Origin: an uncultured Candidatus Saccharibacteria bacterium
Lineage (GTDB): Bacteria; Patescibacteriota; Minisyncoccia; UBA6257; 2-01-FULL-56-20
Assembly: GCA_964361095.1 (NCBI GenBank)
Contig: CAYHZA010000001.1
Location: forward strand, 1,456-65,455
Reading direction: 5' to 3'
Length of the DNA stretch: 64,000 bases
The translations under genes and the position numbers were made by a program. Below are positions 1 through 64,000 of the stretch, one piece after another. Under the pieces are notes generated by a model. It was not told the origin of the DNA, did no database searches, and saw only the letters and a list, made by a program, of their open reading frames with translations. Position 1 is the stretch's first letter. The number at the start of each line of letters is the position of its first letter.

Positions 1-141
1 AAATCTCGAAAGCCATTCGAGCTTGTATACTACGAAGCGTATAAGTCAGAAAGTGATGCTAGAAAAAGAGAGGCCAGCTTAAAGTTGCGAAGTCGAGCAT
101 TCGCACAATTGAAGAAACGTATAACCGACAGCACCAAGTAA
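1..141 (+). CDS. GIY-YIG nuclease (YhbQ/UPF0213-like), C-terminal fragment; 5' end lies beyond the window edge
   Basis: Frame 1 translates to KSRKPFELVYYEAYKSESDARKREASLKLRSRAFAQLKKR... This aligns with the C-terminus of the complete GIY-YIG ORF at 30512-30772 (RRPFELVYYEAYRAEDDARTREHNLKLRSNALNQLKRRLKK). Stop TAA at 139-141. Confidence 0.55.
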   Translation, partial: KSRKPFELVYYEAYKSESDARKREASLKLRSRAFAQLKKRITDSTK

Positions 142-154
142 TTTGGTGTGGGGG
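142..154. repeat. Right terminal inverted repeat TTTGGTGTGGGGG of the GIY-YIG mini-element family
   Basis: Immediately follows the GIY-YIG stop codon. Same arm as 222-236, 8486-8498 and 30765-30782. Confidence 0.6.
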
Positions 155-161
155 TAAACTT

Positions 162-389
162 ATGTCAAAGGAAATCGCCACTAAAACTGAGAAAGAAATT
201 CACCCCCACACCAAAGGGATTTTTGGTGTGGGGGTGTGCATCAAGTGCAAGAAGTGTGGCACTAAGGTTCTTTCTATTACGCGCGGTAGTTTAACCCCAT
301 GTAAGTGTGGGGCTATTTCTGTCGATGGCTCTAAAGAGTTAGTGAGAGTTATCGGTAAGCCAGAGGATTATGAAGAAATCCACAAATAA
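162..389 (+). CDS. Small zinc-ribbon protein (CxxCxxC...CxC) carrying an in-frame 36-bp palindromic insertion
   Basis: 75-aa ORF with Cys pairs CIKCKKCG...PCKCG. Codons 14-25 (HPHTKGIFGVGV) are encoded by the palindrome at 201-236. No clear RBS. Confidence 0.35.
   Translation: MSKEIATKTEKEIHPHTKGIFGVGVCIKCKKCGTKVLSITRGSLTPCKCGAISVDGSKELVRVIGKPEDYEEIHK
201..236. repeat. Solo (empty) hairpin copy of the CCCCCACACC element: cacccccacaccaaa-gggatt-tttggtgtgggggtg
   Basis: Perfect 15-bp inverted repeat with a 6-nt loop. Length 36 is a multiple of 3 and sits inside ORF 162-389. Confidence 0.7.
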
Positions 390-432
390 ATTTATGGCAA
401 GGAAATTATCAATAAAGTGGTAAAATGAAGGT

Positions 433-1281
433 ATGGCAAAAACTATAAAAATATTTTTGATTGACGGCGAACCTAACGGCCTAAAAACCGCTGAATTAAG
501 TAATTGGGTTGGTCAAGCAATCGTTATTCCTAGAAATAAACTTAAAGAAATAAAACAACGCCCTGAATGTAACAAGCCAGCAGTTTATTTTCTGATCGGT
601 AAAGAGAGCGAAGAAGCACTCTTGCCTACTGCATATGTAGGAGAGGCAGAAAATTTATGGAATAGACTATCTACTCATGATAGCTCAAAGGATTTTTGGC
701 AAACCGCAGTAGCGTTTGTGAGTAAAGATAATAATTTAACAAAAGCCCATGTTAGGTATCTTGAGAGTAGATGCTTAACTTTAGCAACTAAAGCAAAAAG
801 GTTTAATTTAGAAAATGGCACAGAATCATCTTTACCTTCTTTATCTGAAGCAGATATTGCCGAGATGGAAGAATTTTTGGAAAACCTGAAACTTTTGTTT
901 TCTGCTCTTGGCTACCCAATTTTGCAAGAAGTTATTTCTAAAGAACAAAAAAATATATCAGACCCTCTTTTTACTTGTAGGGGCAAAGATGCTTTAGCAA
1001 CTGGTCGTATGACAAACGACGGCTTTGTTGTTTATAAAGATTCAACCGCAACAACCGATATTTCGAAGGCAGTTATTGATCGTAATCAAAAAATTATAGA
1101 AAAGTTATTAAAAAATAATTATCTCGAAAAATTAAATGACGGCTTATATATTTTTGTTAAGGACTACGTCTTTAATAGTCCCAGTGCCGCATCTGATATT
1201 ACACTAGGCAATTCTACTAGCGGTTGGAAAAAATGGAAAACGGAAAGTGGCAAGACATTAGAAGAGGTTTATAGAAAATAA
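433..1281 (+). CDS. GIY-YIG (T5orf172-like) nuclease with C-terminal DUF4357-like domain
   Basis: N-terminal motifs VYFLIGK...AYVGEAENLWNRLSTH (GIY...YIG...R...H). The C-terminal tail SPSAASDITLGNSTSGWKKWKTESGKTLEEV matches the DUF4357 pattern as I recall it. Confidence 0.6.
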   Translation: MAKTIKIFLIDGEPNGLKTAELSNWVGQAIVIPRNKLKEIKQRPECNKPAVYFLIGKESEEALLPTAYVGEAENLWNRLSTHDSSKDFWQTAVAFVSKDNNLTKAHVRYLESRCLTLATKAKRFNLENGTESSLPSLSEADIAEMEEFLENLKLLFSALGYPILQEVISKEQKNISDPLFTCRGKDALATGRMTNDGFVVYKDSTATTDISKAVIDRNQKIIEKLLKNNYLEKLNDGLYIFVKDYVFNSPSAASDITLGNSTSGWKKWKTESGKTLEEVYRK

Positions 1282-1283
1282 AT

Positions 1284-3095
1284 ATGGGAAAGCTAAAAGA
1301 CATTCCAAAAATTGATAGACCGCGCGAACGATTCCTCCAAAAAGGAGCTGACGCACTTTCAAAAAGTGATCTTTTGGCAATTCTTTTAGGCAGTGGCATA
1401 AAAGGTAAAAATGTCAGGGAACTTTCAGAGAGTATTATCAAAAAATTTGGCAAAAACTTTTTAAATATAACCGTTGATGATCTTTTGGAAATTTCAGGGA
1501 TTGGCCAAGCCAAGGCATTACAAATTACTTCTGCAATTTCTTTGGTAAAAAGATTCTATGCGGACGAAAAATCAAACGAGACTATTATTAAAAATTCTCA
1601 AGATGTCCTATCATTCACCTACGATTTAAGAGATAAGAAAAAAGAACACTTGGTTTGTTTATACCTTAACGCAAGAAATTCTCTCCTCAAAAAGGAAATT
1701 GTTAGCGTAGGCTTACTAGATAAAACATTGCTCCATCCAAGAGAAATTTTTTATCCGGCAACAGAATTAAACGCCGCTAGTGTTATTTTAATTCACAACC
1801 ACCCATCGGGCGATTCTTCGCCAAGCGAAAAAGATAATCAAATTGTTGAAAAAATAGTTCAAGCAGGAGAAATAATGGGAATACCTGTTATTGATTTCAT
1901 TATTATCTCCGAAAATAATCATTATAGTTTTTATGAAAAACTAAGAAAGCAAAAAGAGACTTTTGATTATGTCGCTGACGGAATACAAGGGACACTCTTT
2001 GCAATATTTGAAGCTGAAAAACCAGCCTATGAAATAACTGCTGAAAAAATTCAAGAAAATTATTTCTACATCCCACAAGTAAAAGAAAATCACATCCAAT
2101 TACATAATCGCAGATATATAGGAAATAAACACAAACTAATTGAATGGATTTTTTCTATTATAAACAAAGAATGTAGTGGAAATTCTTTTGCAGATGTTTT
2201 TGCTGGGACGGGGGCTGTATCTGCTGTGGCGACAAAACACTTTAAAAAAGTATTATTAAATGATTTTTTACATTCCAATTACATAATATACCGTGCCTTT
2301 TTTGGAAAAGAAGCGTGGGACAAAAATAAGATAGATAGCATTATTAAGAGCTATAATAATATTTATGGCGGAGATTTAGAAGATAATTATTTTTCCAAAA
2401 ACTTTGGCGGTAAATTTTTCAGCAATAATTCAGCTAAAATTATCGGCTTTATTAGGGAAAACATTGAAGAAAACAAAAACAATTTAACGGAAAGAGAATA
2501 TTTTATGCTGATTGCGTCATTGCTTTATACGGCTGATAAAATCGCTAATACCGTTGGACATTTTGATGCTTATTTTAAAAAAGATTTTGTAAATGATAGT
2601 TTTTTCATGAAACCGATTGATCCGATTGATACCCAAGAAATATCTATTTTTCAAGAAGACACGAATGTTCTGGCAAAAAAGATAAAAGCAGATGTGGTTT
2701 ATATTGATCCGCCCTATAATTCCAGACAATACAGTCGTTTTTATCATGTACTTGAAACATTGACCAAATGGGATAAGCCAAAACTTTATGGAGTTGCGCT
2801 AAAACCAGATCCAGAAAATATGAGCGATTACTGCCGAGCTAATGCCAAAGAAAAATTTGCAGAACTTGTGAGAGATATTGATGCTCAATTTTTGGTTGTT
2901 TCGTATAATAATACATACGATTCAAAAAGTAATTCATCAAAAAATAAAATCACACTTCAAGAAATTGAAAAAATCTTACAAGCAAAAGGTAAAACGAAAG
3001 TTTTTGAAAAAAATTACAGACATTTTAATGCCGGTAATACAAATTTCAATAATCACAAAGAGTATTTGTTCGTAACTAAAAACCAACATGAATAA
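1284..3095 (+). CDS. Fusion protein: N-terminal RadC/JAB (JAMM) domain plus C-terminal Dam-like (D12 class) N6-adenine DNA methyltransferase
   Basis: RadC motifs include the HNHPSGDSSPSEKD JAMM signature and the helix-hairpin-helix-like ISGIGQAKA. The methyltransferase half has RRYIGNKHKL (Dam N-terminal motif), FAGTGAVS (motif I) and DPPY (motif IV). It is one continuous 603-aa ORF. Confidence 0.7.
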   Translation: MGKLKDIPKIDRPRERFLQKGADALSKSDLLAILLGSGIKGKNVRELSESIIKKFGKNFLNITVDDLLEISGIGQAKALQITSAISLVKRFYADEKSNETIIKNSQDVLSFTYDLRDKKKEHLVCLYLNARNSLLKKEIVSVGLLDKTLLHPREIFYPATELNAASVILIHNHPSGDSSPSEKDNQIVEKIVQAGEIMGIPVIDFIIISENNHYSFYEKLRKQKETFDYVADGIQGTLFAIFEAEKPAYEITAEKIQENYFYIPQVKENHIQLHNRRYIGNKHKLIEWIFSIINKECSGNSFADVFAGTGAVSAVATKHFKKVLLNDFLHSNYIIYRAFFGKEAWDKNKIDSIIKSYNNIYGGDLEDNYFSKNFGGKFFSNNSAKIIGFIRENIEENKNNLTEREYFMLIASLLYTADKIANTVGHFDAYFKKDFVNDSFFMKPIDPIDTQEISIFQEDTNVLAKKIKADVVYIDPPYNSRQYSRFYHVLETLTKWDKPKLYGVALKPDPENMSDYCRANAKEKFAELVRDIDAQFLVVSYNNTYDSKSNSSKNKITLQEIEKILQAKGKTKVFEKNYRHFNAGNTNFNNHKEYLFVTKNQHE

Positions 3096-3993
3096 CAAAA
3101 TCAAAAGGTCCCCGTTATTTTATGTCGGGGATAAATACAAACTAATGAAGCAATTGGTAAATTTATTTCCCAAAGAAGTGAATAATTTTTACGAACCTTT
3201 TGTTGGCGGAGGCACTGTATTTTTGAACATTGAAGCGAAGAAGTATTTTTTAAATGACATAAACAAACATCTGATTAACATACATAAGTTTTTGATGAAA
3301 AGCGCAGATAATCCAAGCTCGTTTTTTAAAAGCGTTGGAAAAGTAATATCCAAATATAAATTATCCAAATCTTACAAAGAAGATATAATTCCAGATTCAC
3401 TAAAAAAAGAATGGAAAAAAACTTATTTTGCCCGATTTAACAAAGAGGGATACGAAAAATTGAGAGTGTGTGTGAATAATAACAAAAAAAATGACCCTCT
3501 GATTTTGTATATTTTGCTTATATACGGGTTTAACAGAATGTTGAGATTTAATGGTGGTGGCAAATTTAATCTGCCTGTCGGGAATGTTGATTTTAACAAA
3601 AATGTAGTTAATGCCCTAAATGGCTATTTTGATTTTGTAAATAATAAGAAAATCACAATTACATCGAATGATTTTAAAAAGTTTTTTTTAGAGAAACAAT
3701 ATTTTAAAAATGATTTTGTTTATTTAGATCCGCCCTACTTAATAACCGCAAGCGAATATAATAAGTTTTGGGATTCAAAATCTGAATCTGACTTGTTAAA
3801 CTTAATCGATAATTTAGACAAAAGAGGCGTTAAATTTGCTTTATCAAATGTTACACATTACAACGGAAGCAAAAATGACCTTTTGATAGAGTGGATGGGA
3901 CAATATAAGGTACACAAAATTGAAAGCAACTATATTAGCTATCACAATAATGGGAAAAAGATAATCAAAGAAGTCTTGATCACTAACTATTAA
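3088..3993 (+). CDS. Dam-like (D12 class) N6-adenine DNA methyltransferase
   Basis: FYVGDKYKL N-terminal motif, EPFVGGGTVF (motif I), LDPPY (motif IV). Overlaps the upstream ORF by 8 nt, so operon-like. Confidence 0.75.
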   Translation: MNNKIKRSPLFYVGDKYKLMKQLVNLFPKEVNNFYEPFVGGGTVFLNIEAKKYFLNDINKHLINIHKFLMKSADNPSSFFKSVGKVISKYKLSKSYKEDIIPDSLKKEWKKTYFARFNKEGYEKLRVCVNNNKKNDPLILYILLIYGFNRMLRFNGGGKFNLPVGNVDFNKNVVNALNGYFDFVNNKKITITSNDFKKFFLEKQYFKNDFVYLDPPYLITASEYNKFWDSKSESDLLNLIDNLDKRGVKFALSNVTHYNGSKNDLLIEWMGQYKVHKIESNYISYHNNGKKIIKEVLITNY

Positions 3994-3997
3994 AATT

Positions 3998-5515
3998 ATG
4001 AAAAAACGACAATCCGAATATAAACCATTATTATTTACGACAACAATGAGAAATCCTGAACGACTAAAGGATTTTTTAACCGTGCTTGTTGAATATGATG
4101 GCGAAATTTTAACAAACGAAATTATTGATAAAGTAGCTAAAATCTTGATTCAAAAAGGGTTATATCAACCCATGAAAATAACGCAAGTAGTAAAAGGTAA
4201 ATGGAAAAACGAAATAGAACTAAGCGAGGCTGAAACCGAAAAAGTATTTGATGAGAATCCGCAAAGCCATAAAGAGGCAGGTTTTGAAAAAGGTTGGCCA
4301 TCGAGATTTGATACTTGGTTTAAAATTGCCAAAGAACTTGGTTTTGTTTGGTATTGGCCAAATGAAGAAATAAAATTTTCCGAAAGCGGGAAAATGCTAT
4401 TGGATAAAGAAAAACCTGAAAACGAATTGATGGTTTTTGCTAATGCTTTCGCAAAATATCAGCGACAAAATCCGTTTCGTAGAGTTTTAAATAAAAATGT
4501 ACCATTGATATTGCTGATACAAACAATAAAACTCCTAGACAATGACCCTGCCTATAATGGCACGGGTATTTCAAGGTTAGAAATTCCGTTATTGCTCTGT
4601 TGGCAAAATGATAATGCCGAAAGTTTATATCGTGAAATAAAAAAGTTGCGTAAAAAATATGGCTATTCGCCAAGCAATGAGATAGTTTTAGATCTTTGCT
4701 ATGAATTATTAAACGAAACCAAAAGAGACGATAATTCTATCTTAGGTGATTATCCCGATGATTTTATTCGCAAAATGCGTTTAACTGGTTTATTTTCTTT
4801 GCGTGGTGGCGGTCGTTTCATTGACATCAACACAAAAGAAATTGCGACTGTAAATTATATTTTAGAAAATTATATTTCTTATCCAACCTTTACGACTGAA
4901 AAAGATTATTTTGATTATATTGGCAAAGTGGACACCAATTTGATTGCAACGCTCTCCGTCTATGAAACTCCTGTTAGAACTACTAAAGCGGAGTTGGAAA
5001 AATGGGTAAATCATTATGCGTGGGAATCAATTAAAACCGAGATGCTTAATTTAGCGCAGAAAAAATCTTCCGAAGATGATATTTTGCGGGTGATAGAACA
5101 GCCTTTGCGTTTAGAGTTTTTAACCTCTTTGGCTATTCTCAAAAAATTACCAAATGTTGTAGTAAAGCCAAATTTTGTTTCAGATGATGAGGGTTTACCG
5201 ACAAGCTTTGCTTCTGGTGGAAACCCAGATATTGAATGTCTAGAAGATAAGGACACCGTATTGATAGAAGTGACTTTACTAACAGGCACACAGCAACATA
5301 TTAGAGAGTCATTTTCAGTACACCGACATCTTGAGGAGTATGTAAAGAAAGGCACTAAATCATATTCTGTGTTTATCTCCCCCAAATCTTTCATTGATAC
5401 TGAACGCTATTTTGATTTTATCAAAAAGGATGGTTTGGAAGTGAGAATTTCGAATATCGATAAATTCGTCCTCGGTCTTGAAGAAAAGACAACATTGAAC
5501 GAAGCGACTTTATGA
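3998..5515 (+). CDS. Candidate restriction endonuclease (type IIS-like, family unassigned; possibly AlwI-like)
   Basis: 505-aa ORF starting 5 nt after the second methyltransferase gene. The C-terminal segment GGNPDIECLEDKDTVLIEVTLLTG resembles a PD-(D/E)xK core. Two same-strand N6A methyltransferases upstream are typical of asymmetric-site type IIS systems. Family assignment is by context and memory only. Confidence 0.35.
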   Translation: MKKRQSEYKPLLFTTTMRNPERLKDFLTVLVEYDGEILTNEIIDKVAKILIQKGLYQPMKITQVVKGKWKNEIELSEAETEKVFDENPQSHKEAGFEKGWPSRFDTWFKIAKELGFVWYWPNEEIKFSESGKMLLDKEKPENELMVFANAFAKYQRQNPFRRVLNKNVPLILLIQTIKLLDNDPAYNGTGISRLEIPLLLCWQNDNAESLYREIKKLRKKYGYSPSNEIVLDLCYELLNETKRDDNSILGDYPDDFIRKMRLTGLFSLRGGGRFIDINTKEIATVNYILENYISYPTFTTEKDYFDYIGKVDTNLIATLSVYETPVRTTKAELEKWVNHYAWESIKTEMLNLAQKKSSEDDILRVIEQPLRLEFLTSLAILKKLPNVVVKPNFVSDDEGLPTSFASGGNPDIECLEDKDTVLIEVTLLTGTQQHIRESFSVHRHLEEYVKKGTKSYSVFISPKSFIDTERYFDFIKKDGLEVRISNIDKFVLGLEEKTTLNEATL

Positions 5516-5553
5516 TTGTAAAAAATTAGAATCAATTTACGAGAGCTAAATTT

Positions 5554-7461
5554 ATGGAAGATATTAAAGCAACAATTCACGGAGACGCTACAAGTGATCA
5601 AATTGAAGCAATTGACCACATTGGCAGTCATGCAAGATTACTCGCTGGACCCGGAACGGGAAAAACAAAAACGCTTACTCGGCGCGTACTTTCTTTGATT
5701 CTCCAACATAATGCCGACCCCGATTCAATTCTCTTACTTACGTTCACTCGTTTAGCCGCCGCTCAACTGAAAGATGAGATCAAAAAAGTGTTAGAACCTT
5801 TGGGCAAAACCATTCCACAAGTATCAACGCTTCACTCCTTTGCATTAAGGCAGATTCTTTATAATTCGAGCAGAATTGACACATTACCAAGACCAATCAG
5901 AATAGCCGATGACTGGGAAGAACGGTATATCATTCAAGAAGATTTAAAAAAAGTTTTAAATCTCAAAGAAATTGGCGATGTTCAAAAATTGATCAATCAG
6001 CTTTCAACTGACTGGGAAACTTTGAGAATTGATGAAATTGGCTGGGAGCAACAATTTCCAAACCCCGCTTTTCTTGGTGCGTGGCGAAGCCACAAAGATC
6101 AATATGGCGAAACACTAAGGGCGGAACTTGTTTATCAACTGAAAAAGCAGTTAAACCAAAGCAGGGATTTTCAATTAGACAAAGAGTATAAACATATTCT
6201 GATTGACGAGTATCAAGACCTGAACGCTTGCGATCTTGCCATAGTCAATGAATTAGCAAAGCGAGGCGCGGAATTATTTGTTGCGGGAGATGATGACCAG
6301 AGTATCTACGGCTTCCGTTTCGCAACCCCCGCAGGTATAAGAAATTTTGAACAGATATATCAAAATTCCAAAAAATTGGCGTTAGAAATATGTTTTCGTT
6401 GTGATAAAAACATATTACATTCAGCAGAATTTGTAGCGAGCCTTGATCCTGCACGCTTGCCAAAACCAACACGACCAAAAGACGAAGCTGAAGATGGTGA
6501 GGTTTTGATAATTGGTTTTAAGGATCAAAGTCATGAAGCTGAAATTATAGCCAAGAAAATAAAAAGTTTGATTGACGCAGACATCAAGCCAGATCAAATC
6601 ACAATTTTACTAAGAAACGACCGAAACAGCTTATTATCCAAGCCGATTATTGAAGCCCTAAAAAAGTATAGCGTCGATGTATCTTTGACGACTGATTCGG
6701 AATTAGAAAATAACAAGGAGTATCGAACAGTTTTATCAATAATTCGTTTGTTGGTTGATCAAAATGATTGTTTAGCTTGGCGAACATTATTACAAATCAA
6801 CAAAACTAATGGCTTGGGCGATGAGTGTATAAAAAGTATATGGAATTATGCGCAAAGCAAGGGAATACGTTTTAGTGTGGCTTTACAAAAAATAGCCGAA
6901 TCTCCAAGCGAATTACAAAAGTTTGGCCAAAAAATAGCAAAATTTGTTTCCGAAATAAACGTGGCAATCGTGGAACTCAAAGCCATTGAAAGTCCGACCG
7001 AAGCGATAAACGCAACAGTTGATAAATTTATGGGTGAAGGAGAGATAAAAGAACAAGTGAAAAAATATTTTGTTGGAATTTTGGAGAATCAAGAAAAACC
7101 TGATCTTGAGAATTTAATTAAAATAGTAAGTACTTCGTCGGAATATATTGAGCAAGAAACAAAAGAAAACGCTGTTAATATACTCACTATGCACCAAGCA
7201 AAAGGATTATCTTTTGATGTATGTTTTATAGTTGGTGCGGAAGATGAATATATTCCCGGACGAAATACAGGAGATAAGGAGGGCGATGAAAGAAGATTAC
7301 TGTATGTGTCCATGACAAGAGCGAGGCATAAATTATTTATCAGCTATTGTAATAAACGAACCGGACAACAAAGACATTCAGGAAGTAATAGCGGAACAGA
7401 AAAAAGAACATTAACCAGATTTCTTAGAGATTCCAAAATCCCAATAAAACAGGTAGAATAA
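5554..7461 (+). CDS. UvrD/PcrA-like superfamily-1 DNA helicase
   Basis: Walker A AGPGTGKT. Motifs LLLTFTRLAAAQL, DEYQDLN, and the C-terminal ILTMHQAKGLSFD...RRLLYVSMTRARHKL. Confidence 0.8.
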   Translation: MEDIKATIHGDATSDQIEAIDHIGSHARLLAGPGTGKTKTLTRRVLSLILQHNADPDSILLLTFTRLAAAQLKDEIKKVLEPLGKTIPQVSTLHSFALRQILYNSSRIDTLPRPIRIADDWEERYIIQEDLKKVLNLKEIGDVQKLINQLSTDWETLRIDEIGWEQQFPNPAFLGAWRSHKDQYGETLRAELVYQLKKQLNQSRDFQLDKEYKHILIDEYQDLNACDLAIVNELAKRGAELFVAGDDDQSIYGFRFATPAGIRNFEQIYQNSKKLALEICFRCDKNILHSAEFVASLDPARLPKPTRPKDEAEDGEVLIIGFKDQSHEAEIIAKKIKSLIDADIKPDQITILLRNDRNSLLSKPIIEALKKYSVDVSLTTDSELENNKEYRTVLSIIRLLVDQNDCLAWRTLLQINKTNGLGDECIKSIWNYAQSKGIRFSVALQKIAESPSELQKFGQKIAKFVSEINVAIVELKAIESPTEAINATVDKFMGEGEIKEQVKKYFVGILENQEKPDLENLIKIVSTSSEYIEQETKENAVNILTMHQAKGLSFDVCFIVGAEDEYIPGRNTGDKEGDERRLLYVSMTRARHKLFISYCNKRTGQQRHSGSNSGTEKRTLTRFLRDSKIPIKQVE

Positions 7462-7508
7462 CAATAGAAATTTAAAGTCCGCCGAAAAGTTTTGGGGGCA
7501 AAGCCCAA

Positions 7509-7561
7509 GCAGGCGGGCAAAAAGGAAGGGGGTTGGGGGGAAGGAATTTTTGCTCGCCTGC
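7509..7561 (+). terminator. Hairpin with G-rich loop downstream of the helicase gene (possible terminator)
   Basis: gcaggcgggcaaaaa ... tttttgctcgcctgc (14/15 bp) enclosing the loop ggaagggggttggggggaaggaa. No clear T-tract. Confidence 0.3.
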
Positions 7562-7609
7562 TTCCGTTCCCGTCCCGTTTGAGCAAAGAAAAATGATAAA
7601 ATAACTTTT

Positions 7610-8392
7610 ATGAAAATCAAATCAAAACCACAAATCCTAGAACGGCGGAAAGAGATCGAGCAGGAGCTCTTGGATATGCTCAAAGAAACAGAGAGCGATT
7701 TTACTCTGGATCATGTCCGGGACGTTATTTTCCATGAGGAAGACAACGACGACATGATGAAAGTCGTAGCCATGTTTGATCGCGGAGGAGACGCTTCGGA
7801 ATTGAGTAATGTTCTTGAACTCGTAACCGACGCCTGGAATTACTTTCCACATAAAGTGCTTGGTGGCATCTCTCCGGCGGAGAAATTACTAGAGCACCAC
7901 AATAAAACTAAACTTATGAAAATCAACAACACATTCAAACTCATCATCGCTATCATAGTCTCCGAGCTTGCCGGTATCATCGGCTCGGTGTTTACCACAC
8001 CATCCATTGCTGGCTGGTACGCTGGGATTGCGAAGCCTGCTCTTAATCCTCCGGCGTGGGTATTCGGACCGGTCTGGACGACGCTCTTTGCGCTCATGGG
8101 CATCGCGGCCTTTCTCGTCTGGAAGAAAGGGCTGGATCGCAGAGATGTAAAAATCGCTCTTGGCATATTCCTCGGCCAGCTGGTCTTGAACACGCTTTGG
8201 TCAATTATCTTTTTCGGTCTGCATAGCCCCGGCGGTGCGCTGATTGAGATCGTATTCCTCTGGCTCGCCATTCTCGCCACGATCGTTGCGTTTTATAAAA
8301 TCTCCAAACCGGCGGCGTGGCTTCTGGTGCCATATATTCTTTGGGTCAGTTTCGCGATGTACTTAAACTATGCGATCTGGGCATTAAATTAA
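7610..8392 (+). CDS. tspO: TspO/MBR family membrane protein with ~100-aa N-terminal hydrophilic extension
   Basis: C-terminal 160 aa read WYAGIAKPALNPPAWVFGPVWTTLFALMGIAAFLVW, LGIFLGQLVLNTLWS and WLLVPYILWVSFA. This is typical of TspO. Confidence 0.6.
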   Translation: MKIKSKPQILERRKEIEQELLDMLKETESDFTLDHVRDVIFHEEDNDDMMKVVAMFDRGGDASELSNVLELVTDAWNYFPHKVLGGISPAEKLLEHHNKTKLMKINNTFKLIIAIIVSELAGIIGSVFTTPSIAGWYAGIAKPALNPPAWVFGPVWTTLFALMGIAAFLVWKKGLDRRDVKIALGIFLGQLVLNTLWSIIFFGLHSPGGALIEIVFLWLAILATIVAFYKISKPAAWLLVPYILWVSFAMYLNYAIWALN

Positions 8393-8468
8393 GCAATTAT
8401 GACTCGGTGCAATTTGCTTAATATTTCTTTAGTTAAGCAAATCGTCCCACGCTCACAAATTTGGTTTT

Positions 8469-8499
8469 ACCCCCACACCAAAAACTTTGGTGTGGGGGT
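8469..8499. repeat. Solo hairpin copy of the CCCCCACACC element: acccccacaccaaa-aac-tttggtgtgggggt
   Basis: Perfect 13-14-bp inverted repeat with a 3-nt loop in an intergenic region. Confidence 0.7.
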
Positions 8500-8551
8500 T
8501 TACGGCTCGGACCGGATTCAACTGGTGGCAAACTCTTACTCTCGGTACAAA

Positions 8552-8789
8552 GCTCGCCCCGTTAGATAATTTCATATCTAACGGGGCGAGCCACCCCAGT
8601 AGTACAGCGAAGCTGACTACGGGGCAGGCAAGGGCAACCAAGTGGGGAATCAGGGGTTACAGGTTCTCGTACTTGGCCAGCAATCCTTTCACCCCGTTAG
8701 ATGCAAAGTTATCTAACGGGGTGAATCTGATCCAAAACCACGGTAGGATACCCCAGTAGTAGAACGTGAAGCGTTCACTACGGGGCAGG
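8552..8789. repeat. Two tandem ~136-bp units, each a long hairpin (CCCCGTTAGAT...ATCTAACGGGG) followed by a second hairpin (CCCCAGTAGTA...ACTACGGGGCAGG)
   Basis: Unit A is 8552-8628 and unit B is 8688-8789. The outer stems covary (gctcg/cgagc versus ttcac/gtgaa) while the inner stem is conserved. That pattern suggests a selected RNA or DNA structure. Confidence 0.55.
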
Positions 8790-8888
8790 TTTGTACTCCT
8801 CCGCCCAGTCAAAAGTTCGAAAATCGTTGAGCAGGGCGAGCTTTGGAGTCAATACAAATTACCCGGGAATGTGCGGCGCCCTGTTAAG

Positions 8889-8914
8889 GCGAAGGTTTTA
8901 ATTCGGGAGTAATT
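8889..8914. repeat. 21-nt motif GCGAAGGTTTTAATTCGGGAG(+NAATT), copy 1, upstream of lipoprotein gene
   Basis: Identical 21-mer recurs at 10002-10022. Both copies lie ~100 bp upstream of a start codon. Confidence 0.5.
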
Positions 8915-8917
8915 ACA

Positions 8918-8946
8918 TTGACATTTAGTACGAAGCGTGCTATGAT
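8918..8946 (+). promoter_or_regulatory. Sigma70-type promoter TTGACA-17-TATGAT
   Basis: ttgaca (8918-8923), a 17-nt spacer, then tatgat (8941-8946). An RBS aaaggaga lies upstream of the ATG at 8989. Confidence 0.6.
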
Positions 8947-8988
8947 GTTTTCGGCACTTAACTGATAATCAAAAAGGAGAAACGGGAG

Positions 8989-9411
8989 ATGAAAACGTCG
9001 AAAGGTATCGTATTGTTTTGTGCGGTATTGATCATCCTTATTTCGTCGGCATGCAGAGAAATAAAGATGGTTCTCTCGCCTGAAATGACAGAGGAAGCGA
9101 CTGTCGCTGATCTCGTCTACACGCCGTCAAATCACGGGAGCGACATCAGCCCGACCATGAACATGAACGGAGACCTCGGCGTTGCATTTACGAGTATCGA
9201 CATTTTGGAACGGTATGCAGTAGTCTTCCAGTGCCAGCATGAAAAGTTCATAGTCCAGAGCGACCAGACGAAAGCGAAGGAGCTTTGGACGCGCCTGAAG
9301 AAAGACCAGAAGGTGACCGTCAGATACAGAGAAAGATACGAGGAAACATTCGACGACGAGAAACTCGTCGAACGACGTCTGAAGAAATATGATTTCATCG
9401 ACGCCAACTGA
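8989..9411 (+). CDS. Small secreted or lipoprotein of unknown function
   Basis: N-terminal signal peptide MKTSKGIVLFCAVLIILISSAC (lipobox-like ISSAC). Good RBS. GC-rich relative to neighbours. Confidence 0.5.
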   Translation: MKTSKGIVLFCAVLIILISSACREIKMVLSPEMTEEATVADLVYTPSNHGSDISPTMNMNGDLGVAFTSIDILERYAVVFQCQHEKFIVQSDQTKAKELWTRLKKDQKVTVRYRERYEETFDDEKLVERRLKKYDFIDAN

Positions 9412-9446
9412 AGAGCGGCTGTTTCCTTCCCTTGGGGAACAACACG

Positions 9447-9470
9447 GGACAGGTACGAAAGTGCCTGTCC
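9447..9470 (+). terminator. Stem-loop ggacaggtac-gaaa-gtgcctgtcc followed by attttact
   Basis: 10-bp stem (one G-U pair) with a GAAA tetraloop, 36 nt after the stop of 8989-9411. Confidence 0.5.
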
Positions 9471-9640
9471 ATTTTACTATTAAAAATTATATTTTCTAAT
9501 TCTATTTTTACCTTACCCCAATCTACAGTTCTAAACGCGTCTAACAGATGGAACCAAAAAAACCAGCGGCTTAATGTCGCTAGTTTCTTGTTTTGTTGCG
9601 TGAGGAATCGAACCGAAGGTCGACGAATGACGATAAGGAA

Positions 9641-9699
9641 ATACTGAGCGTAGTAACGCGAATGTGCGAGGAAGTACTGAGCGCAACAGCGCGAATGTG
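9641..9699. repeat. Two tandem ~33-bp repeats (a[a/g]tactgagcg[t/c]a..a.cgcgaatgtg)
   Basis: Lies within the 640-bp non-coding region 9412-10054. Confidence 0.5.
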
Positions 9700-10001
9700 T
9701 ACTACTTAAAAAATCGCAGTCTCGAACGATCCGCCAGCTGGCGGAGAGAGTCGAATTTCTAAAGGTCCCAGAGGGATTGCGACTTGTATTCAAAATCGTT
9801 ACGCTTTTGAACAAGTCGGGAAACTGAGATTTGTAACCCCGCTATGCGCGGACAAATCGGGAGCCTACCCGCGGAGCTCGGAAATCAGATGCCCCTTGTT
9901 GGGGCATTTCAGATTTCGCTTCTTGGATTTGTGTATCAGATTTGGCAAAATAATTTCAAAAACTTGCCCCGTTGGAAGCCGTAGGCTTTCTTTCGGGGTT
10001 T

Positions 10002-10027
10002 GCGAAGGTTTTAATTCGGGAGCAATT
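10002..10027. repeat. 21-nt motif GCGAAGGTTTTAATTCGGGAG(+NAATT), copy 2, upstream of ABC exporter gene
   Basis: 21/21 identical to 8889-8909. Confidence 0.5.
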
Positions 10028-10120
10028 GATTTCTGATTATTTTATAATGGGTTTTTGTGCCACTCCGATCGGGCTCAATCTTTTTATTGCTTAGTTTTCA
10101 TGTTTTACTTACTAAATAGG

Positions 10121-11908
10121 ATGAATACGTCTATTGAGAAACAAGAAATAAAAACTGGTCTCGTAGCTATCTGGAGATTTGTGCGACCATTTAAAAAAGA
10201 GCTTATTATACTTATTATTTCTGGTTTAGTATCGGCAGTTGCCAATGGCTCCGTGCCTTATATAACGGGGCGATTCTTTGATGCCCTCATTAATGTATCA
10301 GAACATCGAATTGTTTCTGATGTCGGTCCTCTTCCTTTGTGGGCTTTCTTACTTTCCTTGTGGGCAATCATCCAACTTATCGCTAATAACATTGATTGGA
10401 TAAGTGATCGCTTAGCGCGTCAAGTAGATGCTAAGGTTCATTTTAATATTCAAACCCAAGGTTTTCTTCATCTCTTTCGTCTTCCACTTTCTTATCATAA
10501 GAGCAAACACATCAATGGAGAGTTGCAAAAAATAAGCGCGGCCGGTTGGAGGGTATCGAGCATTATACGGAACGTAATTGATATCGCACCACAGTTTCTC
10601 AGTATATTAATTGGTATTATCTTGTCTGCCAGTATTAATCTAATGCTGGCAGGCGTTCTTCTTATCGGAGTCCTTCTCTATGTGCTTCTTCTTATGAGAA
10701 TTCTTATGCCGGTCGCCAAAATAGATTTGGCTGCCCACCGTTTCTGGAACGAGAGTTGGGATGATTCAGCAGCAGCGGTGATGCAGATCGAAAGTGTTAA
10801 GCAAGCCACGGCAGAAGAGCATGAATCACAAAAAGTAAAGTCTGCGCTACTCGGTAAAACATACGACCTATGGCATAAGCTTGGAACTATTTGGAGTAAT
10901 ATTAGTTTTTTCCAGCGAATAATCGTCTTCGGGACGCAACTTGTGGTTTTTATTATGTCTGTTCAATTGGTGTCGAATGGAATAATCACTATCGGAGAAC
11001 TTCTGGCTTTGAATGGTTATGCTGCAATGTTCTTCGGACCATTCGTGTCGCTTGGTTTTAGCTGGCAGACAATTCAAAATGGAATCACTTCAGCCGTTCA
11101 CGTCAATGAAATATTCTCTGAGAAAACAGAAAAGTATATTCCCGAAAATGCCGTCGAGTTAAAGACATTAATCGGAAAAGTCATATTTGAAAACGTGACT
11201 TTTAGTTATGAATTGAATCAGCCGATAGTACTCAAGGATGTTAGCTTTGAAGTTCAGCCAGGTCAGGTTGTTGCTCTCGTTGGTGAGTCGGGGGTTGGTA
11301 AAAGCACGGCCATCTCGCTTATCTCTGGGTATAATTTTCCTACACAAGGCAAGGTGTTAATTGATGATATAGATACGAGGAAACTGAATCTAACCAGTCT
11401 AAGAAAACACATTGCCGTTGTTCCTCAGGAAGTGGCTCTTTTTAACGATACTATTAAGGCTAATATACGATATGGATCATTTGAGGCTAACGATGAGGAA
11501 GTTTTTCGTGTAGCTCGAGAAGCCCATATGGATGAATTTATACAAGCCCTTCCGGACAAATATGAATCTCTAGTGGGTGAACGAGGTATCAAGCTGTCAG
11601 TTGGTCAAAAACAACGAGTAGCCATTGCCCGAGCAATGTTGCGGAATCCGGCCATTCTTATTTTAGACGAACCAACAAGCGCTTTGGACGCAAAAACAGA
11701 GAAAATCGTCACGGAGGCTCTTGAAAAACTAATGACGGGAAGAACTACCTTTATCATTGCCCACCGACTCTCAACAGTTCGTAAGGCGAACGTTATTCTT
11801 GTATTTGAAAAAGGGAAAATCGTTGAGAGGGGAACTCATCAAGAACTTATAGAACGCGAGAAGGGTACGTATCTACACCTTTACGAATACCAGATTGGGC
11901 TACATTAA
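10121..11908 (+). CDS. ABC transporter, fused permease/ATP-binding exporter (MsbA-like)
   Basis: Six predicted TM helices. Walker A GESGVGKST, ABC signature LSVGQKQR, Walker B ILILDEPTSALD. The listed ORF begins with TTG at 10055. The internal ATG at 10121 (MNTSIEK...) is the likelier start. Confidence 0.85.
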   Translation: MNTSIEKQEIKTGLVAIWRFVRPFKKELIILIISGLVSAVANGSVPYITGRFFDALINVSEHRIVSDVGPLPLWAFLLSLWAIIQLIANNIDWISDRLARQVDAKVHFNIQTQGFLHLFRLPLSYHKSKHINGELQKISAAGWRVSSIIRNVIDIAPQFLSILIGIILSASINLMLAGVLLIGVLLYVLLLMRILMPVAKIDLAAHRFWNESWDDSAAAVMQIESVKQATAEEHESQKVKSALLGKTYDLWHKLGTIWSNISFFQRIIVFGTQLVVFIMSVQLVSNGIITIGELLALNGYAAMFFGPFVSLGFSWQTIQNGITSAVHVNEIFSEKTEKYIPENAVELKTLIGKVIFENVTFSYELNQPIVLKDVSFEVQPGQVVALVGESGVGKSTAISLISGYNFPTQGKVLIDDIDTRKLNLTSLRKHIAVVPQEVALFNDTIKANIRYGSFEANDEEVFRVAREAHMDEFIQALPDKYESLVGERGIKLSVGQKQRVAIARAMLRNPAILILDEPTSALDAKTEKIVTEALEKLMTGRTTFIIAHRLSTVRKANVILVFEKGKIVERGTHQELIEREKGTYLHLYEYQIGLH

Positions 11909-11988
11909 ATACTTGATGATTTTTAACTCTTCCCATATTCTCACCCACTCCATTGCTATAGACTTATCCAACAGGATGAGCAATCGTA

Positions 11989-12017
11989 TTGACAAATAGT
12001 ACACGCGGAGCTATTTT
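11989..12017 (+). promoter_or_regulatory. Putative promoter TTGACA-17-TATTTT
   Basis: Upstream of the zinc-ribbon ORF. RBS aaagggagg. Confidence 0.4.
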
Positions 12018-12050
12018 GTTTTTAGAACAAACATAAAGGGAGGTAACGCC

Positions 12051-12272
12051 ATGCAGTTTTGTTCGAAGTGCGGCGCGAGTAACTGGGAATATCTCAAAAG
12101 CGGAGGTTGCGGAGGAAACGGTCAGATCAAGGGCTGTAAGAAATGCGGTGCGGTTTTTGTGCAGAAGAGCGGTGGCATCGTCGCGACTCCCGGAGGCGAG
12201 ACATGGAGTCCTCTCGGCTACACCTTGGACGAGTATCGCAAGAGAGTTCCCGAGAAGCCCGCTCGGAAATAA
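12051..12272 (+). CDS. Small zinc-ribbon protein (CxxC...CxxC)
   Basis: CSKCG...CKKCG. Strong RBS. GC-rich. Followed by a conserved-loop hairpin. Confidence 0.45.
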   Translation: MQFCSKCGASNWEYLKSGGCGGNGQIKGCKKCGAVFVQKSGGIVATPGGETWSPLGYTLDEYRKRVPEKPARK

Positions 12273-12292
12273 CGCTCATCGTTTAATATTGA

Positions 12293-12322
12293 GACCGTAT
12301 GGTTCGCCCAGCGGTCTTTTTT
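12293..12322 (+). terminator. Hairpin gaccg-TATGGTTCGCCCAG-cggtc plus T6. The loop is conserved with 46594-46615.
   Basis: Stem sequences differ between the two copies but remain complementary. The 14-nt loop (t/c)ATGGTTCGCCCAG is identical apart from one position. Confidence 0.55.
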
Positions 12323-12439
12323 ATTAACCGCGCCAGCAAATCCAGAAGATGGACACTTTGACCTATCTATCGTATAGTTTTTCAAGTATAATCAGAAAAA
12401 TCATATACCTATCCACAAACTCTGCGGAGGATTATCGAC

Positions 12440-12787
12440 ATGCTTGTGCTTCTGGAAGCTCTGCTCTACAAGTTCGGTTTCAAGAAATTCTCGGTTGAAA
12501 AGCTCTATGCGAACTTCTTGAGCGGAGAATTGTCAGAGGATCAACTGCACCTGTTTTTGAAGATCCATCAGGTAAAAGACTTTACCGCGCTTCACGAGCG
12601 AGTGAAGAAAAATCTGGAAGAGGGAAAACACGATCCATGCCTGCTCACTTTGTTTCCCACGCTCTTGAAAGATCCTCGGCGCATGCATGTCGCTCTCTGC
12701 CAAGTTGATTGTGTAATCGAGCGAGACTTGGAGAAAGGCATCCTGCGGCGGAAAGGAAAGGGCAACGTCGTGAGGAGAACGGACTAA
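12440..12787 (+). CDS. Hypothetical protein
   Basis: 115-aa ORF with RBS gcggagg. No recognisable motifs. Confidence 0.4.
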   Translation: MLVLLEALLYKFGFKKFSVEKLYANFLSGELSEDQLHLFLKIHQVKDFTALHERVKKNLEEGKHDPCLLTLFPTLLKDPRRMHVALCQVDCVIERDLEKGILRRKGKGNVVRRTD

Positions 12788-12879
12788 ATGTCATAACACG
12801 ATCCGGTTGGTCCAAAGCCCGAAATTCTGCAGAGAATATTCGGGCTTTTGTTTTTATCGGGTGCCGGAATAATTTACTT

Positions 12880-13473
12880 TTACGCAATGAAACATTTTCT
12901 ATAAACGGAAAGAATCAATAGCATATTTACAGCAAGAAGATAGACTTGAAAACTCGCATTCTCGATATTCCAAATGGGAATTGAGGGTAAAACCAAAAGG
13001 ACGCTGACTAAACTCGCAACATAGGTCAGGCCAGTTTCTGTTTCCGGATTTGTCCAAGTCTTCTTGATAGTAGGCAGTGCCGCAAATCCGTCACCTGTAG
13101 CAGCAAGCACGATTGCGAGACGAGGAGAATCGGCAAGAATCCAAACAATAAGGGCTATGAGGGAAAGTGCTCCGCATATAAAATCAAAGATGCCAAGTTT
13201 CCAATAACTCTGCTTATTAAAAAAGGAGAAAAGCACCACAAGAAGAGGAATAAATCCGGCAAGAAATATTCGAACAGTTGCCCAGGGATCGGCATGAGCA
13301 TAAATAGCAGCTCCGGTTCCAATCAAGGGAGCAATAGCCCACATTGCCCAGGAAAGACGATTCGGCTTCGTTTTTCCTCTCAGAGTATCTCGAATATAGA
13401 CTGATGCCCCGGCAAGGGAAATAAAAGCACTTGCTATAACAAGCCAATGAACAAAGCTAATTGAAAATAACAT
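12880..13473 (-). CDS. Hypothetical multi-pass membrane protein
   Basis: 197 aa with about 6 hydrophobic helices. Confidence 0.5.
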   Translation of the reverse strand: MLFSISFVHWLVIASAFISLAGASVYIRDTLRGKTKPNRLSWAMWAIAPLIGTGAAIYAHADPWATVRIFLAGFIPLLVVLFSFFNKQSYWKLGIFDFICGALSLIALIVWILADSPRLAIVLAATGDGFAALPTIKKTWTNPETETGLTYVASLVSVLLVLPSIPIWNIENASFQVYLLAVNMLLILSVYRKCFIA

Positions 13474-13619
13474 ATTGCCACAATTATACTCCTAAAAGCT
13501 TTCAAGTTTCATCCTGGACGTTGAGCAAAATTAATTTACCCCGATGCGCGACTTTGGGCAGGCGTACCCCATATCCAAAAGTCGCTATTTAAGCACAATC
13601 GTGCTAAGGTGTATAGACA

Positions 13620-14021
13620 ATGAAGCCGGTTAATAAGGTAAAAATCGACTTAGATAAAAAGTTCCAAAAGGTGATAGAAACACCGGCGGGTTTTGATTTC
13701 TTTGTGGCAATTCATGATTTCGTTGAACACATTGAGTCGAACGCATCGCTTTCCGCCAGTCTTTCGTCCCGCGTGAAATTGAACCAAGAATTGAATATTC
13801 CCAATAAATACGCTTATTTGAAACAGATCTATCAAGGGCTCGAAGATGCCGAAACGAAATCAAATGCCGATTTGGGTCATGCGAGATACGCGGTGCTCAT
13901 AGAACTGAATCGGATCCGTGGCAAAGAGGTTTCGGAAAGCAATTCGTTTTGGAAAAAACGGGAACTGTTCAGGAGATTGACGAGCGAAATCTACCAGAGA
14001 TTGAATCCCACTACGGTATAA
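13620..14021 (+). CDS. Hypothetical protein
   Basis: 133-aa ORF followed by hairpins and a terminator. Confidence 0.45.
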   Translation: MKPVNKVKIDLDKKFQKVIETPAGFDFFVAIHDFVEHIESNASLSASLSSRVKLNQELNIPNKYAYLKQIYQGLEDAETKSNADLGHARYAVLIELNRIRGKEVSESNSFWKKRELFRRLTSEIYQRLNPTTV

Positions 14022-14023
14022 AT

Positions 14024-14090
14024 CCCGTTAGAAATCCGCCCTGTCTTGCTACGGGCGGCAGTTGCCTTTGGGAGGCTTGTTTCTAACGGG
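14024..14090. repeat. Long hairpin CCCGTTAGAAA...TTTCTAACGGG (member of the CCCGTTA-type palindromic repeats)
   Basis: 11-bp terminal stem around a structured 45-nt interior. The stem motif is related to the hairpins at 8556 and 8692. Confidence 0.45.
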
Positions 14091-14097
14091 ATAAATA

Positions 14098-14130
14098 AAA
14101 AATACCCCCGATTATCGGGGGTATTTTTTA
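14098..14130. terminator. Bidirectional rho-independent terminator aaaaaataccccc g-attat-cgggggtatttttt
   Basis: GC stem flanked by an A-tract and a T-tract. Lies between the convergent genes 13620-14021 (+) and csp (-). Confidence 0.7.
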
Positions 14131-14142
14131 AGTGTCAGCGAT

Positions 14143-14340
14143 TTATTCGCGTGACACGTTCGTGGCGCTCGGGCCCTTCTCTCCATCAACGACTTCAAAA
14201 GTGACGATATCGCCAACTTTAAGTTCGTCGAATGTTACACCTTGTAACTCCTTGGAGTGAAAGAAAAGGTCCTTCGTTTCGCCTTCACGGGTAATGAATC
14301 CAAATCCTCTATCCGTGAGTGTTTTTATGGTTCCTTTCAT
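14143..14340 (-). CDS. cspA: Cold-shock protein (CspA family)
   Basis: MKGTIKTLTDRGFGFITREG...DLFFHSKEL...GDIVTFEV. RNP1-like motif present. Confidence 0.9.
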   Translation of the reverse strand: MKGTIKTLTDRGFGFITREGETKDLFFHSKELQGVTFDELKVGDIVTFEVVDGEKGPSATNVSRE

Positions 14341-14503
14341 GCAATTTTGTTTTTTACCTAGAAATTCGACTACGTCTCTTGGTTTGGTTACCCTTTAATC
14401 ATACCAAAGATATACAATTTGTCAATCTTCGAGAAGTTTGGGCTAGTAAAAAACGACGCCCGGCTAAGTTTGACCGGGCGTCACGTTGGTGTTTCAGGCG
14501 AGC

Positions 14504-15601
14504 TCATAGGGTTATCCCCACGAGCTCGTCTGTCAGTTCATCCACAGAGAGAATGCGGTCAATACGCGCCGCATTTGTTCCTACCGTAAAGATAGGAAGA
14601 TCGGGAGTGTTATTGCAATCCACGGCACTGAGGAGCGCGTTGCAGATGCAGAATGCCTCATAACCTTCGAGAGCAAGACAAGTCATGCGGCCATCTTTCC
14701 CTTTGTGGAGCAGATATTGCTTATCGCAGACAAGTGGTCGTCCGTGCGAAAGCGCTTGTCGGTATCCCGGTGATGAATTGATCACGCGGAACGGCATGCC
14801 CGAAGGCGAGCCCGGATTCACCGCAACCTCGATGTCCTCCGCGCGCGCGGCAACGATGGCGCGTTTAAATTCTTCCGATGCGCCACTTTCGTGCGTTGCG
14901 GCAAAACGGGTTCCGATCTGTACACCATCGGCTCCGGTTTTGATCCAGTGCACGATGTCTTCGTGCGTATAGATACCACCCGCCACGATGACCGGGAAGT
15001 TGCCGTTTTTCTGTGCGGATTCTTTTACGGGTCCGAAGATCTCCTCCAGTTGAAATTCCGGCTTGGGAATATCTTCCGCCTTGAAGCCAAGGTGTCCGCC
15101 CGCAAGCGGTCCTTCGAGAACCACTGCGTCCGGCATTCGTCCGTAACGATTCCAGCGTCGACAGATAAGCTCCAATGCGCGTCCGGAAGAAACAATGGGA
15201 ATAAGCGCCACCTGCGCGTTTCCCACGGTTTCCGGAAGAGTCATCGGCAGACCTGCGCCGGCAAGAATGATATCTACTCCGCCTTCAAGTGCGCCCTCGA
15301 TAGAAGGAACATACGTTTTTTCAACGAGGACCATGCAATTGATCGCAATCGCGCCCTTATTTTCCGAAAGTCGCCTTGCTTCTTCGATTTCGAGCTTGGC
15401 GGCTTCCCGATGGCCCACCTTGAGACCAATTCTTCGCTCAACCATTTTGTCTAAGGCAACGAAGGATACTGTTCCGACGCCGCCTCTACGTGCAACTGCT
15501 CCGGCAAGACGCGCGAGCGATACGCCCGCGCCCATGCCTCCCTGGATAAAGATTACTTTGCGATCCAGGCCGCGGACGGCAATAGTCGGCAACGGCACCA
15601 T
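14504..15601 (-). CDS. Nitronate monooxygenase / NPD-family FMN oxidoreductase (FabK-like)
   Basis: IQGGMGAGVS motif and GADGVQIGTRF. The likely start is the internal ATG (MVPLPTIAV...), preceded by gagagggggg. Confidence 0.75.
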   Translation of the reverse strand: MVPLPTIAVRGLDRKVIFIQGGMGAGVSLARLAGAVARRGGVGTVSFVALDKMVERRIGLKVGHREAAKLEIEEARRLSENKGAIAINCMVLVEKTYVPSIEGALEGGVDIILAGAGLPMTLPETVGNAQVALIPIVSSGRALELICRRWNRYGRMPDAVVLEGPLAGGHLGFKAEDIPKPEFQLEEIFGPVKESAQKNGNFPVIVAGGIYTHEDIVHWIKTGADGVQIGTRFAATHESGASEEFKRAIVAARAEDIEVAVNPGSPSGMPFRVINSSPGYRQALSHGRPLVCDKQYLLHKGKDGRMTCLALEGYEAFCICNALLSAVDCNNTPDLPIFTVGTNAARIDRILSVDELTDELVGITL

Positions 15602-15764
15602 GGGTCTTAACCCCCCTCTCTTTTGAAGATGTAAATTAGGTTGCTGGTTTAAGCCTAACACTAGTCAAAAATATTGCGCAACGTGTATCTTCTATAGGGG
15701 TCTGTTTGGTGGCGTATGTTACTTTATTTCAAGGTTCGAAAATCCTGTGGTAGAATAGGTTTGT

Positions 15765-16112
15765 ATGAAACTTGAAGAACGGACGAATATCTCAGATTTT
15801 TTGTGGTTTTCGGGAAAATTCGTGCGTTTTCTCGCCTACGCTTCTCTGGTTTTTTTGTTTTCCGAAGGGCTTTTTCGTCACTGGAAGATCGCCGCGCACT
15901 CTTCTTTGCCCGAGCAGTTCGTTGTTGCCATTGCTTATGCGCTTTTTGATATTGCTGTAATTTCCGTGCTCTTGCTTAGTTTTTTCTTGGCAATCCAGAC
16001 GTATGTGACGTACAGGCGCTGGGTAGTCGTGGGTATTTTACTTCTCATCGTCGCCTTCGCCGCTCCGGAGGCGATGCGGAGCGCATTTGACTACTTCCGA
16101 GCGATTATTTGA
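15765..16112 (+). CDS. Hypothetical small membrane protein
   Basis: 115 aa with 3 hydrophobic segments. Confidence 0.35.
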   Translation: MKLEERTNISDFLWFSGKFVRFLAYASLVFLFSEGLFRHWKIAAHSSLPEQFVVAIAYALFDIAVISVLLLSFFLAIQTYVTYRRWVVVGILLLIVAFAAPEAMRSAFDYFRAII

Positions 16113-16148
16113 GGTAACGCAGTAATCGTATTTAGATAAAAAATTCTT

Positions 16149-17144
16149 ATGCTTATCGATAATGTTGTTATTAAAGTAGTAGCCGGAAAAGGCGGCGATG
16201 GAGCCGTTGCGTTCAGCCACGTAAAGATGACGCTTGGACCCACGGGTGCGCACGGGGGCAGGGGTGGTGATGTGTATTTTGAAGCAGTATCGGATCTTGG
16301 GGCACTCCGCCGTTTTCGCGCGAGAAAAGTATTTGTCGCGGAGAATGGCCAGCATGGTCGTTCCTCTTTTCGTGACGGACATGAAGGCAAGGATCTAATC
16401 CTTACGGTTCCGCGCGGGACGGTGGTTCATAATACGACCGCGGGTACGGAACACGAACTCACGAAACTTGGCGAACGACTTCTCGTGGCGCGCGGCGGCA
16501 GGGGCGGCAAGGGAAATTTCCATTATAAATCTTCGCGCAATACGTCCCCCAAGCAGTTCCAGCACGGATTGCCGGGAGAAGAATGGGGATTGCAGTTGGA
16601 ATTGAAATTAATCGCGGATATAGGTCTTGTGGGATTTCCGAATATCGGGAAATCAAGTTTTTTAAACACCGTAACAAATGCGGAGAGCCGCGTGGCGAAT
16701 TATCCCTTCACGACGCTTGAACCAAACCTTGGTGTCTATCAGGCATTGGTGCTTGCCGATATACCCGGGCTTATCGAAGGCGCTTCTTCCGGAAAAGGGT
16801 TGGGAATAAAATTTTTGCGTCATATTGAACGAACACGAATCCTTTTTCATTTCATTGATGCCGCGACAAAAGATCCACTCGCGGATTATAAAACGCTTCG
16901 CAACGAACTTAAGCTCTATAATCCGCTCCTTCTCAAAAAACCCGAATATATCATACTCTCGAGATCCGACATGATATCTGCCGATCAGATTAAAAAAACC
17001 ATAAAAATTCTTTCGTCGCAAAAGAAGGAAATCTTCGTGCTTTCTCTCTATGATGACACGCTTATAGCGACAGTAACCAAGCTTCTTTCGCGTATCATGA
17101 AAGACATCGAAGTGGTTCCCGATTCCATCGAGCACTCCAAGTAG
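16149..17144 (+). CDS. obg: GTPase Obg/CgtA
   Basis: Obg fold N-terminus with glycine-rich GGxGG repeats. G1 motif GFPNIGKSS. YPFTTLEPNLG. Confidence 0.9.
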   Translation: MLIDNVVIKVVAGKGGDGAVAFSHVKMTLGPTGAHGGRGGDVYFEAVSDLGALRRFRARKVFVAENGQHGRSSFRDGHEGKDLILTVPRGTVVHNTTAGTEHELTKLGERLLVARGGRGGKGNFHYKSSRNTSPKQFQHGLPGEEWGLQLELKLIADIGLVGFPNIGKSSFLNTVTNAESRVANYPFTTLEPNLGVYQALVLADIPGLIEGASSGKGLGIKFLRHIERTRILFHFIDAATKDPLADYKTLRNELKLYNPLLLKKPEYIILSRSDMISADQIKKTIKILSSQKKEIFVLSLYDDTLIATVTKLLSRIMKDIEVVPDSIEHSK

Positions 17145-17148
17145 TTCT

Positions 17149-17904
17149 CTAAAGGGTTTTTTCTTTTTGGGTATCGTCGTATTTCATGATCCTGTCTTTA
17201 CCAGCGTGTTTTGCGTTATAGAGCGCGCTGTCGGATCGTTCCATACACGTCTCGAGCGTGTCACCTGTTTCCCAGTCGGAAACGCCTCCGCTTAGGGTAA
17301 TCGTGAATTCATGGCCCGCGATGCCGCTTTTGAAACTTACTTCGGCTCTGCCGTCCTTTTCGTTGAAATACTTGTCAATAACTTTTTGGGCATCGGTACC
17401 GTTGAAGACGATCGCGAATTCTTCGCCTCCGACGCGGGCGAGGATATCGGATTTTCGAAGCTCTCCTCCGATTTCTTTTACGAATTGCCGAAGGACCGAG
17501 TCGCCGACATTGTGGCCGTAGATGTCGTTGATTTGTTTAAAGTTGTCTATATCAAGTACTAGGAGTGAGATTTTCTTTTTGCGGCGTCTTTCTCCTTCTC
17601 GCTTTTCGTCTTCACCCGTGAACGCATCGGGCGTAATTTTTTCGAGAAGTTCCTTAAGCCCGCGTACGTTATAGGCTCCGGTCTTCGGATCTTTTGTCGC
17701 GAGTTCTTTCGCTTCCTTAACCTCTCGCTTCAGATCTTCAACCTCAAGATTCAATCCGCGATTTTCTTTAAGAAGCGTTTCGTTCTGCCGTTCCAGTTCG
17801 TCGATCGCGAATTCAAGGCGTTCGATCTCGCCGTCTTCCTTGGGGTCGGCTTTTTCTTCCGTATTTTCTTCTGATTCGAGAATAGGAAATTTTTCTTTGG
17901 GCAT
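17149..17904 (-). CDS. Diguanylate cyclase (GGDEF domain) with N-terminal coiled coil
   Basis: RVGGEEFAIVF (GGEEF motif) and LVLDIDNFKQINDIYGH. Confidence 0.8.
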   Translation of the reverse strand: MPKEKFPILESEENTEEKADPKEDGEIERLEFAIDELERQNETLLKENRGLNLEVEDLKREVKEAKELATKDPKTGAYNVRGLKELLEKITPDAFTGEDEKREGERRRKKKISLLVLDIDNFKQINDIYGHNVGDSVLRQFVKEIGGELRKSDILARVGGEEFAIVFNGTDAQKVIDKYFNEKDGRAEVSFKSGIAGHEFTITLSGGVSDWETGDTLETCMERSDSALYNAKHAGKDRIMKYDDTQKEKTL

Positions 17905-17931
17905 CTTCTCTTATTTTACAACATTTGAATT

Positions 17932-17963
17932 AAAACACCCCCGCTCACAAGCGGGGGTGTTTT
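17932..17963 (-). terminator. Rho-independent terminator aaaacaccccc gc-ttgtgag-cgggggtgtttt
   Basis: Perfect GC stem with a T-tract, downstream of nrdJ on the minus strand. Confidence 0.65.
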
Positions 17964-17979
17964 AATGGTTACGGTACGA

Positions 17980-20421
17980 TTACATACACCTCGAGAATCC
18001 GCAATTCTTGCAACTCATACACCCCTCGCTCATTTGAAGATGCCCACCGCAATCGGGACAACCGGGCATGTAGCCGAAGTCGGCAATTGATTTTTTGAGA
18101 TATACGGCGGTTAAGTCTTTTTCCGCGTGTACGCTTACGGTTTGTTCTATCTTCTCCGGTTCCAAAAGAGGAGTGGATGATTCAGGATTTGATGAGCGCA
18201 CATGTTCTTCAAGTATTTGGCCGATGGCATCCGGAAGAGAAAGAATAGTTCCCTTGTTCGTCATCGTCGGCATCGGCCCCCGGATTCCCTTTAGGTTCTC
18301 AATGACCTCTTCTACTTTAATTCCCGCGCGTAAGGCAACCGAAATCATGCGGCAGATTCCCTCGCTCTGCTCCTGAAAGAATCCTCCGCTTTTTCCGATG
18401 ACCGCGAACACCTCGAACGGAGCGTCATGTTCGTCGTTATTGATCGTAACGTAGAGATTGCCGTAGCCGGTTTTTACTTTGTATGTTTTTCCGGCCATAA
18501 CTTCCGGTCGCTTCCTCGTTTCAAGCTTTCCTTCGTCAATAGAGAGGTCAACTTGATTATCCTGATTTTTCTTCGTGCCAAATTCCGTCGGCGACTTAAT
18601 GTTCGCGCTCTCGAGATTTAAGATTTGTACCTCACGACTTCCGTCGCGATATACCGTCGCGCTTTTACACTTCATTTTCCAGGCGAGAATATAGCCGTTC
18701 CGTACGTCTTCTTTGGTGGCGCTGTTGGGGAAGTTGATGGTCTTTGAGATCGAATTATCAACATTCTTTTGGAAAGCCGCCTGCATGCGCATGTGATCCT
18801 CGGCGGAGATATCCATCGCCACGATAAATGTCTTCCGAAATTCTTCGGGAATGTCTTGAACCCCTTGGATGCTTCCTGTATTCGCGATTGCCGCGTTAAT
18901 CTCATTCCTTTTCTCCTCGCTTATGTTGTATTTTTGAAAAGCGGCCACAAAATGGCGGTTTAAGTAGGGGTATTGATGTCCGTCTTTATCTTGCTTGATA
19001 TAAGAGAGGGCAAAATTGGGCTCGATACCCGAGGAGCAGTCAAACATCATGGAAATCGATCCGGTTGGCGCGACAGTCGTGAGGGCCGCATTACGCATCT
19101 TTATATTATCTTTCGCGTAAATGCTTACATTTAAATTTGCGAAAGCGCCCTTTTCTTCCGCGAGTTCCCGAGACATCTCATGCGCCGCGTCGGTTATCGT
19201 CTTCATTACTTTTTCCCCGGTTTTTTGACCTTCGGGAGAGTTATAGGGAATGTTCAACTGATAGAGCATGTCCGCAAAGCCCATGATACCCAAGCCAATT
19301 CTTCTGTTCTTTTTGGCGAGATCGGTAACTTGTTGAACCGGAAAATCAAAAAGATCAATGACATTGTCCATGAGCCGTGTAGCGGTGCGTGTTACGTGGC
19401 GCAGATGATTCCAGTCGATTTTTCCGTTGTTCACGAATACCGATAAATTGATGGATCCGAGGTTGCAGTTGTCGTAGTGATGGAGGAATTGTTCTCCGCA
19501 GGGATTCGAACAGTCAATGGGTCCCAAGCCGGGCAGGGGATTTGTGCGGTTCACTTCGTCGATAAAAACAATTCCCGGTTCTCCGTTTCGCCATGCGTAA
19601 GTTACGATCTCGTCAAAAAGTTCTCCTGCGGTAATATCAATTTCTTCCGCGCCGCTTACCGAGCCGTTTCCTCCTCGGATAACGCGGTGCGGTTTTGTCT
19701 TGACCCCGTTCCACTCGCAATACCACTGTTGGTTTGGATTTTCGACGAGGGTCTTCATGAACGCGTCCGTCAGTTTTATCGAAATATTAAAATTGCGGAT
19801 TTCTCCCTCTACCTCTTTGGCGCGGATGAAATCCAAAACATCCGGATGGTCGATCTGCATCATCGCCATATTCGCGCCGTGGCGCCCCTGTTGTTTAATG
19901 ACGCCGAACGCTTCGTTGTAAACCTTGAGGAACGAAACAGGACCCGAAGAAACACCGTTTGATTTTTTCGTTGTCGTCATCGCGGGTCGGAGATGCGAAA
20001 AATCAAATCCCAACCCGGAGCCGGCTTGTTGTAGGCGCGCGGAATCTTTGAGTGTTTGAAAGATACTCTCCATCGAATCGAGAATAGGAAGTACGATGCA
20101 GTTCGCGATAAGGGGTGTCGAGCCACCGGCGTTCGTCATCGTGCGTCCCGCGGGCGTGTATTCCTTCGATGCCATGATATCGAAGAACTCACGTTCTGTT
20201 TTTGAGATGAATTTCTTGTCATGTCCGTAATTTTTCTCGACGGAAGCCAAAGCATGAGCGACGCGTCCGAACATTTCCGCGGGCGATTCCTGTGAACCGT
20301 CATCCCGTTTTAAAAGATAGCGTTTTTTGAGCATACGAAGAGAATTATCTGAAAAAGATGCGTTAATTTTTTCGTACGTTGCCGCTTTTGACTTGCTCGA
20401 GACATTTTTCTCTACGCTCAT
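17980..20421 (-). CDS. nrdJ: Ribonucleoside-diphosphate/triphosphate reductase, class II (adenosylcobalamin-dependent), with C-terminal zinc ribbon
   Basis: CSNPCGEQFL active-site motif. 813 aa. C-terminal CPDCGG...CMSCKNCG. Confidence 0.9.
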   Translation of the reverse strand: MSVEKNVSSKSKAATYEKINASFSDNSLRMLKKRYLLKRDDGSQESPAEMFGRVAHALASVEKNYGHDKKFISKTEREFFDIMASKEYTPAGRTMTNAGGSTPLIANCIVLPILDSMESIFQTLKDSARLQQAGSGLGFDFSHLRPAMTTTKKSNGVSSGPVSFLKVYNEAFGVIKQQGRHGANMAMMQIDHPDVLDFIRAKEVEGEIRNFNISIKLTDAFMKTLVENPNQQWYCEWNGVKTKPHRVIRGGNGSVSGAEEIDITAGELFDEIVTYAWRNGEPGIVFIDEVNRTNPLPGLGPIDCSNPCGEQFLHHYDNCNLGSINLSVFVNNGKIDWNHLRHVTRTATRLMDNVIDLFDFPVQQVTDLAKKNRRIGLGIMGFADMLYQLNIPYNSPEGQKTGEKVMKTITDAAHEMSRELAEEKGAFANLNVSIYAKDNIKMRNAALTTVAPTGSISMMFDCSSGIEPNFALSYIKQDKDGHQYPYLNRHFVAAFQKYNISEEKRNEINAAIANTGSIQGVQDIPEEFRKTFIVAMDISAEDHMRMQAAFQKNVDNSISKTINFPNSATKEDVRNGYILAWKMKCKSATVYRDGSREVQILNLESANIKSPTEFGTKKNQDNQVDLSIDEGKLETRKRPEVMAGKTYKVKTGYGNLYVTINNDEHDAPFEVFAVIGKSGGFFQEQSEGICRMISVALRAGIKVEEVIENLKGIRGPMPTMTNKGTILSLPDAIGQILEEHVRSSNPESSTPLLEPEKIEQTVSVHAEKDLTAVYLKKSIADFGYMPGCPDCGGHLQMSEGCMSCKNCGFSRCM

Positions 20422-20825
20422 GGTGGTGTGTTGTGTTTAGTTTTTGCCGTGTCAGGTAAATGATCTGGCCGCGGATTGTTTTGACCTTGTTGGTACATTC
20501 TACCACCTTGTTTTTTGCGAGGGAGTGGATAAATTCTTGTCAAAAATTTAGAAAGTTGCTGTAATGTCTCTTCCGGCCATTTCTGTCGGGCGCGATGGTG
20601 GAGAATGCTCGCTCCCCAACTTTTTTTAAGAGCAATTTTCTATCACGCGTCTGTCGCGAAAAAGATCCCCAATCTTCCATTGGTTGATTTTGGTCCTTGA
20701 CAGGTAATCCCGAGGGCCCTTTTCCGTTTTTGCGCCCTAAGAAAGAACACCCGAGAGCATTTTTTAGGAAATAAATCCTTGTTTGTGGCTCGTATCATAT
20801 TTTGTTAGAGTTTAGAGATATTTCC

Positions 20826-22340
20826 ATGGTGAGTAATCCTTCACGAAGGGTTTTCGGGAAAAAAAACGGCGCGATAAGTTCTGGAATAGTTTTGGTGTTC
20901 GGCGCGATCACTCTTTTGGTTCTTGGAGGACTGATATTCGGAAAAAATTTCATCGGTCAGACGGCAAATCTTATCGATCAGTCACTGGAAGATGTTTTTT
21001 CGGGCAAAGGAGCTACTCCTGTGTTTGAGATAGCGCTTGAGGGATCGTTCCGCCTTCCGAATATAAGCACGACATCCGATAGCGGCGATAAAAAAGAAGA
21101 CGCGAGCGGTTTGCCCGTCGCGAAAAGCGAAAATCGTCCGGAAAAGAATAAAACTATTTCATCGCTCGGCGGTTCTCGCGTCTCGTCTTCTCCGTCTTCG
21201 GCATCTTTGTCGGCCGGAGGAACGACAACTTCTCAAAAAAATATAGTTCATACTCCGATAGCGAATGAAGATCCGGTTCTTCCCGTGCCTCAAGTAGCGC
21301 CGGTGTGTGACTTCTCGGGAACTCTTGCGCCAAGCCACACGGTTCTCGTGAGCGAGATCGCGTGGATGGGAGGAAGCGGGAGCACGAATGACGAATGGAT
21401 GGAACTGAAGAATAATATTTCAGACGCGGTTCATCTCGCGCGTTGGCAACTCATAAACCAAAGTGGCGGAATCAAAATTGTTTTTAAGAGTAACGCGCAG
21501 ATAAAAAGCGGAGGATTATATCTTTTGGAACGAAGTGATGACGTGACTGTTCCGAATATTGCCGCTGACGCGATTTACAGCGGAGCGCTTTCGAATAGCG
21601 GTGAATGGCTGAAACTTTTTGACGATACGTGCCGACTTGTTGACGAACTCGACGCGTCGTCGGGGTGGGGAGCAACCGGTGGCGATAACACGACAAAGCA
21701 GACGCTCGAGAGAAATACTTCTGATCTTGCGTGGCACACAAGTGTCATAAGCGGTGGAACCCCCCGCGCGCACAATTCTTTGCCATCGTCATCATCTCCT
21801 GCGCCACAACCTTCGTCACCTCCGCCGGCGTCCCCGACGCCACCACCAAATCCTTCGCCACCTCCTCTTCCCATACCTCCACCAGTAAGTTCAGGAACAC
21901 ATATAGTAATTAGTGAAATTCTTGCGGGAATTGACGGGAATGCGGATTATGAGTTTATTGAGCTCTATAATCCAACAGAGGATTCGATTAATCTTGCGGG
22001 CTGGGAGCTGCGGAAACAATCGTCTTCGGGAAGCGAAAGCAATGTGGTCGACAATGGGAAATTTACGGGAATGATTCCCGCGCATGGCTATTTTTTGATC
22101 GCAAATCCGGCATATAACGGCGCGCCAGGCGCTGATCTTCTTTATTCCGTGACCTCGGCTGCGCTTGCGTATACTTCGAATACAGTTCTGCTCTATAGCG
22201 GAGACTATGTCTCTTCGCCGGTCGTGGATCAAGTAAGCTGGGCAGAGATCCCCAAAGATCAAAGCTATACGCGCGACCTTGCTACGGGAAATTTTGCTTT
22301 AAATGCCAATCCGACCCCGCAGAACGCACAAAATCTCTAA
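20826..22340 (+). CDS. Membrane-anchored protein with two lamin-tail-like domains (LTD) separated by a Pro/Ser-rich linker
   Basis: N-terminal TM helix. VSEIAWMGGSGSTNDEWMELKN and ISEILAG...DYEFIELYNPTEDSINLAGWEL are LTD signatures. The listed ORF starts with TTG at 20802. The ATG at 20826 is used here. Confidence 0.6.
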   Translation: MVSNPSRRVFGKKNGAISSGIVLVFGAITLLVLGGLIFGKNFIGQTANLIDQSLEDVFSGKGATPVFEIALEGSFRLPNISTTSDSGDKKEDASGLPVAKSENRPEKNKTISSLGGSRVSSSPSSASLSAGGTTTSQKNIVHTPIANEDPVLPVPQVAPVCDFSGTLAPSHTVLVSEIAWMGGSGSTNDEWMELKNNISDAVHLARWQLINQSGGIKIVFKSNAQIKSGGLYLLERSDDVTVPNIAADAIYSGALSNSGEWLKLFDDTCRLVDELDASSGWGATGGDNTTKQTLERNTSDLAWHTSVISGGTPRAHNSLPSSSSPAPQPSSPPPASPTPPPNPSPPPLPIPPPVSSGTHIVISEILAGIDGNADYEFIELYNPTEDSINLAGWELRKQSSSGSESNVVDNGKFTGMIPAHGYFLIANPAYNGAPGADLLYSVTSAALAYTSNTVLLYSGDYVSSPVVDQVSWAEIPKDQSYTRDLATGNFALNANPTPQNAQNL

Positions 22341-22818
22341 ATTCAGGCGCATTGAGCTTGTGGTTGTGCTTCATAATATAAGAAGTCTTCACAATGTCGG
22401 CTCGATTTTTCGCACCGCAGAGGCGGCAGGTGTCAAAACCCTGTATCTTACGGGTATTACTCCTGCTCCAATAGATCGATTCGGGAAATTGATACCCTCA
22501 TTTGCCAAGGTTTCTTTAGGCGCGGAAAAAACGGTTGTTTGGGAAAAAGTTTCCTCAATCGTTGCGACGGCGCGAAAAGTGCGCAAGGAAGGGTACAAAA
22601 TATGCGCGGTGGAGCAGTCGAAACATTCAATACCGTTTTATACATTCAAAAGAAAGATCGGGAAAACAGCCCTCATTCTGGGAAACGAAGTGAGGGGATT
22701 GCCGAAAGGTGTTCTCGGGCTTGCCGATCATATTATCGAAATTCCGATGCATGGCAAAAAAGAATCGTTAAATGTCGGCGTCGCGGCGGGAATTGTAATT
22801 TTCGGTTTTCTCTATTAA
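22303..22818 (+). CDS. SpoU/TrmH-family RNA 2'-O-methyltransferase
   Basis: ELVVVLHNIRSLHNVGSIFRTAEAAG, LILGNEVRGL and IPMHGKKESLNVGVAAGIVIF. The start is uncertain and overlaps the upstream gene. Confidence 0.7.
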   Translation: MPIRPRRTHKISKFRRIELVVVLHNIRSLHNVGSIFRTAEAAGVKTLYLTGITPAPIDRFGKLIPSFAKVSLGAEKTVVWEKVSSIVATARKVRKEGYKICAVEQSKHSIPFYTFKRKIGKTALILGNEVRGLPKGVLGLADHIIEIPMHGKKESLNVGVAAGIVIFGFLY

Positions 22819-22916
22819 ATAAATTTACTCCACCGCAGAGTGGCAACGGTTTGAAGGTTAAAATAAAAACACTCCCTATGTTTGGAGAGTGTCGATGGGA
22901 CAGTAAGAAAAAATTT

Positions 22917-22949
22917 TGCAGGAGGAGGAACGCCACGATCCTCCTCCTG
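22917..22949 (+). terminator. Perfect 12-bp hairpin gcaggaggagga-acgccacga-tcctcctcctgc
   Basis: Downstream of the trmH-like gene. Weak T-tract. Confidence 0.45.
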
Positions 22950-23269
22950 CTTTGAAGTCGCGCGAGTCAATCATACTGGACCGAGTGATTAGAACTCGCT
23001 GGACCTCTTGTGCTCTATCGGCCCCTGTCCTAGGCCCCATTGCCTAAAAAACCGATAGAGGTGCAATGTGCCAGATTTCCAGCTTCCCAACCCCCCTGCC
23101 AAGAAAGTCGGGTTAATGGATAACTAGCAACAGAAGGATATGATAAACTATTAATCTTATTTTGTCAATCCATGTTGGAAATATCATTTTTCACGGGGTA
23201 ACGGGGAGTGTTTTGGGGTATACTATAAGAGAGGATTTGTTTTTACGCAGTCGTCCCAAAGGCATCCCG

Positions 23270-23752
23270 ATGAAAAAATTGATCATTCTTATTTCACTTT
23301 TGCTCGGAGTTGCGGCGCTTTTCCTTTTTGCCTATTTTTATGTTTTCTTTTTGAATCCGGGTCGATTCGATTACGATAAAGTTTCTCTCGCGATTCGCAA
23401 TAAGATTTTTTCCGTGGAGATCGCCGATACGATGCCAAAGCGCGCGCAGGGGCTTTCCGGGCGGACGAGTTTCGGTGAGAGCGAAGGAATGCTTTTTATT
23501 TTTAAAACAGCTTCATCAACGCATAATTTTTGGATGAAAGATATGAGGATCCCTTTGGATATTGTTTGGATTCGCGGCACTACGATTGTCGGGTTTGCGG
23601 AGAACGCAGAGCCGGAACCGGAAAAACCTTTATGGGGGCTTACTATCTACTATCCGCCGGAGCCCGTGGACAAGGTTTTGGAAATCAATGCCGGTTTGGT
23701 AAAAAAATATGGTTTTGCGATAGGCGATAAGATTGATGTAAAGAAACGATGA
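23270..23752 (+). CDS. DUF192 (COG1430) family protein with N-terminal signal/TM segment
   Basis: MLFIFKTASSTHNFWMKDMRIPLDIVWI...VLEINAGLVKKYGFAIGDKI. The listed 23162 start is TTG. ATG 23270 (MKKLIILISLLL) is preferred. Confidence 0.6.
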   Translation: MKKLIILISLLLGVAALFLFAYFYVFFLNPGRFDYDKVSLAIRNKIFSVEIADTMPKRAQGLSGRTSFGESEGMLFIFKTASSTHNFWMKDMRIPLDIVWIRGTTIVGFAENAEPEPEKPLWGLTIYYPPEPVDKVLEINAGLVKKYGFAIGDKIDVKKR

Positions 23753-23837
23753 TAGTGGCTATGGAGAGAAGACAAAGCAATAGTGGTATAATTAAGAAGA
23801 TGACTCTTGTCCGCACGGGGTTTAATGGTTTCAAAAA

Positions 23838-24290
23838 ATGACTAAACGTAACATTCTTGATGTAGCGATTTTTTTTCTGGGGTATCTTTTGATGCTGCTT
23901 TTATTTTTTCTTCAGGGTTCTGTTCTTCTTCCCTCCTCGGTATATGAGAAATTTTTTGGACACAGCATGTGGGCTGATATAGTAGGCATTTTACTCCCAC
24001 TCCTTGTCGTTTTTATTCTCGCAGTTCGTCACTGGCAAGAAGGTCTAGGACGCATAGTGAAGTCGTTTAGTTTTATTGTGTTTTTTTTGGGTTACCTTGC
24101 TACAGCTTTGGCCATCGCTTTTTTAAATTTTTCCCAATATTTCCCTATGACGCGATGGGCATGTGACGAACTTGCTGCAATTGGGTGCGTATTATATGTT
24201 ATAGCTAGTTTTTTTACCGCTTTCATAGGGAGTATTATGGTGAGTGTTAAGATTATTCGACAAGTTCCCATCCAGAATAAAAATAATTAA
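23838..24290 (+). CDS. Hypothetical membrane protein
   Basis: 150 aa with 4 hydrophobic helices. Confidence 0.4.
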   Translation: MTKRNILDVAIFFLGYLLMLLLFFLQGSVLLPSSVYEKFFGHSMWADIVGILLPLLVVFILAVRHWQEGLGRIVKSFSFIVFFLGYLATALAIAFLNFSQYFPMTRWACDELAAIGCVLYVIASFFTAFIGSIMVSVKIIRQVPIQNKNN

Positions 24291-25336
24291 TGGCGAATCC
24301 CGTACGCATAGGCCTCAATGGTTTCGGCAGAATCGGTCGTTTATTCTTACGGCAAGCTTTGGAACGGCCGGAGTTTGAGATTGTCGCGATCAATGACTTG
24401 GGCGATCTCGAAAACCTCGCCTATTTGGTGAAATATGACACGGTCTACGGCCACTATCAGAAAGAAATAAAAATCGACAAGGAAAAGAATCTGCTTATTG
24501 TTGCCGGAAAGCCGATAAAGATACTACAAGTAAAGGACCCTCTGGAACTTCCTTGGAGGGATTTGGATATTCATATCGCGGTTGAAGCGACGGGTTTTTT
24601 TGAATCATACGAAAAAGCAAAGGCGCATATTACCGCGGGAGCGAAGCGTGCGGTCATTACCGCGCCCGCGAAGGATCCGGATGGCGCTCCGCCAGACGGC
24701 GGAGGAAAAACGGTTCTCATGGGCGTAAATGAAGGCGAGTTAAAGTCTGCGGTTATAACCTCGAACGGCTCGTGTACCACGAATGCCGCATCGCCTGTAA
24801 TCCAAGTACTTTCCGAAAATCCGGGGATAGCGAAGGCGATCCTGAACACGGTTCACGGGTATACGGCGACGCAGAATATCGTTGATGGTCCAGTGAAAGG
24901 TGGGCATGATTTTCGTCGCGGCCGCACGGCATCGCAGAACATCGTGCCGTCAACGACGGGTTCGGCGATCGCGGTCGCGCGCGCGATTCCCGAAATGAAC
25001 GGAAAATTCGACGGCATAGCGTTGCGCGTGCCGGTTCCGACCGGTTCGATCGCGGATATAACCTTTGTCGCGAAACGAAAGACGAGTGTGGAGGAGATCA
25101 ACAAAATTCTGAAAGACGCGGCGGCGAGCCCGAGATGGCAGGGAATTTTAACGGTGAGCGAAGATCAGCTCGTCTCCTCGGATATTATCGGGATGCCCTA
25201 CGGCGCGATTGTAGATTTGAATTTCACGAAGGTTATAGACGGAGATTTGGTAAAGGTACTTTCATGGTATGACAACGAATGGGGGTATGTATCAACCTTA
25301 GTAAGACATTTATTGCGCGTCGCGGAAATTTTATAG
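24290..25336 (+). CDS. gap: Glyceraldehyde-3-phosphate dehydrogenase (type I)
   Basis: RIGLNGFGRIGR NAD-binding N-terminus. Active-site SCTTNA. Confidence 0.9.
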   Translation: MANPVRIGLNGFGRIGRLFLRQALERPEFEIVAINDLGDLENLAYLVKYDTVYGHYQKEIKIDKEKNLLIVAGKPIKILQVKDPLELPWRDLDIHIAVEATGFFESYEKAKAHITAGAKRAVITAPAKDPDGAPPDGGGKTVLMGVNEGELKSAVITSNGSCTTNAASPVIQVLSENPGIAKAILNTVHGYTATQNIVDGPVKGGHDFRRGRTASQNIVPSTTGSAIAVARAIPEMNGKFDGIALRVPVPTGSIADITFVAKRKTSVEEINKILKDAAASPRWQGILTVSEDQLVSSDIIGMPYGAIVDLNFTKVIDGDLVKVLSWYDNEWGYVSTLVRHLLRVAEIL

Positions 25337-25473
25337 CAATAAATGAAAGCTATGATTGCTATTTTTACGTCATGGCGGGAGATATTCGGTGGAAGTATCA
25401 AAACGAAGAAAATCAATTTAAGGGGAAGTACTTAGTTTCTTTTGCGAATGAAGTGGAATAGGATATTGCTATT

Positions 25474-26562
25474 GTGTTTATCGCGGCGATAGTGAAACAT
25501 CGGGTATGGCTGGTAGCGACGGTATTTTTCTTTGCATTAGGAATTTGGGGTGTTGTGTTGAGTTTACAAACTCGTCATGTATTTGAAGAGTCTTTCCGCG
25601 CAAGAGTTTCTGCCGCATTCTTGAGTACGAAGGTCTTTTCGAACGAGGTTATAGCAAAAGACGAAAAAGAAATTTCCCTCCTTTTCGTTGGCGACGTGAT
25701 GCTCTCTCGCGCGGTGGGACGGAGGATTGAAAAAGAGCAGGATTCTAACTACCCGTTTTTGAAGATTGTCGACACTCTACGCGCTGCGGATATTGCGTTC
25801 GGTAATTTAGAAGGTCCCATTTCCGCCCGTGGTGAAAATCAGGGAAGCGAATATTCATTTCGCGCCGATCCGCAGGTCGTTCACGGATTGAAGTTCGCAG
25901 GTTTTGATGTGATGTCGGTTGCGAACAATCATATTTTGGACTGGGGAGGTGAAGCGCTTGCGGACACGGTCGATATTCTAAATACAAATGGTATTCGTTC
26001 TCTTGGAGCGGGGAAAAATAACAAGGACGCGAACGCGCCCTATGTTTTTACCATGGGGGATAACAGGATCGTTTTTTTTGGATTCACGACGCTTTATCCG
26101 AAAAGTTTGGAAGCGGGGGATGATTCGGCGGGGATCAGCTCATTCAATCTTTTACGGGTAAAAAGTGAAATTACCGAAATAAAAAAATCAAACTTGGATA
26201 CTATAGTAATTGTTTCCTTCCATTGGGGTGACGAGTATGAGATGAAGGCAAACGAGAAGCAGCGCGAAATCGCTCATGCTTTGATCGACGCCGGAGTGGA
26301 CTTGATTGTTGGGCATCATCCCCATGTGATTCAGGAAGTTGAGCGATACAGCCCTTCGACAAACTCAGGGTCGTCCTCTCGGACGAGTTGGATTGCGTAT
26401 AGCTTGGGCAATTTTATTTTTGACCAGAATTTTTCCCAAGAAACGCAGGAGGGGCTTATGTTGAAGGTTGGGGTGCGGCACGGGAAAATATCAAGCGTAA
26501 GAGAAGATAAGATTTCAATTTCCCCGTCATTTCAGGCATCCCTTGTAGAAGATTTTGAATAA
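25474..26562 (+). CDS. CapA/PgsA-family metallophosphatase (poly-gamma-glutamate/capsule biosynthesis-like)
   Basis: N-terminal TM helix. LLFVGDVML..., GNLEGP, SVANNH, IVGHHPHV motifs. Confidence 0.7.
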   Translation: MFIAAIVKHRVWLVATVFFFALGIWGVVLSLQTRHVFEESFRARVSAAFLSTKVFSNEVIAKDEKEISLLFVGDVMLSRAVGRRIEKEQDSNYPFLKIVDTLRAADIAFGNLEGPISARGENQGSEYSFRADPQVVHGLKFAGFDVMSVANNHILDWGGEALADTVDILNTNGIRSLGAGKNNKDANAPYVFTMGDNRIVFFGFTTLYPKSLEAGDDSAGISSFNLLRVKSEITEIKKSNLDTIVIVSFHWGDEYEMKANEKQREIAHALIDAGVDLIVGHHPHVIQEVERYSPSTNSGSSSRTSWIAYSLGNFIFDQNFSQETQEGLMLKVGVRHGKISSVREDKISISPSFQASLVEDFE

Positions 26563-26661
26563 AGGAATTTTACATGTAAAACTATTTTTTATGAGGCGTA
26601 GTATGTGGTACGATGAAAGCAATAATAAAATAATCATTAAAATCCAATTGATATCAATAGG

Positions 26662-28377
26662 ATGTCGTATAAAAAATACTTAGTCGCGGTTTTCTCGTTG
26701 GCAATCCTTGCGTTGCCTCTTTTTTCGCTTGCCCAAACAGTCGGAACCGGCAACGAAGCGCTTCAGGCGCAGATTCAAGAACTCTTGAATCAAGTACAAA
26801 CATTGCAGACGCAATTGAACCAAGTGCCGCAAAACGAACTACCTCGAACTATTCCGAGTTCTATTGTGCAATCCGCCTCTTCTATGGCAGAGCTTCAATT
26901 CTGTTATGATTTTACCGCTAACCTCAAGGTGGGAAACCGGGGCGAAGGGGTAGTGGCGCTTCAAAAAATATTGGATGATCAGGGATTTACGATTCCCGAA
27001 AATGAACTGAAATCTAAAACATTCGCGGAGGGAACGGCTCGCGCCGTGCGCGATTTTCAGGAAACGTACGCTTCCGAAATTCTTACTCCAGTAGGTCTTT
27101 CGGTCGGTAGCGGATTCGTGGGAAAGAACACAAGGGTGCTTCTCAATCGTTTGAGTAGTTGTAAGACCACGGATTTAAAGGGCGTTTCTCCTCTTGGCGT
27201 ATCGCTTACCGATCCACAGATCTCGAGCGAGAGATATCAGATTCCAGGAGTACCTGTCGCGCTTTCAACTTCAACGCCTTCCTTTGGAATAATAGTTGAA
27301 AAAAATACTGCATATGCAAATCCGGCATTTGGCGTAGGACACCAAAACGCAAAGATCGGCTCATACAGTTTTACGGCTTATCCGACCGAAGGGGTAAGTC
27401 TCGTGAGTGTCACTATTAGCACGGGTGGAGGCTCATCAAACTTCAAAAACTTGAAACTTAAGGATGGTGGTACCCAAATCGGTCTTACATATCCTACGCT
27501 TTCTCATAGCGCGAACTACGCATTTGTTGGAAATTCTGCCGTAATTATTCCGGCTGGCAAGACAAAAGTTCTCGATATCTATGCTGACGTGTTTTCTGGT
27601 GCACCTCTGGGAACGTATTCAAGCATCACTATACTGAATGGTTGTACCGGTACAACGGCTATAAGGGGATTGCTCATTACTTGCGGCGTGACCTTTGGAC
27701 AGGATGTCTCCACTGTTTTGCCCACGTTGACGGTTAGCTTAGACAGTAGCTCTCCTCCCGCGAGCCAAGTTGTTATGGGGTCAATTAATAACAACCTCGC
27801 GGTTTTTCGTTTTAGTGAAACCAGTAATATTGAAGACACGCAAATTACCGATCTTGTCGTTACTCAGCAAGTTCCGAATACTGCCACAAAGGTAAGTTTT
27901 ACGAATCTTGGGCTTTATAATGCGAGCTCACTCGTTGGAACCGCATTTTCGTCAGTAATAAATAATGCATACCCCTTTCCCTTTTACCGATGGAACTTCC
28001 ATTTTGTAAATCCGGTAGTTGTGTCACATGCTGGATCGATATCGCTTGTCTTGAAGGGCGATGTTGCGTCATATGCTTCAAGCGGCGCAACGGATAATAC
28101 CGCGCATGTCTTTAAGATCGCAAGCACGACCGATGTGACTGCATTGGGATCGACTTCGAATATGCGGGCACGGGTGAGTCTTGGGCTTCCGGTAAGCTAT
28201 CCGGTGGTAGTGTTGCGGACAAAACCTCCTGTTTCGGCAGCATTTCCCGAGACAATAATTGGCCATATGCCAATGCAACAAATTTTGGCATCGACAAAAT
28301 CTTTATTTCAGGAAAAATTGGACGAGATAAACAAGAATCTCCAGGAGCTTATTCGTCAATTACAGCTTCTTCGTTAG
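26662..28377 (+). CDS. Secreted protein with peptidoglycan-binding (PG_binding_1-like) domain and coiled-coil termini
   Basis: Signal peptide. GNRGEGVVALQKILDDQGF...GTARAVRDFQ. Confidence 0.55.
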   Translation: MSYKKYLVAVFSLAILALPLFSLAQTVGTGNEALQAQIQELLNQVQTLQTQLNQVPQNELPRTIPSSIVQSASSMAELQFCYDFTANLKVGNRGEGVVALQKILDDQGFTIPENELKSKTFAEGTARAVRDFQETYASEILTPVGLSVGSGFVGKNTRVLLNRLSSCKTTDLKGVSPLGVSLTDPQISSERYQIPGVPVALSTSTPSFGIIVEKNTAYANPAFGVGHQNAKIGSYSFTAYPTEGVSLVSVTISTGGGSSNFKNLKLKDGGTQIGLTYPTLSHSANYAFVGNSAVIIPAGKTKVLDIYADVFSGAPLGTYSSITILNGCTGTTAIRGLLITCGVTFGQDVSTVLPTLTVSLDSSSPPASQVVMGSINNNLAVFRFSETSNIEDTQITDLVVTQQVPNTATKVSFTNLGLYNASSLVGTAFSSVINNAYPFPFYRWNFHFVNPVVVSHAGSISLVLKGDVASYASSGATDNTAHVFKIASTTDVTALGSTSNMRARVSLGLPVSYPVVVLRTKPPVSAAFPETIIGHMPMQQILASTKSLFQEKLDEINKNLQELIRQLQLLR

Positions 28378-28391
28378 AAAATTTTTTCTTT

Positions 28392-28424
28392 CACCCCCGC
28401 TTTGCGGGGGTTCTTTTTGTTTTC
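28392..28424 (+). terminator. Rho-independent terminator cacccccgc-tttg-cgggggttcttttt
   Basis: GC stem plus T-tract after the stop at 28377. Confidence 0.65.
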
Positions 28425-28466
28425 TCGCAAGGCGAATCAGAGCTTCTTGGTGTATAATAGAAGAGT

Positions 28467-28931
28467 ATGATTATTTATCTCGGAGCGGATCACCGCGGTT
28501 TTGCCTTTAAAGAAGAGCTGAAGAAGATGTTGCATGCCGGAGGATATGAGGTGGTAGATAAAGGGAATGCCGTATCCGATGAAAAAGACGACTATCCGGA
28601 CTTCGCCGCCGCGGTGGCGCGAGAAGTAAGCCAAACCCCGAAAGAATCAAAGGGTATTTTGGTGTGTGGATCAGGCGCGGGAATGGATATGGTTGCGAAT
28701 AAATTTCCGCGGGTTCGTTCCGTACTTGCAATTTCAAAGGATCAAGTGCGTAAAGCGTGCAATGATGATGATGCGAATGTGCTAACGCTCGCGGCCGATG
28801 TGTTTTCTGCGCCGGATGCGGAAGATATGGTCCGTATTTTTCTTGAAACTAATTACGCGGGAGAGGAGCGGCACGAACGGCGGCTCGAAAAGCTTTTTAA
28901 AATCGAAGACGAACTTTATAAAAATTATTAA
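28467..28931 (+). CDS. rpiB: Ribose-5-phosphate isomerase B
   Basis: MIIYLGADHRGF...GILVCGSGAGMDMVANK. Confidence 0.85.
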   Translation: MIIYLGADHRGFAFKEELKKMLHAGGYEVVDKGNAVSDEKDDYPDFAAAVAREVSQTPKESKGILVCGSGAGMDMVANKFPRVRSVLAISKDQVRKACNDDDANVLTLAADVFSAPDAEDMVRIFLETNYAGEERHERRLEKLFKIEDELYKNY

Positions 28932-28934
28932 GCC

Positions 28935-29612
28935 ATGGAAGTTACCCCGGCCATTAACTGTTTAGATTTTGAGTGCGTGAAGCAAAAAATAAATCTCGCG
29001 CAGAATTTTCTTCCCGCGAACGGGTGGATCCATATTGATGTTACGGACGCGCGTTTTACATTCAATAAAACATGGGGAAACCCCGAGGAGTTTAAGGCTT
29101 TGCAAGCGACGGCGGGCGGTTTGCACTTTGAGATTCATCTCATGGTTGAAGAGCCGGAAAAAGTAATCGATCAATGGCTCGAAGCCGGCGCTCGGAGAGT
29201 TATTGTTCATTTTGAGGCAATTACGCAGAACGTAAAAACACTTTCCGACTACCATAGCACTATTGATACGATCATTGAGAGTTGTAAAAAATATAATGCC
29301 AAAGTGATGCTCGCGATAAATCCCGAAACGCCGATTGATGACATGATGCCCTACGCGAAAAAGTTTTCTTGTTTTCTTATGTTGGCCGTGCATCCCGGGC
29401 TTGCCGGACAGAATTTTTTACCGGCTGTTCTTGCGAAAATAAAATCGTTGCGGGAAAAATTGCCGGATGCTAAAATTGAAGTAGACGGAGGAATTACTTT
29501 GGAAACTGCCCGCGCGGCGAAAGATGCCGGTGCCGATATTGTCGTATCCGCGTCCTATATTTTAGGAAGCGGGAATCCCAAGGCCGCGTATGATTCTTTA
29601 AGCACGCTTTAA
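28935..29612 (+). CDS. rpe: Ribulose-phosphate 3-epimerase
   Basis: HIDVTDARF, HLMVEEPE, VDGGI motifs of the Rpe TIM barrel. Confidence 0.75.
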   Translation: MEVTPAINCLDFECVKQKINLAQNFLPANGWIHIDVTDARFTFNKTWGNPEEFKALQATAGGLHFEIHLMVEEPEKVIDQWLEAGARRVIVHFEAITQNVKTLSDYHSTIDTIIESCKKYNAKVMLAINPETPIDDMMPYAKKFSCFLMLAVHPGLAGQNFLPAVLAKIKSLREKLPDAKIEVDGGITLETARAAKDAGADIVVSASYILGSGNPKAAYDSLSTL

Positions 29613-29621
29613 ATTTTAAAA

Positions 29622-30482
29622 ATGGAGGGTTTGCACGATAAAAAATTAAAATTCTTAGAGGAGATGTCGAATGTCTTGCGTCAAGACGTGATAAAAACAC
29701 TCGTCGAGGCGGGGAGCGGACACTCGGCGGGTCCCTTGGGTATGGCGGACATCTTTACGACGCTTTATTTCCATATTTTAAATCACGATCCGAAGAAACC
29801 GGAGTGGCCGGATCGGGATCGCGTGGTTCTCTCGAATGGGCATATTTGCCCGATTTTATACGTTACGCTTGCCCACGCTGGCTATTTCAAGCTCGAAGAG
29901 TTAAAGACGCTCCGTAAGCTCAATTCTCGTCTCCAGGGCCATCCGCACCGTAAATCATTGCCGGGAGTTGAAACCACGTCCGGCCCTTTGGGTTCGGGGA
30001 TTTCGCAGGCGATCGGTATCGCGCTCGCGGCAAAGCTTGACGGCAAGCGGTATCGCACCTATTGTCTGACGTCCGACGGCGAACACGAGGAGGGAAATAC
30101 ATGGGAGGCGATAATGTTTGCGGGAAAAAACAGATTAAGCAATCTTACGGTTGTCGTGGATCGCAATAACATTCAAATCGACGGTTTTACCGAAACGATA
30201 ATGCCCCTTGAGCCGTTTGCCGAAAAGTACAAATCTTTCAACTGGTATGTGATTGAAGTGAACGGCCACAGCCATCAGGATTTTGTGGATGCTGTTGCCG
30301 AAGCGCACGCGATTCATGAACGCCCGACGGTAATTATCGCGCATACGATTCCCGGAAAAGGGGTGAGTTTTATGGAAGATGACTTTCGCTGGCATGGTAA
30401 ACCACCAAACAAAGAAGAAGCTAATAAGGCATTAAAAGAGCTAAGAACTTTAGGTGATCGCATCGCCAGCGAACATCAATAA
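29622..30482 (+). CDS. tkt: Transketolase, N-terminal (TPP-binding) subunit; its last ~25 codons are supplied by the inserted element
   Basis: GHSAGPLGMADI, LSNGH, GPLGSGISQAIGIALA, TSDGEHEEG. The 3' end (30393-30482) has AT-rich, recoded codon usage. Confidence 0.85.
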   Translation: MEGLHDKKLKFLEEMSNVLRQDVIKTLVEAGSGHSAGPLGMADIFTTLYFHILNHDPKKPEWPDRDRVVLSNGHICPILYVTLAHAGYFKLEELKTLRKLNSRLQGHPHRKSLPGVETTSGPLGSGISQAIGIALAAKLDGKRYRTYCLTSDGEHEEGNTWEAIMFAGKNRLSNLTVVVDRNNIQIDGFTETIMPLEPFAEKYKSFNWYVIEVNGHSHQDFVDAVAEAHAIHERPTVIIAHTIPGKGVSFMEDDFRWHGKPPNKEEANKALKELRTLGDRIASEHQ

Positions 30483-30782
30483 GTGGCACGCCCCCACACC
30501 TAACGAGTTTTATGTTCTACATCTATATGTTAAAGAGCAAAAAGGATAATATGTTATATGTAGGTTCTACTGGTGATCTACGAGAAAGGTTTGCTTTGCA
30601 TAATGCAGGGAAAATAGTTTCTACCAAAGGTCGCCGCCCGTTTGAACTGGTTTATTATGAAGCTTATCGCGCCGAGGATGATGCCCGTACACGCGAGCAT
30701 AACCTAAAGCTTCGTTCTAATGCCCTAAACCAGTTGAAACGCAGATTGAAGAAAAGTCTCGAAACTCGTTAGGTGTGGGGGC
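30393..30782 (+). mobile_element. GIY-YIG mini-element: recoded transketolase 3' end, 18-bp terminal inverted repeats (gcccccacacctaacgag / ctcgttaggtgtgggggc) and the GIY-YIG gene
   Basis: Inverted repeats lie at 30490-30507 and 30765-30782. Upstream of the left repeat is a synonymous, AT-rich recoding of the host gene end. Host sequence resumes at 30783. Confidence 0.7.
30512..30772 (+). CDS. GIY-YIG nuclease (YhbQ/UPF0213-like, 86 aa)
   Basis: MLYVGSTGDLRERFALHN (GIY...YIG...R...H). The stop codon lies inside the right inverted repeat. Confidence 0.8.
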   Translation: MFYIYMLKSKKDNMLYVGSTGDLRERFALHNAGKIVSTKGRRPFELVYYEAYRAEDDARTREHNLKLRSNALNQLKRRLKKSLETR

Positions 30783-30871
30783 ACGGGAAACCGCCGAAGC
30801 CGGACGAAGCACGGATTGCACTTAAGGAACTGCGGACATTAGGGGAGAGGATAAAGAGCGAACACCAATAA
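30783..30871 (+). pseudogene. Displaced original 3' end of the transketolase N-subunit gene (HGKPPKPDEARIALKELRTLGERIKSEHQ*)
   Basis: GC-rich host-like codons. Translation parallels ...HGKPPNKEEANKALKELRTLGDRIASEHQ* at the end of the intact ORF. Confidence 0.65.
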
Positions 30872-30875
30872 AGAT

Positions 30876-31541
30876 ATGAAAACAGAAAAAACCAACTACA
30901 TCATTCTTCTTATACTCGTCTTAGTGACGGCGATTGGCGTTGCGGCATACATAACACAAGCACGGAGGATATATAAACTTCCGGATGCAAGCCAGTTATC
31001 TATCGCCCACCGTGGCAACGGCACCAGTATTGATGTTAGCACTTGGAAAACGTATCGGAATGAGCAGTATGGGTTTGAGTTCAGATATCCAGATGGATTG
31101 CAGATTGAGGAGTATAAAAATGGGTTTGAATATAGTGTTTACGCAATATGGTTTAAAAACATAAATGTACGGATTGGAGTTTCAAATGCTGCCTCGCGAG
31201 AAAGTTATAATACTCGATGCGAGAGCGACGACACGGGAATGTGCATTGGATTTGAGTTTCTTAGATGCGAAAGTCAGCAGGATGTTTTGTGCAGTGAGTA
31301 TTCCTATGTACCCATTGGAGGGTTTTGGCAAAAGAAGGCCTCTATCTACAATCAGGATCAATCATTGCGAGGAGAATTTGAAGTTGACTTTAGTTTTGAT
31401 GGTCGAGTTATATCGCCAGCCGTTGTTCTAACCGACGAGATAGTCTTTGATTCAGTAGCTAGCGGTCAAATTGATAAACGCAATGAAAAAAACTTGAGAA
31501 TTTTTGAAGAGATTCTTTCCACTTTCAAATTCATAAGATAA
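30876..31541 (+). CDS. Hypothetical protein with N-terminal TM anchor
   Basis: 221 aa. Its stop overlaps the start of tktC (TAATG). Confidence 0.4.
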   Translation: MKTEKTNYIILLILVLVTAIGVAAYITQARRIYKLPDASQLSIAHRGNGTSIDVSTWKTYRNEQYGFEFRYPDGLQIEEYKNGFEYSVYAIWFKNINVRIGVSNAASRESYNTRCESDDTGMCIGFEFLRCESQQDVLCSEYSYVPIGGFWQKKASIYNQDQSLRGEFEVDFSFDGRVISPAVVLTDEIVFDSVASGQIDKRNEKNLRIFEEILSTFKFIR

Positions 31542-32533
31542 TGTTGAACCCTGATCTAAAATTATCCGAAAAAATCTTCGAGTCCGATATCGAACAAAAG
31601 CCGACCCGTGATGGGTATGGCGATGGATTAGTGATCGCGGGTGAAAAAAACAAAAATGTCGTGGTGCTCTGCGCGGACTTGACCGAATCCACGCGTTCCG
31701 AGGGGTTTGCGAAGAAATTCCCGGACCGGTTTTTTGAGGTGGGCGTGGCGGAACAAAATATGGCGACGATCGCTGCGGGCTTGGGCATCTCGGGCAAAAT
31801 TCCTTTTATTTCTTCCTACGCCACCTTTTCTCCGGGCAGAAATTGGGAGCAGATCCGCACGACGATTTCCTATAACGACTCGAATGTAAAAATCGCGGGG
31901 CACCATTCGGGAATTTCGGTGGGTCCCGATGGCGCGACGCACCAAGCAATAGAAGATATCGCGACCATGCGCGTGATGGCGAATATGAAGGTATGGGTGC
32001 CGTGTGATGCGATAGAGGCAAAAAAGGCGACCATTGCCGCCACAAAAATTTGGGGGCCGATCTATATCCGCTTCGCGCGCGAGAAGACGCCGATTATGAC
32101 GACGGAGAAAACTCCTTATGTGCCGGGTAAAGCCGAAATTTTTTGGATGCCCAAAGGCAGAGCGCAAGCAGTCATAATCGGCTGCGGTCCGCTTCTTTAT
32201 AACGCGCTTCTTGCCGCGCGGGATTTGGAAAAAGTTAAGATTAACGTTATTGTTTTGAATTCACACACCATAAAACCATTGGATGAGCATAAAATTATCG
32301 AACTCGCCAAAAAAACCGGCGCGGTGGTGACGGTCGAGGAGCATCAAATTGCGGGCGGTTTGGGCGGTGCCGTCGCGGAAGTATTGGCGAAACACGCGCC
32401 CACGCCCATGGAATTTATCGGTATGCAGGGAGTTTTTGGAGAATCCGGCGCGCCGAACGAATTAATAGAAAAATACGGGATGGGAGTGAAGAGCATCAAG
32501 TTCGCGGTGAAGAGGGTTCTGAGGAGGAAGTAA
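31541..32533 (+). CDS. tkt: Transketolase, C-terminal (pyrimidine-binding) subunit
   Basis: FFEVGVAEQNM, GHHSGISVGPDGATHQ and the C-terminal domain. Confidence 0.85.
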   Translation: MLNPDLKLSEKIFESDIEQKPTRDGYGDGLVIAGEKNKNVVVLCADLTESTRSEGFAKKFPDRFFEVGVAEQNMATIAAGLGISGKIPFISSYATFSPGRNWEQIRTTISYNDSNVKIAGHHSGISVGPDGATHQAIEDIATMRVMANMKVWVPCDAIEAKKATIAATKIWGPIYIRFAREKTPIMTTEKTPYVPGKAEIFWMPKGRAQAVIIGCGPLLYNALLAARDLEKVKINVIVLNSHTIKPLDEHKIIELAKKTGAVVTVEEHQIAGGLGGAVAEVLAKHAPTPMEFIGMQGVFGESGAPNELIEKYGMGVKSIKFAVKRVLRRK

Positions 32534-32561
32534 TACGATTTGTTATACTTAGGGAAAGCTC

Positions 32562-33593
32562 ATGAACCAGGATTTGATTAATTACGTAAGGCAGGCTCGA
32601 TCGGAGGGCATGTCGGATGATGCTATACGATCCGCATTGCTGGGGGCAGGCTGGGATTCTGTAGAAGTTAACTCTGTGATTGCCGGCATTGTACCCCAGT
32701 CGATCAGTCCGATTATGGGATCTTCTCCGGCACAGTCCCATTCTTCTGCGGTGCAGGCAGGTAGCGCAACTATTAATCAGGAAGATTTTATACGGCGATG
32801 GTCTTGGGGCGGTTTTCTTTTATACTTTTTATATTTTCTCGGGAGCCGAAATTACAAAAGAGCGTTTCTCTATTTTCTTGGTGCCACCGTTCCTTTTCTG
32901 GGTATATACCTCTGGATTAAATCTGGTCTTCGTGGTCGCAAGTTAGTTTGGGGAAGCGGAAAATGGCAAGATTTTGAATCTTACAGAAGGAGACAAGTTC
33001 TCTTGGATCGGATCGGTTTAGTACTTTTAGTATTGTCTCTTCTGGGTATTGCGGCGGGAGTATTTGGCATGTTTAGTTTGGAAGGAAATAAAAGCTCTAC
33101 CGCAATAGAATTTTCAGCTCCGTCTTCCACGGTACAAGAGCAAAATATTCAACCACAACCGGCTGTTGCAACAGCACAGAATTGTGGTTCTCTTGATTCT
33201 GACCGTACTGGTCTTCTTGTATTTGAGTCTCTCGCCAAGGCAACTCCTGCAGAGAAAAAAATTGTTGACTGCATGGACACGGCCGTCAAAAGTTGTAACA
33301 TTGCCTATCTTACAATCACTAAAGGTGGGCAGGAAATTGAAAGGGTTGAGATTCAAGGGAAAGAAAGTGATGCCTGCGTTATCACGCAAAAACTTTCTAC
33401 GGAAAAGATAAAAGGAACGGTTACGTGCAAGGTTTCATCCGCTGTTATTGCGAAGATTGTTACGAAGGCAGAACAGCAGAACGCTAGCTTATCTTTAAAC
33501 TTGGCGGGCGCAATGGAATTTGAACAAGCGAAAGGGACACCCGGTTTATCAATTACCGGAGGAGAGGAATTGAATTGTACAAAAACTCAATAA
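32562..33593 (+). CDS. Hypothetical membrane protein
   Basis: 343 aa with TM segments in the middle. Confidence 0.4.
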   Translation: MNQDLINYVRQARSEGMSDDAIRSALLGAGWDSVEVNSVIAGIVPQSISPIMGSSPAQSHSSAVQAGSATINQEDFIRRWSWGGFLLYFLYFLGSRNYKRAFLYFLGATVPFLGIYLWIKSGLRGRKLVWGSGKWQDFESYRRRQVLLDRIGLVLLVLSLLGIAAGVFGMFSLEGNKSSTAIEFSAPSSTVQEQNIQPQPAVATAQNCGSLDSDRTGLLVFESLAKATPAEKKIVDCMDTAVKSCNIAYLTITKGGQEIERVEIQGKESDACVITQKLSTEKIKGTVTCKVSSAVIAKIVTKAEQQNASLSLNLAGAMEFEQAKGTPGLSITGGEELNCTKTQ

Positions 33594-33596
33594 AAA

Positions 33597-34223
33597 ATGG
33601 ACGAAACATCCAAGGTTATAAATCAAGACGAAAAAGTGATTTGGGAGGGTCAGCCGCAGTTTGCTCCCTATGCCCTGAGTGTTGTTCCAGCTGTTATTAT
33701 TGGCTTGATCTGGAGCACGGCTATTTCTTTTATAGGTTATATTTTTATGACGCACGGCGCTCCGGGAATGTTTGCGCTTTTCTTTGCGCCTTTTATCTTG
33801 ATAGGTCTTTATATGTTGATTGGAGCACCGTTGATTGCGTTTTTAACATATAAATATATCTGGTATGTTATTACTGATAAGCGAGTTATTCTCCAGCGAG
33901 GATTGATAGGTAGGGATTTCGATTTCGTAGATTACGACAAGGTTGAAAGTGCTGGCGTGGATGTGGGAGTAATTGATAAGGTTGCTGGGAAAAATTCTGG
34001 AAGTATAAGAATTTATGCCAATCGATTAGTATATGTAGCAGGAAGCAGGGATCGTTCCGGAGGTACACAGAATGTGCCATTTACTCTCTCGCATATTACC
34101 GATCCCTACGGCGTTTTTGAGCTTTTCAAAAAAGTTTCCTTTGACGTAAAGGCAGATATCAACTTTCCAAACCAAATGCGGCCGCCGGGGAATAAAGGAT
34201 ACAACACGGAGTATAAGGGATAG
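33597..34223 (+). CDS. Membrane protein with bacterial PH-like (YdbT/bPH_2-like) domain
   Basis: Two TM helices then VITDKRVILQRGLIGRDFDFVDYDKVES. Confidence 0.45.
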   Translation: MDETSKVINQDEKVIWEGQPQFAPYALSVVPAVIIGLIWSTAISFIGYIFMTHGAPGMFALFFAPFILIGLYMLIGAPLIAFLTYKYIWYVITDKRVILQRGLIGRDFDFVDYDKVESAGVDVGVIDKVAGKNSGSIRIYANRLVYVAGSRDRSGGTQNVPFTLSHITDPYGVFELFKKVSFDVKADINFPNQMRPPGNKGYNTEYKG

Positions 34224-34227
34224 ATAA

Positions 34228-34560
34228 ATGAAAAACTTTTTCTTTGGCACCTCTAGTTTTTTAGGAATTGCGAGTCAGGCCCTTGCGCAGGGCAAATGTA
34301 TGTTAAACGGCAAGGAAGTCCCTTGCGGAGAATTAGGGAAAACAGTCAGCGGATTTTTGGGGGTGGGCTTTGCGGTAATTGGCGCGCTCGTTATTTTGGG
34401 AGTTGTGGCGCTGGTTTTTTGGATCATGATGCTTGTCCATGCCATCTCGAAGCCGATCGATCAAAAGCCGCTCTGGATCATTGTTTTGCTTCTTTTCGGA
34501 ATCGTTGGCGCGATTATCTATTATTTTGCCGTCAAAAAAAATTTTACTAATCGAGCTTAA
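34228..34560 (+). CDS. Small membrane protein with PLDc_N-like C-terminal segment
   Basis: KPLWIIVLLLFGIVGAIIYYFAVKK. Confidence 0.4.
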   Translation: MKNFFFGTSSFLGIASQALAQGKCMLNGKEVPCGELGKTVSGFLGVGFAVIGALVILGVVALVFWIMMLVHAISKPIDQKPLWIIVLLLFGIVGAIIYYFAVKKNFTNRA

Positions 34561-34616
34561 TTTAGGGGTCTACTCGACACATTTTTTTGCCCTAAAGCGT
34601 GGTATAATTTGCAAGT

Positions 34617-35636
34617 ATGTATGATATTGTCACCATCGGCGCCGCGACACGGGATATTTTTTTAAAAAGCCCGCTTTTTAAGATCGTCCACGATCCCAAA
34701 CATTTGGAAAAGCTCGGTTTTCCAACGGGTGAGGCGCAGTGCTTCGCGCTCGGAGGAAAAATTGAAGTAGGTCAACCGATTGAAACGATTGGCGGCGGCG
34801 CGGCAAACGCCGCGGTAACATTCAGCCGGCAGGGATTTAAAGTTGCGACGCTTGTAAAAATCGCGCGCGACAGAAACGGCGAGGCAGTGATGGATAATTG
34901 CAAAAAAGAGAATGTCGCGCTTCTGCCTCTTTTTGATAAAAAAGTCGGGACCGCCTATTCCGTTATTCTTCTCTCGTCATCCGGAGAACGAACGATATTG
35001 AACTTTCGTGGGGCCTCCGAGGATATAAAGCAGAGCGAAGTGCCGTTCGCTCAACTCAAAGCTCGTTGGGCCTACATTTCAACGGGCAAGATTCATCTGC
35101 CGGTTATGAAATCGATCATCACGCATTTGAGAAAGAACAACGTGAAGATCGCGATGAATCTCTCGCGGTATTATCTGAATATGGGACTCAAGGCATTGCG
35201 ACCGATCCTTTCCGAACTTGATGTAATTCTCTTGAATCGTGAGGAGGCGGCATATCTTATGGGATGCAAGTACGAGGAAGAAGAAAAAATTTTCAAAAAG
35301 TTTGACGAGGTGGTCAAAGGCATCGCGGTTATGACTGATGGTCCCTTAGGGGTTTTGGTTTCGGACGGGCGTACGATATATCACGCGGGGATTTTTAAGG
35401 AGAAAAAGATCGAAGATCGGACGGGCGCCGGAGACGCGTTCGGCTCAGGATTTGTCACGGCATTGATCGGCGCGGGAAAGATTGACGAGAAAAGCATACG
35501 GGAGGCGATTCGCGTCGGGTCCGCGAACGCGACATCGGTTGTCGAATATATCGGCGCCACACAGGGAGTGCTTCGGAAAAAGGACATAAAAAATCCTCGC
35601 TGGAAGAAGCTTTCGATTAAAATTCGGACCATATAG
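34617..35636 (+). CDS. PfkB-family carbohydrate kinase (ribokinase-like)
   Basis: N-terminal GGGAANAA. C-terminal TGAGDAFGSGF motif. Confidence 0.75.
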   Translation: MYDIVTIGAATRDIFLKSPLFKIVHDPKHLEKLGFPTGEAQCFALGGKIEVGQPIETIGGGAANAAVTFSRQGFKVATLVKIARDRNGEAVMDNCKKENVALLPLFDKKVGTAYSVILLSSSGERTILNFRGASEDIKQSEVPFAQLKARWAYISTGKIHLPVMKSIITHLRKNNVKIAMNLSRYYLNMGLKALRPILSELDVILLNREEAAYLMGCKYEEEEKIFKKFDEVVKGIAVMTDGPLGVLVSDGRTIYHAGIFKEKKIEDRTGAGDAFGSGFVTALIGAGKIDEKSIREAIRVGSANATSVVEYIGATQGVLRKKDIKNPRWKKLSIKIRTI

Positions 35637-36908
35637 ATGGACACGTACGATTATCTCGGGAAAGTGCTTGGCGTTGAGAAGAGTCAACTTGAGCGACTTG
35701 ACTCGGTGATGGCCGAGCGAACGGGGCGTGCGGACATTTTAGAGAAAGTGCGAAAAGAAAATGAAGATCGGATTTCCACTACGCTCGCGCTTCTTGGTGC
35801 AACGCAAAAATCGGCATCCCATGTACGTGAAGTCTTAAAAAATGCGGTTCTCGCGCATGAAGCACAGCTTCTTAGTTTTTTGACGATTATCGAGGGTCAG
35901 AACCAGTTCGAGAAGGCCGCGAAGTTGGCGAAGAAGATTGCCAAGTCGAGCCCGGGATTTTTCTTGAAGAGGCAGTACGCCGAAGAAATTTTACGGAAGC
36001 GTCGCCCCGAAAATCTTTTGAAGTATCTTGGATACGCGAACGTGGACGAGCTTTTCGAAAAGAATGACGTTTTGGAGGCGTTTAGCGCTTTGCGATTCGT
36101 GGAATCCGACGAGTGGATGCACCAGACATTCGAAGAGGCTTACAGCGCATTTACGCCTGCGGATTTTGAGGAACGAGAGATTGAGATCAAGGTATTGGGT
36201 TCCGAGTGGCATGAGATTGCCGCGAAATTTGTCGCGAAGAAGCATCATAACGTAAGTCATCTTAAGGAATTCGGAGTCATTTTCATAAATCCTATCCAAG
36301 AAGACGTGCAGGGGAAATTCTTAAGGGACTTCGCGCTTCTCCTCCATTATTTCCACGAGGTAGAATTCTATTCGAAGCTCTTTAAGAAATACTCGTGGGG
36401 CAGTGATTTTGCGGTGAGACTTAAGGCGCTTCTTCGCGGCGATGTGAAGGAAGTCAGTTTGGTTGGTGACGGCTCGCCCTCCCAAGTTTCGCAGAGCGAA
36501 ACTTGGGAGGGTAAATGGCTTATTGTTCAGAGGTATCTTTTTAAAGAAAACCCAAGCGACCCGCGGCTTTTTCTCCCGCGCGTGAATCCGGAATCAATGC
36601 ATTGGCTCCGCGGCGAGCGTGATCTGGCGCTCTTTAGCGGAGCGGGAGAAAAGCTAGATATGAAGTTGTGGCATAACTTGGACTGGGTAGGCGGGCTTTT
36701 TGACGGCGAAAAGGATGAAATAGTGAGTTTCGATTTGGAAGATAACGCGATGGCGGCAGTTTCTTTTATAGAAAACAAAAATGAATTTTTTACCTATCAT
36801 CAACGGGAGGCTCTCTGGACGAAGATTTTTATGGAGTACGTGGGCGGAGAGGAAGAGATGGAGCGTCTGCTTATTGAGAATTTTGATAAGGGCGTGATTA
36901 AGTTTTAA
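35637..36908 (+). CDS. Hypothetical protein
   Basis: 423 aa with no recognisable motifs. Start is adjacent to the previous stop. Confidence 0.4.
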   Translation: MDTYDYLGKVLGVEKSQLERLDSVMAERTGRADILEKVRKENEDRISTTLALLGATQKSASHVREVLKNAVLAHEAQLLSFLTIIEGQNQFEKAAKLAKKIAKSSPGFFLKRQYAEEILRKRRPENLLKYLGYANVDELFEKNDVLEAFSALRFVESDEWMHQTFEEAYSAFTPADFEEREIEIKVLGSEWHEIAAKFVAKKHHNVSHLKEFGVIFINPIQEDVQGKFLRDFALLLHYFHEVEFYSKLFKKYSWGSDFAVRLKALLRGDVKEVSLVGDGSPSQVSQSETWEGKWLIVQRYLFKENPSDPRLFLPRVNPESMHWLRGERDLALFSGAGEKLDMKLWHNLDWVGGLFDGEKDEIVSFDLEDNAMAAVSFIENKNEFFTYHQREALWTKIFMEYVGGEEEMERLLIENFDKGVIKF

Positions 36909-36937
36909 AGGGGTGGTAGAATTTCTACATTAAAAAC

Positions 36938-37831
36938 ATGAAAACACTTCGGGAAATCTTTAAAGAGGCAGAAGACATGGGTAGAGCTGTTGGGCACTTC
37001 AATATTTCCGACTCTGTTGCCTTGCGGGCTATTTTTGAATCCGCGAGAGAGTTGAATGTGCCGATCTTAATCGGAGCCTCCGAAGGCGAACGTGATTTTT
37101 TGGGAGTGCGGCAAACAGTGGCGCTTGTAAAAAGTCTTCGCGAAGAATATGACTACCCGATTTTTTTGAATGCCGATCATACGCATTCTGTGGAAAAAAT
37201 AAAGGAAGCGGTAGAAGCGGGATTTGATGCCGTGCTTTTTGACGGCTCGAAGCTTCCCTTTGAAGAGAACGTGCGGCTTACGAAAGAGGTCGTGCAACTT
37301 GCGAAGAGCTTGAATCCCGATGTTGTCGTTGAAGGGGAACTTGGATATATAGGTTCTTCTTCGGCAATTTTGAAAGAAATTCCGGAGGGAGCCGCGATGA
37401 AACCTGAGGATCTTACGAGTCCCGAGCAATCGGCGATATTTATAAAAGAAACAGGAATCGATCTTTTCGCTCCCGCGGTCGGGAATTTGCACGGAATGCT
37501 TGTCCGCCAAAGCACAAGCGGCGGCGGATTCGAGACGATAAATCCGCGTCTCGACATAAACCGGATTTCGGAAATTAAAAAAGTGGTCGGCATCCCTTTG
37601 GTGCTTCACGGAGGGTCGGGGATTGTTGATGAGGATTTTGTCGCGGCAATAAAGGCGGGTATTACGATTATTCATATTAATACCGAAATTCGCCTTGCGT
37701 GGCGAAAAGGAATAGAGGAAGGATTGAAAAATAATCCCGATGAAGTTGCGCCCTACAAAATTTATCCGCCGGCTCTTGAGGGAATAAAGCGTGTCGTGCG
37801 CGAGCGTCTGCGCTTATTCAGCGGCTCCTGA
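36938..37831 (+). CDS. fba: Fructose-bisphosphate aldolase, class II
   Basis: AVGHFNISD, LNADHTHS, HGGSG motifs. Confidence 0.8.
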   Translation: MKTLREIFKEAEDMGRAVGHFNISDSVALRAIFESARELNVPILIGASEGERDFLGVRQTVALVKSLREEYDYPIFLNADHTHSVEKIKEAVEAGFDAVLFDGSKLPFEENVRLTKEVVQLAKSLNPDVVVEGELGYIGSSSAILKEIPEGAAMKPEDLTSPEQSAIFIKETGIDLFAPAVGNLHGMLVRQSTSGGGFETINPRLDINRISEIKKVVGIPLVLHGGSGIVDEDFVAAIKAGITIIHINTEIRLAWRKGIEEGLKNNPDEVAPYKIYPPALEGIKRVVRERLRLFSGS

Positions 37832-38303
37832 TTTTTTGGTAAACCGAGAAGCGGTATCCCTCGCGCTTTTCTTCTTCGGTAATTTCCCATTCCGTCTGCT
37901 TGATCGCGGGGAAGTATGTGTCTCCGGGAATGTTTTGCAGTACATGCGTAATACAAAGGCGGTCCGCGCTATCGATTGTCTGCGCGTAAATTTCGGCTCC
38001 CCCGATTATAAAAACATCTTCGTTTTCGTGTGCCGTGAGAGCATCGTGAACACTATGGCGTATTTCTACCTCCGGCGGTGCTTGGAAATCCTCGCTTCTC
38101 GTCACAACCACGTTTTTTCTTCCCGGAAGAGGGTGTCCGAGCGTTTTTAAAATCGACTCAAACGTTTTCCGTCCCATTATGAGCGTGTGCCCCAGTGTCA
38201 GCGTTTTGAAGCGTTTCAGGTCTTCGGGAATATGCCAGGGAATCTGATTGTCTTTTCCGATTACGTTATCTTCGGCTACCGCGGCGATAAGGGTGATACT
38301 CAT
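37818..38303 (-). CDS. folA: Dihydrofolate reductase
   Basis: ITLIAAVAEDNVIGKDNQIPW...LIMGRKTFESI. The start is taken at the MSITL Met. Overlaps the thyA stop by a few nt. Confidence 0.8.
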   Translation of the reverse strand: MSITLIAAVAEDNVIGKDNQIPWHIPEDLKRFKTLTLGHTLIMGRKTFESILKTLGHPLPGRKNVVVTRSEDFQAPPEVEIRHSVHDALTAHENEDVFIIGGAEIYAQTIDSADRLCITHVLQNIPGDTYFPAIKQTEWEITEEEKREGYRFSVYQKIRSR

Positions 38304-38307
38304 CGGT

Positions 38308-39180
38308 TTAGACGGCGATTTCGAAGTTGATTCTCGGATAACTTTGATAGTTTTCAATGAGTGTGTCTTCCGCTTTCCAATCAAAGATCGACGTGAAATT
38401 AGGAGTAGATACGGCAGGAAGAGGATATGTCGATGGGTCGCGGGAAAGTTGTTCTTTTGCTCCGTCCAAATGATTTACGTAAATGTGGGTATCCGCGAGA
38501 AATCCGACGAGATGTCCCTCCTTCAGTCTGGATTCTTTCGCGATAAGGTGCAGAAGAAGGCCGTAACTTGCGATATTAAACGGAAGGCCGAGCATGACAT
38601 CCACCGAGCGTTGATTCCAGAGGAGGTTTAACTTCCCGTTAATAACGGTTATCTGGAAGGCGTAGTGGCATGGGGGCAGACCCATCTTGTCGAGGGTGAG
38701 AGGATTCCAACTTGATACGATCATTCTCCGGTCGTTCGGATCGTTTTTTAATTTTTCGATTACGCGGCGCAGTTGATCGATGCCTTCCGTGCCGTATTGG
38801 GCTTCGTATCCGCGATATTCGGCGCCGAAGTGTCTCCATTGAAAACCGTAAATCGGTCCAAGGTCCCGCTCCTCGAGCATTTTCTGTTTCGTGACCGCGT
38901 CGTGTCCGTAAGGAACTTTTTCCGGACTCGCCCATTCATCCCAAATATGATTCCCGTGATCTTGGAGCCATTTTTTATCGGTGGAGCCTTTTATGAAGAA
39001 TTCGAGTTCGCTCGCGATGAGTCGGAACGGTATTTTTTTTGTCGTAAGAAGCGGGAATCCCCGCGTCATGTCGTGTTCGAAAATCGCGCCCGCTATCGTA
39101 AGCGCGTCTACGCCCGTTCGGTTTTTTTTCCGCTCTCCCTTTTGTATGACGTTTTGGACGATCGTTAAATACGGTTTCAT
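38308..39180 (-). CDS. thyA: Thymidylate synthase (ThyA)
   Basis: MKPYL...RTGVDALTIAG...PPCHYAFQ...DTHIYVNH. Confidence 0.9.
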   Translation of the reverse strand: MKPYLTIVQNVIQKGERKKNRTGVDALTIAGAIFEHDMTRGFPLLTTKKIPFRLIASELEFFIKGSTDKKWLQDHGNHIWDEWASPEKVPYGHDAVTKQKMLEERDLGPIYGFQWRHFGAEYRGYEAQYGTEGIDQLRRVIEKLKNDPNDRRMIVSSWNPLTLDKMGLPPCHYAFQITVINGKLNLLWNQRSVDVMLGLPFNIASYGLLLHLIAKESRLKEGHLVGFLADTHIYVNHLDGAKEQLSRDPSTYPLPAVSTPNFTSIFDWKAEDTLIENYQSYPRINFEIAV

Positions 39181-39300
39181 CTGTTTTGTGTACATAGTAT
39201 CAGTGTTTTTTTCTTGGCGCAATTGATGCGTTTTAAGGTGTTGGGGCGTATATCCTATGCATCGTTGTCAAAACAAAAAAGGTGTGATATTCTTACCAGC

Positions 39301-39954
39301 ATGGAATTAGCAGTTGAAGAACGCAAAAAATTCGGGAAAGCAGGTAAAACACTCCGTGGCGAGGGTTTGATTCCCGCGGAATTGTATGGGCATGGGCTTC
39401 AAAACATGCATCTCGCGGTAAAAACAAAAGAGTTTTCAAAGGTGTTTAAAGAAGCGGGAGAGAATATCATTGTGAATCTTATGTTCGGAAAAGAAAAACT
39501 TCCGGCGCTTATCCACGATATCCAACGGCACTATGTGACCGATGAAATAATCCATATCGATTTTTATCAGGTGAGAATGGACGAAAAAATTACGACTCAT
39601 ATTCCGATCGAATTTACGGGAGACGCGCCTGCCGTAAAAGAACAAGGTGGATTTTTGAATAAAACATTGACAGAGATTGAAGTAGAAGCTTTACCGGCCG
39701 ATTTACCGCATGGTTTTACTTTGGATTTAGGATCTTTGAATGAGTTGAATAAAAGTTTATATGTTAAAGATATTTCGGTGCCGTCGGGCGTCAAGGTGCT
39801 TCTTGACCCGGAGGCGGTGGTGGTAACGGTTATTCCTCCTGTTAAAGAAGAAGAGAAGGTTGAAGTTCCCGTTGACGTAACCGCCGTCAAAGTTGAATCC
39901 GAAGAAAAGAAAGCAGAACGAGCAGCGGAAAAATCTAAAGAAGAGAAAGAGTAG
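39301..39954 (+). CDS. rplY: Ribosomal protein bL25 / general stress protein Ctc
   Basis: MELAVEERKKFGK...LRGEGLIPAELYG. Confidence 0.75.
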   Translation: MELAVEERKKFGKAGKTLRGEGLIPAELYGHGLQNMHLAVKTKEFSKVFKEAGENIIVNLMFGKEKLPALIHDIQRHYVTDEIIHIDFYQVRMDEKITTHIPIEFTGDAPAVKEQGGFLNKTLTEIEVEALPADLPHGFTLDLGSLNELNKSLYVKDISVPSGVKVLLDPEAVVVTVIPPVKEEEKVEVPVDVTAVKVESEEKKAERAAEKSKEEKE

Positions 39955-40006
39955 ATTTAGAGGTGTTGTCGTTTTACAAATTCAAACGTAGTATTTAAGG
40001 CACAGT

Positions 40007-41443
40007 ATGTCGAAGCTTTCAAAACCAAGAATACTCCGAGACGTGCGGCCCTTTGGAAATATGAGCAATTTCGAAGCTCTTGCTCCGCGGGTTAATTTGC
40101 GATGGAGTTCTTTTTTTGTGATTCCCGTAGGAAGGTTTGTGAAGTATCTTGTGGGGGCTTTCGCGCTTCTTACATTCATTACGGGTTCGGCATCCGCTCC
40201 TACGATGCTTACTCTCGCGGCTCCGAATGTTCCAACGGCTCCAAATCAAGAAGAACGGAATGCGCTTGAAGTTCAACTTCAGGATCTTGAACGCCAAATC
40301 GACGAATACGAGAATCAAGTTACCACCTATAAAAAACAGGGAGGAAATTTAAAAACCCAAATTTTGAGCTTGAACGGAAAGATCTCCCAAATTAACCTTA
40401 AAATTAAGGCGGTCACTTTGACATTGGGACAAATTGATAGACAAATCGACGAAACACAAGAAGAAATTAGCGGAACCGAAGCGGAAATACGGATTAACAA
40501 GGAGGCGATAAGTATTTTATTGCAAAATATTTACGCAAACGACCAAGTAAGTTTGATAGAGATTTTTCTCGCGAAACCGAAGCTTTCCGATTTTTTTGGC
40601 GACATGAATAACATCGCGCTCCTTCAAAAGAATTTACGTGTTGCCTTGAGTGGGGGTGTGAATCTTCACGAAAAACTTACCGAAGAAAAAACTCGGCTTG
40701 TACTCGCGCGATCTGATGCGACAATGTTGAAAAACCATAATGCCGTTCAGCGCGCGGAAGTTGAGCGCACGAAGCTCGAGAAGAATAATTTGCTTCTCGC
40801 GACAAAAGGACAAGAATCAAAATATCAGTCATTACTCAAGGAAACAAAAAAAACCGCGGCGCAGATACGCAGCCGACTCTTCCAACTTTTGGGCGGGGGA
40901 GAACTTACATTCGAACAGGCTTATGAATACGCGAAGCTTGCCTCAAACGCGACGGGTGTGCGCCCCGCGCTCATTTTAGCGGTACTCGATAGAGAATCCG
41001 CGCTGGGACAAAATGTGGGACGATGCGGCTATAAAACATCAATGAGTCCGAAGAACCAGCCGATCTTTCTCGATATCACGAAGGAGTTGAAAATTAATCC
41101 GGATACGATGATGGTGTCGTGCGCGAATAAAGACGGCGCTTATGGCGGCGCTATGGGTCCCGCTCAATTTATTCCCTCAACATGGATTCTCTATCGTGAT
41201 GCGGTTGCAAGAGTTACGGGCAATACTCCGGCTTCTCCTTGGAGTAATGCCGATGCTTTCGTGGCTACCGCTTTGTATCTTCGGGATGCCGGCGCTGCAA
41301 ATGCTTCGATCACCGAAGAACGAAAGGCGGCGGCTCGCTACTATGCGGGCGGAAGATGGCAAAGGTTCCTTTGGACCTATGGTGAAGCCGTGGTGAGCCG
41401 TGCCCAGAGGTTCCAGCAGGATATCGCGGCGATAACCGGTTAG
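40007..41443 (+). CDS. Secreted coiled-coil protein with C-terminal lytic-transglycosylase-like domain
   Basis: N-terminal TM/signal and long coiled coil. [10 protein letters not shown] motif. Confidence 0.55.
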
Positions 41444-41565
41444 TGTTTTAGTCCGGGGTTTTAGGGCGTCACAAGACCGGCCGGCACGCCGGCTATTTCA
41501 TTTCTCCGAGAATTTCTTTACTATTAGATTGTCGAATAAAATCTTATATCACCATAGTAAACGTT

Positions 41566-42831
41566 ATGCATAAAAAAATAGTCCTTAGGAATGGTTTACG
41601 TCTTATTCTCGCGCCCCAGCCGACGAGTTTTGCGGCGACGGCCCTTATTTTAGTCGAAGCCGGTTCGGAGTATGAGACAAAGGATATAAACGGTGTCTCC
41701 CATTTCCTTGAGCATATGGTGTTTAAGGGTACGACGAAGCGGCCGGAGGCAAGCACTATCTCAAGCGAACTCGACAGCCTTGGCGCCGAATACAATGCTT
41801 TCACCGGTCAGGAATACACGGGTTATTGGGCGAAGGTTCAGAACAAAAAAATCGCGGAAATCTTGGATATTGTCGCGGATATGTATTTAAATCCGCTTTT
41901 TAAGTCCGAAGAGATTGACAAGGAACGGGGAGTGATTATTGAAGAGATCAATCTTTACGAAGACACGCCAACGCGCCGCGTGCATGATCTTTTTACGACG
42001 CTTCTTTATGGCAACCAGCCGGCTGGCTGGGATATCGGAGGAAGAAAAGAAGTTATCAGAAAATTAAAGCGGGAAGATTTTATCAAGTATCGTGCAGCGC
42101 ATTACGTTGCCCCGGCAACGGTAGTGGCGATTGCGGGAAATTTCAACGTGAAAAGAGTTATGGCGCAAGTAAAGGGACTCTTTGGTGGCCTCAAGCGTGA
42201 GCGAAAACAAGGGAAATCACGCACTCATGAATCACAATCAAAACCGAAGATGTTTTTGAAATTCAAGGAATCGGAGCAGAGCCATCTTGTATTGGGGACT
42301 CGCGCATTCAATCTTTTTGACAAGCGGCGTTATGCGCTCCAGGTTTTGAGCGATGTCTTAGGAGGAGGGATGAGTTCCCGTCTTTTCCGGAGAGTTCGTG
42401 AGGAACTTGGCGCCGCATATTACGTCCGCGCGGGATCGGAATTATCGATCGATCACGGCTATCTCTCGGTTTCGGCGGGTGTTGATCATTTGAAAATTGA
42501 AAAAGTAATAGCGATCGTACTCGAAGAAATGAACCGCTTGAAAAAAGAGGAGATTCCTCGCGGAGAACTTCAAAAGGCAAAGGATCATCTTTCGGGGAGT
42601 GTTATCTTGGGTTTGGAAACGTCGGATGAACTTGCCGGTTTTTACGGCGGAGAAGAGATCGCGACGCGCTCCATTGAAGAACCGGAGGTCCTTATTAAAA
42701 AGATCCAGAAGGTTACTGCCGAGGAGATAAGAAAAGTCGCGCAAGATATTTTCCAAAATGCCAAGTTGAATATGGTCGTTATCGGACCCTATAAGAAAGA
42801 AGATACATTCAAACGAATTCTAAAACTATAA
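41566..42831 (+). CDS. M16-family zinc peptidase (insulinase-like)
   Basis: HFLEHMVFKGT (inverted HxxEH zinc motif). Confidence 0.75.
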   Translation: MHKKIVLRNGLRLILAPQPTSFAATALILVEAGSEYETKDINGVSHFLEHMVFKGTTKRPEASTISSELDSLGAEYNAFTGQEYTGYWAKVQNKKIAEILDIVADMYLNPLFKSEEIDKERGVIIEEINLYEDTPTRRVHDLFTTLLYGNQPAGWDIGGRKEVIRKLKREDFIKYRAAHYVAPATVVAIAGNFNVKRVMAQVKGLFGGLKRERKQGKSRTHESQSKPKMFLKFKESEQSHLVLGTRAFNLFDKRRYALQVLSDVLGGGMSSRLFRRVREELGAAYYVRAGSELSIDHGYLSVSAGVDHLKIEKVIAIVLEEMNRLKKEEIPRGELQKAKDHLSGSVILGLETSDELAGFYGGEEIATRSIEEPEVLIKKIQKVTAEEIRKVAQDIFQNAKLNMVVIGPYKKEDTFKRILKL

Positions 42832-42847
42832 GATAAAAACTGCTCGT

Positions 42848-43870
42848 ATGGAAAAGGTCAATTTGGAAATTTCATGGGGTGCGCTCTGGCGAGTGCTTTT
42901 CTTTGTTCTCTTTGTTGCGGTTATGTTTTTGGCGCGTCAGATCTTTTTCGGTCTTTTCCTCGCGATCGTGATTTCTTCGGGACTTGAGGGTGTCGTGAAT
43001 TTTTTGGAAAAACGCGGTTTACCGCGGGCGTTAAGCGTTATTGCTATTTTCGTCGCGGGTATTGTGATGGTGATAGGAGTGGTTTATCTCGCGGTGCCTC
43101 TTCTTATCGCGGATATTAATATCGCGGTTACCAGTTTTAATAAATCGATCCAATCGTTCGGATTCGGACCCGTGTTGAATCCCGAGATCTTGAAGTCATT
43201 CAACGGTTTTATCACGAGAATTTCAACGAGTTTATTTTCTTCCGACAGTACGTCGCCGCTTGAAGCGCTTTCCGGATTTTTGGGGGGATTAAGTCTGGCG
43301 GTTTCGGTATTCGTGAGCTCGTTTTACTTGAGTCTTACCAAGGACGGAGTTGAGCGTTTCATTCGCGCGGTATTTCCCGCCGATTCGGAAGAAGCGGCGC
43401 TTCGTGTATATGATCGTTCAAAACGACAGATTGCGATTTGGTTCCGTACGCAAGTGATCTTGAGTTTTGTGATAGGAATTTTGGTTTGGGGAGCGCTTTC
43501 TGTTTTAGGAGTAAAGCATGCCTTGCTTCTTGCGATTCTTGCCGGTCTCTTTGAAATTGTGCCGTATGTAGGACCGATCTTGGCGGGCGCCACGGCGGTG
43601 CTTGCGGCTCTCGCGGTTTCCCCTGGCCTCGCGCTTACGACACTTATCGTCTTCCTCGGTATACAACAGCTCGAAAACCATATTCTTGTACCCGTGTTGA
43701 TGAAGCGTTCCGTAGGGCTTCATCCCGTTGTGGTGATCATCGCATTACTTGTGGGAGCGGAGATCATGGGCTTTTTGGGAATCCTCATCGCGGTTCCTGT
43801 CGCCGCGATATTTCAGGAGGTTGTCGAAGATTGGTCCAGTAAAAAAAGATCGCGTTCCGCCGCTTCTTAG
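42848..43870 (+). CDS. AI-2E family transporter (PerM/YhhT-like)
   Basis: 8 TM helices with the typical AI-2E hydrophobicity pattern. Low-specificity call. Confidence 0.5.
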   Translation: MEKVNLEISWGALWRVLFFVLFVAVMFLARQIFFGLFLAIVISSGLEGVVNFLEKRGLPRALSVIAIFVAGIVMVIGVVYLAVPLLIADINIAVTSFNKSIQSFGFGPVLNPEILKSFNGFITRISTSLFSSDSTSPLEALSGFLGGLSLAVSVFVSSFYLSLTKDGVERFIRAVFPADSEEAALRVYDRSKRQIAIWFRTQVILSFVIGILVWGALSVLGVKHALLLAILAGLFEIVPYVGPILAGATAVLAALAVSPGLALTTLIVFLGIQQLENHILVPVLMKRSVGLHPVVVIIALLVGAEIMGFLGILIAVPVAAIFQEVVEDWSSKKRSRSAAS

Positions 43871-43873
43871 CCG

Positions 43874-45328
43874 ATGAGAAAGTTCTATATTACGACGGCG
43901 ATCGATTACGTGAATGACAAGCCGCATCTTGGCCATGCCTTGGAAAAAGTGCAGGCTGATGTTATCGCGCGTTATCATCGCCTCAAAGGCGATGATGTTT
44001 TCTTTTTAACGGGCACGGACGAGCATGGACAGAAAATCGCCCGTGCGGCAAAAGGGGTAGAGAAGGAGCCGCAAAAATTCGTAGATGAAGTTTCCGAGAA
44101 ATTTCGGTCTTTGAAAGACGCGCTTAATTTATCGTATAACGATTTTATCCGCACGAGCGATAAAGAACGGCACTGGCCGGGAGCAGTAAATATGTGGCGG
44201 GAACTTATGCTCGCGGGCGCGATCTACAAGAAAAACTACAAGGGATTTTATTGCGTGGGACACGAGGCGTTTATTACGGAAAAAGAGTTAATTGACGGTA
44301 AATGCCCGGATCATGGGAAAGAGCCCGAAATTATCGAAGAGGAGAATTATTTTTTTAAACTCTCGGAATATGGTTCGCGGATCAAAGAGAAAATAGAGAG
44401 TGATGAATTTCAGATTATTCCGGAGAGTCGTAAGAATGAGATTCTGTCTTTGATTGATCGTGGGCTTGAGGATATAAGCTTTTCACGTTCCGCAAAAAAT
44501 TTAGAGTGGGGCATACCGGTGCCGGATGATTCGGATCAGGTGATGTATGTGTGGTGCGACGCGCTCACAAATTATCTTTCGGCAATCGGCTATGGGCAGA
44601 ATGATGATTATAAAAAATGGTGGCCGGCGGATGTGCAGGTAATCGGCAAGGACATTCTGCGTTTTCACGCCGCAATCTGGCCCGCGATGCTTTTGGCCGC
44701 AGGCTTGGAATTGCCCCAAAAGCTTTTTGTGCATGGGTTTATTACGGTAGATGGCAAGAAAATGTCTAAAACGATTGGGAATGTTCTCGACCCGGTGGAA
44801 TTTATAGAAAAACTGGTTCAAAGGGGCGTTCCGCGAGAGAGCGCAATAGATGCCCTTCGTTATTATTTACTGCGCGAAATTCCCTCGACCGAGGACGGCG
44901 ATTTTTCCGAAGAGAAATTTATCGAGCGCTATAATGCCGATTTGGCGAACGGATTGGGGAATTTGGTAAGTCGTGTTATGAAAATGGCAGGATCTTTTGG
45001 GGCAAAATTAAAAAAGGATGAAGTGGGAAAAATCGAGGGAGACATAACTAATTTACAAATCAATGAAATGTTATTGTGCTTTAATTTTGCTCATGCGCTC
45101 GAGATGATAATGGGTTATTTTAGACAATGCGACATTTACATACAAGAGAAAGAACCATACAAATTGGAGGGTGAACAGGGGCGTTTCCATGTCGAGTATC
45201 TGATGGCGGCCCTGTATAGGGACATAGAGTTTTTGGAACCATTTTTACCGGCAACAAGTAAAAAAATTTTCGACATACTCGAACGTGGTCTAGAGGTAAA
45301 AAACCCTCTTTTCCCCCGCATTTCCTAA
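43874..45328 (+). CDS. metG: Methionine--tRNA ligase (short form)
   Basis: HLGH motif, KMSKT motif, zinc knuckle CxxC. Confidence 0.9.
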   Translation: MRKFYITTAIDYVNDKPHLGHALEKVQADVIARYHRLKGDDVFFLTGTDEHGQKIARAAKGVEKEPQKFVDEVSEKFRSLKDALNLSYNDFIRTSDKERHWPGAVNMWRELMLAGAIYKKNYKGFYCVGHEAFITEKELIDGKCPDHGKEPEIIEEENYFFKLSEYGSRIKEKIESDEFQIIPESRKNEILSLIDRGLEDISFSRSAKNLEWGIPVPDDSDQVMYVWCDALTNYLSAIGYGQNDDYKKWWPADVQVIGKDILRFHAAIWPAMLLAAGLELPQKLFVHGFITVDGKKMSKTIGNVLDPVEFIEKLVQRGVPRESAIDALRYYLLREIPSTEDGDFSEEKFIERYNADLANGLGNLVSRVMKMAGSFGAKLKKDEVGKIEGDITNLQINEMLLCFNFAHALEMIMGYFRQCDIYIQEKEPYKLEGEQGRFHVEYLMAALYRDIEFLEPFLPATSKKIFDILERGLEVKNPLFPRIS

Positions 45329-46156
45329 ATGTATTTCGACGCTCACACTCATTCGCATTTTGCCGCTTTCGAAAACGACTGGAAGGAAGTTATTGATCGT
45401 GCGCTTGCCAAGAATGTATGGATGATTAACGTCGGCACGCAGGCAGATACCTCAAAGAGCGCTATCGAAGTTGCGTATGGATATAAAGAAGGCGTATACG
45501 CGACTGTAGGTCTCCATCCTATTCACACGGAAAAATCGTATCATGACGCGAATGAACTTGGTGATTCTGAAGAGGCGAAAGGATTTACAAGCCGCGGAGA
45601 GGAGTTTGATTATGCCGCGTATTTAAAACTCGCCGAGGATCCCAAGGTGGTCGCGATAGGCGAGTGTGGATTGGATTATTACCGTTTAAGCGAAGAAACT
45701 CGTAAGCGCCAAGAGGCGACGTTCTTGGGACACGTGGAACTTGCGCATGAGGTGAAAAAGCCGCTTATGATTCATTGCAGGAACGCTTTTGCGGACCTTA
45801 TTCGCATCCTTGGGGCGGCAAAAGATTCTTTAAATGACCAGCCGGGTGTCATCCATTTTTTCACCGGAACTCCGGAGGACGCAAAGCAACTTCTGGATCT
45901 TGGATTTTCTTTTACGTTCGGCGGGGTGATCACATTCGCGCGGGATTACGATGAAGTCATAAAAACGATACCTATAGATAGAATACTCTCCGAAACCGAC
46001 GCGCCCTATGTAACTCCCGTGCCCTATCGCGGCAAGCGCAACGAGCCGGCGTACGTGGTTGAGGTGGTCAAAAAATTGGCGGAACTTAAAAATATCGAGG
46101 TGGACAGAATGGAAGCATATATATTTGACAACGCCAAACATATCTTTAAGATATAG
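45329..46156 (+). CDS. tatD: TatD-family metal-dependent hydrolase/DNase
   Basis: N-terminal HTHSH motif and TatD TIM-barrel pattern. Confidence 0.8.
   Translation: MYFDAHTHSHFAAFENDWKEVIDRALAKNVWMINVGTQADTSKSAIEVAYGYKEGVYATVGLHPIHTEKSYHDANELGDSEEAKGFTSRGEEFDYAAYLKLAEDPKVVAIGECGLDYYRLSEETRKRQEATFLGHVELAHEVKKPLMIHCRNAFADLIRILGAAKDSLNDQPGVIHFFTGTPEDAKQLLDLGFSFTFGGVITFARDYDEVIKTIPIDRILSETDAPYVTPVPYRGKRNEPAYVVEVVKKLAELKNIEVDRMEAYIFDNAKHIFKI
46124..46156. repeat. 33-bp direct repeat copy 1 (tatD 3' end tttgacaacgccaaacatatctttaagatatag)
   Basis: 31/33 identical to 46631-46663. Confidence 0.7.
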
Positions 46157-46189
46157 ACAGCAATTCTCGACATCAAGGAGGAAGAAGAG

Positions 46190-46567
46190 ATGTATAGCGA
46201 CGATGTTGTGCGCCAGCTTTTCTACCAGATTGTGGTTCGCCTGCGGGATTCCTTGGGAAAGCCAAAGCCTTTTCACTACAAGCTCGCGATTCTGCTCGGA
46301 GTAAGGGAGCAAGAGGTGCGTTCGTGGGAAGGCGGAGGTCTGCCCGATGAGCAGACGGTGTGGAAAGCGCTCCGCTTGCAGATGCTTCTTGATGCCTTGG
46401 GTAATCAGGTGAACGCAGAAGACCGGATAGGTTTTCTACTTCGGTTCCACCAGGGGCTTTCTGGCCTCCGTCCCATAGACTGTCTTGATTCGGCGTCGGC
46501 AGCGGCCGAGGTGAGGCAACTTGTGTTTGGGGATAGAAATGGTGGGAACGAGATTCCTCAGGGATAG
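46190..46567 (+). CDS. Hypothetical protein (cassette ORF between the tatD-end direct repeats)
   Basis: 125 aa, GC-rich, RBS aaggagg. Confidence 0.35.
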   Translation: MYSDDVVRQLFYQIVVRLRDSLGKPKPFHYKLAILLGVREQEVRSWEGGGLPDEQTVWKALRLQMLLDALGNQVNAEDRIGFLLRFHQGLSGLRPIDCLDSASAAAEVRQLVFGDRNGGNEIPQG

Positions 46568-46593
46568 GATACAGCTCCCATAGAAATTCAAAA

Positions 46594-46624
46594 GCCGCAT
46601 GGTTCGCCCAGCGGCATTTTATTT
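46594..46624 (+). terminator. Hairpin gccg-CATGGTTCGCCCAG-cggc plus T-rich tail. Conserved-loop partner of 12293-12316.
   Basis: See 12293-12322. Confidence 0.5.
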
Positions 46625-46630
46625 ATGGTG

Positions 46631-46663
46631 TTTGCAAACGCCAAACATATCTTTAAGATATAG
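46631..46663. repeat. 33-bp direct repeat copy 2 (tttgcaaacgccaaacatatctttaagatatag)
   Basis: Duplicate of the tatD 3' end, 474 bp downstream of copy 1. Confidence 0.7.
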
Positions 46664-46705
46664 GCAGAAGCTTGATAAACTACCTTTGATGGTTTGGAGG
46701 ATATT

Positions 46706-47266
46706 GTGGAAAAAACCAGAAGAAAGATCTGTGTGTTTTGCGCTTCGGCTCCGAGCACTCCGATCGAACACGTGAAACTTGCCGAACAATTCGGGAAAGA
46801 CCTCGCCGTGGGCGGGTTCGATCTGGTATGGGGCGGCTGTGAAGCGGCCTCGATGGGGGCTCTTGCAAGAGGCGTTCAATCCGGAGGCGGCAAGGTATTC
46901 GGCGTCATTTTGGAACGCATGTTGGAAGAGGGGCTTGTCTATCGTTCTTCCGACATCCTCTACGCGGAAGAAACCCTCTCAGCGCGCAAACAGCTCATGG
47001 GAGAAATGGCGGATGCGTTCGTGGTTTTGCCGGGAGGATTTGGAACCCTCGACGAATTCGCTTCCCGCCTTGCGGAATCCATTATTGACGCAAAGCACGG
47101 AATCCAGCACAAGAAAATCGCCGTTTTGAACTGGGAGAGATTTTACAGCGACCTTGTCTGTTTTCTCGAAGGTCTTTATGCCTACCGGTTCGCCGACATC
47201 TCGTATCGGGACCTGTATAGGATTCTTCCAGATACGCAATCCGTTCTTGAGTACCTGAAGGAATAA
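46706..47266 (+). CDS. LOG-family protein (cytokinin riboside 5'-monophosphate phosphoribohydrolase-like)
   Basis: PGGFGTLDEF motif. GTG start preceded by ggagg. Confidence 0.7.
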   Translation: MEKTRRKICVFCASAPSTPIEHVKLAEQFGKDLAVGGFDLVWGGCEAASMGALARGVQSGGGKVFGVILERMLEEGLVYRSSDILYAEETLSARKQLMGEMADAFVVLPGGFGTLDEFASRLAESIIDAKHGIQHKKIAVLNWERFYSDLVCFLEGLYAYRFADISYRDLYRILPDTQSVLEYLKE

Positions 47267-47296
47267 AATTTTTTACCAAGATTAGGGAGGTATTCC

Positions 47297-47467
47297 GTGA
47301 AGAAGAAACAAGAACCCGAACTTCGCCTACGTCAGCTTACGCAGGAGGAGATGCGAGAAGCGCTTGTGCGAGAGGCGGCAGAGCTTGAAGCGGCATTTCG
47401 AGAGTTGGATCGAATCCGCTGTGGCGTGTCACAGAGATTTCTTCGGGAGACGAAATTCAATGTCTAA
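47297..47467 (+). CDS. Small hypothetical protein (56 aa, GTG start)
   Basis: Strong RBS gggagg 7 nt upstream. Overlaps the next small ORF. Confidence 0.3.
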   Translation: MKKKQEPELRLRQLTQEEMREALVREAAELEAAFRELDRIRCGVSQRFLRETKFNV

Positions 47468-47630
47468 TGAGCAATCGGAAAAGAAAATAGTTTTTGAAGT
47501 TCGTGAGCTTTCCCACGAGGAAATCGTCGAGTGTGCTCGCGAGGGTCGGCGGCTTCGGCGGGAGATGCAAAAAGAGATCGATGGGACTCGGCACATTTCG
47601 TCCGAAGCGTGGAACTTCCACGTTGACTAA
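47460..47630 (+). CDS. Small hypothetical protein (56 aa) translationally coupled to 47297-47467
   Basis: ATG overlaps the upstream stop (ATGTCTAATGAG). Followed by a terminator. Confidence 0.3.
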   Translation: MSNEQSEKKIVFEVRELSHEEIVECAREGRRLRREMQKEIDGTRHISSEAWNFHVD

Positions 47631-47663
47631 TCCCTGCATACTCATTTTTCGGTGTTTCATCAT

Positions 47664-47696
47664 GACCGCGGAGCATTATTCTGCGGTCTTTTTTTT
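47664..47696 (+). terminator. Rho-independent terminator gaccgcggagc-attatt-ctgcggtc plus T8
   Basis: GC stem plus a T-run. Confidence 0.6.
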
Positions 47697-47726
47697 GCTC
47701 ATTTTTTGCGGTAAAATCTTAATACC

Positions 47727-50333
47727 GTGAAGTACAACCATCGAAAAATTGAGAAGGGATGGCAAAAGCAGTGGCTTAAGGAAAAAATCTATGAGCCCTT
47801 CTTCGCTCCCGCCGCCGCTAAAGCTACGGTGGGCAAGCCTGATTTAACGCACGCAAAGAGGCCTTTTTATAACCTGATGATGTTCCCATATCCTTCCGCG
47901 GAAGGGCTTCATGTCGGGAATATGTACGCGTTTGTGGGCGCGGATATCTACGGGCGTTTCAAGCGGATGCACGGGTATGACGTATTTGAACCGATAGGTT
48001 TGGATGGTTTCGGAATCCATGCCGAAAACTATGCCCTGAAGATAAAGAAGCATCCCGCCGAACAGGCGAAGATTTCCGAAAAGAATTTCTATCGCCAGCT
48101 TGTGGAAATCGGCAACGGTTTTTCGTGGGATGAGCACTTGGAAACCTATGATTCGGAGTACTACAAATGGACGCAGTGGATTTTCGTCCAAATGTTCAAG
48201 CATGGGCTCGCGTATCGTAAAAAGCAGGCGGTTAATTGGTGCCCGGACTGTAAAACCGTTTTGGCCGACGAACAGGTCCTATCCGGAGAATGCGAGCGAT
48301 GCGGTACAAAAGTTATGAAACGAGAGTTGGAACAGTGGTTTTTTCGTATAACGAAGTACGCGGAAAAACTTTTGAAAGGCCTAGATGGATTGGATTGGTC
48401 GGAAAAAATAAAGATCGCCCAGAAAAATTGGATCGGTAAATCCGAAGGCGCGCTTATCGACTTTACGATTAAGGGTACGGGTATGAACGTAGAGGTATTT
48501 ACCACGCGGCCGGATACCATTTTCGGCGCGACGTTTTTGGTTTTGTCGCCGGAAAATCCCTTGGTGACGGCGCTGGAATTCGAAATGAAAAACAGGAAAG
48601 AGGTAACGCGGTACGTGGAGCAGTTCATTAAGCATAAAGAAACTTCGACACCCCACAGGGGTCGGAGTCCCAACCGAAGCGTCGGGGAAAAAAAGGGCAT
48701 AGAACTCAAGGGTGTAAAAGCCATAAATCCGGCGACCAAAAAGGAAATTCCGATTTGGGTCGCGGATTACGTGGTTATGGAATACGGCACGGGGGCGATT
48801 ATGGCGGTACCGGCTCATGACGAACGGGACTTTGAGTTTGCGAAAGAAAAAAAGTTACCCATTAAATTCGTTGTTGTCCCGCCAGCCGATCAGCAAAGCC
48901 GTTTAATGTTGTCTCACTTAGATCTTGCTTCGGGCAATTCAAAATCTCGCACGGATTTTTCCGGTCCCTACACAGGCATAGGCTTTCTCATAGATTCCGA
49001 TCGATACAGTGGTTTTGATTCCGAAAAAGCAAAGTGGGCAATCACGAAATTCGTCAAAGGCAAAAAAGAAATCCACTACCGCCTCCGTGACTGGCTTATC
49101 TCACGCCAGCGTTATTGGGGGCCACCGATTCCGATGATTTTCTGTCCGCATTGCGCGCACCGAAAAATGGGTGAACGAAACGATATGCCCGGGTGGTACA
49201 GCGTTCCCGAAAAAGATCTGCCGGTTCGTTTACCGAAGATCAAAGATTTTCGTCCGAAAGGCGAGGGGGTTTCGCCGTTGGCAAAAGTTCCCTCATTTTA
49301 TGAAGTAAAATGTCCCAAGTGCAACCATGAGGCGGTGCGGGAAACCGACGTTTCGGACACCTTCTTGGATTCCGCATGGTATTACCTTGGGTATTTGATG
49401 CAAAATCAAAAATCAAAAATCAAAAATCAAAATTACAAAGCGAAAAATAAAAGTCCTTGGGATCAAGCGGTTGTACGAAAATGGCTTCCGGTCGATATGT
49501 ATATCGGAGGAGCGGAACACGCCGTACTTCACCTTTTGTACGTTCGATTTATGGCAAAGGTATTTCATGATTGGAAACTCGTTGATTTTGATGAGCCAGC
49601 AAAAAAATTCCGCGCGCACGGGCTTTTGATCCGCGACGGAAAAAAAATCTCAAAATCAAAAGGCAATATTATAAATCCCGATCAGTTTATCAGCGAGTTC
49701 GGCGCGGACGCTCTGCGGATGCACCTGATGTTTTTGGGCCCGTTCGAAGAAGGCGGCGATTTTCACGATCAGGGTATTATGGGCCCCGTACGGTTTTTGG
49801 AGCGCGTGTGGGAGAGATTTAACTCTGTAGCGAAATTTGATTTGCCGCGTTCCAAAGATTCGAATGGGGACGTGAATACCGCCATGTCAGATGAGTATTT
49901 TCATCGGGCGATAAAAAAAATTACCGGAGACATAAAAAATCTGCGTTACAATACCGCCGTGAGCGCTCTTATGATGCTCTTAAACGATATGGTAACGCTC
50001 AAAGTTTATGACAGCAGATTTTTGGTGCTTCTTGCTCCGTTTGCGCCGCACATGGCGGAAGAATTGTGGCGGAACGTTTTGGGCCATAAAACTTCCATTC
50101 ATCGCGAGCCGTGGCCCGTATATGATAAAAACAAAATAGCGGAAAAGACATTCACGTTGGTAATTCAGGTGAACGGCAAAGTGCGGGATACCGTGGATGT
50201 CACGGTTGGAATAAGCGAGTCCGATGCGAGAGAACTTGCTTTAAGTCGAGAGAAAATTAAGAACGCGGTGGGTGAACATTCCATAAAACGCATAATTTAT
50301 ATTCCCGGTCGTCTTATGAATATCGTACTCTAA
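47727..50333 (+). CDS. leuS: Leucine--tRNA ligase
   Basis: GTG start. HVGN(HIGH-like) and KISKSKGN (KMSKS) motifs, editing domain. 868 aa. Confidence 0.9.
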   Translation: MKYNHRKIEKGWQKQWLKEKIYEPFFAPAAAKATVGKPDLTHAKRPFYNLMMFPYPSAEGLHVGNMYAFVGADIYGRFKRMHGYDVFEPIGLDGFGIHAENYALKIKKHPAEQAKISEKNFYRQLVEIGNGFSWDEHLETYDSEYYKWTQWIFVQMFKHGLAYRKKQAVNWCPDCKTVLADEQVLSGECERCGTKVMKRELEQWFFRITKYAEKLLKGLDGLDWSEKIKIAQKNWIGKSEGALIDFTIKGTGMNVEVFTTRPDTIFGATFLVLSPENPLVTALEFEMKNRKEVTRYVEQFIKHKETSTPHRGRSPNRSVGEKKGIELKGVKAINPATKKEIPIWVADYVVMEYGTGAIMAVPAHDERDFEFAKEKKLPIKFVVVPPADQQSRLMLSHLDLASGNSKSRTDFSGPYTGIGFLIDSDRYSGFDSEKAKWAITKFVKGKKEIHYRLRDWLISRQRYWGPPIPMIFCPHCAHRKMGERNDMPGWYSVPEKDLPVRLPKIKDFRPKGEGVSPLAKVPSFYEVKCPKCNHEAVRETDVSDTFLDSAWYYLGYLMQNQKSKIKNQNYKAKNKSPWDQAVVRKWLPVDMYIGGAEHAVLHLLYVRFMAKVFHDWKLVDFDEPAKKFRAHGLLIRDGKKISKSKGNIINPDQFISEFGADALRMHLMFLGPFEEGGDFHDQGIMGPVRFLERVWERFNSVAKFDLPRSKDSNGDVNTAMSDEYFHRAIKKITGDIKNLRYNTAVSALMMLLNDMVTLKVYDSRFLVLLAPFAPHMAEELWRNVLGHKTSIHREPWPVYDKNKIAEKTFTLVIQVNGKVRDTVDVTVGISESDARELALSREKIKNAVGEHSIKRIIYIPGRLMNIVL
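49401..49434 (+). repeat. Heptanucleotide microsatellite (CAAAAAT)x~4.7 inside leuS
   Basis: Encodes QNQKSKIKNQNYK in an insertion region of leuS. Confidence 0.8.
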
Positions 50334-51247
50334 TGGCAAAAGTATTTGGCGCCGCGATTTTAATCCTTGCCTTGATTGTTCTTATTGTTATAGTACGTTC
50401 CGATTCCAATCCCTTAAGTCGGATTTTTACCCGTTCCTCGAGTACTTTTGGAGGTTTTGGCACAAGCACGATTTCGCAGAGACCCTCTCCTCCTGCTTAC
50501 ACTCCGCCGCCACGAACTTCGCCATCTGGCGGATCACCTCCTCTGGCGCAAACGACCTCGACGATAAATCCCCGTGACATTCCGCAGGGATTTACGCTTG
50601 CCCAGCTTTCGCCTTATTTCAAAAAAGTGCGCATTGCTTCGCTCTCTGCCGGTTCGGAGACTAGTTATAGCGTGGTAACACTTCGCGCGGGAATCAGCGG
50701 GTCAAGTACGGTAAATATTACCGGTTGGCAGTTCAAATCGAACCGCGGCGGACAAATTATGCCGCGCGCGATCAATAGTTACGATCCGAGCGGACTTACG
50801 AGCGAGAGCGATATTGTACTTAAAAACGGGGATTTCGTGAGGATCTATTCGACGGTAAGTCCTATCGGGAAAAATCTTCGCCTTAATTCCTGCGTTGGGT
50901 ATCTCGAAAATCATTTGAATTTTAATCCGCGGCTTTCGGTAAGTTGCCCGCAGATTGATTATTCGGGGATCTCTTCATTTACCGGCAGATGTCAGGATTA
51001 TATTCGCTCGCTCGGATCGTGCCGCGAGCCGGTGGCAAATCCGCCGATACCGCTTACCGATTACGCGTGCAGAGATTATGTGAGCGTCTTAAATTATCGC
51101 GGGTGTTACGACCGCCATCGCGGCGATTCTGATTTCTTGAAAAACGAATGGCGCGTGTGGACAGGGAGTAAATTCCTTGATTTTCGTCACGACCGAGTAT
51201 ACCTCTTTGATACGCGAGGCTTGCTGGTAGACGCTTATACGTACTAA
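50333..51247 (+). CDS. Hypothetical secreted/membrane-anchored Pro/Ser-rich protein with Cys-rich C-terminus
   Basis: N-terminal TM helix. ATG overlaps the leuS stop. Confidence 0.4.
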   Translation: MAKVFGAAILILALIVLIVIVRSDSNPLSRIFTRSSSTFGGFGTSTISQRPSPPAYTPPPRTSPSGGSPPLAQTTSTINPRDIPQGFTLAQLSPYFKKVRIASLSAGSETSYSVVTLRAGISGSSTVNITGWQFKSNRGGQIMPRAINSYDPSGLTSESDIVLKNGDFVRIYSTVSPIGKNLRLNSCVGYLENHLNFNPRLSVSCPQIDYSGISSFTGRCQDYIRSLGSCREPVANPPIPLTDYACRDYVSVLNYRGCYDRHRGDSDFLKNEWRVWTGSKFLDFRHDRVYLFDTRGLLVDAYTY

Positions 51248-51253
51248 GAATTT

Positions 51254-52303
51254 CTATTTTCGTTCGGCGAGAGCGATCTGCACGTTGAATTTTTTTATTC
51301 CGCGGAGGATGAGGAGGTTCACTTTGTCGCCTACGGCAAGATTTTCGAGTACGTCCTGGATCGGATGCTCGCGGTCGATTTTCTGATCGTTGCACTCAAG
51401 AATAATATCTTTTTCTTTGATGCCCGCCTTTTCCGCAGGTCCCTTGGAGAGTACGCCGTGGTCATGGGGAGTTTCGCTCATTATGAGAGCTCCATAACTT
51501 ACCGGAAGTTTCATTTTGTCCTTTAAATTTTCGTCAATGGTTAAGTAGCGGACGCCGAGCATTGGGCGTAGAATACGGCCGTATTTTTTGAGATCATTAA
51601 AGTCGCGGTGCGCGGCGTTAATAGGAATGGCAAAACCGATATTTTGCGCTCCAAATACGATTGCGGCGTTGATGCCGATCGCAAAGCCATTCATATCAAC
51701 AAGAGGTCCGCCGGAGTTTCCGGGGTTGATTGCGGCGTCGGTTTGAATCAAGCCGCGCATTTCCTGAGGAGGGGACATCGGATCTGCCTGCGCGGAGATT
51801 GATCGTGAAAGTCCCGAGACGATGCCGAGAGATACGGTATTTTTGAAAAGCCCCAGCGCGTTTCCAATCGCGATTACGCTTTGACCGAGGTCAAGTTTTG
51901 TAGCATCTCCAAGCTCAACAACCGGCATTTCGAAGGCTTCGATTTTGATAATCGCGACGTCGTTTATGGGATCGCGACTCAATACTTTCCCGGGAAATTT
52001 CCTTCCATCGTCGGTTAGTATCGTATATTCGGCCTTGGGGTCGCTGATGACGTGTTTGTTGGTGAGTATCAAACCGTCGGCTTCAACAATAAAGCCGGAA
52101 CCGCCGCCGATTTGCACCATTCCATTTTTATCGACAAGTTCGGGAGGGATTTTAAGTTTTGGTCCTTTTGGTCCGCCCGGAAGAAAAGGGAGAAGTTCCC
52201 GAGGAATTTCTTTTTCGAGATCTTCGAGATGTTTTGTAATGACGATCGAAACGACCGCCGGCATTACTTTTTTAATCGTCGCGATAATTTGTTTTTCTTC
52301 CAT
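51254..52303 (-). CDS. htrA: HtrA/DegP-family serine protease with PDZ domain
   Basis: GSGFIV...TNKHVI (His), TDAAINPGNSGGPL (Ser) motifs. PDZ at the C-terminus. Start at MEEKQ, preceded by aaaggtggg. Confidence 0.8.
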   Translation of the reverse strand: MEEKQIIATIKKVMPAVVSIVITKHLEDLEKEIPRELLPFLPGGPKGPKLKIPPELVDKNGMVQIGGGSGFIVEADGLILTNKHVISDPKAEYTILTDDGRKFPGKVLSRDPINDVAIIKIEAFEMPVVELGDATKLDLGQSVIAIGNALGLFKNTVSLGIVSGLSRSISAQADPMSPPQEMRGLIQTDAAINPGNSGGPLVDMNGFAIGINAAIVFGAQNIGFAIPINAAHRDFNDLKKYGRILRPMLGVRYLTIDENLKDKMKLPVSYGALIMSETPHDHGVLSKGPAEKAGIKEKDIILECNDQKIDREHPIQDVLENLAVGDKVNLLILRGIKKFNVQIALAERK

Positions 52304-52438
52304 CCCACCTTTAAAGAATTGCAAAGCAGTCACAATTCTTAATTTTAGTTTTTGACCGTTTTTTCAAGTATATAACACATTGCTTATGAAATACAGTATA
52401 TAGAAAATAAGAAAACAGATTCTTTAAAGGTGGGGGAT

Positions 52439-52476
52439 CCCGTTACAATCAGAACCCTAAGCCGGATTGTAACGGG
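52439..52476. repeat. Hairpin CCCGTTACAATC-(14 nt)-GATTGTAACGGG
   Basis: 12-bp perfect stem. Another CCCGTTA-type palindrome. Confidence 0.5.
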
Positions 52477-52542
52477 GGTAATTTAAACAAAAATCGCTCC
52501 GAGGGTGCGGAACGATTTTTGCTGCAACGTATGTATCAATTA

Positions 52543-53361
52543 CTACGGAGTCGAAGTCGAAGTTGTTGTAGTTGTTGCATTTTTGGCCTCGCCGAATGCT
52601 ACCTTAAGGTCAGCCCTCGCCTTTTCCATCGCTGTCTTGAAATCACTATGCGCCTTTTCAAAGGCGGATTTTCGAGTGGTCTTTAGTGCCTCGAAGCCAG
52701 TCTTGAAGGTATCTTGAGCTTTTTTTACGGCATTCGTAAAGGTTTCACGGGCGGACGCGAGAGCGGTTTTTAAGCCCTCCCGTATCGTGTCACGATCAGC
52801 TCCCGCGGCGCAGTCGGTTTTCGCCTTGGCGATTGCCGCTGATTTTGCGGTTTTTGCCGCGACCATCGCCTGGTCGATTGCCACCTTTCTTTCATCTATG
52901 AGCTTCTGAACTCCGGTAGTGAAAGAAGAAATCGAGGCATCGACAGCTTTGCGGCGTGCGGAGATAGCATTCGCAACCGCTGTTTGGAACGCCGTTACTG
53001 CCGCTTTTTGCGCGTCAGTTTGCGCTCGTTCCATAAGCTTCGTGATGTGCTCTTGCGTTTTTCCATCCTGTTTCACACGGTTTTCGGAAAGTTTGTTTTT
53101 GCGGTCTTCAACTTTCTTTTCGACCATCTCTTTCCGTTCCATGCGGCGATCCTTGATGTTTTCCGTTCGCTCCATCAAGTTTTGGTCAAGTTTGGAGAGC
53201 CGCTCATTGAGCATGCTACAGAAGTTTGCTGTGTTGCCCGGTGTTGAACTTGGTGCGGCCCCTTTTCTCTCTACCCGCTCCGCCTGGGCAAAACTGCCCA
53301 CCGGCGCGAGAAGAACAACGAGGGTCAAGCTTCCGACTATTTTTTTAATTGCTGTGTTCAT
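52543..53361 (-). CDS. Hypothetical secreted alpha-helical (Ala/Lys-rich) protein
   Basis: Signal peptide and repetitive helical sequence. Confidence 0.45.
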   Translation of the reverse strand: MNTAIKKIVGSLTLVVLLAPVGSFAQAERVERKGAAPSSTPGNTANFCSMLNERLSKLDQNLMERTENIKDRRMERKEMVEKKVEDRKNKLSENRVKQDGKTQEHITKLMERAQTDAQKAAVTAFQTAVANAISARRKAVDASISSFTTGVQKLIDERKVAIDQAMVAAKTAKSAAIAKAKTDCAAGADRDTIREGLKTALASARETFTNAVKKAQDTFKTGFEALKTTRKSAFEKAHSDFKTAMEKARADLKVAFGEAKNATTTTTSTSTP

Positions 53362-53363
53362 GG

Positions 53364-53660
53364 TTAGAATTGACTCCCGTCAAAAGACTTGCCAAAATCG
53401 CTGATGGCTTGGTCGTTTTCCGCAAGAATTGAAGGATCATTTTCGAGTGTGGGAGTTTCGTCGGCCGCGCCGATGCTCATGATGATCGCGGCAGTCGCGT
53501 CGTCAGGATTACCGTTTGCCGCCGGCGGGTTTTGCACATTGGCCGGATTTGTCGCCCCCGTGTTTTCGTTCGAAGGGGTCATCGGCTGGCTATTCATAAA
53601 GAAATACAGCCCGACAACCACCAAAACTACTACAATACCGATAATATATTTTTTTGCCAT
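53364..53660 (-). CDS. Small membrane-anchored hypothetical protein
   Basis: N-terminal TM helix. 98 aa. Confidence 0.4.
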   Translation of the reverse strand: MAKKYIIGIVVVLVVVGLYFFMNSQPMTPSNENTGATNPANVQNPPAANGNPDDATAAIIMSIGAADETPTLENDPSILAENDQAISDFGKSFDGSQF

Positions 53661-53676
53661 GATTTTGGATTATATA

Positions 53677-53814
53677 CCCCCACACCTAAATGAAATAATT
53701 ATCATCTCGAAGTTCTTGCTTCATCCCGCATCTTAAGAAGTTCGGAAGAACATAGACCTAATCTCAAGGCGGAAAGAGCGTGGTGAGCTTCGCAATTTCA
53801 TTTAGGTGTGGGGG
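53677..53814. mobile_element. MITE-like miniature copy of the CCCCCACACC element: perfect 19-bp terminal inverted repeats (cccccacacctaaatgaaa / tttcatttaggtgtggggg) around ~100 bp with no ORF
   Basis: The inverted repeats match the transketolase-associated GIY-YIG element subtype (cctaa). The interior carries its own small inverted repeat. Confidence 0.7.
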
Positions 53815-53953
53815 CGAGTCGACCTTTCTTTGGATGATATACGTATCATTGTATCATTTTGAAACCAGGAAACAAACGCGCGGAATACTTTGAAAATAGA
53901 AAGAAAAACCGCGGCATGTGATGTGCCGCGGGGAAAATAGAGGGAATCGTGAA

Positions 53954-54283
53954 TCATCGATGCGCAGTGGCGGTTTTTGTCTTCTCGATTTGGCTTTCGA
54001 TCTCTCGCCATGTGTCCGACGAGCGGTTTCGCACATCTTCGAGTTTTCCGCGTCCTCTTCGCCGGTAGAGGATGAAGCAGAGCTGGCGGCTTTCCTTGAT
54101 GAAAGTTGCTTCTTCGTGGGCGTGGAGTTGGATTACCAACGGATTTCTTCCGCCCGTGGTGCGAAGCACCTCAAAGCAATTCTCATCCACATCTCCACGG
54201 TGTCTCAAAAAGTCGACGATAGCTTCATTCGTTGCTTGATTCCTCGGTTCGACGTACCAGCGGGTTTCCTCATCTTTCGCCAC
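53954..54283 (-). CDS. Hypothetical protein (GTG start)
   Basis: 109 aa. RBS gaggag 8 nt upstream of GTG. Confidence 0.3.
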   Translation of the reverse strand: MAKDEETRWYVEPRNQATNEAIVDFLRHRGDVDENCFEVLRTTGGRNPLVIQLHAHEEATFIKESRQLCFILYRRRGRGKLEDVRNRSSDTWREIESQIEKTKTATAHR

Positions 54284-54390
54284 GATTATTCTCCTCTCGA
54301 GAGAAAAGTTTTTATACGTTGTGCTGACAATAGGGGAGCTATTATTGATACTAAAGAAAAGAGAGTTTTTTGTAAATTACCTGCTTTTCC

Positions 54391-54480
54391 CACCCAAAGC
54401 GGAAGGTGGATGCCCCGCCCATGGCGGGATTGCTGTTTTCTAAATTCGCTTTGCTTATTAAGAAAACAGGGAAGATTCTT
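54391..54480. repeat. Degenerate duplicate of the tRNA-Ser flanking region with the tRNA body deleted
   Basis: cccaaagcggaaggtgga ... tgctgttttctaa...ttaagaaaacaggga parallels 54613-54640 and 54725-54775. Confidence 0.5.
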
Positions 54481-54540
54481 CCCGTTCGGTACAAATCTTT
54501 GATTTGTTAACCGAACGCAATCCCGCTTCGCGGGAGAACC

Positions 54541-54600
54541 TCTACCGATTTTCCCGAACATTGCGGTAGGGGTGAGATTCGAACTCACGATACCATTTCT
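54541..54600 (-). other. tRNA 3'-half-like fragment (stem-loop plus T-arm GTGAG-TTCGAAT-CTCAC plus acceptor-3'-like strand) lacking a 5' half
   Basis: Minus-strand read ...CTATACCAGAAATGGTATCGTGAGTTCGAATCTCACCCCTACCGC. No D-arm or 5' acceptor strand is found. Confidence 0.4.
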
Positions 54601-54626
54601 GGTATAGCAGTTTTCCCCGCCCAAAG

Positions 54627-54713
54627 CGGAAGGTGGAGGATTCGAACCTCCGAAGCTGTTTCCAGCTTACCGCATTTCAAGTGCGGCGCATTCGTCCACT
54701 CTGCCAACCTTCC
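54627..54713 (-). tRNA. tRNA-Ser (anticodon TGA), type II with long variable arm
   Basis: GGAAGGT acceptor stem, 3-bp D-stem, anticodon loop CTTGAAA, variable hairpin, T-arm GGAGG-TTCGAAT-CCTCC, discriminator G. 12-bp leader/trailer complementarity. Confidence 0.85.
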
Positions 54714-54958
54714 GCTTTGGGCGGGACTGCTTTTTTCTAAGCTCATCTTATTCGCTAAGAAAACAGGGAGCAAGACTGCCGCCTTCAACCCTTGCCCGCC
54801 AAAACTTTGGCGTCGGCGGGACTCGGCCACCCCACCCGCTTGCTTTATTGTTAGTGAAAAATAAGAAAATTACAAATTCCGAGGGTGGCATGGAATGAAG
54901 CTCCGATGCTTCGATCGGAGCACAAAAAAAACCCTGAGTATTCGGGGTTTTCTTTTTG

Positions 54959-55029
54959 TGGACCTACGGGGAATCGAACCCCGATATCACGCATGCCATG
55001 CGTGCGCTTTACCACTAAGCTATAGGCCC
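54959..55029 (-). tRNA. tRNA-Ala (anticodon GGC)
   Basis: GGGCCTA acceptor with the G3:U70 identity pair. Anticodon loop ATGGCAT. T-arm CGGGG-TTCGATT-CCCCG. Upstream promoter TTGCAA-17-TACTAT. Downstream terminator. Confidence 0.85.
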
Positions 55030-55151
55030 AAAGCATTTATATAGTATCTAAACAAAGTTTTTCTTGCAACAAATCTTCCAGGTATCAGCTTTAAGGTGGA
55101 GATGGATAGTAGCTATCGCTCTAGGACGATTAGGTATGTTATAATATTTCT

Positions 55152-55775
55152 ATGAGAAAGTTGGCGGCTGGAACAGTTTCGAAAATTAAGACGTTTCGGA
55201 GGCACGGGTTTAGCATTCCAGAAATCAGCAGGAAACTTCTTATCCCTAAGTCTACAGTATTCCGTTATATCCAGGGCGTAGCGATCGCCCCGGAATATTA
55301 TCAACGCTGGCAAGATCGTAGAAACGCGAGCAAAATCATCTCGTTGCGTAATTGGCAGATTGCCGAAAAGAATGCGAAAGAAATGTTGCCCCGCATCACA
55401 AAAAGAGAAATGGCGATTATGGGGGCAATGTTATACTGGGGCGAGGGATCAAAAGGAGACTTTAGTTTTTCCAATACCGATCCCCAAATGATAAGATTTT
55501 TTCTGAAAATCCTTCGAAGTGCATTTGGAATAAAAGATTCCGAAATAAAAGTTTCTTTAAGAATCTATGAAGATCTCGATCGAAAAAAATGCTTAAAGTT
55601 TTGGTCAAAAACAACCCGCATTAAATTAGACTCTACAACTTCAATCAACGTACTGAAGGGTTCTAAGAAAGGAAAACTAAAATACGGCATGTGCAGAATC
55701 CGAGTTCGAAAGTCGGGGTTGCTTTTGAAACAAATTTTGTCCATTATAAAGTTGCTTGCCGAGACGCCCTCGTAG
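55152..55775 (+). CDS. HTH plus LAGLIDADG-like (single-motif) homing-endonuclease-like protein
   Basis: N-terminal HTH FSIPEISRKLLIPKSTVFRYIQG. Core AIMGAMLYWGEGSKGDFSFSNTD...IRFFLKILRSAFGIK resembles the LAGLIDADG helix-strand pattern (LxxGxGDG variant). The stop codon overlaps the first nucleotides of tRNA-Arg. Confidence 0.45.
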   Translation: MRKLAAGTVSKIKTFRRHGFSIPEISRKLLIPKSTVFRYIQGVAIAPEYYQRWQDRRNASKIISLRNWQIAEKNAKEMLPRITKREMAIMGAMLYWGEGSKGDFSFSNTDPQMIRFFLKILRSAFGIKDSEIKVSLRIYEDLDRKKCLKFWSKTTRIKLDSTTSINVLKGSKKGKLKYGMCRIRVRKSGLLLKQILSIIKLLAETPS

Positions 55776-55840
55776 TTCAATGGATAGAACGGCCCTCTCC
55801 TAAGGGGCAAATGACTGTTCGATTCAGTCCGGGGGCACCA
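55766..55840 (+). tRNA. tRNA-Arg (anticodon CCT), CCA encoded
   Basis: Acceptor GCCCTCG/CGGGGGC. D-stem GTTC/GAAC. Anticodon loop CTCCTAA. T-arm GACTG-TTCGATT-CAGTC. Confidence 0.85.
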
Positions 55841-55971
55841 GAAAGGAAGTATGATAGAATTACTATAAGAGCCGCACCGATAAAAACTGCCAAAGAACCT
55901 GTTAAAAACATCGGCTCGAACCATATTTTAATTTTGGGGGAAGAAAATTTTTTAATCATAAAGTTCATAAG

Positions 55972-56406
55972 ATGTCAGATGATATTCCACAATTTGGTAC
56001 AAAACCAGAAAAAGAATATAAAGATAGACTTAGTGCTTACGCGGTTGTTTTTAATGACGACGGGAAACTTCTAACTCTAATAGTTGGAACAACATTTCAT
56101 CTTCCAGGGGGAGGCATTGATTTGGGCGAAGACCCGCAGGAGGCTGTAGTGCGCGAAGCGCAAGAAGAAGCTGGTTGTAAGATTACAGATTTACAATACA
56201 TTGGAAAGGCTAATCAGTTTTTTCTAAATACTGATATGGGCCCGTTAAACAAACTCGGAATTTTTTTCAAAGCACGAATGATTCACATAGATTCAACAAA
56301 AGGAGTTGAGGCTGATCACAAAATTTCCTGGCTTACTCCAGAAGAATTTTTTTATTCGTCATCTAGTGAATTTCAAAAGTGGGCGTTGAAGAAAGCTTTA
56401 GAGTAG
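55972..56406 (+). CDS. NUDIX hydrolase
   Basis: Nudix box GGGIDLGEDPQEAVVREAQEEAG. Confidence 0.75.
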   Translation: MSDDIPQFGTKPEKEYKDRLSAYAVVFNDDGKLLTLIVGTTFHLPGGGIDLGEDPQEAVVREAQEEAGCKITDLQYIGKANQFFLNTDMGPLNKLGIFFKARMIHIDSTKGVEADHKISWLTPEEFFYSSSSEFQKWALKKALE

Positions 56407-56607
56407 CAAATAGTGTTTCTTATTTACTAAAACTATGTAAGAGTAAAGCAAAGAAAGATCAGAAATTCTCACCAAGTATTGACTTTTTCCATTGAATATA
56501 GCAATCTAACTGCATCTTAGAGAAATGGTTCTTTAAGATGCTCTTTGAATTTTGAAGAACAGGGGATTCTACAAACCGGGTTCACCCCATTACCTGGAGG
56601 GATCTCT

Positions 56608-57453
56608 ATGGGTAGGTCGGTTCGGATAATAAGCGGTGTTGAGGCACAGGTCGTCGTGAATGGAAGGTTGTGTTTCATTGGCGACGATGGATGTATCAGT
56701 TCGGTTTTGACCGACCGGGACTTTGTTTTCCTGGGTGTCATTTCCACACGAAAGAATACCCACGTGTTCACCGTCACTCTTGAGGACAAGAAAACAAACA
56801 AGAGGCGCGTGAACGAGCTTCGTCACGGTCCGGAAAGCACCAGCGAGCGTTATGTTTATAGCCGGAGTATGCCGGTGCGTAAGGGACATGGCGATTTCTA
56901 CGTGGACTCGCGCACGAACGCGATGCACATGATCGCCATCTATCCGCCGAACTTCACGTTCCACGAGTTGCGTGTCGTATCCCGCCATGGAAAATTTTTT
57001 CTCACGGCGCAGTTACAGACGGGGCTTTGCTATCGGGATGAAACCTCGAACCTCCGATGCCCTCTCTTCGAGGAAGATCCGAAACGTCCCCGTCACAGCG
57101 GCTGGCCCGAAATGATTGAGTTTTTAAAGAAGAGAACCGCGATGGCCGAGAGGTCGTCCAAGATCTTCCCGCACATCAACGAGTATCGGCCGAAACCCGA
57201 TCTGCCGCTCGAGAAGCTCAAAGAAAAGGAGGGTTTCGTTCGCTGGTGGAACATCGGGAGAGGTATCGGCGCCTTCGTCACCCGTACGGGAGATGAGGTT
57301 CGGATGCATCACACGAAGGTTGTCGCCAAAGATCGCGTCCCGATCCTTCGCGAAGGTGATCTCGTGACGTTCGATGAGCTTCAGGCTCCGACCGGCAATA
57401 CGAGCTTCAAGTACGAGGCGATCGGTGTGAGGGTCGTGTCGCTCGCGAGTTAG
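56608..57453 (+). CDS. Hypothetical protein with C-terminal cold-shock-domain-like module
   Basis: GFVRWWNIGRGIGAFVTRTGDEVRMHHTKVV...GDLVTFDEL follows the CSD pattern. GC-rich. Start taken at MGRSV (RBS ggaggg). The listed ORF begins at 56545. Confidence 0.4.
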   Translation: MGRSVRIISGVEAQVVVNGRLCFIGDDGCISSVLTDRDFVFLGVISTRKNTHVFTVTLEDKKTNKRRVNELRHGPESTSERYVYSRSMPVRKGHGDFYVDSRTNAMHMIAIYPPNFTFHELRVVSRHGKFFLTAQLQTGLCYRDETSNLRCPLFEEDPKRPRHSGWPEMIEFLKKRTAMAERSSKIFPHINEYRPKPDLPLEKLKEKEGFVRWWNIGRGIGAFVTRTGDEVRMHHTKVVAKDRVPILREGDLVTFDELQAPTGNTSFKYEAIGVRVVSLAS

Positions 57454-57488
57454 TGAATCACTCCTGTTTTTGGAAATAGATTGACATC

Positions 57489-57525
57489 AAGGCCTTGCCG
57501 ATTTCTCGGCAAGGCCTGTTTTTTA
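57489..57525 (+). terminator. Rho-independent terminator aggccttgccg-atttct-cggcaaggcct plus T-tract
   Basis: 11-bp GC-rich stem followed by gtttttt. Confidence 0.65.
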
Positions 57526-57559
57526 TCACGGCAGGCAATAATCTGATAGAATAAGTGCA

Positions 57560-58567
57560 ATGAGAAAGCCGAAGCTGGTTGTGCTGGGAGGTGGCACGGG
57601 AACGTTCATGGTTCTCTCGGGCCTCAAAAAATATCCAATCGAACTTTCCGCGGTTGTCTCTATGGCGGATGACGGCGGATCAACGGGAATGCTTCGCGAT
57701 GAGCTTGGTGTTCTTCCTCCGGGCGACGTGCGTCAATGCCTTGTCGCGCTTTCGCGCTCGGATAAGCTTATGCGGGAATTGATGAATTACCGTTTTACGA
57801 ACGGAACATTGAAGGGCCACAGCGTCGGGAATCTTCTCTTGTCCGCGCTCGAAAAAATAACGGGGAGTTTCGATGTGGCGGTGGAAAAAGCATCCGAAAT
57901 TTTACAGCTTGAAGGGCGGGTGATCCCCGCGACGCTTGATAAGGTAGAACTTATGGCTCGCCTTGATCGCGGACGAACCATCCGCGGCGAGCGAGCGGTG
58001 TACGAGGCGAATCTTAAAGGATTGCGGCGGCTTGAGCTTATTCCCCGTTCGCGGGCGAATCCGAAAGCGTTACGCGCGCTTCGCGACGCGGATTTCATCG
58101 TGATCGGCCCCGGGGATCTTTACTCGAGCTTGATTCCGGTGCTCCTCGTTCCCGGGATTCCGCGCGCCATTACGGAGAGTAAGGCGAAAAAAGTTTATAT
58201 CTGCAATCTGATGACAAAAGCAGGTCAGACAGAAGGATTTGGTGTTTATGATTATGTGCGGGTCATTGAGCAATATCTCAAGGGACACTTTGATTATGCT
58301 GTGTTCAATAAGGAACGCCCGTCGGAGGATTTGCTCAAGCGTTACGCGCGGAAAGGTGAACATTTTGTTGATATTCTCAAGGGAGACAAAAAGAATACAC
58401 CGGGAAAAAATTTGAAAAAGAGTACTACCTATGTCGGTGGGAATTTGTTAAGCCGAAAAATTTTTATTCCGCCCAAAGGCGACCCGCTCGCGCGAACGCT
58501 GATTCGCCATAATTCGGATCGGCTCGCGCGCCTTCTTTTTAGGAAACTTATTGTTCATACGCTGTAA
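57560..58567 (+). CDS. YvcK/CofD-family protein (gluconeogenesis factor / 2-phospho-L-lactate transferase-like, UPF0052)
   Basis: VVLGGGTGTFMVLSGLK...MADDGGSTGMLRDELGVLPPGDVRQCL. Confidence 0.7.
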   Translation: MRKPKLVVLGGGTGTFMVLSGLKKYPIELSAVVSMADDGGSTGMLRDELGVLPPGDVRQCLVALSRSDKLMRELMNYRFTNGTLKGHSVGNLLLSALEKITGSFDVAVEKASEILQLEGRVIPATLDKVELMARLDRGRTIRGERAVYEANLKGLRRLELIPRSRANPKALRALRDADFIVIGPGDLYSSLIPVLLVPGIPRAITESKAKKVYICNLMTKAGQTEGFGVYDYVRVIEQYLKGHFDYAVFNKERPSEDLLKRYARKGEHFVDILKGDKKNTPGKNLKKSTTYVGGNLLSRKIFIPPKGDPLARTLIRHNSDRLARLLFRKLIVHTL

Positions 58568-58572
58568 TATTT

Positions 58573-59217
58573 ATGCGCCCTTCCTGTATCGCCCTTGATC
58601 TCGACCAAACACTTATCCACTACCGTGGCGAGTACGAAGGTATGTTCGAGCCTTTTACAAAAAGAAATGTTCCCAAAAAAATAGTGGAGACCGCGCGGGA
58701 TAACACTACTCTTGTCGGAGGGTTTTCGATCGTGAATTTACTGGTGACACTTCGTTCTCTTATTACTCATGTGCCCGACGAGCCGGCCATAGAACGTGAA
58801 CTCGAAATGTGGTTCAAGAATTGCCTCGCGCTTTATGATGATGCATCGCGTTTTATGAAACAGTGGGAGAAAAAACATACCCCGCCTCTTGCGATCGTGA
58901 CTCGGGGAGATGAAACGTGGCAAAGGCGTAAAGTTGAATTTCTTACTCTTGCCCATGATCATCTTTTTGTCACCGAGAAAAGGATTACGAAATGTGACGC
59001 ACTCCGCAAACTTATCACACGTTACGGCGCGCCTCTTATATTCGTTGATGACAAAGCGAGTGAACTCGATCGTGTGCGCGAAGAAGGGCTTGGGGAAAAT
59101 GCGGTTCTCACTGTTCTTATAAAACGTCCCGAAAGCATCTATAGGGACCAAAAGGCAGAGTTTCCGCATCGGGTAATCTCGACACTTGAAGATTTGAATC
59201 CGATTCTCGCTTCGTGA
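58573..59217 (+). CDS. HAD-superfamily hydrolase-like protein
   Basis: N-terminal motif I IALDLDQTL (DxDxT). Confidence 0.5.
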   Translation: MRPSCIALDLDQTLIHYRGEYEGMFEPFTKRNVPKKIVETARDNTTLVGGFSIVNLLVTLRSLITHVPDEPAIERELEMWFKNCLALYDDASRFMKQWEKKHTPPLAIVTRGDETWQRRKVEFLTLAHDHLFVTEKRITKCDALRKLITRYGAPLIFVDDKASELDRVREEGLGENAVLTVLIKRPESIYRDQKAEFPHRVISTLEDLNPILAS

Positions 59218-59285
59218 TACGCTCAAACAGCGAGGGCCTATAGTTTATCCGCCAGCTGGCGGAGGTAGAACGCCTCGTTTGTTCC

Positions 59286-59391
59286 CGCCCAGCCCCACTT
59301 TTACACACAGCATCGCATAACTCATAGAAAATTGTGCCATCAACCATTTTGGACTCTTATCTAACATTACTAGTAAAAGTGGGGCTGGGCG
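59286..59391. repeat. Perfect 19-bp inverted repeat (cgcccagccccacttttac / gtaaaagtggggctgggcg) around a 68-bp spacer, 20 nt upstream of tRNA-Cys
   Basis: Arms at 59286-59304 and 59373-59391. AT-rich interior with no ORF. Confidence 0.6.
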
Positions 59392-59411
59392 CAATCCCGT
59401 ATGACTTTGGT

Positions 59412-59486
59412 GGGCCGTTAGCTCAGTGGCAGAGCGCCTCATTTGCAATGAGGAGGTCACCGGTTCAATCCCGGTACGGTCCACCA
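59412..59486 (+). tRNA. tRNA-Cys (anticodon GCA), CCA encoded
   Basis: GGGCCGT acceptor, D-stem GCTC/GAGC, anticodon loop TTTGCAA, T-arm ACCGG-TTCAATC-CCGGT. A 12-bp leader/trailer complementarity includes the CCA. Confidence 0.85.
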
Positions 59487-59560
59487 AAGTCATACGGGGC
59501 AATGAGGGGGTCACCGGTTCGCAAAAACCTAAAAAATCCCAGATTATTTTGTAAATTGAT

Positions 59561-60412
59561 ATGTTCGAATTTTTAAGCTACATATTTTATTTTACCGCTG
59601 CAAGTGCTTCTCCACTACAAAGGAGATGGTTAGCGACGGCAAAAAATATTGATAACAAAGGGCAAATACATTTTGCTTTTCAAGTAACATTCATTACGGT
59701 CGTTTTGAGCTTGCTTCTGCCGTTTTTTAAACCTTTTTATCTCGCAGGAGATTTTTCTTATCTGACCGGTCTATCTCTAATCTGCGGAATATTCGGAGCG
59801 GGTTATTTTATAAGTTCCTATACTGCCCAAAAACATGTTGAAGCTGGCGTTACTACCCTCGTTAGCAATATTTACACACCCGTAACGATAGTTTTAGCGA
59901 CTTTTTTTCTCAATGAAAAATTAACAACAATACAGATATTTGGAACAATATTATTGCTCGTTGGTATGTTGATTGTTTCTCAAAAACACCGGATAGGAAA
60001 ATTCAAATTCGATAAGTATTTTATGCTTATGGTATTAAGTGGCGTAATGCTTGGAATATCTTTGACGGCAGAACGAGCACTGCAAAAAATGACAGGTTTT
60101 ACCGCGGGAACGATGTTTAGTTGGTGGATGCAATGTGCATTTTTGGGATTGGCAACACTTATAACACAAAATAAAAGCGAGTATTCAAAAAAAGATATTA
60201 CCATCACCGGAGGATTGAGATTTTTACAATCGTTGTCATGGGTCATTCTAATATTTGTGGTTGGAAATTTAAGCTTGGTATCCGCGATAACCACGTTCAA
60301 AGTTGTGATTATTTTTATAGCCGCGGCGATTTTCTTGAAAGAGCGCGAAGATTTGCCACGAAAAATTACCGGCAGTTTGGTTGCGCTCATGGGATTACTT
60401 TTGATGAAATAG
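59561..60412 (+). CDS. DMT-superfamily (EamA-like) membrane transporter
   Basis: About 10 TM helices with a two-repeat architecture. Confidence 0.45.
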   Translation: MFEFLSYIFYFTAASASPLQRRWLATAKNIDNKGQIHFAFQVTFITVVLSLLLPFFKPFYLAGDFSYLTGLSLICGIFGAGYFISSYTAQKHVEAGVTTLVSNIYTPVTIVLATFFLNEKLTTIQIFGTILLLVGMLIVSQKHRIGKFKFDKYFMLMVLSGVMLGISLTAERALQKMTGFTAGTMFSWWMQCAFLGLATLITQNKSEYSKKDITITGGLRFLQSLSWVILIFVVGNLSLVSAITTFKVVIIFIAAAIFLKEREDLPRKITGSLVALMGLLLMK

Positions 60413-60478
60413 TCTATGCCCCATGCAAAGATTTTAACCCTTGCCCATTTCACTCATTTGTTGTTACAATAACCACCA

Positions 60479-61705
60479 ATGCGTCGAAATCCACGGCTTA
60501 TACTCGGCATCATAACCCTCGTGACCATCGCGGCCGCTTTTTTTGTTTGGCCGGGGTCGCCGCTCGGGAAATGGCATCCGTGGCGTTTGGGGCTCGACTT
60601 GGTAGGTGGGAGCCACTTGGTTTACAAGGTTGATCTTTCACAAGTTACCGAGGGAGACCGAACCTCTGTTTTGAACGGCCTTCGGAATGTGATCGAAACG
60701 CGGGTGAATCTTTTTGGAGTAAGCGAGCCGCAGGTTTTTATCGCCGAATCCGGAAATGAAACACAGCTCATCGTTGAGCTCGCCGGAATTTCAAACATAA
60801 GCGATGCCATTAAACTCATCGGCGAGACGCCCTTTCTGGACTTTCGCGTATCCGAAGGGAACGGCACGAGTACGACCTTTAGCCCGACGAATCTGAACGG
60901 TCGCTACATCACACGTGCTCAACTTTCGTTTGCTCAGACCACCCAATCACCGGAAGTTTCCATTTCGTTCAATGACGAAGGGGCGAAAATTTTTGAAAAA
61001 CTTACCGAAGCGAATGTCGGCAAACCGGTTGGTATTTTCTTGGACGGCAATTTAATTTCGGCTCCGACCGTGCAGACTAAAATTTCCGGCGGTCAAGCAG
61101 TGATTACCGGGCGTTTTACGCTTACAGAGGCGCGTGAGCTTGTTGAGCGCTTTAACGCCGGCGCGCTTCCCGCCGCGATTACGCTTATCAATCAACAAAC
61201 GGTGAGTCCGAGCTTGGGCGCCGATTCCATGCGCAAGGCGATATTTGGAGGGATTGCCGGAACGCTCATCGTTATACTTTTTATGCTTTTCTATTATCGG
61301 TTTTTCGGGATCTTTGCCGCGCTCGCGCTCGTGGCTTATATCGTTCTCACGCTTGCGGTTTTCAAGTTGATTCCCATTACGCTTACGCTTGCCGGTCTCG
61401 CGGGTTTTATTTTGACGATCGGCATGGCGGTTGACGCGAATATTCTTATTTTTGAACGTACCAAAGAGGAGTTGAAGCGCGGTCTCTCGAAGGTCGCGGC
61501 GATCGAAGAAGGATTTCGCCGCGCGTGGCCCTCGGTGCGGGACTCGAATATGAGCACCATTATTACGGCGCTTATTCTCTACTATTTCACCTCGAGTTTT
61601 ATCCGCGGATTCGCGCTCACGCTTCTTCTCGGGGTATTAGTGAGCATGTTCAGCGCCATTACCGTAACGCGTACACTGATGCGGGTTTTTATCAAAAACA
61701 AATAA
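60479..61705 (+). CDS. secD: Protein translocase subunit SecD
   Basis: LGLDLVGGSHLVYKVD periplasmic-domain start. C-terminal 6-TM domain. Confidence 0.85.
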   Translation: MRRNPRLILGIITLVTIAAAFFVWPGSPLGKWHPWRLGLDLVGGSHLVYKVDLSQVTEGDRTSVLNGLRNVIETRVNLFGVSEPQVFIAESGNETQLIVELAGISNISDAIKLIGETPFLDFRVSEGNGTSTTFSPTNLNGRYITRAQLSFAQTTQSPEVSISFNDEGAKIFEKLTEANVGKPVGIFLDGNLISAPTVQTKISGGQAVITGRFTLTEARELVERFNAGALPAAITLINQQTVSPSLGADSMRKAIFGGIAGTLIVILFMLFYYRFFGIFAALALVAYIVLTLAVFKLIPITLTLAGLAGFILTIGMAVDANILIFERTKEELKRGLSKVAAIEEGFRRAWPSVRDSNMSTIITALILYYFTSSFIRGFALTLLLGVLVSMFSAITVTRTLMRVFIKNK

Positions 61706-62632
61706 ATGAAAGAATTCAATATCGTCGGGAATAAAAATATTTTTCTTTTTATATCGGGCGCGCTCGTCCTCGCGGCGGTTGTCGCTATTTTTCTTTTTGG
61801 ATTCCAGCTTGCGGTTGATTTCCGCGGTGGCACCTTGTGGCAGTTCGAAATTCAACCCGCATCGGCAACCTCAACTATTCCCACACTGGGGGACGTACAA
61901 AAATTCTTCGCGGAAAATCTAAAGATAAGCGACGCGGTAGTGAGTTCGGATCTTGCCGCGAAGACGTTTCTCGTCCGCTTGCCGGTCGTCGAAGAGCCGG
62001 ATCACCAGAAATACGTCTCGATCTTCAAAAGCGCGTTTCCCGGATTTTCCGAATTAAGTTTTCAATCTATTGGCCCTTCGGTAGGGAAAGATCTTCGAAC
62101 GAAATCAATATGGGCGATCGTCTTGGTTTTAGTCGGCATCTCGCTTTATATCGCGTTCGCGTTTCGAAAAGTTTCACGGCCCATCAGTTCGTGGAAGTAT
62201 GGCCTGATAACGCTCGTCACGTTGCTCCATGACGTGGTCATTCCCGCCGGATTTCTCGCGTTTTTGGGGTATTCTCAAGGAGTTGAAATAGACGGCAATT
62301 TTGTCGTCGCGCTTCTCGTCATCATGGGATTTTCGGTACACGATACTATCGTTGTGTTCGACAGAATCCGCGAAAATCTTTTTATATCAAAAGACAAAAG
62401 TAATTTTTCGCATATCGTAAATCAAAGCATTAACCAGACCATTAGCCGTTCGGTAAATACTTCACTTACGCTCATTTTGGTGTTGATTGCTCTTTATTTC
62501 GTGGGACCGCAGACGCTTTCTTACTTCGTCCTCACGCTTCTTATCGGGGTCACGCTTGGTGTTTACTCCTCGATCTTCGTGGCAAGCCCGGCATTGCTTT
62601 TGATCAATAAAAAACCCAAAGGAAGAGCTTAA
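61706..62632 (+). CDS. secF: Protein translocase subunit SecF
   Basis: DFRGGTLWQFE. C-terminal TM bundle. Adjacent to secD. Confidence 0.85.
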   Translation: MKEFNIVGNKNIFLFISGALVLAAVVAIFLFGFQLAVDFRGGTLWQFEIQPASATSTIPTLGDVQKFFAENLKISDAVVSSDLAAKTFLVRLPVVEEPDHQKYVSIFKSAFPGFSELSFQSIGPSVGKDLRTKSIWAIVLVLVGISLYIAFAFRKVSRPISSWKYGLITLVTLLHDVVIPAGFLAFLGYSQGVEIDGNFVVALLVIMGFSVHDTIVVFDRIRENLFISKDKSNFSHIVNQSINQTISRSVNTSLTLILVLIALYFVGPQTLSYFVLTLLIGVTLGVYSSIFVASPALLLINKKPKGRA

Positions 62633-62699
62633 AAACGAGGGGTGGCTGTGGATAACATAATAACTTGACGAATTGGGAAAGCCGATTTATAATAATCCT

Positions 62700-63728
62700 A
62701 TGCTACAAGCCCAAAAGGTTTTCAGCTCGTTATTTGATGGTTTAGCCCCTCGGCAGAGGGATATTTTGGTTAACCGTTTTGGCCTCCAAAACGGAGAGCC
62801 CGAGACGCTCGCGGCCCTTGGAAAGCGCTATGGTATTACTCGTGAGCGGGTTCGCCAGATCGAGGCAAGTGCCATTGATCTCTTAAAAAAGAGGATCAAG
62901 GTTAATAACGCCTGTATTGAGCTTATTCATTCGAGCGTAAAATACTTGCGTAGCATGGGCGGGGTGGTAGGGCAGGAAGATCTCCTTGCGTATCACCGAT
63001 CGTTTATCGAGGGACTTACGGCCAATCACGTGGCGTTTCTCGTTGAGGCGACCGGCGCGTTTTGTATTTATCCGGCGGATAAAAATTTTCTGGCGTTTTA
63101 TTACACCGATAAACAAAGCCTCAAAAAAACGATGGATTGGATCGCGCAATTTACCAAATCGTTAAAGGCGAAGAAACGGGAAATTTTAAACGGAGCTTAT
63201 CAGGCGCATCTCGTGAATTTTGTGCGCGAAAAGCGCATGGAGCAGAAACTCGCCGAAAGCCTTTTGGGTATTTCAAAAAAAATCATGGCGAGTCCGTACG
63301 GTGACGTAGGTCTCGCGGAGTGGCCTGAAATTTCTCCTCGGACGGTGCGTGATCGTATTTACTTGATCTTAAAGAAAAAAGGCGAGCCGATTCACTTCGA
63401 AAACATCGCGCGCGACATCAATGAGGCGGGTTTTGGCGGGCGGAAAGCATTGGGTCCTACGGTGCATAACGAACTTATCAAAGACGCCCGTTTTGTGCTT
63501 GTGGGGAGGGGAATTTACGGACTTGCCGAACAAGGATACGAACCCGGAACCGCGAAAGAGGTAATTCATAAAATTTTAAAGAAAAACGGTCCGCTCGCCT
63601 TTAAGGATCTCGTAAAGGAGGTGCAGAAAGATCGTTTCTTCAAACAGAACACAATTTTGGCGAATTTACAGAATAAAGGGCTTTTTGAGCGTCTTACGAC
63701 CGGCGTGTATCGCGTGCGCGAGGCATAA
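62700..63728 (+). CDS. Sigma-70 region-4-like domain protein with two C-terminal HARE-HTH-like winged-helix repeats
   Basis: LAPRQRDILVNRFGL...TLAALGKRYGITRERVRQIEASAI (sigma70 r4). Repeats RDRIYLILKKKGEPIHFENIARDI and AKEVIHKILKKNGPLAFKDLVKEV. The listed ORF starts with TTG at 62673. Confidence 0.55.
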   Translation: MLQAQKVFSSLFDGLAPRQRDILVNRFGLQNGEPETLAALGKRYGITRERVRQIEASAIDLLKKRIKVNNACIELIHSSVKYLRSMGGVVGQEDLLAYHRSFIEGLTANHVAFLVEATGAFCIYPADKNFLAFYYTDKQSLKKTMDWIAQFTKSLKAKKREILNGAYQAHLVNFVREKRMEQKLAESLLGISKKIMASPYGDVGLAEWPEISPRTVRDRIYLILKKKGEPIHFENIARDINEAGFGGRKALGPTVHNELIKDARFVLVGRGIYGLAEQGYEPGTAKEVIHKILKKNGPLAFKDLVKEVQKDRFFKQNTILANLQNKGLFERLTTGVYRVREA

Positions 63729-64000
63729 CGGAGGTTATTTTTTAAGTACTTCCAGAAAAGGTCCATAGTTTTGTGCGGCTCCATAGAGGGATTATCTCTT
63801 CCTCTTTAATGATAAGGGAGAGAAAGGTATACTGAATCAGTAGACTCCCGCCTTTGCGGGACGGGCAATTTTTTTGAAAATGGAGCAATTTTTCGATCAA
63901 TTATCCAATATAACAGGAGGCATTAACTTTGCTTCCCTCGCGAGTAACCAGTTTTTAGTTCTCGAAATCGGTCTTTTGGTTCTCTTTATTTTTTTTCCGT

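Follow-up and report, generated by a model that had tools for sequence, protein, structure and literature searches.

The locus considered here raises the question of what kind of gene lies wedged between a tRNA-Ala gene and a tRNA-Arg gene and ends inside the latter, as its TAG stop at 55773-55775, read directly from the sequence, is formed by nucleotides 8-10 of tRNA-Arg. The initial annotation of the window (the whole stretch of DNA analysed, 64 kb in length, from the Hainich groundwater metagenomes) had regarded it as a free-standing, mobile or domesticated homing-endonuclease-like gene, whose product combines an N-terminal HTH with a LAGLIDADG-like core. The ORF is a real gene, as its homologues are numerous and of uniform length, and dN/dS is only 0.03-0.15 in close pairs (protein lengths 204-218 aa). 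There are 217 homologues of the 207-aa protein at E<=1e-3, with the best non-identical matches reaching 1e-74 (56-63% identity); of the full-length members listed, almost all measure about 205-220 aa. The gene family is under purifying selection. It is also large: in a library of 50%-identity representatives, 121 clusters match at E<1e-30, and 2645 when the limit is relaxed to E<1e-10. Neither Pfam nor PHROG annotates its nuclease-like domain, and the "hypothetical protein" recurring beside tRNA-Arg(CCU) in CPR genomes is explained. The features of the locus are collected in Table 1.

Table 1. Coordinates, strand and basis of the features at the locus (window positions)
Feature	Position	Strand	Basis or remark
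tRNA-Ala(GGC)	54958-55029	-	ARAGORN; Rfam tRNA score 67.5 bits
Decayed relic of tRNA-Arg(CCU) 5' half, D-loop to anticodon region, ATGGATAGTAGCTATCGCTCTAG	55102..55124	+	May reach upstream to ~55084
Extended -10 element of promoter, TGTTATAAT; ATG follows after 6 nt	55137..55145	+	Read from sequence; function inferred
ORF, 207 aa, HTH + single LAGLIDADG-like domain	55152..55775	+	ATG start; putative free-standing homing endonuclease
N-terminal three-helix HTH DNA-binding domain, residues 6-40	55167..55271	+	Pfam, PDB profile matches, structure model
Long helix after HTH, residues 47-78	55290-55385	+	Structure model
LAGLIDADG-like domain, residues 84-204	55401..55763	+	Topology alpha-beta-alpha-beta-alpha-beta-beta-alpha
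Motif LYWGEGSK, residues 94-101	55431..55454	+	Invariance across family; I-DmoI alignment
E98	55443-55445	+	Putative catalytic pair with K101 (inferred)
K101	55452-55454	+	Putative catalytic pair with E98 (inferred)
Promoter-like TTGAAA-16-TAAAGT in ORF 3' end	55725..55752	+	Consensus scan
Intact tRNA-Arg(CCU), CCA encoded	55766..55840	+	ARAGORN (anticodon CCT); Rfam 62 bits

The N-terminal region is matched by the Pfam models HTH_23, HTH_38, HTH_7 and HTH_SB in 15-33 of 38 family members, and its PDB profile matches are the PAI subdomain of Sleeping Beauty and a CRISPR-repeat-binding HTH, while the structure model places helices at residues 6-17, 22-29, 33-40 and 47-78. The best conserved stretch of the family, AIMGAMLYWGEGSKGDFSFSN, belongs to the second domain. 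Residues L94, Y95, W96, E98, G99, K101 and N108 are invariant both in the 38 CPR members and in a set of 48 CPR and viral-contig members, as is the motif LYW[AG]EGxK, which satisfies the criterion of a LAGLIDADG motif ending in an acidic residue followed by G. Single-sequence searches of Pfam, NCBIfam and PDB gave only weak HTH matches, and HTH matches also dominated the search of PDB with a full-length profile. The profile that worked was one of the C-terminal domain, from which the HTH had been cut away and to which viral-contig relatives had been added: against 177,635 PDB sequences its sole match was I-DmoI (variants; E 1.6e-4), in an alignment that covers I-DmoI residues 104-147 and lays LYWgEGsK onto the second motif of that enzyme, GLYVAEGDK. 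E98 and K101 are taken here to be the counterparts of I-DmoI E117 and K120, with a likewise catalytic role.

The predicted topology has a helix in place of the canonical beta1-beta2 hairpin. The superfamily is defined by an alpha/beta core whose motif helix packs at a two-fold interface and whose beta-sheet forms a saddle for DNA, and the protein is judged to satisfy this criterion, dimerisation being inferred. Resemblance to the LAGLIDADG fold together with the conserved motif is established; DNA cleavage, dimerisation and the exact target are inferences, and there is no biochemical evidence of cleavage. The curated LAGLIDADG models of Pfam (PF00961, PF03161 and PF14528) matched neither the window protein nor the 38 family members nor seven relatives from viral contigs, although thresholds were as lax as E<=1 to 10, and no LAGLIDADG model was matched in NCBIfam or PHROG searches. 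Foldseek against PDB and BFVD returned no significant match, only similarity at the level of the HTH. As for the initial annotation, the ORF between tRNA-Ala and tRNA-Arg with the peptide quoted there and the stop at tRNA nucleotides 8-10 held exactly, and the N-terminal HTH held with Pfam support across the family. The LAGLIDADG-like core is supported by the I-DmoI profile match, with nuclease activity remaining inferred; of the two checks proposed for it, a search of the LAGLIDADG_1/2/3 families matched no Pfam model, and structure prediction gave a LAGLIDADG-like topology that Foldseek could not match significantly.

Among known enzymes, the family resembles the single-motif LAGLIDADG enzymes (I-CreI and I-ShaI, the latter from a CPR rRNA intron) and the C-terminal domain of I-DmoI, as the motif helix ends in an acidic residue and Gly. 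As in I-CreI and I-ShaI, there is one domain per chain, a homodimer is implied and a conserved RNA gene would be the target; I-ShaI has been shown to be a homodimer, and CPR enzymes with a single LAGLIDADG domain act as homodimeric nucleases (PMC11270868). Unlike all three, the window family has no Pfam LAGLIDADG_1/2/3 match; an HTH is added at the N-terminus, a long helix serves as linker, and a helix stands in for part of the first hairpin. The gene lies in neither an intron nor an intein, and its activity is only inferred. In WhiA (DUF199), a domesticated transcription factor, a LAGLIDADG fold is likewise joined to an HTH. Each WhiA chain contains two LAGLIDADG domains, its HTH is C-terminal and the catalytic acidic residues are missing, whereas the window protein has one domain, an N-terminal HTH and the invariant E-G-x-K. 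Neither the window protein nor the family members gave a Pfam WhiA match, and the protein does not qualify as a member of WhiA/DUF199.

The position of the gene is a property of the family rather than of this genome. In 80 of 81 CPR loci a tRNA-Arg(CCT) gene lies directly 3' of the ORF on the same strand, with a gap of -102 to +35 nt (modes -10 in 26 loci and -38/-39 in 19 loci), and the ORF stop falls inside the tRNA in 59 of the 80. Adjacency to tRNA-Arg(CCU), including the stop-codon overlap, is therefore a family-wide rule in CPR, and gene calls with C-termini that are translated tRNA are accounted for by it. A "tRNA-Pyl(CTA)" in L010 was rejected as an exception, being a CCT tRNA with C33. 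Nucleotides 8-10 of the window's tRNA-Arg double as the ORF stop, and this tRNA, linked to the putative endonuclease gene, is likely the functional copy, as inferred from sequence alone. An Rfam search at E<=10 over 54500-56500 gave the tRNAs and chance hits only, with no group I intron or other RNA family. The gene is hence free-standing, and a group I intron-encoded endonuclease can be discounted, as the search found no ribozyme and the downstream tRNA is complete.

The overlap with the tRNA could also indicate a role at the RNA level, in which a maturase-like, LAGLIDADG-derived protein would bind the co-transcribed mRNA-pre-tRNA-Arg and aid or regulate 5' processing or stability of tRNA-Arg(CCU). 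Some LAGLIDADG proteins are RNA maturases. Contiguity or overlap of ORF and tRNA in 59/80 loci makes co-transcription likely, and an RNase P cut is inferred to strip the stop codon where the arrangement is that of the window. This explanation is nevertheless very unlikely, as the same tRNA occurs without the gene in many CPR genomes, the HTH at the N-terminus belongs to the DNA-binding kind known from transposases and resolvases, the Rfam search detected no structured RNA besides tRNA, and known maturases act on introns, none of which is present at the locus.

Upstream of the ORF lies the second diagnostic feature, the decayed 5' half of another tRNA-Arg(CCU). The sequence ATGGATAG has only two plus-strand copies in the 64-kb window, namely the relic and the D-loop of the intact tRNA-Arg (55780). 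The relic of the window is weak when taken alone and was not reported by nhmmer, but an alignment of the upstream regions of 79 loci shows the consensus aaTgGAtAaAg-CaA..tcGTcCTaG at its position, and in other loci nhmmer aligns the block to tRNA-Arg positions 1-36/37. With a tRNA-Arg HMM, 5' halves were found upstream of the ATG in six loci when E<1e-3 was required and in about 13 when E<0.1 was allowed; almost all of these end at model position 35-37, and most lie 33-40 nt ahead of the ATG. CGTCCT or CGTTCT occurs in 20/78 relic windows vs 1/78 control windows. The relic thus ends at nucleotide 36/37, the classical intron site of tRNA-Arg. At one extreme of preservation (L072, L046 and L006) it is a perfect 36-nt tRNA half with a compensated D-stem, at the other it can no longer be recognised, and its sequence differs from that of the linked tRNA, e.g. 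in L006, L055 and L072. L054 and L033 have 3' relics downstream of the intact tRNA, and L017 contains nested relics and a pseudo-tRNA. A reading of the relic and the downstream 3' half as a split tRNA or an intron was rejected, as the linked tRNA is complete; the acceptor and anticodon stems of the relic moreover do not pair with the linked tRNA, e.g. in L072.

Empty alleles are provided by CPR loci of the same synteny that lack the gene, among them L143, where the tRNA order is Ser-, Ala-, Val-, Arg+, Ser+, as well as L190, L099 and L100. Flank alignments show occupied alleles to be 631-690 nt longer, and the relic occupies exactly the position of the resident tRNA in the empty allele. Presence and absence at a defined tRNA-Arg site, with insertion at the presumed target, is accordingly demonstrated between species, though not within populations, and the gene likely marks an insertion into the tRNA gene itself. 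The empty CPR alleles came from a tRNA-Arg(CCT) pattern scan of metagenomes, which was not CPR-specific; 3/120 matches carry the gene, a figure that is no estimate of its frequency. No degraded copies of the homing endonuclease gene (HEG) were found upstream of empty alleles.

Of the remaining claims of the initial annotation, the free-standing nature is supported by the absence of a flanking group I intron or other Rfam family, and mobility by the empty and occupied alleles and the upstream half-tRNA relic, while domestication as a regulator remains possible. The check proposed there for homologues beside tRNAs gave tRNA-Arg(CCU) in 80/81 CPR loci; that this adjacency and the stop overlap are a family rule, and that the insertion is into the tRNA gene itself, had been missed. 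The same evidence bears on a further alternative, that of an ordinary HTH transcription factor whose position at tRNA-Arg and LAGLIDADG-like motif are coincidental. In its favor, Pfam, NCBIfam and PHROGs detect HTH families only, and Foldseek similarity is confined to the HTH. This alternative is all but excluded by the identical gene-tRNA junction in 80/81 loci, the half-tRNA relic, the empty alleles and the I-DmoI profile match.

The best provisional identification of the locus is a homing-endonuclease cassette without an intron, which would invade tRNA-Arg(CCU) at its anticodon loop and bring along a replacement that restores the tRNA, a reading that may equally well prove right or wrong, with cleavage and immunity of the linked tRNA being inferred. 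The plan of the locus in CPR would be the relic of the resident tRNA 5' half (nucleotides 1-36), then promoter and HEG, then a complete tRNA-Arg(CCU). The protein would act as a homodimer, like other single-motif LAGLIDADG enzymes, with a metal bound by E98 and assistance from K101. In a tRNA-Arg(CCU) gene that is still uninterrupted, it would recognise the DNA of the pseudo-palindromic anticodon stem-loop and cut near 36/37, and the break would be repaired from an occupied allele, with the relic as left and the intact tRNA as right homology arm. Some 630-690 nt, containing promoter, HEG and a fresh tRNA 5' half, would be copied in the repair. Replacement, not splicing, would preserve tRNA function, and the displaced resident 5' half would be orphaned and decay. 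As the element would end in the tRNA 5' half, the ORF would read into the tRNA and often stop at U8-A9-G10 (as in the window) or U36-A37-A38.

This cassette has partial precedents. Cyanobacterial tRNA-Arg(CCU) genes contain group I introns at 36/37, some with LAGLIDADG genes (PMC13011429); host gene, insertion point and enzyme superfamily are the same, but the window locus has no ribozyme, its tRNA is restored by a complete downstream DNA copy instead of by splicing, and the cyanobacterial intron genes belong to PF03161, which the window family does not match. Fungal mitochondrial mORFs carry a replacement gene end (atp6 in Allomyces; atp6, atp9, cox2 and nad3 in Glomus; PMC3630166). They too consist of an endonuclease ORF and a duplicated piece of the invaded gene, with the native piece left as a diverging relic and function kept without an intron, and the mORF-type criterion as defined there (a duplicated portion and a diverged native relic) is met by the 5' half relic and the complete tRNA. 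Unlike the window locus, mORFs have protein-coding genes as hosts, of which they replace the 3' (C-terminal) end; in the window locus it is a bacterial tRNA gene that is invaded, the 5' half is replaced and the ORF is followed by the functional copy, so that the polarity is reversed. If the cassette is real, it would represent a third lifestyle for a homing endonuclease in an essential RNA gene, the spare copy, besides introns and inteins, a strategy previously known only for protein genes of fungal mitochondria. A compact 207-aa nuclease with a tRNA-gene target might also interest enzyme engineers.

The most serious rival, which remains possible, is a domesticated LAGLIDADG/HTH protein following the logic of WhiA, i.e. 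an ancient tRNA-Arg(CCU) insertion endonuclease that has lost homing and is now a DNA-binding regulator of the host. It might, for example, repress its own promoter via the relic half-site, or control transcription of tRNA-Arg(CCU) and hence AGG decoding. Protein clusters follow host taxonomy and synteny; dN/dS of 0.03-0.15 and constant length in 79 loci, including those with near-erased relics, would be unusual for a fixed selfish HEG; and the best conserved non-coding block (tRNA positions ~14-37) abuts the -35 region like an operator. I-TevI is a homing endonuclease and an autorepressor at once. The gene is intact and under strong purifying selection even where the relic is almost erased (e.g. 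L002), which suits a domesticated, host-useful gene at least as well as a purely selfish one, if not better. Against domestication, E98 and K101 of the LAGLIDADG motif are invariant in CPR and viral-contig members, whereas WhiA has lost those acidic and lysine residues. Many CPR genomes of the same tRNA synteny lack the gene, which therefore has no core function, relics ranging from perfect to unrecognisable argue for insertions of differing age, and relatives are placed in tRNA arrays of large viral contigs.

For the cassette reading, the anticodon arm offers a hint at target or immunity. The arm CCGTCCTAAGG occurs in 8/14 empty CPR alleles vs 4/81 HEG-linked tRNAs (Fisher p=9e-6), and relics are of the G32 type, like this arm. 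That an altered anticodon stem makes the linked tRNA immune can be inferred as a possibility, resting on a correlation confounded by phylogeny, and the four linked tRNAs bearing the supposedly sensitive arm speak against it. Simple immunity by the loop base G32/C32 was rejected as sufficient, as about 30 linked tRNAs are also G32. The linked tRNA retains an intact 36/37 site in cis, and self-cleavage would need some avoidance.

Outside CPR, 33 distant relatives (22-34% identity) occur on IMG/VR contigs. On these large viral contigs, most of the relatives belong to tRNA arrays, with a tRNA gene no more than ~100 nt away. PHROGs and Pfam detect only the HTH in them, and no half-tRNA relics were found upstream of these relatives. 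The arrangement recalls T4 SegB (PMC2330249), likewise a free-standing nuclease gene wedged among tRNA genes, whose product targets a motif conserved in tRNAs and takes adjacent tRNA genes with it. However, SegB is a GIY-YIG enzyme for which no half-tRNA relic or fixed single tRNA partner has been described, and the window family has no tblastn match in 50,697 GenBank phage records. A bolder version of the cassette reading, against which the balance tips slightly, supposes an undescribed kind of intron-less element: an HTH-LAGLIDADG endonuclease would invade 36/37 with its own replacement 5' half or whole tRNA and would have cycled through CPR for a very long time, the CPR anticodon stems being immunity alleles, while sister lineages shuffle the tRNA arrays of huge phages. 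Were it true, the non-Watson-Crick 31:39 pairs and diverse anticodon stems of CPR tRNA-Arg(CCU) would be nuclease-selected immunity alleles, and sister lineages of an unannotated family would shuffle tRNA genes in huge-phage arrays; nuclease-driven gene conversion is suggested to shape both.

The promoter-like site in the ORF 3' end could possibly drive tRNA-Arg independently; the scan gave one site vs 2.2 expected in shuffles and is not significant alone. The extended -10 element lies so close to the ATG that a leaderless or nearly leaderless mRNA is implied, and the consensus scanner passed over it because it has no -35 match. Autorepression via the relic beside this promoter is an inferred possibility. 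Across the family, a tatTAtaAT block stands shortly ahead of the ATG, and TTGACA-like hexamers follow right after the relic in many loci.

The ORF lies between tRNA-Ala(GGC) and tRNA-Arg(CCU), and its TAG stop, read from the sequence, forms nucleotides 8-10 of tRNA-Arg; both points were claimed in the initial annotation and both held (ORF, ARAGORN, Rfam, sequence). This is a real gene, as a search of 5.8 billion proteins retrieved 217 homologues (best E about 1e-74, identical sequence excluded; nearly all listed full-length members lack a name and have about 205-220 aa), exhaustive searching of 1.84 billion cluster representatives placed 121 clusters below E 1e-30 and 2645 below 1e-10, dN/dS is 0.03-0.15 in close pairs of homologues, and a 115-kb contig recovered from groundwater (0.1-µm fraction) encodes the identical protein. 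Its relatives are spread across the CPR/Patescibacteria, with Giovannoni-, Jorgensen-, Levy-, Davies-, Roizman-, Magasanik-, Berkel-, Azam- and Nomurabacteria as hosts.

Coordinates of features in the window and in four homologue-bearing genome loci (L010, L017, L033 and L054)
Feature	Locus	Coordinates	Strand	Remark
ORF	window	55152-55775	+	207 aa, sequence as quoted in the initial annotation
TAG stop of ORF	window	55773-55775		
tRNA-Ala(GGC)	window	54958-55029	-	ARAGORN and Rfam
tRNA-Arg(CCU)	window	55766-55840	+	ARAGORN and Rfam
Relic ATGGATAGTAGCTATCGCTCTAG	window	55102-55124		weak, in expected place
TGTTATAAT	window	55137-55145		after relic, 6 nt ahead of ATG
63-aa ORF	window	55777-55968	-	
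tRNA-Ser(TGA)	window	54626-54713	-	
Duplicated tRNA-Ser flanks	window	54378-54472 vs 54605-54769		copy without tRNA body
First flank piece	window	54378-54410 vs 54605-54637		85% match
Second flank piece	window	54423-54472 vs 54720-54769		76% match
Overlapping ORFs	window	53800-54900		none convincing
Complex locus	L017	2760-3661		five parts
Short tRNA-like fragment	L017	2760-2790		
Intact tRNA-Arg(CCT)	L017	2792-2864		
Decayed 5' relic	L017	about 2906-2939		
Endonuclease gene (putative)	L017	2974-3627		
Decayed pseudo-tRNA-Arg	L017	3590-3661		uncalled by ARAGORN
Linked tRNA	L010	2853-2926		labelled tRNA-Pyl by ARAGORN
Decayed 3' fragment	L033	3692-3726		
Decayed 3' fragment	L054	3673-3712		

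Many database homologues have C-termini resembling translated tRNA (e.g. ...SPRSSMDRT and ...APVVQWIER), and 80 genome loci were therefore fetched and scanned for tRNAs. In 80/81 loci (those fetched plus the window) tRNA-Arg(CCT) lies directly 3' of the ORF on the same strand. In L017 the linked position holds a decayed pseudo-tRNA-Arg, and the intact tRNA-Arg lies upstream. Spacing between the stop codon and the tRNA start spans -102 to +35 nt, with modes at -10 (26 loci including the window, where the stop is U8-A9-G10) and -38/-39 (19 loci, where it is U36-A37-A38), and the stop falls inside the tRNA in 59 of 80 loci. The overlap with tRNA-Arg is thus a family trait and no local accident. 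The tRNA-Pyl (anticodon CTA) called at L010 was rejected, as its sequence is that of tRNA-Arg(CCT) with the universal U33 replaced by C, a change that displaces the called anticodon.

A recurrent block occurs within 70 nt ahead of the start codons, reading GCCCCCATAGCTCAACTGGATAGAGCAAGTCCGTCCT followed by TGACA... in L006 and GCCCCCATAGTTCAATGGATAGAACAGTTCCGTCCT followed by TGAACA... in L072. When the 200 nt upstream of every ATG were scanned with a tRNA-Arg HMM, six loci matched at E<1e-3 (L072, L046, L006, L055, L050 and L025) and some 13 at E<0.1. The matches almost all end at tRNA position 35-37, in most cases 33-40 nt ahead of the ATG. The MAFFT consensus of 79 upstream regions is aaTgGAtAaAg-CaA..tcGTcCTaG; in many loci a TTGACA-like -35 element abuts the 3' end of this half-tRNA relic, and a tatTAtaAT block stands shortly upstream of the ATG. 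In the window, ATGGATAG is found on the + strand only in the relic and in the tRNA-Arg D-loop. Rather than copying the linked tRNA, the relics diverge from it in the acceptor, D-stem and anticodon stem, with some changes compensatory, and are unable to pair with its 3' half. Decayed 3' fragments of tRNA-Arg, comprising T-arm and acceptor strand, lie 1-10 nt past the intact linked tRNA in L054 and L033; that of L033 begins with the AAG of positions 37-39, and that of L054 is closer to the tRNAs linked in the related loci L028, L034 and L043 than to the one linked in L054 itself. The five-part locus L017 may reflect repeated invasions or replacement of the linked tRNA.

CPR loci without the gene were obtained from a metagenome scan by a tRNA-Arg(CCT) pattern which is not CPR-specific, and were recognised either by tRNA synteny identical to that in occupied loci or by flanking proteins sharing 50-80% identity with theirs. 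Among these empty alleles, L143 has the order Ser(TGA)-, Ala(GGC)-, Val(GAC)-, Arg(CCT)+, Ser(CGA)+, and L190 has Ala(GGC)-, Arg(CCT)+, Ser(CGA)+. Judged from collinear flanks, the insert is 690 nt in occupied L002 (against empty L099), 673 nt in L077 (against L100), and 631, 689 and 681 nt in L059 (against L118, L193 and L115, respectively). In nucleotide alignments of empty and occupied alleles, homology spans the upstream gene and the spacer and continues into the relic, and the relic therefore occupies the position of the resident tRNA of the empty allele. The simplest description is insertion of promoter, ORF and a tRNA 5' half at 36/37, by which a complete tRNA would be regenerated downstream and the resident 5' half orphaned. 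Position 36/37 is the classical group I intron site of tRNA-Arg, and some cyanobacterial introns there carry LAGLIDADG genes (PMC13011429). The present arrangement shares the site with tRNA-Arg(CCU) introns but lacks the ribozyme, as no group I ribozyme is present at the ORF locus. It is similar in architecture to mitochondrial mORFs, which bring a replacement gene end while the native end remains as a relic (PMC3630166), although it has the opposite polarity and a bacterial tRNA gene as its host. The literature searched, with incomplete coverage, describes neither family nor arrangement; novelty is unproven, but this appears to be an undescribed, family-wide way to occupy a tRNA gene, a context lifting the ORF above moderate interest.

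The protein contains a three-helix HTH of transposase/resolvase type (residues 6-40), and no model in Pfam, NCBIfam or PHROG covers the residues outside it. The AlphaFold2 model from 38 homologues is confident (pLDDT 93.6), in the order HTH, long helix (47-78), alpha(84-98)-beta-alpha-beta-alpha-beta-beta-alpha. Structures listed beside it, with values for which no measure is named, are two of WhiA (8.5, 7.5), I-Tsp061I (7.9), E-DreI and I-DmoI (7.3 and 7.2), PI-PfuI (6.7), I-CvuI and I-CeuI (6.6), I-MsoI (6.2) and I-CreI (5.2). Foldseek gave no significant match for the model, which weighs against a LAGLIDADG assignment. A profile restricted to the C-terminal domain and built from CPR and viral-contig members had I-DmoI as its sole match among 177,635 PDB sequences (E 1.6e-4), placing the invariant LYW[AG]EGxK on the second LAGLIDADG motif of I-DmoI (GLYVAEGDK) and also aligning the following strand and helix; E98, G99 and K101 are invariant in 48/48 aligned members. 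In I-DmoI, the motif's Glu and Lys (E117, K120) belong to the active site, and the equivalent acidic residue is lost in WhiA. Because of this alignment and the invariant residues, the domain is identified as a divergent LAGLIDADG domain with its catalytic signature kept, cleavage itself being inferred. The family resembles LAGLIDADG enzymes in fold and motif but lies outside the curated families. By analogy with I-ShaI, a CPR rRNA-intron enzyme shown to be a homodimer (PMC11270868), this single-motif protein would work as a homodimer. The initial annotation's reading of an HTH plus LAGLIDADG-like protein, mobile or domesticated, is supported as an interpretation, nuclease activity being inferred.

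Continuing mobility is favoured by relics ranging from perfect 36-nt halves to almost erased, by the nested relics of L017, by L055, whose relic is of one tRNA type and whose linked tRNA and protein belong to another cluster, and by the commonness of empty alleles. Two findings speak against a purely selfish life: protein clusters mostly track host taxonomy and synteny, and the ORF remains intact, with strong purifying selection acting on it, even next to old relics. The protein is as likely as not to be an active homing endonuclease, with cleavage inferred; it may instead be a domesticated regulator, and autorepression at the relic/promoter would be compatible with either reading, while an RNA-level role is unlikely. 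A problem for the homing-endonuclease reading is that the linked tRNA keeps an intact 36/37 site. As a hint on this point, the arm CCGTCCTAAGG, which is the relic type, occurs in 8/14 empty CPR alleles versus 4/81 linked tRNAs (p=9e-6), and CGTCCT or CGTTCT in 20/78 relic windows versus 1/78 controls; C32-type hexamers are not enriched. A target allele with immune linked alleles could explain this arm distribution, which is confounded by phylogeny and has exceptions. A non-Watson-Crick 31:39 pair is apparent in many CPR tRNA-Arg(CCU) genes, being A31.C39 (CACTCCTAACG) in 20/81 and A31.G39 (GACTCCTAAGC) in 13/81, with the same types at empty CPR sites and Watson-Crick pairs in the checked non-CPR tRNA-Arg(CCU) genes of the metagenome sample. 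Such a pair might mark immunity to the nuclease or be peculiar to the CPR.

Distant relatives (33, at 22-34% identity; 30 nearly full length and three aligned chiefly over the C-terminal domain) were located on IMG/VR contigs 11-527 kb long, which could be huge phages or mis-binned cellular DNA, and no cultured-phage record matched the family. They carry the same LYWxEGxK. Most are embedded in dense tRNA arrays (as many as 23 tRNAs within 5 kb), about 100 nt or less from a tRNA gene, and in several the stop codon falls on tRNA nucleotides 8-10; a search for half-tRNA relics beside them was negative. Similar in lifestyle is T4 SegB, a GIY-YIG enzyme whose gene lies in a tRNA cluster and which recognises a tRNA motif (PMC2330249). 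Some of the IMG/VR relatives are antisense to neighbouring tRNAs, and the contig L210 also has a tmRNA.

Two minor observations concern the window. The 63-aa ORF contains a hydrophobic stretch and its 3' end runs antisense through tRNA-Arg; it may encode a small membrane protein or be spurious. The flanks of tRNA-Ser(TGA) are partly duplicated nearby, the two pieces being 12 nt apart in the copy versus 82 nt around the tRNA, one more scar within the same tRNA cluster as the ORF.
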